A stretch of DNA of 19,601 nucleotides from an archaeon. Its GTDB lineage: Archaea; Undinarchaeota; Undinarchaeia; Undinarchaeales; JBDRKL01. The DNA lies in contig JBDRKL010000005.1 in the NCBI GenBank assembly GCA_043814055.1, positions 1-19,601 of the forward strand, written 5' to 3'. The notes below the pieces were generated by a model. The model was given only the letters and a program-made list of their open reading frames with translations, did no database searches and had not been told where the DNA came from. The translations under genes were made by a program, and so were the position numbers. Positions 1-19,601 of the stretch are shown here, piece by piece (positions within the stretch are counted from its first letter, which is position 1; each line of letters starts with the position of its first letter).

Positions 1-507
1 AAATTGGGAACCGCTGGGAAAGTTAACCCGCCGCTTAGGAGCGAGGTGGATGTTGAAATTCTGTGGAAGAATCTTGGGAATGTTAATTTTATTGCATCAG
101 ACCACGCGCCACACACAATTAAGGAGAAGCACAGGAACGTGAAAGATACTGCAGCTGGGTTTCCAGGGGTTGAAACCACGCTGCCGCTGCTTTTGAACGC
201 GGCAAATGCTGAGCAATTAAGTTGGAGCGAGTTGGTTAGGTTGACTTCGGGCGGAGCAAGTGAATTGTTTGGGTTGCCGCAGGGGATTGAAGTTGGAAAT
301 CCTGCCAACCTTGTTGTTTTGGATCGCAAGAAAGAGCAGACAATTAAAGCAGATAATTTGCATTCAAAGTGCGGGTGGACGCCGTATGAAGGGCAGAAGG
401 TAAAAGGGGCTGTACATAAAGTATTTTTAAGGGGGGAACTAATAGTGAATGGAGAAGAGTTTACTGGAAAACAGGGGAATGGTGAGGAAATATGTCAAAA
501 GTTGTAA
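1..507 (+). CDS. pyrC: Dihydroorotase (amidohydrolase superfamily), C-terminal part; 5' end lies before the window
   Basis: Frame is open from base 1. Motifs KVNPPLR, IASDHAPH, GFPGVET, ANLVVLD and HSKCGWTPYEG are typical of class I dihydroorotases. Confidence 0.88.
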   Translation, partial: KLGTAGKVNPPLRSEVDVEILWKNLGNVNFIASDHAPHTIKEKHRNVKDTAAGFPGVETTLPLLLNAANAEQLSWSELVRLTSGGASELFGLPQGIEVGNPANLVVLDRKKEQTIKADNLHSKCGWTPYEGQKVKGAVHKVFLRGELIVNGEEFTGKQGNGEEICQKL

Positions 508-1367
508 TACCACTTTTTAATGCGCAGAATCTTGGAGAAAAAGTCGCGAAAGAGCTTAAGGCAGAGGTTATCAAGCACGAGACGCGAAAGTTTCCGGACA
601 AGGAGATTTATTTCAGAATTGATGGAAACGTAAAGGGCAAGGAAGTTGTGCTAGTGCAAAGCGGCTACCCAGGGCCGAATCACGCTCTGATGGAACTCCT
701 TTTTGCCTGCGACGCCTGCAGGGATATGAGCGCGAAGGAGATTATTGTTGTTGCACCGTACCTACCATACGCAAGGCAGGACAAGAGGTTCAAGGACGGG
801 GAGGCGCACAGCTTGAAGACTGTTGCGAAAATACTCAAGAGCCTCGGCGTTTCAAAGTTGATTACAGCGGACGCACATTACAGGGATGATTACGGGGAGA
901 AGGACTTGTTTGGGTTGAAGAATGTTAACATAAGCGCTGGAAAATTGCTTGTCGAGCACCTGAAGAAAAAGTTCGGGGTTGAGGGAATGCATGTGATTTC
1001 CCCGGATTTAGGCGCGAGCGGAATGGTTAAGAACGCAGCGAGCGCCGAGGGCGTTGAATACAGCGAATTGAAGAAGGTACGCAAGGGCGATTTTGATGTT
1101 GAAATGTTCGGGGAGATGGACGTTAAGGGCAAGAATGTTCTTGTGCTGGACGACATCATCAGCACAGGTGGCACAATGCTGTTGGCAATTGATAAGTCAC
1201 GGAAGGCCGGGGCAAAGAAAGTTTTCGCAGCTGCAACGCACGGGATATTCGGCTGGGACGCGCTGGACAAACTGAACCAAACCGCAGATTATCTTGTTAC
1301 AACTGATTCAATACCGAATCCGACGTCGTTTGTGAGTTTGGCAGAGGAGATAGCTAAAGTACTATGA
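492..1367 (+). CDS. prs: Ribose-phosphate pyrophosphokinase (archaeal type)
   Basis: Motifs FPDKE and PYLPYARQDKRF, plus the PRPP-binding loop VLDDIISTGGT. SD-like GGTGAGG at 481-487. Overlaps the pyrC stop. Confidence 0.95.
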   Translation: MSKVVIPLFNAQNLGEKVAKELKAEVIKHETRKFPDKEIYFRIDGNVKGKEVVLVQSGYPGPNHALMELLFACDACRDMSAKEIIVVAPYLPYARQDKRFKDGEAHSLKTVAKILKSLGVSKLITADAHYRDDYGEKDLFGLKNVNISAGKLLVEHLKKKFGVEGMHVISPDLGASGMVKNAASAEGVEYSELKKVRKGDFDVEMFGEMDVKGKNVLVLDDIISTGGTMLLAIDKSRKAGAKKVFAAATHGIFGWDALDKLNQTADYLVTTDSIPNPTSFVSLAEEIAKVL

Positions 1368-2050
1368 CACAGGAAGCGCACAAGCAACTCGTAGGAACAA
1401 AGGTTGTTGATGTTATTGAGAGCAGCACCACTATTGGTCTTGGCACAGGCAGCACGGTTTTTTACACGATTCAGGAAATTGGGAAGCGGTTGAAAGAAGG
1501 AGAGCTGGAAGGAATACAAGGAGTTTGCACCTCGGTTGACACAGAGAACAAGGCGAAGAAGGCCGGTATTGACATTTTAAATATCAACGAGGTTGAGAAG
1601 ATAGACATCGCGATTGACGGCGCTGACGAGGTTGACCAGGAGCTTAATCTAATAAAAGGCGGCGGCGGGGCACTTACGCGGGAGAAGATAATTGATTATA
1701 TGGCAGAGAAATTCATTGTTATTGTGGATGGGAAGAAAATGAAGCAGGTACTTGGGGACTTTCCGATACCCGTGGAGGTTCTTCCATTCTCGTGGTTTCA
1801 GGCAAAGAAGCACCTTGAGAATCTCGGCTCATCAGTATCGCTGAGGGTTCTGAGCACTAATCAGCCGTTTGTTACGGATAATAATAATTACATTCTGGAC
1901 GCGAAGTTCTCGCACGTGCTTAAACCCGAGAGGTTGGAGCAAATAATTAATAATTTACCAGGGGTTCTGGAGAATGGAATTTTTAGAGCTGAAAAAGTTA
2001 CACAGGTTTGGGTTGGGAGTGATAAAGGGATTGCGGTTTTGCCGAAGTAG
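1364..2050 (+). CDS. rpiA: Ribose-5-phosphate isomerase A
   Basis: Motifs IGLGTGST, DGADEVD, IKGGGGALTREKI and TDNNNYILD. ATGA overlap with prs. Confidence 0.96.
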   Translation: MTQEAHKQLVGTKVVDVIESSTTIGLGTGSTVFYTIQEIGKRLKEGELEGIQGVCTSVDTENKAKKAGIDILNINEVEKIDIAIDGADEVDQELNLIKGGGGALTREKIIDYMAEKFIVIVDGKKMKQVLGDFPIPVEVLPFSWFQAKKHLENLGSSVSLRVLSTNQPFVTDNNNYILDAKFSHVLKPERLEQIINNLPGVLENGIFRAEKVTQVWVGSDKGIAVLPK

Positions 2051-4136
2051 GTTTTGCTTCTTTCTTCTTACCCCAGTCCGCTTTTGACGGGCACGCAGGG
2101 TCTATGCACATTGCGAATTTTCGCTTGCCCTTGCGGATTACTTCAACAACCGGCAGGCCATCGTGCGGGCACGGGTTTTTGACCGGGACGATTTTTGCCA
2201 TTTGCGGCAGTGGGTAGGAACAGTCGCACTTTGGGTAGCCTGAACAGCCGACGAATTGTTTTCCGCTTGCTTTTGCGCGGCGAACTATCAAATCCTCGTT
2301 GCATTTTGGGCATTTCCCAAGCGTGCTCTGCTTGCGCGCTGCCTCGCGGTAGCTCTCACCGAGCTGGGCGCCGATTTCCGCGTTGTGCTTTTTGAAAGTG
2401 TTCATTATTTTTGTGAGCGCTTCTTTCGCTTCTGAAATTACAGCCTCGGACTTGAGGGAACCGTCCTGTATCTGCTCAACTTCGCTTTCAAACTTGCGCG
2501 TCAGCTCTTCAGAGGCAAGTTCAGGTGCAAACTTCACGATTGTTTCAACTATTTTGCTGCCGAAGTCTGTCACTTTCATCTGGTCGCCTTCAACATAGTT
2601 GCGGTCGTATAAGGTTTGAAGGATTGTGGCGCGGGTGGCTTTTGTCCCGATTCCGAGCTGCTCCATCTTTTTTATGATTGACGCCTGCGAGTAGCGGTTC
2701 GGCGGCTTGGTTTCCTTTTCTTCCTTGTCCAGTTTCTTGACTTTTAGAGTGTCATTTTCCTTGAGGTCAGGGAGTTCTTCCTCCTTGAGCTTGACGTAGG
2801 GCCGGTAGAACATGAACCAATTCTCCTCAAGTGTTACCGCGCCTTTTGAGAGGAATGTTTCGCCGTCAATTTGGAATCGGATTTCCTGATTCTCGCGAAC
2901 TGCGGGCTTGCCGAAGCAGGCAAGGAAGCGCTTCACAATTAGGTCGTATAGTTTTGCATCCGAGTCTGCGATTTTAGCAGGAACCTCTCCGGTTGGGTGT
3001 ATGCACGGGTGCGCTGGGTCTGTTTTTGAGCCCTCGTTCGGCTTGATTGGCTCGCCGCTGTCAAGTAGTTCGCTGATTAATTTTTTGTAAGCCGGCTGTT
3101 TTTCAAGCGGCTTGAGGAGCTCTTTTGGGTTCACGCCCTGCGGAAGTTTCTGTGAGCTTGTTCGAGGGTAGGAAATCAGCCCTTGCTCGTAGAGGTTCTG
3201 GGCGATTGACTGTGTTCTTTTTGGCGCGTACTTGAACTGCGCGTATGCTTCGCTCTGGAGATCGCCGAGATTGAATGGGTTTGGAGGGTTTTGCTTGGAC
3301 TTCTGCTTCTTGATTTCGCTCACTACTGCGTCCTGACCTTTGGCGTTGTTGTATGCGGTTTCTGCAGCTGCCTTATCAAAGAACTTGTCTGTCTCGTGGA
3401 TTGCAGGGAGCTCTTTTTCTGGCGCGCCAAGGTGGGCTGTGAGGACCCAGTAGGGCTTTGGAACGAATTTCCGGATTTCTTTCTCTTTTTCATCAAGGAT
3501 TTTGAGCGTCGGAGTCTGCACACGGCCGGCTGAAAGGGTTGCGTAGCCGCCGGTTTGCGACTTGTATGCGTAGGAAAGCGCGCGGGAGGTGTTTATGCCC
3601 CAGAACCAGTCAAGCATATGCCGAGTTACCCCAGCGTCAGCGAGCGGGAAGTCAAGGTGCTCATTTTTGTTTTCGTATGACCGCACGAGCTCGTCCTTTG
3701 TGAGCGCTGAGAACTTCATTCGCTTCGCGTTTTTGAGAGCTTCCTCGCCGCAGAGGTATTTAATGACATTATAGCCTATCAATTCACCCTCTATGTCGTA
3801 GTCGCACGCTGCTGTGAAGGAGTCTGCTTTCTTCGCAAGCTGTTTTATCACGTCAACATAGGGCTTTGTGAACTTCGCGCCAGTGCCGACCTCGTAAGAA
3901 GGGACCCATTTAATGTTAAAAATTGGATAATCCGCAGCACCTGATTCCTGCGTGAGAGTGAAAACGTGACCGACTGCAGGAGCTATTACTATTTTCTTGG
4001 ATTTGCGCTCTATGACGTAGTAGGAGACCTTGCCCTTGCGCACCTGGGTGACTTTGCCAGTGGCAAGCGCCTCTGCGACTCTCTGGCTGACCTTTGGCTT
4101 CTCTGTTATTATTAGCTCGTATTTTTCTTCTGGCAT
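1998..4136 (-). CDS. topA: DNA topoisomerase I (type IA) with C-terminal zinc-ribbon repeats
   Basis: TOPRIM motifs ITEKP and DYDIEGE, SAGRVQTP, catalytic Tyr in ISYPRT, and C-terminal CPKC...CSGYPKC and CPHD...CIDPAC. Confidence 0.96.
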   Translation of the reverse strand: MPEEKYELIITEKPKVSQRVAEALATGKVTQVRKGKVSYYVIERKSKKIVIAPAVGHVFTLTQESGAADYPIFNIKWVPSYEVGTGAKFTKPYVDVIKQLAKKADSFTAACDYDIEGELIGYNVIKYLCGEEALKNAKRMKFSALTKDELVRSYENKNEHLDFPLADAGVTRHMLDWFWGINTSRALSYAYKSQTGGYATLSAGRVQTPTLKILDEKEKEIRKFVPKPYWVLTAHLGAPEKELPAIHETDKFFDKAAAETAYNNAKGQDAVVSEIKKQKSKQNPPNPFNLGDLQSEAYAQFKYAPKRTQSIAQNLYEQGLISYPRTSSQKLPQGVNPKELLKPLEKQPAYKKLISELLDSGEPIKPNEGSKTDPAHPCIHPTGEVPAKIADSDAKLYDLIVKRFLACFGKPAVRENQEIRFQIDGETFLSKGAVTLEENWFMFYRPYVKLKEEELPDLKENDTLKVKKLDKEEKETKPPNRYSQASIIKKMEQLGIGTKATRATILQTLYDRNYVEGDQMKVTDFGSKIVETIVKFAPELASEELTRKFESEVEQIQDGSLKSEAVISEAKEALTKIMNTFKKHNAEIGAQLGESYREAARKQSTLGKCPKCNEDLIVRRAKASGKQFVGCSGYPKCDCSYPLPQMAKIVPVKNPCPHDGLPVVEVIRKGKRKFAMCIDPACPSKADWGKKKEAKPTSAKPQSLYHSQPKPV

Positions 4137-4157
4137 AAAGCTACCACTATTTTCGTT

Positions 4158-5324
4158 CTAGTTTTTATATTTTCGGTAAGCATCGGCGACTGCTTCCGCT
4201 TCTGCCTTCATCACGTTTTTATCTAAAGGATTTGTGATTATGTTGTCCTCAGCGAGCTCGGAATCCGGGGTGCAGAACGCGATTGCCTTTGCTGCAGCGC
4301 GCATCATTTCCTGGGTTATTTCAGTTGCTTTTGCATCAAATGCTCCGCGGAAAATTGCTGGGAAACCTAGCACGTTGTTGATTTGGTTCGGATAGTCTGA
4401 GCGGCCGGTTGCGATTATTTTTGCACCTGCAGATTTTGCAAGCTCAGGTGCAATTTCAGGAGTAGGATTTGCGCAGGCGAAAATTATCGGGTCTGCTGCC
4501 ATTGCTTTTACCATTTCACCGGAAACTATGTTGCCGCGCGACAGTCCGAGGAACACATCAGCACCTTTCATCGCGTCAGCGAGAGTTCCTTCCTGTTCCA
4601 CTGCGAGGGATTTCTTGTAATCGTTCAGGTCTGCGCGGGCTGTACTCACGATTCCCTTGCTGTCGCACAGGATTATCTCTTTTACTCCAGCGTCCTTGTA
4701 GAATTTTGAGCACGCGATTCCGCCAGCTCCTGCGCCGGAGACCGCGACTTTTATTTCTGAGATTTTCTTGCCTGTTAATTTCAGTGCATTAAGCAGACCG
4801 GCGAGGGTTACTATTGCAGTGCCCCACTGGTCATCGTGGAAAACAGGGATATTAAGGTCTTGCTTGAGCACGGTTTCAATTTCAAAGCAACGCGGGGCTG
4901 AGATGTCCTCAAGGTTTATTCCGCCGAAGCTGGGGGCGATTACCTTGATTGTTTGGATAATTTCGTTTGGGTCTTTTGTGTTTAAGAGTATTGGAACTGC
5001 GTCAACTCCGGCGAGCTCCTTGAAGAGCACGCACTTGCCCTCCATTACTGGCAGGCCTGCCTCCGGGCCGATGTCACCGAGCCCGAGGACTGCGGTTCCA
5101 TCTGTTATTACCGCAACTGTGTTGCCCCGGTTTGTGAACTCGCTGATTTTTTCAGGGTGGTCTTTTATTTCGTTGCACACCTCTGCGACCCCGGGGGTAT
5201 ACGCAAGCGTGAGGTCTTTGAAGTTTTTGAGAGGAACTTTGCTTTTTGATTCTATCTTGCCGCAGCTTTGCGAGTGGTATTTGAGAACTTCGTTTTTTGT
5301 GTATGTGGCGCGAGGGGCGCTCAT
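4158..5324 (-). CDS. NAD(P)-dependent malic enzyme (short prokaryotic type)
   Basis: Motifs AYTPGVA, TDGTAVLGLGDIG, INLEDI, FHDDQWGT, GAGAGG, ANPTPE and TGRSDYPNQINN. Confidence 0.95.
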   Translation of the reverse strand: MSAPRATYTKNEVLKYHSQSCGKIESKSKVPLKNFKDLTLAYTPGVAEVCNEIKDHPEKISEFTNRGNTVAVITDGTAVLGLGDIGPEAGLPVMEGKCVLFKELAGVDAVPILLNTKDPNEIIQTIKVIAPSFGGINLEDISAPRCFEIETVLKQDLNIPVFHDDQWGTAIVTLAGLLNALKLTGKKISEIKVAVSGAGAGGIACSKFYKDAGVKEIILCDSKGIVSTARADLNDYKKSLAVEQEGTLADAMKGADVFLGLSRGNIVSGEMVKAMAADPIIFACANPTPEIAPELAKSAGAKIIATGRSDYPNQINNVLGFPAIFRGAFDAKATEITQEMMRAAAKAIAFCTPDSELAEDNIITNPLDKNVMKAEAEAVADAYRKYKN

Positions 5325-6610
5325 TTCTTTGGCCCCGTTGGCTCTATTTTTTTGAGTCCTGCCATATATGGCTGCAGAATTTTTGGTATTTTTATAGAGC
5401 CATCTTTCTGCTGGTTGTTTTCAAGAATTGCGATTATCGTCCTGCTGAGCGCGAGAGCTGTTGAGTTCAGCGTGTGGATGGGCTGCGGCTTCTCGCCAGA
5501 GTCAGTTCTGTAGCGTATGTTCAGGCGGCGCGCCTGGTAGTCAGTACAATTGCTGCACGATATTACTTCGCGGTAGGCACCCTGCCCCGGGAGCCAGGCT
5601 TCAATATCATATTTTTTAGATGCGGTGATTCCGAGTTCGCCGGTGCAGATGTTCACGATTCTGTAGGGGAGCTTGAGCTCCTGCATCAGGTTTTCAGCGC
5701 ACTTTAGGAGCAACTCGTGCTCTTCCCAACTCTTGTTTGGAGGGGAAAATGAGAACATTTCAAGCTTGTTGAACTGATGAACCCTGAATATGCCTTTTGT
5801 GTCTCTGCCGTGTGAGCCCGCTTCTGTGCGGTAGCAGGGAGAAAATGCCACGTAGTGGAGAGGGAGATCCTTGATGTCAAAAACTTCGTCCATGTGCATT
5901 CCGCAGATGGCGTGTTCTGCTGTCAATATTAGGTTGAGCCCTTCTTTTTCTATGCGGTAGATTTCCTTTTGGGAGCGCGGGAGCATTCCGACGCCGTACA
6001 TCACGCGGTCGTTCACGAGCGCAGGGGGGATTATTGCAGTAAATCCTTTTTTGACTAGGGCGTTGAACGCGTAGTTCGCGAGCGCGGTTTCAAGAAGCGC
6101 TGCCTCGTTTTTCAGGAAGAAAAAGCGGGCGCCGGAAGTTTTCGCAGCCCGCTCAATGTCGTACAAGTCCAGAGATTCGCAGATTTCAATGTGGTCGCGG
6201 GGCTTGAAATCAAATTTTGGTATAGCACCCCACTTTTTTAGCTCTTGAGTATCAGAGTCATCCTTGCCAGGGGGAACTGAATCGTGGACCAGGTTTGGAA
6301 TCTTGCTCAGCGCCATGTCACGCGAGGCTTTTGCGCTGTCAGTTTCACCCTCGGTTTTTTGTAGCTTCTTTGCGAGTTCCTGCATTTCCTTTATTTTCAC
6401 TGTAGCGTCTTTTTTTACCTTCTTGAGCTTGGCTATTTCCTCGTTTGCAACATTGCGCTTCTGCCTGAGCTTGTCGGCCTCCTGCAAGAGCTCACGCCAC
6501 TTCTTATCGTGCTCAAGAATTTGGTCTATTGCTGTTGGATTCTCGCCCCGCTTCGTCTGGGAGTCCTTCACTATCTGCGGATTTTCACGCAAAAGCTTGA
6601 TGTCTATCAT
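5321..6610 (-). CDS. serS: Serine--tRNA ligase (canonical type)
   Basis: N-terminal MIDIKLLREN and coiled-coil arm, LTAEH, motif 2 YRTEAGSHGRDTKGIFRVHQF, EVISCSNCTDYQARR and HTLNSTALA. ATGA overlap with the malic enzyme gene. Confidence 0.97.
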   Translation of the reverse strand: MIDIKLLRENPQIVKDSQTKRGENPTAIDQILEHDKKWRELLQEADKLRQKRNVANEEIAKLKKVKKDATVKIKEMQELAKKLQKTEGETDSAKASRDMALSKIPNLVHDSVPPGKDDSDTQELKKWGAIPKFDFKPRDHIEICESLDLYDIERAAKTSGARFFFLKNEAALLETALANYAFNALVKKGFTAIIPPALVNDRVMYGVGMLPRSQKEIYRIEKEGLNLILTAEHAICGMHMDEVFDIKDLPLHYVAFSPCYRTEAGSHGRDTKGIFRVHQFNKLEMFSFSPPNKSWEEHELLLKCAENLMQELKLPYRIVNICTGELGITASKKYDIEAWLPGQGAYREVISCSNCTDYQARRLNIRYRTDSGEKPQPIHTLNSTALALSRTIIAILENNQQKDGSIKIPKILQPYMAGLKKIEPTGPKK

Positions 6611-6618
6611 TGATTCAC

Positions 6619-7659
6619 CTATAGTTTTGGCACAGTTGCCATGCTCTGGAGCAGCAGCTCAACTGTGTTTGCTATGTCCCGCAGGTCAACCACCTCAACC
6701 GGTGTATGCAGGTAGCGCACAGGAATGCCGATGCCTACAGAGGGAACGCCGGATTTTGAAAGGGAAATTGCAGTGGCATCCGTTGTTCCGCCGCCTATGA
6801 CTTCTTTCTGGTAGGGTATTTTGCCTTTCTTTGCCGTAGAGGTGAGCCAGTCAACGATGACGCGATTGGCCATAAGACCGCTGCCAACGCAGTCCTTGCT
6901 TCCGTCCGCGAGCGTGATTACCGGCCCCTTGCCAAGCTCAACCGCGCTCTCGTGCTTTTCAACCCCAGGTATGTCACCAGGAAGGGTTGTGTCAACAGAA
7001 ATACCAATATCAGGGGTAACATCAAATGCAGTGATGCGCGCGCCTTTCAAGCCGACCTCTTCCTGCACAGTGAACACGCCGTATACCTCGCACTTTGGCT
7101 TGACTTTTTTCATGAATTCAATCAATGCTACGACTCCTGCGCGGTTGTCAAGCGCTTTTCCAGTGAACAGCTTGCCCATTTTGGTTGCAGGGAAACGAAC
7201 TGAGGCCCAGTTTCCAACTGAGATTCCTGCTTTTTCCACTTCTTTTCGCGAGCTGAATCCAGCATCCAGAAACATCTTGTCCATCTTTACAGGGGTCTTG
7301 CGCTCATCCTCACTCATCATGTGTATTGGTTTTGAGCCAGCCACAGCGATTAGGTCGCCTTTATCCCCGTGGATTGTTACCCGCTGGCCGAGCAGGATTT
7401 GGTCGTTCCAGCCACCAACAGGGGCAAACTTGATGAAACCGTTGTCGTCAATATACTTGACCATAAGACCAGTCTCGTCCATGTGCGCAGCGAGCATAAC
7501 CCGCGGCTTTCCCTTGCCCTTGCGTGTGAACACGTTTCCGAACGCGTCAGTGCGCATTTCGTCAACCTTGCCGCGCAGCTCCCTCTGCACAATCTTTGAA
7601 ATATTCGCCTCGTTGCCTGAGACACTTGGTGAATCACATAGCGTTTTTAATAGTTCCAT
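6619..7659 (-). CDS. M42 family (TET-like) aminopeptidase
   Basis: Metal-ligand motifs AAHMDE, ALDNRAG, VQEEVGLKGA, SVDT, GGTTDA and RYLHTP. SD-like GGGGGT upstream. Confidence 0.93.
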   Translation of the reverse strand: MELLKTLCDSPSVSGNEANISKIVQRELRGKVDEMRTDAFGNVFTRKGKGKPRVMLAAHMDETGLMVKYIDDNGFIKFAPVGGWNDQILLGQRVTIHGDKGDLIAVAGSKPIHMMSEDERKTPVKMDKMFLDAGFSSRKEVEKAGISVGNWASVRFPATKMGKLFTGKALDNRAGVVALIEFMKKVKPKCEVYGVFTVQEEVGLKGARITAFDVTPDIGISVDTTLPGDIPGVEKHESAVELGKGPVITLADGSKDCVGSGLMANRVIVDWLTSTAKKGKIPYQKEVIGGGTTDATAISLSKSGVPSVGIGIPVRYLHTPVEVVDLRDIANTVELLLQSMATVPKL

Positions 7660-7724
7660 TGTATACCCCCTGGACTTATTTGGGGGGGTGGGTTTTTAAA
7701 GTTATTGTATTTGATTATTTGGCT

Positions 7725-7747
7725 CTGTCTATACACCTGTATAGAAA
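7725..7747. repeat. Palindromic box A, copy 1 (CTGTCTATACACCTGTATAGAAA)
   Basis: Perfect 8-bp inverted arms TCTATACA/TGTATAGA with a 2-bp spacer (7728-7745). 22/23 identical to 11513-11535. Confidence 0.85.
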
Positions 7748-7934
7748 CTGCCCTAATACTTTTGCTTGTTTGGCGCAAGGTTGCGATTTTTGGGGGGCCT
7801 GGGGGGAAAAAATGGTTTTTGAGCCATCTTTGTTCCGCCCACCCAGAAAGGCTAAAATGTCATAATATTTGTAGAGCGGCCAGGGGCGGAAAATTCGGAA
7901 AATTTTGCCTAAATAAACCAGTAGCAAGAGGGTA

Positions 7935-7950
7935 AGTTGACAAGTTGACA
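7935..7950. repeat. Tandem AGTTGACA x2 (TGTCAAC family)
   Basis: AGTTGACA-AGTTGACA read directly. Same core as the copies at 8248-8271 and 8427-8448. Confidence 0.7.
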
Positions 7951-8038
7951 TATTAAAATGCGTTAAATCGGATGCAGGCTAGTGATTTAAATATAAAATC
8001 AGAAGCAAGCGGAGTATGTGAGACTAAAATTTTCGGTT

Positions 8039-8112
8039 AACTCTCACAATAGGGCGAAACTCACACACAGATATACTCGCGCATAAGGGCACCGAAAGAC
8101 CAACTCTCACAA
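8039..8112 (-). repeat. Two copies of motif B (TTGTGAGAGTT) on the minus strand
   Basis: AACTCTCACAA at 8039-8049 and 8102-8112. Both are exact reverse complements of 11036-11046. Confidence 0.75.
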
Positions 8113-8247
8113 ACGGCGTAGACAGGAATTCAAAACCAGTATGCTGCGTCCGACACATTTTTAGCTATTTCTCACCAGGTTTTGGCAAACGCCAGGCCAG
8201 AATTTTTTAAAAATCATTTGAGTTTTTAAAGTTTTTGAAAACATCAA

Positions 8248-8271
8248 TATGTCAACTGACGAGTTGACATA
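8248..8271. repeat. Inverted repeat TATGTCAACT-GACG-AGTTGACATA (putative operator; right arm is also part of a dif-like 28-mer)
   Basis: Perfect 10-bp arms with a 4-bp spacer, about 110 bp upstream of the wHTH gene at 8381. Confidence 0.8.
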
Positions 8272-8332
8272 ATAATCAATATGCTTTGCGGTATAGAAAG
8301 AATGTGTAATGTGACAGATTGTTATGTAAACT

Positions 8333-8358
8333 ATTTGTCAAGTGACAAATTATATATA
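8333..8358 (+). promoter_or_regulatory. TATA box of the 8381 gene with an overlapping upstream palindrome (putative operator)
   Basis: ATTTGTCA-AG-TGACAAAT (8333-8350) abuts TTATATATA (8350-8358), 22 nt before ATG 8381. The spacing is consistent with a leaderless transcript. Confidence 0.65.
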
Positions 8359-8380
8359 CTAAAAAACGATAGTATGCAAT

Positions 8381-8884
8381 ATGGGTTGGAGAACTATTCT
8401 TGGTCTGGAAAAGAAAAAAGAGAAGAAAAGTGTCAACAAAGTGTCAACTGTACAGAAGAAACCATCCAAAAAGCCGAAAACCGTTACGCAGAGCCAGGTA
8501 GAAGACCCAATGATTTCATTCTCAAGGCAGCTCACAATGATACAGGGAGAGATGCAGAACATAGAAACCATTATGCAGAGCGGGTTTACAGGCCTTCGGG
8601 AGGATCACCATAGGATACTTGAAGAGCAGGAGAAAGCCATGGAAATCAAGAAGGGTCGCCTGGAACAAGCCAAACAGAACATAGAAAACGAGATAGAGAT
8701 GCTTGAGGTTGACAGCAAGATTTTGAACCTCCTAAAGATTGAAAAAATGCAAAGCGTTGCGATTTCAGAGCGACTTGGGGTAACTAGACAGTACGCAGCA
8801 ACACGATTAAATGAACTTGACAGAAATGGGTATTTGAAGAAAGTCAAAAGCGGGAGAAAGGTTTATTATAAGTTGAACGGGTAA
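8381..8884 (+). CDS. Winged-helix DNA-binding protein with N-terminal amphipathic peptide, Lys-rich linker and central coiled coil
   Basis: C-terminal DSKILNLLK...AISERLGVTRQYAATRLNELDRNGYLKKVKSGRKVYYKL fits an ArsR/MarR-like wHTH. The middle is heptad-like and E/K/Q-rich. TATA box upstream. Confidence 0.8.
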   Translation: MGWRTILGLEKKKEKKSVNKVSTVQKKPSKKPKTVTQSQVEDPMISFSRQLTMIQGEMQNIETIMQSGFTGLREDHHRILEEQEKAMEIKKGRLEQAKQNIENEIEMLEVDSKILNLLKIEKMQSVAISERLGVTRQYAATRLNELDRNGYLKKVKSGRKVYYKLNG

Positions 8885-8898
8885 ACTAAAAACTAGCA

Positions 8899-9006
8899 CT
8901 ATGCTTTCTGTTTTCTTGCCTCGCGCTTGCGCCTGCGCATCTTCTTTTTACGCCACTTCCATCGCTGCTGGCCTTTTTTCTTGAATGCCCTGCTGCTTCG
9001 TTTCAT
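8899..9006 (-). CDS. rpl41e: Ribosomal protein L41e (eL41/eS32), 35 aa; not in the ORF track
   Basis: Translates MKRSSRAFKKKGQQRWKWRKKKMRRRKREARKQKA*, matching the eL41 signature RWKWxKKxxRR. TATA-like ATATAAA on the minus strand about 25-30 nt upstream. Confidence 0.9.
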   Translation of the reverse strand: MKRSSRAFKKKGQQRWKWRKKKMRRRKREARKQKA

Positions 9007-9085
9007 TGATCATTGTGTATCTACGCGCTGGTTTATATGTCTTTCCCAGAGTAAAGTATTTAAACCGGTTGGGTAAAGGAAAGGC

Positions 9086-9583
9086 ATGAACAACAAGGCG
9101 CTTAACTGGGTGCACCGGTTGTTAGTAATCAATACACTGCAGCCGATTATGCGTATTGATTCACTTATTGAAGGGCTTGTTGTCAGCACTTTTGGGGTCC
9201 TTATTTCACTGTTTGGCGCTGCTATTTTCACACAATTAGAACTTGTACGGTCAGCTCAAATCGCTGTGCTTGGGTTCTATGCATACTCCACAGTTCTGGT
9301 TGTGCACTACCTGTATTACAAGTGGGGAAAGCGGAAAGAGTGGACAATTTTAGCTGACAAAAGCAGGAATTATTTACCAATGTTGCTTGGAAGCATACTG
9401 GTTTGGAGTCTTTACCTCAAAGTTGTGGATCGCGCCTTGTATCTGGCGATTTTACCAGGCGGGTTGCAATTTGTGCTTGAGGGACTGCCGGGCTTAATAG
9501 CCCTTATGCTGCCGCTTTTCGCATGGGAATGGCTGTCAAAAGTGACGCCTGTTGATGAAATCGTGAGGTGGCACTTCAAATGA
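9086..9583 (+). CDS. Hypothetical integral membrane protein (about 4 TM segments); true start may be 9149
   Basis: Four hydrophobic stretches. Divergent from rpl41e, with TATTTAAA at 9057-9064. Confidence 0.65.
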   Translation: MNNKALNWVHRLLVINTLQPIMRIDSLIEGLVVSTFGVLISLFGAAIFTQLELVRSAQIAVLGFYAYSTVLVVHYLYYKWGKRKEWTILADKSRNYLPMLLGSILVWSLYLKVVDRALYLAILPGGLQFVLEGLPGLIALMLPLFAWEWLSKVTPVDEIVRWHFK

Positions 9584-9846
9584 GCGAAATGATACAAAAC
9601 GCAGAGAAGTCCCTTGGTTTTCTGGCACAGGCTGCTGATTTCTTTAGCGGGCTAAGCATCACTGTGAACTGGTTGTTGGCCTGGCTTGCCAATTTGGGCC
9701 TCACCTCAATGCAAGCCTATGCCATAATCGGGATACTGGCCCTGTTTTCACTGCTTGGGCTGCTCAGATTTATCATGCTCATAACGAAGATATTGATAAT
9801 CGTGCTGATTTTATGGGTTGTCTTGAGCCTTGTTGGAATTCTTTAG
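9580..9846 (+). CDS. Small hypothetical membrane protein
   Basis: ATGA overlap with the upstream gene supports a start at 9580 (MSEMIQ). The C-terminal half is strongly hydrophobic. Confidence 0.7.
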   Translation: MSEMIQNAEKSLGFLAQAADFFSGLSITVNWLLAWLANLGLTSMQAYAIIGILALFSLLGLLRFIMLITKILIIVLILWVVLSLVGIL

Positions 9847-10338
9847 AAGGGTGCTTGCTCTTGCTTTTGCCGTCTGGACTATGCTCTCGTACTCCTTTGC
9901 AACGTGCGAGAAGAAAATTGAGAACTGGGTGCTCGGCTTTACGATTTTCTTGTAGTACTTCTGCCTGGCTTTTTCGTGGTGGAATGCCTCCCGCTCAAGG
10001 GAAACCATGCCTATGCGCCGCAGCCGGGGAAGGACTATATTGTAGAATGTGGCCTTGGAATAGTTGTTTTTCTTTATGAATTCGCCCAAATCGTCGCCAC
10101 GCATCTCGGTTTTAGTCAAAAGGGCATTCATGAATTTGAGTGAGATGTCATAGTACTTAGCCTGGTACTGAGGGGGGAATACAATTTGGAGGATTTGGTC
10201 CAGCTCCAGCCTAACGTTTTGGTGGTATTTCCAGGAGTCTCTGAGCTTGCGTATATCAGCTAGGCAGAGGGATTCCTTGCTCGGAATGCCCCGGCTGGGT
10301 GGCTGCTTTTTAACATTGTCCTGGTGTTTTTCTGTCAT
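9811..10338 (-). CDS. Hypothetical protein with a probable winged-helix domain
   Basis: Segment GDDLGEFIKKNNYSKATFYNIVLPRLRRIGMVSLER has a helix-turn-helix plus wing pattern. TTTTATATA on the minus strand at about 10362-10370. Confidence 0.7.
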   Translation of the reverse strand: MTEKHQDNVKKQPPSRGIPSKESLCLADIRKLRDSWKYHQNVRLELDQILQIVFPPQYQAKYYDISLKFMNALLTKTEMRGDDLGEFIKKNNYSKATFYNIVLPRLRRIGMVSLEREAFHHEKARQKYYKKIVKPSTQFSIFFSHVAKEYESIVQTAKARASTLLKNSNKAQDNP

Positions 10339-10559
10339 AAGTTTAAGTTAAGTCTTTGTGGTATATAAAAGTTGCCGAAAAAGAGAGTAGTAGTGACAAA
10401 AAAATCGCGGGGCGGGTCTATTGTAGTGGTGTGTTATGAGCTTTTTGGGTGCCCCAGGTATGCCTGTTTGGGGCAAAAGCGCGAAAACGCAGGATTTAGG
10501 GGTTTTAGAGGGTGCAAATGGGTGACAGAATTGGCGCTTCAGCAGAATTTAAACAATAT

Positions 10560-10874
10560 CTAAATAACACCACTATAGTATGGGGCTGGCTGTCGTGTGA
10601 GAGCTGGTTTTTCGGTTATTTTTTCAAAATGCTCAGCGAGTTTTTTGCCCTGCTCAGTGAGCTCAATGTATTTTGTGCGGCCTTCCTTCCTGAATTCAAC
10701 TAAACCCAGTTCACACATTTGGGTCAGAAGGTTGGTTGCGTGCGCGTAAGTGCAGTTTGTTTTTTTAGCTAATTGCGCCACAAACGGCTTTTTCCCACGC
10801 TTGATTGACAACAAAAGGTTGACAGGCTTTTCTCGTATAAATATAGATTCAGGGTATCTGTTTTGATTTTTCAT
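10560..10874 (-). CDS. MarR-like winged-helix DNA-binding protein
   Basis: VAQLAKKTNCTYAHATNLLTQMCELGLVEFRKEGRTKYIELTEQGKKLA is a classic archaeal wHTH pattern. SD-like GGAG upstream. Confidence 0.85.
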   Translation of the reverse strand: MKNQNRYPESIFIREKPVNLLLSIKRGKKPFVAQLAKKTNCTYAHATNLLTQMCELGLVEFRKEGRTKYIELTEQGKKLAEHFEKITEKPALTRQPAPYYSGVI

Positions 10875-11170
10875 TTTTTAGTTTCTCCGAAAGTGTGTTA
10901 GGGGTTGTATGACAGGCACATTTTTGTTTTAAAGCAGAGTGTTGCGCTATCATCTACAAGTTTGGTTTAATGCTTTTTAATATATATGTTTTGCTATATA
11001 GGTTATAGAGTATTTTGAGCATATTGGAGCACCAATTGTGAGAGTTGGGGTGAGAACAGCATTGTGAGTGAGACCGAAAAAAGAGTTCACGCAGGATGGG
11101 AGAGATAGGTATGGAATAGTGGCTTCGCTGCGTATGAGTGATAGTCCCAACAGCTCCCTGTGCGCAGGCG

Positions 11171-11190
11171 AAGAGAAAAGGATTTAAACG
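11171..11190 (+). promoter_or_regulatory. BRE/TATA promoter of tRNA-Gly
   Basis: Purine-rich AAGAGAAAAG followed by TTTAAA (11183-11188), about 32 nt upstream of the tRNA 5' end. Confidence 0.6.
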
Positions 11191-11219
11191 CGTATGAGAG
11201 AATTAAACATAGAGAAAAC

Positions 11220-11336
11220 GCACCGGTGATCCAGTCTGGTAAGATTCAAGCTTCCCAGGCCCACAAATGGCGGAAAAAGCTTGCCACCCGGGTTCAAATG
11301 CGTGTTTTAACGCTGAAATTCCCGGCCGGTGCACCA
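11220..11336 (+). tRNA. tRNA-Gly(CCC) with two introns: 11258-11277 (37/38) and 11299-11319 (59/60); CCA encoded
   Basis: Acceptor stem GCACCGG/CCGGTGC plus A-CCA. Anticodon stem CAAGC/GCTTG with loop TT-CCC-AA. T stem CCGGG/CCCGG with loop TTCAAAT. Removing both introns gives a 76-nt cloverleaf, and each intron forms a strict bulge-helix-bulge. Confidence 0.93.
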
Positions 11337-11512
11337 GTTCCTTCTATTTTTGGCTCCGTTTGTGAGGGTTGTGCTCTGTGTACGCAGAAGTGTTGAATTC
11401 TGAGAGAGTTTGTGAGGGGGTTGTTGTGTGGAGTGTGTGGATTTTGCATTTTGTGAGGGTTTGCGGACCGAAAGTTTGAGGCTCACAAGACGCCGTCAAT
11501 ATGCATAATATC

Positions 11513-11535
11513 CTGTCTATACACTTGTATAGAAA
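11513..11535. repeat. Palindromic box A, copy 2 (CTGTCTATACACTTGTATAGAAA)
   Basis: Same arms as copy 1, with the single difference in the spacer. Followed by a G5 run at 11546-11550. Confidence 0.85.
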
Positions 11536-11781
11536 AGGTGCTTGAGGGGGTTGGATCCCCTTTTAACTTGTGCGAAGCATAGGGGTTTTGAGGAGCATGA
11601 TTTTTAACAACGCGGTTTGTAGGTGGTTAGGCAGGGGTTGCTCCCTCGTGTGCTTGGACCCCACACTAGAAAAGCGCAAACCTTAAAAAGCTCTGCGCAT
11701 AGTATAAAAGTCCTAAAATGAGAAACAATTCGAACCTAGGGACAGGAACTCTAGTTATGGATTGTTGCAAAGGAGGATAAA

Positions 11782-12108
11782 ATGGATGTACAGTTTGAAA
11801 CCATACAAGCAGAGGAGATAAAGTTTGGCAACAACAACTTCATCGAGGTAGCCCGCAAGAAGGCGATTACTGGTGAAGGCGAGAACGAGTTCGTCGCGGT
11901 TTCGCGCGGATTCTTCGCACCGGACGGAACCAAGAGGTTCAAGAAGAGCTTCACGATTCCGGACGCGCCAGAGGTCGTTGACTTCATCTGCAGCAACATA
12001 AAGGCAATGGCAGCAGGCGTAACCAACACAGCGCCAGCAAAGCCAGCACCTGCAGCAGAGGAAGCGCCGGCTGTTGAAGAGGCAGAAGAAGAACAGCCTG
12101 CTGAATAA
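11782..12108 (+). CDS. Small protein, putative PC4/PUR-like nucleic-acid-binding domain with an Ala/Pro/Glu-rich tail
   Basis: Strong SD AGGAGG (11771-11776) and biased codons. Several beta-strand-like segments with aromatic and basic residues, then one helix and an acidic tail. The fold assignment is inference. Confidence 0.75.
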   Translation: MDVQFETIQAEEIKFGNNNFIEVARKKAITGEGENEFVAVSRGFFAPDGTKRFKKSFTIPDAPEVVDFICSNIKAMAAGVTNTAPAKPAPAAEEAPAVEEAEEEQPAE

Positions 12109-12122
12109 TCTGTAGATTTATC

Positions 12123-12166
12123 AAGATGAGCCCTCAACGCAGAGGGCTTCGTCTTTTATTTTTATT
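12123..12166 (+). terminator. Hairpin plus U-rich tract terminator
   Basis: Stem AGCCCTC/GAGGGCT (12129-12148), extendable by AAGATG/CGTCTT, followed by TTATTTTTATT. Lies between convergent genes. Confidence 0.65.
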
Positions 12167-12208
12167 CCAGAATAATTAGATGCGTGAGACGCGGTTTTTT
12201 AGAGTTAT

Positions 12209-12535
12209 TTACTCTTCATCAACGCCAGGCAGTATTACTTCGTCGTCTTCCTCAGTCATTGCTGCTGCTTTCTCATACTGCTTAGGCACGGTCACGAGCA
12301 CAACGTCGTCGCACGCAATAACCTCGCGGTAGGGTATCATTATGTTTTTCTTGACTCCCTGCTCCGACGGGGACAGCGTCTTGTAGAGGAAACTCTCGCG
12401 GGCCATTGTCACGGCGAAGCCGTTGATGCCCCCCTTCTCAGTATCAACAATAGTATCCTCTATCTTGCCGACGTATTTCGCGTTCCGCGTGTATACGTTT
12501 CTTCCAGCCAGGCTGGTCAGGTTTAGGACTGTCAT
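12209..12535 (-). CDS. PRC-barrel domain protein (CdpB-like family)
   Basis: LAGRNVYTRNAKYVGKIEDTIVDTEKGGINGF...IPYREVIACDDVVLV is a PRC-barrel signature. Start moved to MTVLNL (12535) because ATATATAAA lies about 25-33 nt upstream. Confidence 0.88.
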   Translation of the reverse strand: MTVLNLTSLAGRNVYTRNAKYVGKIEDTIVDTEKGGINGFAVTMARESFLYKTLSPSEQGVKKNIMIPYREVIACDDVVLVTVPKQYEKAAAMTEEDDEVILPGVDEE

Positions 12536-12654
12536 CTTACTTGTGTCTTTGTTTCTGGGTTTATATATTTTTGTGTGGCAGCTTTGCGCTTGGCTTTGGG
12601 GGTGCCACAATGTTTTTAAACTGGTGCGGCTTACGAAGGTGCTGGTGACCCTGA

Positions 12655-12843
12655 ATGCCTGATATCAAAGAAGCGCTTGAAAAAATGCTTGACGTTCTTG
12701 TTGAGAAAATTGAAGAAGAGGAAGAGAAGTTAATAGTCTATGTTAACAAGGAACTTGTTGGCAGAGCCATCGGGCCAAGCGGTTCGGTTGTGAGGAGCGC
12801 CGAGCTGATACTTGGGACAGCCATTGAGGTTCGGGGAATTTGA
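12655..12843 (+). CDS. Stand-alone single KH-domain protein (NusA-type KH)
   Basis: VGRAIGPSGSVV contains the KH GxxG loop. SD GGTGA 6 nt upstream. Confidence 0.75.
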   Translation: MPDIKEALEKMLDVLVEKIEEEEEKLIVYVNKELVGRAIGPSGSVVRSAELILGTAIEVRGI

Positions 12844-13409
12844 GAAAGAGATTTAGTTCTTTAGAAATTAAGCACCTTGTTGTTTCAATTTTGGCGATGT
12901 CTATTATTCTGGCCTGGGATGGTTCGGTTGTAGGAACACTTTCCTGGTTCCCGCTATACCTTGTACTCATAGCTCCTGCTTTTGCGTTTCATGAACTGGG
13001 TCACAAGTTTGCGGCGCAGAAGTACGGTTTCCACGCAGAGTATAGGATGTGGAGGCAGGGGTTGTTTTTTGCGGCTGCGCTTGCCTTGATTTCAAACGGA
13101 AATTTTACATTCATCGCACCAGGCGCGGTTTACTTTGGAGGTCGGCAAGGCTCGGACGCACAGGTTGGAAAGATTGGGTTCGCGGGACCGTTGGTTAATT
13201 TGATTCTTGCCGCAGGATTTGGGATGGCTGGTGTGCTGACCGGAAATGGCTTGCTGATGCTCGGGGCTTACATAAATTCATTCATTGCACTTTTCAACTT
13301 GATTCCGTTCCCGCCGTTTGACGGGCAGAAGATAATGGCGTGGAATAAGCTTTATTGGGCTATGGCGCTTGGTTTAGGGATTGTGCTGTTTGTTATGAGT
13401 TCGGGTTAG
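12840..13409 (+). CDS. Site-2 protease family (M50) membrane metalloprotease
   Basis: HELGH zinc motif, AGPLVN and NLIPFPPFDG, multiple TM segments. The TTG start overlaps the KH gene stop. Confidence 0.92.
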   Translation: MRKRFSSLEIKHLVVSILAMSIILAWDGSVVGTLSWFPLYLVLIAPAFAFHELGHKFAAQKYGFHAEYRMWRQGLFFAAALALISNGNFTFIAPGAVYFGGRQGSDAQVGKIGFAGPLVNLILAAGFGMAGVLTGNGLLMLGAYINSFIALFNLIPFPPFDGQKIMAWNKLYWAMALGLGIVLFVMSSG

Positions 13410-13446
13410 AGAAGGAAATAAATAGGATTGTGAACAGTTAGATTTT

Positions 13447-14229
13447 ATGAGTGATGATGATTACGATTGGGATGCCAATGAACAGGGTTTGTGGAGAGAG
13501 GAAGACGATTATAAGATGTACCCAGATAGGTGGAAAAAAGGCTCTTTCTTTAGATTGTACAAAGACGGGGTGTTTGACAAACTCATAGAGAAGGATGAGA
13601 AAGTAGTAAAGAAGCCAAGTGGCTTTTTCTTTTATACGCTTACAGATGTAGATCAGCATTTTATTTGCAAGGGGTTTAAAGATAACTTTGGAAAGTCTGA
13701 CAGAAGCTTCCAGCATTTTGAGATAACGGGGGAAGGAGGAGACCGAACTATTTCATGGGGCCCACTGTACATTGCAAATATGCAGATGTACCGGAATGCA
13801 GAAACCGGGCGAAAATTCAAGCCCGGTGATAAGCGATTAACTTTAGGAGATTTGCTTAAAAAAGGGGGTGACGAAAAAGCGCATCATCTATCTTTTAGCT
13901 ACATGTCTGCTAATCAACTAGGAGATGAAAGACCCACGCTAGTTCAAATTTCTTTTGTCGGCACCAAAGAACAGTGTGCAGTTTGGCATACCAAGATAGA
14001 AGAGAACCCATTTGATGGGTTCAAGGCAGTTCTAAAAAACGTAGCACCAAACCTAGCCAAGGAATTTAACAGAACAGTACACATCTACGGTCTAAAAAAC
14101 ACCAACCGACTAAAGTGGGTTAAGAACAGAGGATGCTTCGTCGCGGATGTAATTAACTTAGCAACCCTCAAGCTAAGGTTTGCGAGCAGCTTCAATAAAA
14201 AGCAAGCACTTGCATCAAAAAACTATTAA
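13447..14229 (+). CDS. Hypothetical protein (260 aa)
   Basis: Long open frame filling the gap between the M50 gene and purB. No motif recognised. Confidence 0.7.
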   Translation: MSDDDYDWDANEQGLWREEDDYKMYPDRWKKGSFFRLYKDGVFDKLIEKDEKVVKKPSGFFFYTLTDVDQHFICKGFKDNFGKSDRSFQHFEITGEGGDRTISWGPLYIANMQMYRNAETGRKFKPGDKRLTLGDLLKKGGDEKAHHLSFSYMSANQLGDERPTLVQISFVGTKEQCAVWHTKIEENPFDGFKAVLKNVAPNLAKEFNRTVHIYGLKNTNRLKWVKNRGCFVADVINLATLKLRFASSFNKKQALASKNY

Positions 14230-14333
14230 CTCAGCTCAGACCCAAAAGCCCCAAGCTTCTTCTCCCCCGCAACTTTGTCCTTGAATAAACGAACTTCTGA
14301 AATTATTTATACTTAGCACAACAAGAATTATGT

Positions 14334-15662
14334 ATGGCAATACATCCGATTGAATTCAGGTACTCCACTGAGGAGATGCGAGCTATTTTTGAAGAGCAGA
14401 ATATATTTGAGAAGAAACTATTGGTTGAGGCCGCGCTTGCAAAGGCGCACGCTGCAGTAGGAAACATCCCGAACGGGGCTGCGGCAGAGATTGAAAAAGC
14501 CATACCAAAAGTAACACTCAGCAGGGCAAAGGAGATTGAAGAGGAGACCCAGCACGACGTGATGGCGATTGTCAAAGCGCTGGGCGAGCAGTGCGGCGAG
14601 GCTGGTAAGTATGTGCATCTGGGTGCGACGTCCTATGATATTGTTGACACGAGCTGGGCGCTTCTGCTTGTTGAGGCGCTCGAGGTTGTTGAGAAAAGGT
14701 TAAGTGAATTCAAGAAGGTTCTGCTTGATTCCGCGAAGAAATACCAGGACACTATTATGGTTGGAAGATCGCACGGTCAGCACGGGCTTCCTATTACATT
14801 GGGGCTCAAGTTCGCGGTCTGGGCTGCTGAAGCGCAGAGAAACCTTGAGAGAGTTCAGCAGGCGAAAGAGGTTGTTGCAGTCGGAAAGATGACAGGAGCA
14901 GTTGGAACAAGCGCGTCGTTCGGCAAGAACGCGGCGAAGATTCAGGAGCACGTAATGAAAGGGCTCGGACTGAAAGAACCGCTTGCCACAACGCAGGTTG
15001 TTCAGCGGGATCGGCACGCTCAGGCTATACTCACGCTCGCGATGATTGGACAGTCCCTGGAGAAGATTGGCAAAGAGATTAGGAATTTGCAGAGGACTGA
15101 GATTGGAGAGGTTGAAGAGCCTTTTGGAAAAAAGCAGGTCGGCAGTTCAACAATGCCGCAGAAGCGCAATCCGTGGAAGTCAGAGCGGGTTTGTGGTTTG
15201 GCACGAGTTTTGCGCTCAAATGTTATGCCTGCCTTAGAGAACATTCCGCTTGAGCACGAGAGGGATTTGACAGACTCCAGCTGTGAGAGAGTAATTCTAC
15301 CAGAGAGCTTTGTGCTGTGTGATTTTATGCTTAAGGAGATGATTGCTATTGTGAGTGGTCTGGTTGTTTATCCTGAGCGGATGAAAGAGAACCTCAAGAT
15401 GAGCAGAGGCAGGAATATGGGCGAAGCTGTGATGATGGCGCTGACTGAGAAAGGAATTGGTAGACAAGAAGCGCACGAGCTCGTGAGAGCCGCGGCGATG
15501 GAGAGTTTTGAGAATAATATAAAAATGAAAGAGGCGCTGCTCAAGAACGCGAAAATTAAAGAGCTCCTCGGGGAGAAAGGAGTTGAACACGCGCTAAAGC
15601 CGGAGAATTACCTCGGGGCAACGAAAGAGCATATTAATACGGTTTTGAAAAAACTAGGTTGA
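14334..15662 (+). CDS. purB: Adenylosuccinate lyase
   Basis: Motifs TQHDV, HLGATSYDI and GRSHGQH, the fumarate-lyase signature GSSTMPQKRNP, and HERDLT. Confidence 0.97.
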   Translation: MAIHPIEFRYSTEEMRAIFEEQNIFEKKLLVEAALAKAHAAVGNIPNGAAAEIEKAIPKVTLSRAKEIEEETQHDVMAIVKALGEQCGEAGKYVHLGATSYDIVDTSWALLLVEALEVVEKRLSEFKKVLLDSAKKYQDTIMVGRSHGQHGLPITLGLKFAVWAAEAQRNLERVQQAKEVVAVGKMTGAVGTSASFGKNAAKIQEHVMKGLGLKEPLATTQVVQRDRHAQAILTLAMIGQSLEKIGKEIRNLQRTEIGEVEEPFGKKQVGSSTMPQKRNPWKSERVCGLARVLRSNVMPALENIPLEHERDLTDSSCERVILPESFVLCDFMLKEMIAIVSGLVVYPERMKENLKMSRGRNMGEAVMMALTEKGIGRQEAHELVRAAAMESFENNIKMKEALLKNAKIKELLGEKGVEHALKPENYLGATKEHINTVLKKLG

Positions 15663-15663
15663 A

Positions 15664-16110
15664 TTATTTCCTGCGTATGAGGCGGTCAAGTTCTGAGTGC
15701 TCTTCTTGGAGGTGGTTTAGCTTTTCGTCAATGGCAGTCATGTACTGCACTTGCCTATTGCCCTCGTTCTTCTGGTATTCAAGGTTTGAGTTTATCATTT
15801 CTATTTTTGATTCAAGAACTTCAAGCTTGCTGCGGATAAAATCAAGCGTGGCCTGTACAACTTGGCTGTTGTCTATTCGGGGCGTAATTGGTGCGGTGCG
15901 GGGTTCTGGCTCAGCTAATTCAGGCTCAGGTTCTGACTTTTCAAAATCGCCGAACTCCTTGTCCAAATCAAACTCACCCTTGTCCGCGCCGCCCTCCCCC
16001 GGGGAGTCTTCAAGATCATCAAGTTCTTCGTCCAAATCCTCGTCGCCAAGACCTTCAACCCCGTCGTGGATGCGCCCAGTCATTTTCTTGGCTATGTCGC
16101 GTATGCCCAT
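15664..16110 (-). CDS. Hypothetical protein: N-terminal amphipathic peptide, long acidic linker, C-terminal coiled coil
   Basis: Starts MGIRDIAKKMTG, has a D/E-rich disordered middle and a heptad pattern from LDFIRSKLEVLESKIEMINSNL. TTTATA upstream on the minus strand. Confidence 0.75.
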   Translation of the reverse strand: MGIRDIAKKMTGRIHDGVEGLGDEDLDEELDDLEDSPGEGGADKGEFDLDKEFGDFEKSEPEPELAEPEPRTAPITPRIDNSQVVQATLDFIRSKLEVLESKIEMINSNLEYQKNEGNRQVQYMTAIDEKLNHLQEEHSELDRLIRRK

Positions 16111-16153
16111 GGCTCAGAATAAAGTCCTTGAGTATAAATGTTTTGTCAAAAGA

Positions 16154-16384
16154 TTATAGCAGTACAGTTGCGAGGTACAGCGATAGGGAGGATGCAACAA
16201 CCGCGACCACACCAAGCAGCGCACGAAGTGACCCCTTGAATGCACTAGGCATAAACTGCACGGCAACAACTGCCAAAATCAAGAAGAAGAGTGGCGGGAG
16301 AACCTTGTTTGAGAATGTCGCTAGCCACTGTGGAACCCCCTTATTTAAGGAGTTCTTCCCAGGTTTTGCATACGATTTTTTCAT
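16154..16384 (-). CDS. Small hypothetical membrane protein (2 TM)
   Basis: Basic N-terminus followed by two hydrophobic segments. Fits the gap between neighbouring genes. Confidence 0.6.
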   Translation of the reverse strand: MKKSYAKPGKNSLNKGVPQWLATFSNKVLPPLFFLILAVVAVQFMPSAFKGSLRALLGVVAVVASSLSLYLATVLL

Positions 16385-16504
16385 TTTTGTAGCGTATCAA
16401 GAAAAAAGACTGACTCAGTTTAAGGGGGTTTGTCGTGTATATATACTTTGTTATTGCCCATTATCGCTAAGGATATATGCTCGCACATACTTATTCAGTG
16501 CAGG

Positions 16505-18658
16505 ATGGTTGAACACAAATACCTGAAAACCGGGGTGATGAAACCGCGGTTATATCAGGAAATCATACTAGGAACCGCGATCAAGAAAAACACGCTTGTA
16601 GTTCTGCCCACGGGTTTAGGTAAGACACACATAGCCGCCTTGCTCGCGGCGAAGAGGCTGGGAGACTACCCAGATTCAAAAGTACTGTTTCTTGCTCCGA
16701 CCAAGCCGCTTGTGGAGCAGCATAGCGCGACGCTAAGAGAGGCTCTTGCTGTTGGTTCTGATGAGTTTAAAGTGTTTACAGGAGCGGTCGCCCCAGAAAA
16801 GCGCGAGGATATTTATAATGGTGCGCGGGTTCTCTTTGCAACTCCCCAGGTGATTCAGAATGACATTATTTCAAAAACCCTGTCGCTTGAAAATGTGTCT
16901 CTGCTAGTTGTTGATGAGGCGCATCGGGCGAGCGGAGAGTACCCCTATGGGTTCATAGCGAAGAAATATGTTGAAGCTGCGAAGAACCCGCGAATTCTGG
17001 CCCTCACCGCATCACCAGGGGGGAATAAGGAAGCTGTTGAGAATGTGTGCAAAGAACTTTTCATAGAGGCCATTGAGTCGCGGGGGAGAGCGGATGAGGA
17101 CGTAAAGGAATATGTCAAGCAGAGAGCCTTTGAGTGGATAGAAGTAGAACTGCCTACTGATTTTAGGAGAATAAAAGCGCACCTGGAGAGCATGCTTAAG
17201 GAGAGGTTGGAGGGTCTAAAAAAAGCCGGAATATTAAATAGTTCGTCGGTGTCATCGCTCAGAAAGAAGCAAATCCTGATACTCCAGGGGCAGTTGGCAG
17301 CCAAGGCGCCGGAGAACCCTGATTATTACATGCACCTGTCAACGCTTGCGGCGGTGATGAAGTTGTACCATAGTTTAGAGCTGATTGAGACCCAAGGGGT
17401 TGCGCCATTGTGTGAATATTTTGAAAAATTAGAGGTAGATAAGAGCAAGGCTGCGGCGGGTTTGGTGGTGGATTATAGGTTTAAGAGCGCGGCTGAACTC
17501 GCAGGGTTTATGAGGAATGCAGGGGAAGACCACCCGAAATTGGACAAACTCCTTGAGCTTTTGGCAGGAGAAGGTAAGGTGATTGTATTCGCAAACTATC
17601 GCTCGTCGGTGAATACGATAATGAAAGTGCTCAAGGAGCACGGAATTTCTGCGAAGAAACTTATCGGGCAAGCAAAGGATGGAATAACACAGAAGGAACA
17701 GGTTGTGAGGATAGAAGAGTTTAAAGAGGGCAAATTTAGAGTTCTTGTGTGCACGTCCGTTGGGGAAGAAGGGCTTGACATCCCGGCGGTGGATAGGGTT
17801 GTGTTTTATGAGCCTGTGCCTAGCGCGATAAGAAGCATACAGAGGAGCGGGAGAACCGCGAGGCACCGCCCAGGGAAGGTTAGTATATTGGTGGCGAAAG
17901 GCACTAGAGACCAGGCATATTATTGGAGTGCATATAGGAAGGAGGAGAAAATGAAAGACTCGCTGCGAGGCGTTGAGATGGGGAAAGCACAGGGAACTTT
18001 AGACAAGTACGCAGAGCAGGAAGGGATTATTATTTTTGCAGACTCGCGGGAAGCAGGGTCCGGCATCATAAAAAAAATATCTGCGCTTGGTGCAGAGGTG
18101 CGGATGAAAAATCTTGATGTTGCGGACTTTCAATTGTCAACGCGTGTGGGGGTTGAGAGGAAGAGCGCATCGGATTTCGTGCAGTCTCTTGTGGATGGGC
18201 GGCTGATGAAACAGGCGAAATCGCTGAGCGAACAGTTTGAAAAACCATTACTAATTGTGGAGGGGGGCTCATTATATAACATAAGGAACATTCATCCGAA
18301 TGCGATACGGGGTAGTTTGGCGTCGCTTGCTATTGATTTTGGTGTGCCCATTCTTTATTCAGAAAATGTGGATGACACTGCGGCGTTCCTTGTCGTGATA
18401 GCGAAGAGGGAGCAGTTGGATTTAAAAAAGGAAATTGTACTGAGAGGAGAGAGAAAACCGCTTGGCACTAAGGAGCTGCAACAATACGTTGTTGAGTCCC
18501 TGCCCAGTGTTGGCCCGTCGCTCGCAAAGAGAATGCTTGAGAGGTTTGGCACGGTTGAAAAGGTTATGACTGCAAAAGAAGGCGAGCTTCAGAAAATTGA
18601 CAAGTTGGGGGAGAAAAAAGCAAAAGGGATTAGAAAGGTTTTGGAGCAGGAGTATTAG
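16505..18658 (+). CDS. hef: Hef: SF2 DEAH helicase fused to ERCC4/XPF nuclease and (HhH)2
   Basis: Walker A PTGLGKT, VDEAHR, LTASP, EEGLDIP, QRSGRTAR, the nuclease motif VERKSASD, and a C-terminal HhH. Start set at MVEHKYLK (16505). Confidence 0.95.
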   Translation: MVEHKYLKTGVMKPRLYQEIILGTAIKKNTLVVLPTGLGKTHIAALLAAKRLGDYPDSKVLFLAPTKPLVEQHSATLREALAVGSDEFKVFTGAVAPEKREDIYNGARVLFATPQVIQNDIISKTLSLENVSLLVVDEAHRASGEYPYGFIAKKYVEAAKNPRILALTASPGGNKEAVENVCKELFIEAIESRGRADEDVKEYVKQRAFEWIEVELPTDFRRIKAHLESMLKERLEGLKKAGILNSSSVSSLRKKQILILQGQLAAKAPENPDYYMHLSTLAAVMKLYHSLELIETQGVAPLCEYFEKLEVDKSKAAAGLVVDYRFKSAAELAGFMRNAGEDHPKLDKLLELLAGEGKVIVFANYRSSVNTIMKVLKEHGISAKKLIGQAKDGITQKEQVVRIEEFKEGKFRVLVCTSVGEEGLDIPAVDRVVFYEPVPSAIRSIQRSGRTARHRPGKVSILVAKGTRDQAYYWSAYRKEEKMKDSLRGVEMGKAQGTLDKYAEQEGIIIFADSREAGSGIIKKISALGAEVRMKNLDVADFQLSTRVGVERKSASDFVQSLVDGRLMKQAKSLSEQFEKPLLIVEGGSLYNIRNIHPNAIRGSLASLAIDFGVPILYSENVDDTAAFLVVIAKREQLDLKKEIVLRGERKPLGTKELQQYVVESLPSVGPSLAKRMLERFGTVEKVMTAKEGELQKIDKLGEKKAKGIRKVLEQEY

Positions 18659-19074
18659 GTCTTGACTATATCGCGGCGGAAGTTTCTGTAATCATTAAGA
18701 AGGTTCAGCAACTCGATTAGAATCTCTGCTTTTATGTCGCCAACTACCACCCCAGAGGGCAGGTTCTCCCAACGGGTTAGTGCAGGAGGCGCCCCGCCTG
18801 CCTCTAGCTCTGCGTTCCAGAGGAGCTCACAGCAGAACCACGCCGCCTCTGCAAGCTTCTTGCCTTCTCGGAGAATCTCATTGCCGCGGGTTGGTCTGCG
18901 CTTCGCGTCGCTTATGTAGCTCTTCTCAAAATCGTTTATCCAGACCCGGAGTTTGTTGGCGTTGGCGGCGATGACGGTCACTTCAACCGCGCCGGTGTCA
19001 TCGTTGATTGCATCCCTGCATGCATATCTTATATTTCGCAACTCATTCTCAAGCCGCCTTACTGCTTCAACCAT
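18655..19074 (-). CDS. Hypothetical protein (139 aa, mostly helical)
   Basis: Open frame converging on hef with a 4-nt stop overlap. TATA-like ATATAA about 25 nt upstream. Confidence 0.65.
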   Translation of the reverse strand: MVEAVRRLENELRNIRYACRDAINDDTGAVEVTVIAANANKLRVWINDFEKSYISDAKRRPTRGNEILREGKKLAEAAWFCCELLWNAELEAGGAPPALTRWENLPSGVVVGDIKAEILIELLNLLNDYRNFRRDIVKT

Positions 19075-19157
19075 ACCTTAGAGTGGTTGTGCGATTACTT
19101 ATATTTTCGTGTGAGAAGGGGAAGATTTAAATAATTGTTTTCCATATTGTAAATAAT

Positions 19158-19523
19158 ATGAGTGAGGAGAAGAAAAAACGCGGCAGACCGTTCAAAAGCG
19201 CTATACGAGAGCGTATGCAATCAATTTTAGACGGGCTTGGTGTCGCCTATGGCTATGAAATCTACAAAGTGTACCGCGACGCGTACGCGCCAATCGATAT
19301 CCGTTCTATTTACTATCATTTAAATAGAGGTACTTTGTTAGGAGAGTTTGAAGAGGTCGCAACAAAGGAAGAGCGGGGTGCGTTTACCTGGGGACCGGCA
19401 AGCACACGAAAGTATTATAAATTGGGGTTGGCTGCCACAAAGAAAGTGAATGATGATTTACACATAATAATCAAAACACTTGGTTTGAGTTATCGCGAGC
19501 CGTCGGCAATATTTGAGAAATAA
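19158..19523 (+). CDS. Winged-helix protein (PadR-like) with an N-terminal AT-hook-like KKRGRP motif
   Basis: YGYEIYK...IRSIYYHLNRG...RKYYKL resembles the PadR wHTH pattern. TTTAAATA at about 19126-19133. Confidence 0.75.
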   Translation: MSEEKKKRGRPFKSAIRERMQSILDGLGVAYGYEIYKVYRDAYAPIDIRSIYYHLNRGTLLGEFEEVATKEERGAFTWGPASTRKYYKLGLAATKKVNDDLHIIIKTLGLSYREPSAIFEK

Positions 19524-19548
19524 GAACCCAGACCCCTTGGGTTCTTTT
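19522..19548 (+). terminator. Hairpin terminator
   Basis: AAGAACCCA-GACCCCT-TGGGTTCTT, a perfect 9-bp stem at the stop codon, ending in TTTT. Confidence 0.6.
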
Positions 19549-19601
19549 GGAAAAAATTATCATGTGTGTGATGGTTTTTTGTTATATATTATATATTATC
19601 T

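Follow-up and report, generated by a model that had tools for sequence, protein, structure and literature searches.

Most genes in the window, i.e. the whole stretch of 19,601 nucleotides of Undinarchaeales DNA analysed here, abut or overlap one another, and the question is why three long non-coding spacers (7660-8380, 721 nt; 10875-11219, 345 nt; 11337-11781, 445 nt) lie close together around three winged-helix genes. The first-pass annotation had pointed out these spacers, AT-rich tracts near 8200-8250 and 10970-11010, and three repeated motif families (A, B and C), and had suggested a replication origin, centromere or nucleoid-anchoring locus in which each winged-helix protein reads one motif family. 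The spacers and AT-rich tracts were borne out by measurement (Table 1), and genome-wide counts and comparison with relatives indicated that motif enrichment and conservation are specific to the locus and far beyond chance. Judging from sequence comparison, we consider it somewhat probable that the locus consists of mirror-image protein-docking arrays belonging to two conserved winged-helix operons, and that these arrays are at least autoregulatory. The origin of replication lies elsewhere, ~8 kb from the locus.

The two operons are convergent, wH1 reading rightward and wH3-p175 leftward. Each has one upstream arm of 0.5-0.9 kb (~0.7 kb each), and the motif order is common to both arms: from outside to inside, a box A palindrome, three to seven copies of motif B, and promoter-proximal half-site clusters, which at wH1 are of motif C. 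With the operons facing each other, this common order makes the arms mirror images. The outer edge of the left arm also contains the promoter of an M42 peptidase gene.

Table 1. Positions of genes, arms and motif sites at the locus
Feature	Positions	Strand	Evidence
Left arm, upstream region of wH1	7660..8380	.	motif order as in right arm and both arms of L024-L026
Box A left copy, palindrome TCTATACA-CC-TGTATAGA	7725..7747	.	genome-wide core count
Motif C pair GTTGACAAGTTGACA	7936..7950	+	
Inverted pair of B cores (TGTGAGA ... TCTCACA), hairpin or palindrome; includes minus-strand B site 8039-8049	8017..8049	.	
Motif B, innermost of left arm, minus-strand reading CGTTTGTGAGAGTTGG	8102..8112	-	
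AT-rich tract, GC 0.26	8190..8250	.	
Motif C palindrome TGTCAAC-N6-GTTGACA	8250..8269	.	
Motif C palindrome TTTGTCA-AG-TGACAAA, directly upstream of wH1 TATA box TTATATATA	8334..8349	.	
wH1, 167 aa	8381..8884	+	Pfam and profile searches, alignment
35-aa Arg/Lys-rich ORF, eL41-like by eye only	8899..9006	-	
mem1 (9086-9583) and mem2 (9568-9846), small predicted membrane proteins	9086..9846	+	
p175, 175 aa, winged-helix core and long C-terminal helix	9811..10338	-	
wH3, 104 aa, MarR/AF_1382-like winged helix	10560..10874	-	
Right arm, upstream region of wH3-p175 operon, tRNA-Gly embedded	10875..11781	.	
AT-rich tract, GC 0.21	10960..11015	.	
Motif B sites 11036-11046 and 11062-11068	11036..11068	+	
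tRNA-Gly(CCC), two introns	11220..11336	+	alignment to intron-less L025:5148-5221
Motif B sites 11360-11370, 11410-11422, 11451-11461 (plus); inverted partner 11482-11488 (minus)	11360..11488		
Box A right copy	11513..11535	.	genome-wide core count
p108, conserved neighbour, 66-83% identity	11782..12108	+	

Concerning the proteins, all three genes first called winged-helix genes (8381+, 10338- and 10874-) do encode such folds, as judged by Pfam or profile matches and, for 10338-, by an AF2 model. wH1 comprises a hydrophobic N-terminal peptide, a polybasic tract, a conserved EDPxISxSRQLT segment, a coiled-coil-like helix and a C-terminal ArsR/AspA-like domain (Pfam E ~1e-3; profile E 3e-5 and 1e-4, the latter to the AspA structures PDB 5k5q/5k1y). 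wH3 matched DUF6293_C (2.7e-6) and AF_1382 (1e-10). p175, without a Pfam match, was modelled with a winged-helix core (pLDDT 67.7) and is the most conserved of the three (56-71% identity). p108, to which the Pfam search assigned no family, bounds the locus in all families. Two loci, L017 and L020, both of f4, were the only ones in which relatives of mem1 and mem2 were found. The gene initially named rpl41e exists as a 35-residue reading frame, its identity resting on inspection by eye, and gave no Pfam match.

For motif B, all five copies of TTGTGAGRGTT in the 980-kb genome lie within 7660-11781, where 0.02 would be expected (minus strand: 8039, 8102; plus strand: 11036, 11360, 11451), together with 7 of the 38 copies of the shorter TGTGAGRG. 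The extended site is asymmetric, ~13 nt long (TAACTCTCACAAA), and in the sense orientation to the gene in every copy; neighbouring copies are 40-120 nt apart. When the whole genome was scanned for clusters of at least three sites within 600 nt, clusters of motifs B and C occurred only at this locus. Relatives behaved likewise, with TTGTGAGRGTT confined to the locus in G010 (4/4 copies), G006 (3/3) and G002 (3/3), and 16 of the 21 copies of the f4/f5 variant TCTCACATTT (five genomes) falling within it. The extended site of the innermost left-arm copy is kept at the equivalent position in both arms of L024-L026. Helical phasing of the spacings is no more than suggestive: the scan-corrected p was 0.11 when each family contributed one genome, and 0.0006 when every genome was included, although the genomes are then not independent of one another. 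In protein alignments inspected by eye, we saw no change in the recognition helices tracking the AAA and TTT flank variants. As for the protein that motif B accompanies, the motif is a phylum-wide companion of wH1 and also lies upstream of wH1 in orders that yielded neither p175 nor wH3; conversely, p175 homologs in Micrarchaeota have no adjoining TGTGAG arrays.

The core of box A (CTGTCTATACAC[C/T]TGTATAGAAA), TCTATACAYYTGTATAGA, occurs three times in the 979,685-bp genome; two copies bracket the locus and the third lies at C13:6245. This third copy directly adjoins the ATG of p90 orthologs in four of four genomes. The p90 gene is unlinked, on another contig, and its product is a winged-helix protein (model pLDDT 87.4; MarR/AF1382-like fold, TM 0.68). 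Both box A and p90 are present in families f1 and f3, and f3 loci likewise have two box A copies at their outer edges. In f4/f5, box A was absent from G004 and G007 and p90 was not found in G003, G004, G007 and G012; as for f2, G001 yielded no p90 and none of the three f2 loci has a box A core. These patterns suggest that p90 is better assigned as the candidate binder of box A than any local winged-helix protein. As stated, the proposal of one motif family per local protein did not hold, since box A better fits p90 and motif B precedes wH1 in orders for which p175 and wH3 were not recovered.

Motif C-type sites lie close to the wH1 promoter and vary among lineages. TGTCAAC/GTTGACA is present in 8 of its 215 genomic copies at the locus (0.9 expected), and two GTGTCAAC sites fall inside wH1 codons 17-23 (8430-8449). 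Around the wH1 start, TGTCA/TGACA numbered 7 in f1, 5-9 in f2 and 2-11 in f3, with ~1 expected, and 1-2 in f4 and f5. Three genomes of other orders have arrays of GTGTTAA/ATGTTAA in place of these proximal sites (11, 3 and 6 copies) and keep the distal CTCACA sites.

The gene cluster itself is stable. wH1, p175 and wH3 are each present in 12 of 13 Undinarchaeales genomes, and the cluster is syntenic in all 11 loci fetched from four other families; genes and motifs alike are conserved, in agreement with the initial view that the locus is chromosomal rather than mobile. The arms could still be thought of as old terminal inverted repeats of a captured mobile element or invertible segment, with box A as its recombination site. 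The arms are indeed inverted repeats with a palindrome at the end, the wH1..wH3 unit is oriented one way relative to its flanks in the window, f4 and f2 and the other way in f3 and f5, and the tRNA gene is fixed neither in arm nor in orientation. We nevertheless regard such a relic as very improbable: integrase, transposase and invertase genes are all absent from the locus, its chromosomal position is constant across the order, the arms apart from box A have no copies elsewhere in the genome, and f4 and f5 retain arrays without box A. Recent homogenization of the arms was not seen either. In f3, left arms of different genomes are more alike than the left and right arms of one genome, which indicates that the motif blocks are kept by selection and not by recent gene conversion.

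Is the locus the replication origin, as first suggested? The single orc1/cdc6 gene, three ORB cores and an AT-rich tract lie at the start of contig C8, which by synteny follows the end of C5, the contig of the window; the origin is therefore placed at this junction, ~8 kb from the locus. GC skew flips at orc1 and not at the locus in G002, G004 and G007, weakly so in G006, and C5 carries one skew sign throughout and no ORB core. With this canonical Orc1/Cdc6 origin and the skew, the locus as the replication origin is ruled out. A second, non-canonical origin with a local winged-helix initiator would fit the two AT-rich tracts, the iteron-like repeats adjoining winged-helix genes, and a weak PHROG similarity of the winged-helix domains to the C-termini of viral helicase and primase. 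Against it stand the nearby canonical origin, the missing ORB core, the lack of a skew flip at the locus in this genome or the four relatives, and the absence of helicase, primase and AAA+ genes from the locus, and we consider it exceedingly improbable.

The strand bias of motif B raised another alternative. Across 12 loci, the 900-nt flanks contain 66 outward-pointing and 7 inward-pointing copies of TGTGAGA (background, 0.037 per kb per strand), a bias expected of transcribed or polar elements more than of ordinary operators. The arms might thus be transcribed, as long inward leaders from box A promoters or as outward non-coding RNAs, with UCUCACA (or UGUGAGA) words serving as RNA-binding-factor sites or processing signals around tRNA-Gly. 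This gene was missed by ARAGORN and Rfam, and alignment with the intron-less ortholog confirmed that it is real, with introns at ~11257-11276 (position 37/38) and ~11299-11319 (T-loop). TATA-like tracts, read by eye, lie ~27-32 nt outside both box A copies (TTTTTAAAG, ~27 nt, at the left one), CTCACAA closely flanks tRNA-Gly on both sides in L025, and some B pairs form local hairpins (fold z -2.4 to -3.0 for the inverted pair at 8017-8049). On the other hand, Rfam found no structured RNA in the arms at E up to 1, mean fold z of the arms (-0.2 to -0.6) resembled that of coding controls, with the exception of 11337-11540 on the minus strand (-2.27), and families share no conserved sequence in the stretches that separate the motifs. 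In addition, a conserved TATA box lies proximal to wH1 itself, and tRNA orientation relative to the motif varies among the window, the f3 loci, L021 and L022. An RNA-level function accordingly seems to us rather improbable.

A more serious alternative is that the arrays mainly nucleate, at one site near the origin, a large wH1-centred complex that anchors or insulates the origin region or assists in its segregation, autoregulation being a by-product, as a functional counterpart of SegB/segS, RicO/ricS or ParB/parS. Because the locus is near the origin, centromere or anchoring functions are possible. orc1 is on the wH1 contig in 7 of the 8 genomes of the order checked, 13-22 kb from wH1 (G001, G014 and G015, with orc1 on a different contig, were not judged), and in this genome the distance to the origin is ~8 kb by synteny. 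The wH1-plus-array module exists throughout the phylum, and clusters of motifs B and C occur nowhere else in the genome, so that the candidate binders would have essentially one chromosomal address. The architecture of wH1, with its conserved hydrophobic and polybasic N-terminus, long helix and AspA/ArsR-like domain, would also suit such a role, and SMC and ParA/MinD-like ATPases are encoded elsewhere in the genome. SegB sites gather round the SegB gene (PMC12858884), and RicO is reported to join a DNA-binding domain to a membrane helix and to have its sites near the origin (10.64898/2026.03.06.710092). However, no NTPase gene is present in or beside the locus in 12 of 12 loci, the wH1 N-terminus has a low hydrophobic moment and so does not qualify as a classical amphipathic membrane helix, and closeness to the origin may be mere inherited synteny. 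We therefore hold this as a main function to be doubtful.

Returning to docking arrays that regulate their own operons, wH1 would bind the lineage-specific proximal sites running into its 5' coding region and thereby regulate itself, p90 would bind box A at both outer edges and at its own promoter, and a further factor, which goes with wH1 and not with p175 or wH3, would bind motif B. All bound proteins together may form a multi-site nucleoprotein complex controlling at least both operons. Against this explanation, box A stands at no fixed distance from any neighbouring promoter. Plain autoregulation is argued against by the more than 1.5 kb of non-coding DNA and up to 13 sites in a genome of otherwise overlapping genes.

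Among known systems, the canonical archaeal oriC shares with the locus AT-rich tracts and oppositely oriented repeats on two sides, but is made up of ORB boxes and a DNA-unwinding element with an orc1/cdc6 gene next to them, whereas the locus has neither ORB core, initiator gene nor skew switch. AspA of pNOB8 is an archaeal ArsR-like winged-helix protein whose palindromic binding site precedes the operon that encodes it; it serves as adaptor in a plasmid system of three components, ParA, ParB and AspA, that has a single palindrome. The locus resembles it in its ArsR-like winged helix and a palindrome upstream of an operon, with putative binding, but is without ParA and ParB partners, and its main repeat is asymmetric and dispersed at 40-120 nt. 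ParR/parC of R1 and incC-repA-incA of P1 are tight tandem arrays on plasmids with autoregulation. Here too repeats lie on both sides of the presumed binder's gene, with predicted autoregulation, but the sites are 40-120 nt apart, chromosomal and conserved in the phylum. SegB of Sulfolobus is described as a small sequence-specific DNA-binding protein with sites clustered round segAB and few elsewhere, the bound region being a proposed centromere-like insulated domain (PMC12858884). The locus likewise has many sites clustered round the gene of a small, here predicted, DNA-binding protein; SegB sites are mostly intragenic over 20-25 kb, unlike the two intergenic arms of 0.5-0.9 kb, and the candidate binders here are winged-helix proteins without an adjacent NTPase gene. 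RicO of Staphylococcus aureus is reported to carry a DNA-binding domain and a terminal peptide on one protein, and its ricS motif is origin-proximal only (10.64898/2026.03.06.710092). It is bacterial and unrelated in sequence to wH1, and its membrane helix is C-terminal and amphipathic, whereas the wH1 peptide is N-terminal and fails the hydrophobic-moment test. wH1 is similar in joining a DNA-binding domain to a short terminal peptide, with a motif likewise confined near the origin.

The best-supported reading of the locus carrying the three winged-helix genes wH1, p175 and wH3 is, judging from sequence comparison, that it comprises mirrored arrays of operator and docking sites belonging to a conserved regulatory module of winged-helix proteins. 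The window corresponds to the entire contig C5 of genome G000 (979,685 bp in 14 contigs, 82% complete), and gene calls outside the locus overlap or abut one another. The long spacers described in the first-pass annotation were measured at 721, 345 and 445 nt. The two near-identical copies of box A, a 23-bp palindrome, were confirmed at the outer edges, and three copies of its core exist genome-wide. The strand split of motif B also held, with two minus-strand copies of TTGTGAGRGTT at the left and three plus-strand copies at the right; these are the only copies in the genome (5/5 within the locus, 0.02 expected). As for motif C (TGTCAAC/GTTGACA), 8 of the 215 genomic copies are found in the locus, where 0.9 are expected. 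A genome-wide scan for at least three sites within 600 nt returned this locus only, both for motif B and for motif C. When the two arms, the upstream regions of wH1 and of wH3-p175, were compared with the genome using blastn-short, no other copies were found apart from box A, so the idea that the B repeats are re-copied targets of hairpin cassettes is unsupported. The AT-rich tracts are present (GC 0.26 and 0.21) and, examined as possible unwinding elements, coincide with promoter regions. The tRNA-Gly(CCC) gene is real, and two introns of about 20 nt, due to which ARAGORN and Rfam miss the gene, become visible on alignment to the intron-less orthologue in the related locus L025. At the position called as rpl41e (eL41) there is a 35-aa basic ORF without a Pfam match, a candidate eL41 at most.

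Coordinates of features at the locus, on other contigs of the genome and in related loci
Feature	Coordinates	Strand	Observation
Locus	7660-11781		
Left arm	7660-8380		upstream region of wH1
Box A, left copy	7725-7747		
Fourth conserved word	7917-7931		AACCAGTAGCAAG
wH1	from 8381	+	
p175	9811-10338	-	
wH3	from 10874	-	
Right arm	10875-11781		upstream region of wH3-p175
tRNA-Gly(CCC)	11220-11336		within the right arm
Segment with low fold z-score	11337-11540	-	-2.27
Box A, right copy	11513-11535		
p108	11782-12108		66-83% identity among relatives, acidic tail, without family
Neighbours after p108	12209-13409		PRC-barrel protein, small KH-domain protein, M50 protease
End of C5	19560-19601		TA-rich, GC 0.21
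Start of C8 (L004)	C8:1-365		TA-rich, GC 0.17
ORB cores	C8:1-300		three
orc1/cdc6	C8:366-1571		sole copy in the genome
p90	C13:5970-6262 (region; L003:1226-1518)		
Box A core, third copy	C13:6245		
tRNA-Gly(CCC) in relatives	L021:2310-2402; L022:3378-3467; L024-L026 ~5010-5322		within an arm
Fourth word in L025	5309-5325, 5768-5800, 8025-8040		
DNA of the wH1 linker	L025:5890-5975; L024:5700-5930		dense in TGTCA/TGACA palindromes

The arrangement is conserved among relatives. wH1, p175, wH3 and the neighbouring gene p108 were found together in 11/11 loci retrieved from four other families (f2-f5) of the order Undinarchaeales, positioned between seryl-tRNA synthetase, with or without an M42 peptidase, and p108/M50. 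With profile searches, each of wH1, p175 and wH3 was detected in 12 of the 13 Undinarchaeales genomes. The set of genes following p108 adjoins the locus in most families. The suggestion that the locus is chromosomal rather than mobile agrees with this synteny; no recombinase or transposase gene is present and box A is not part of a tRNA, and an integrated mobile element is very unlikely. Among the loci L016-L026 and the window, the segment from wH1 to wH3 shares an orientation relative to the flanking genes in the window (family f1), f2 and f4 and is inverted in f3 and f5; the entire f3 block is, in addition, situated across orc1, on its other side. Inversions may be favoured by the mirrored arms; no recombinase is linked to them. 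The tRNA-Gly(CCC) gene is always located within an arm, with the arm and orientation differing among the window, f3, L021 and L022. The number of introns varies among genomes (0, 1 or 2), and the copy in L025 is flush with CTCACAA on both sides.

Concerning the proteins, wH1 and wH3 match winged-helix families; p175 has no Pfam match, and its winged-helix core is seen in the structural model. The model (pLDDT 67.7) consists of this core and a long C-terminal helix, and its fold matches are weak, with E values of 3e-3 or worse. Paralogy of wH3 with wH1, with p175 or with p90, an unlinked winged-helix gene on contig C13, was rejected, as hhalign detected no more than generic winged-helix similarity, or none, in these pairs. 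The top fold matches of p175 include TFIIE-alpha (E 3e-3), and a match to PF02002 (TFE-alpha) was obtained with one of 11 orthologues (E 0.028); in the 82% complete G000 no PF02002 match was above the cut-off. p175 could be a divergent general factor or TFE-alpha, which is only a lead. p175 is more conserved than the adjoining seryl-tRNA synthetase, and relatives occur in Micrarchaeota and in Atlas clusters labelled Microcaldota and Altarchaeota. wH1 displays a conserved hydrophobic and polybasic N-terminal peptide together with a long helix.

We examined whether the locus is an origin of replication, as had been proposed, and this was rejected. No orc1/cdc6 initiator gene is present in the window, and the only one in the genome is located at the very start of contig C8. 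A search for the ORB core TCCNNNGGAAA gave 0 copies in C5 and three at the start of C8; a narrower pattern likewise gave 0 in C5. The 365 nt ahead of orc1/cdc6 contain three ORB-type cores (TTTCCTCTGGAAA twice and CTCCATAGGAAACGAAGGGGCGGGG once) and a TA-rich tract, and the end of C5 is TA-rich as well. In G007 and G004, orthologues of the last genes of C5 are directly followed by orc1 and the first genes of C8. C5 and C8 are therefore neighbours, with the assembly break inside the origin and the locus ~8 kb away; the canonical oriC thus appears, from gene order, to be split between the end of C5 and the start of C8. orc1 and wH1 are on the same contig, 13-22 kb apart, in 7/8 genomes of the order that were checked, and on different contigs in G001. 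The GC-skew inflection expected of an origin was not observed at the locus: in 2-kb windows the sign flips at orc1 in G002, G004 and G007, and weakly in G006, while C5 is positive and C8 negative throughout. The position of oriC in these genomes is fixed by this analysis. The skew is positive upstream and negative downstream of orc1 (C5/C8; G002:C2, G004:C6, G007:C35), and is strong near the origin (up to ~0.3-0.4) and weak on several other contigs. In bacteria the leading strand is conventionally G-rich; the polarity around orc1 here is the opposite.

wH1 is read rightward and wH3-p175 leftward, forming two convergent operons, and the mirror symmetry arises because both long spacers are their upstream regions. 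Sites of the form (C/T)TCTCACA(A/T), oriented in the sense of the gene, are found 100-700 nt upstream in both arms. In the 900-nt flanks of 12 loci, which come from related genomes and are thus not independent, 66 motif B sites were gene-sense vs 7 in the opposite orientation, against a background of 0.037 per kb per strand. The summed profile of these sites is approximately TAACTCTCACA(A/T)(A/T). In three f3 genomes all copies of TTGTGAGRGTT lie in the locus (4/4, 3/3 and 3/3), as do 16 of the 21 copies of the flank variant TCTCACATTT in five genomes of f4 and f5. The f3 loci have two box A copies at their ends, and an inner block common to both arms consists of AAAACCGATAGCAAGCG, ~30 nt, and TCGTTTGTGAGAGTTA. 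An arm resembles its orthologues in other genomes more closely than it does the second arm of its own genome; selection, and not recent gene conversion, has therefore maintained the common blocks. Both arms of L024-L026 and the vicinity of the wH1 promoter contain a further conserved word, the fourth, which reads AAACCGATAGCAAG in f3 and AAACCGCTATGC in f5. Motif B is the constant element, accompanying wH1 in genomes without detected p175 (0/4) or wH3 (detected in G013 only). It is present upstream of wH1 in G014-G016, which are 72-91% complete. p175 was rejected as the motif B binder, as no arrays were found at its Micrarchaeota homologues (31-43% identity, five loci) or at L054, and G014-G016 have the sites with p175 undetected.

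The first-pass annotation also suggested that each of the three winged-helix proteins may read one motif family. This did not hold as stated, given the behaviour of motif B, and box A better fits the unlinked p90. p90 encodes a 90-aa protein without a Pfam match, predicted to be a MarR/AF1382-like winged helix (pLDDT 87.4). In 4/4 genomes (G000, G002, G006 and G010) the third box A copy is placed just ahead of the p90 ATG, downstream of a TATA-like element, and the orthologues of G010, G006 and G002 are 53-54% identical to the G000 protein. In f4 and f5, box A was not found in G004 and G007, nor p90 in G003, G004, G007 and G012; in f2, p90 was not found in G001, and the box A core is absent from the three f2 loci. 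The copy at the p90 start and this co-occurrence indicate that box A is best read as a putative p90 operator, borrowed by the locus at both outer edges. For motif C, half-sites TGTCA/TGACA from -300 to +150 of the wH1 start number seven in f1 (1.15 expected), 9, 7 and 5 in f2, and 11, 9 and 2 in f3; in f4 and f5 there are one or two, without crowding. Those of the window include two perfect palindromes (TGTCA-N-TGACA), which immediately precede the TATA box of wH1, and two sites within codons 17-23. Outside the order, wH1 orthologues of 28-29% identity in three genomes are instead accompanied by GTGTTAA/ATGTTAA arrays (11, 3 and 6 copies), and the distal CTCACA sites persist. Proximal motif and wH1 thus vary together, which would be expected of a cognate pair. 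In L024 and L025, TGTCA/TGACA palindromes are densely packed in the DNA coding for the variable N-terminal linker of wH1 (peptide ...DMSGEVSDDTSDMSDD...), and the binding-site array seems to shape the predicted protein sequence.

Taken together, a wH1-plus-array module is found phylum-wide and, in this order, is doubled as a mirrored pair around three winged-helix genes, genome-unique and near oriC. As in autoregulated MarR/ArsR/PadR-like transcription factors, a winged-helix fold is present in wH1, wH3 and p90 and weakly in p175, and p90 and wH1 each have palindromic candidate operators on their own promoters. A multi-site protein-docking region of this kind would at least autoregulate both operons, with TAACTCTCACAAA as a candidate protein-binding word besides box A and the TGTCA/TGACA palindromes. 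The strong strand bias of motif B would also suit arms that act at the RNA level. We assign this a low probability, as 7600-11800 gave no Rfam match, by gathering score or with E up to 1, and in sliding windows the arms have mean fold z-scores of -0.2 to -0.6, with coding controls at +0.7 to -0.8. One minus-strand segment of the right arm is exceptional, and local hairpins occur at inverted B pairs and at box A.

It is plausible that the docking arrays have a role beyond gene control, as a chromosome landmark; a centromere or anchoring locus, as suggested in the first-pass annotation, is possible. The arrays are large for a genome in which genes overlap, with as many as 13 B sites spread over ~1.5 kb of non-coding sequence, and have a single genomic address near the origin; as in a partition locus, clustered, nearly unique, origin-proximal sites lie beside a candidate binder gene. 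The N-terminal peptide and long helix of wH1 also favour such a role, in which the peptide would bind a partner or the membrane, beside a coiled coil and the winged helix. However, the peptide had a low hydrophobic moment in 11/11 orthologues, failing the amphipathic-helix test, and helical phasing of the B spacings is only suggestive. Moreover, no NTPase is linked: no ATPase domain was detected among the scanned proteins of the window or at any of the 12 loci, and the ParA/MinD-like genes are on contigs C6, C4 and C13. We consider it a rather improbable extension that in Undinarchaeota, and perhaps in many DPANN, the chromosome near the origin is marked by wH1 on two mirrored, genome-unique arrays with p90 at box A as boundaries. 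Such a landmark would serve to tether or insulate the origin region or to assist its segregation, with neither ParB nor a linked ParA.

Among the matches listed for Undinarchaeota, for DPANN replication origins with winged-helix proteins, and for archaeal centromeres and origin-proximal segregation, no title or abstract opening describes the locus, and the words Cdc6, winged, TFE and segregation do not appear in the main text of the paper describing Undinarchaeota. Even if the arrays are purely regulatory, they provide candidate pairings of protein and site in four winged-helix families that are uncharacterised: box A for p90 and the proximal sites for wH1, besides motif B. In a streamlined genome of ~1 Mb, non-coding arrays kept across the phylum at one address beside the origin are a testable candidate for origin positioning or segregation. 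Little is known about the positioning and segregation of origins in archaea, as the accessible text of PMC12858884 states for Sulfolobus. For a landmark role, the comparators are SegB, with its site cluster around segAB (accessible text of PMC12858884), and RicO/ricS (accessible text of bioRxiv 10.64898/2026.03.06.710092); if the landmark reading is true, the locus would correspond in function, within archaea, to SegB/segS, RicO/ricS or RacA/ram.
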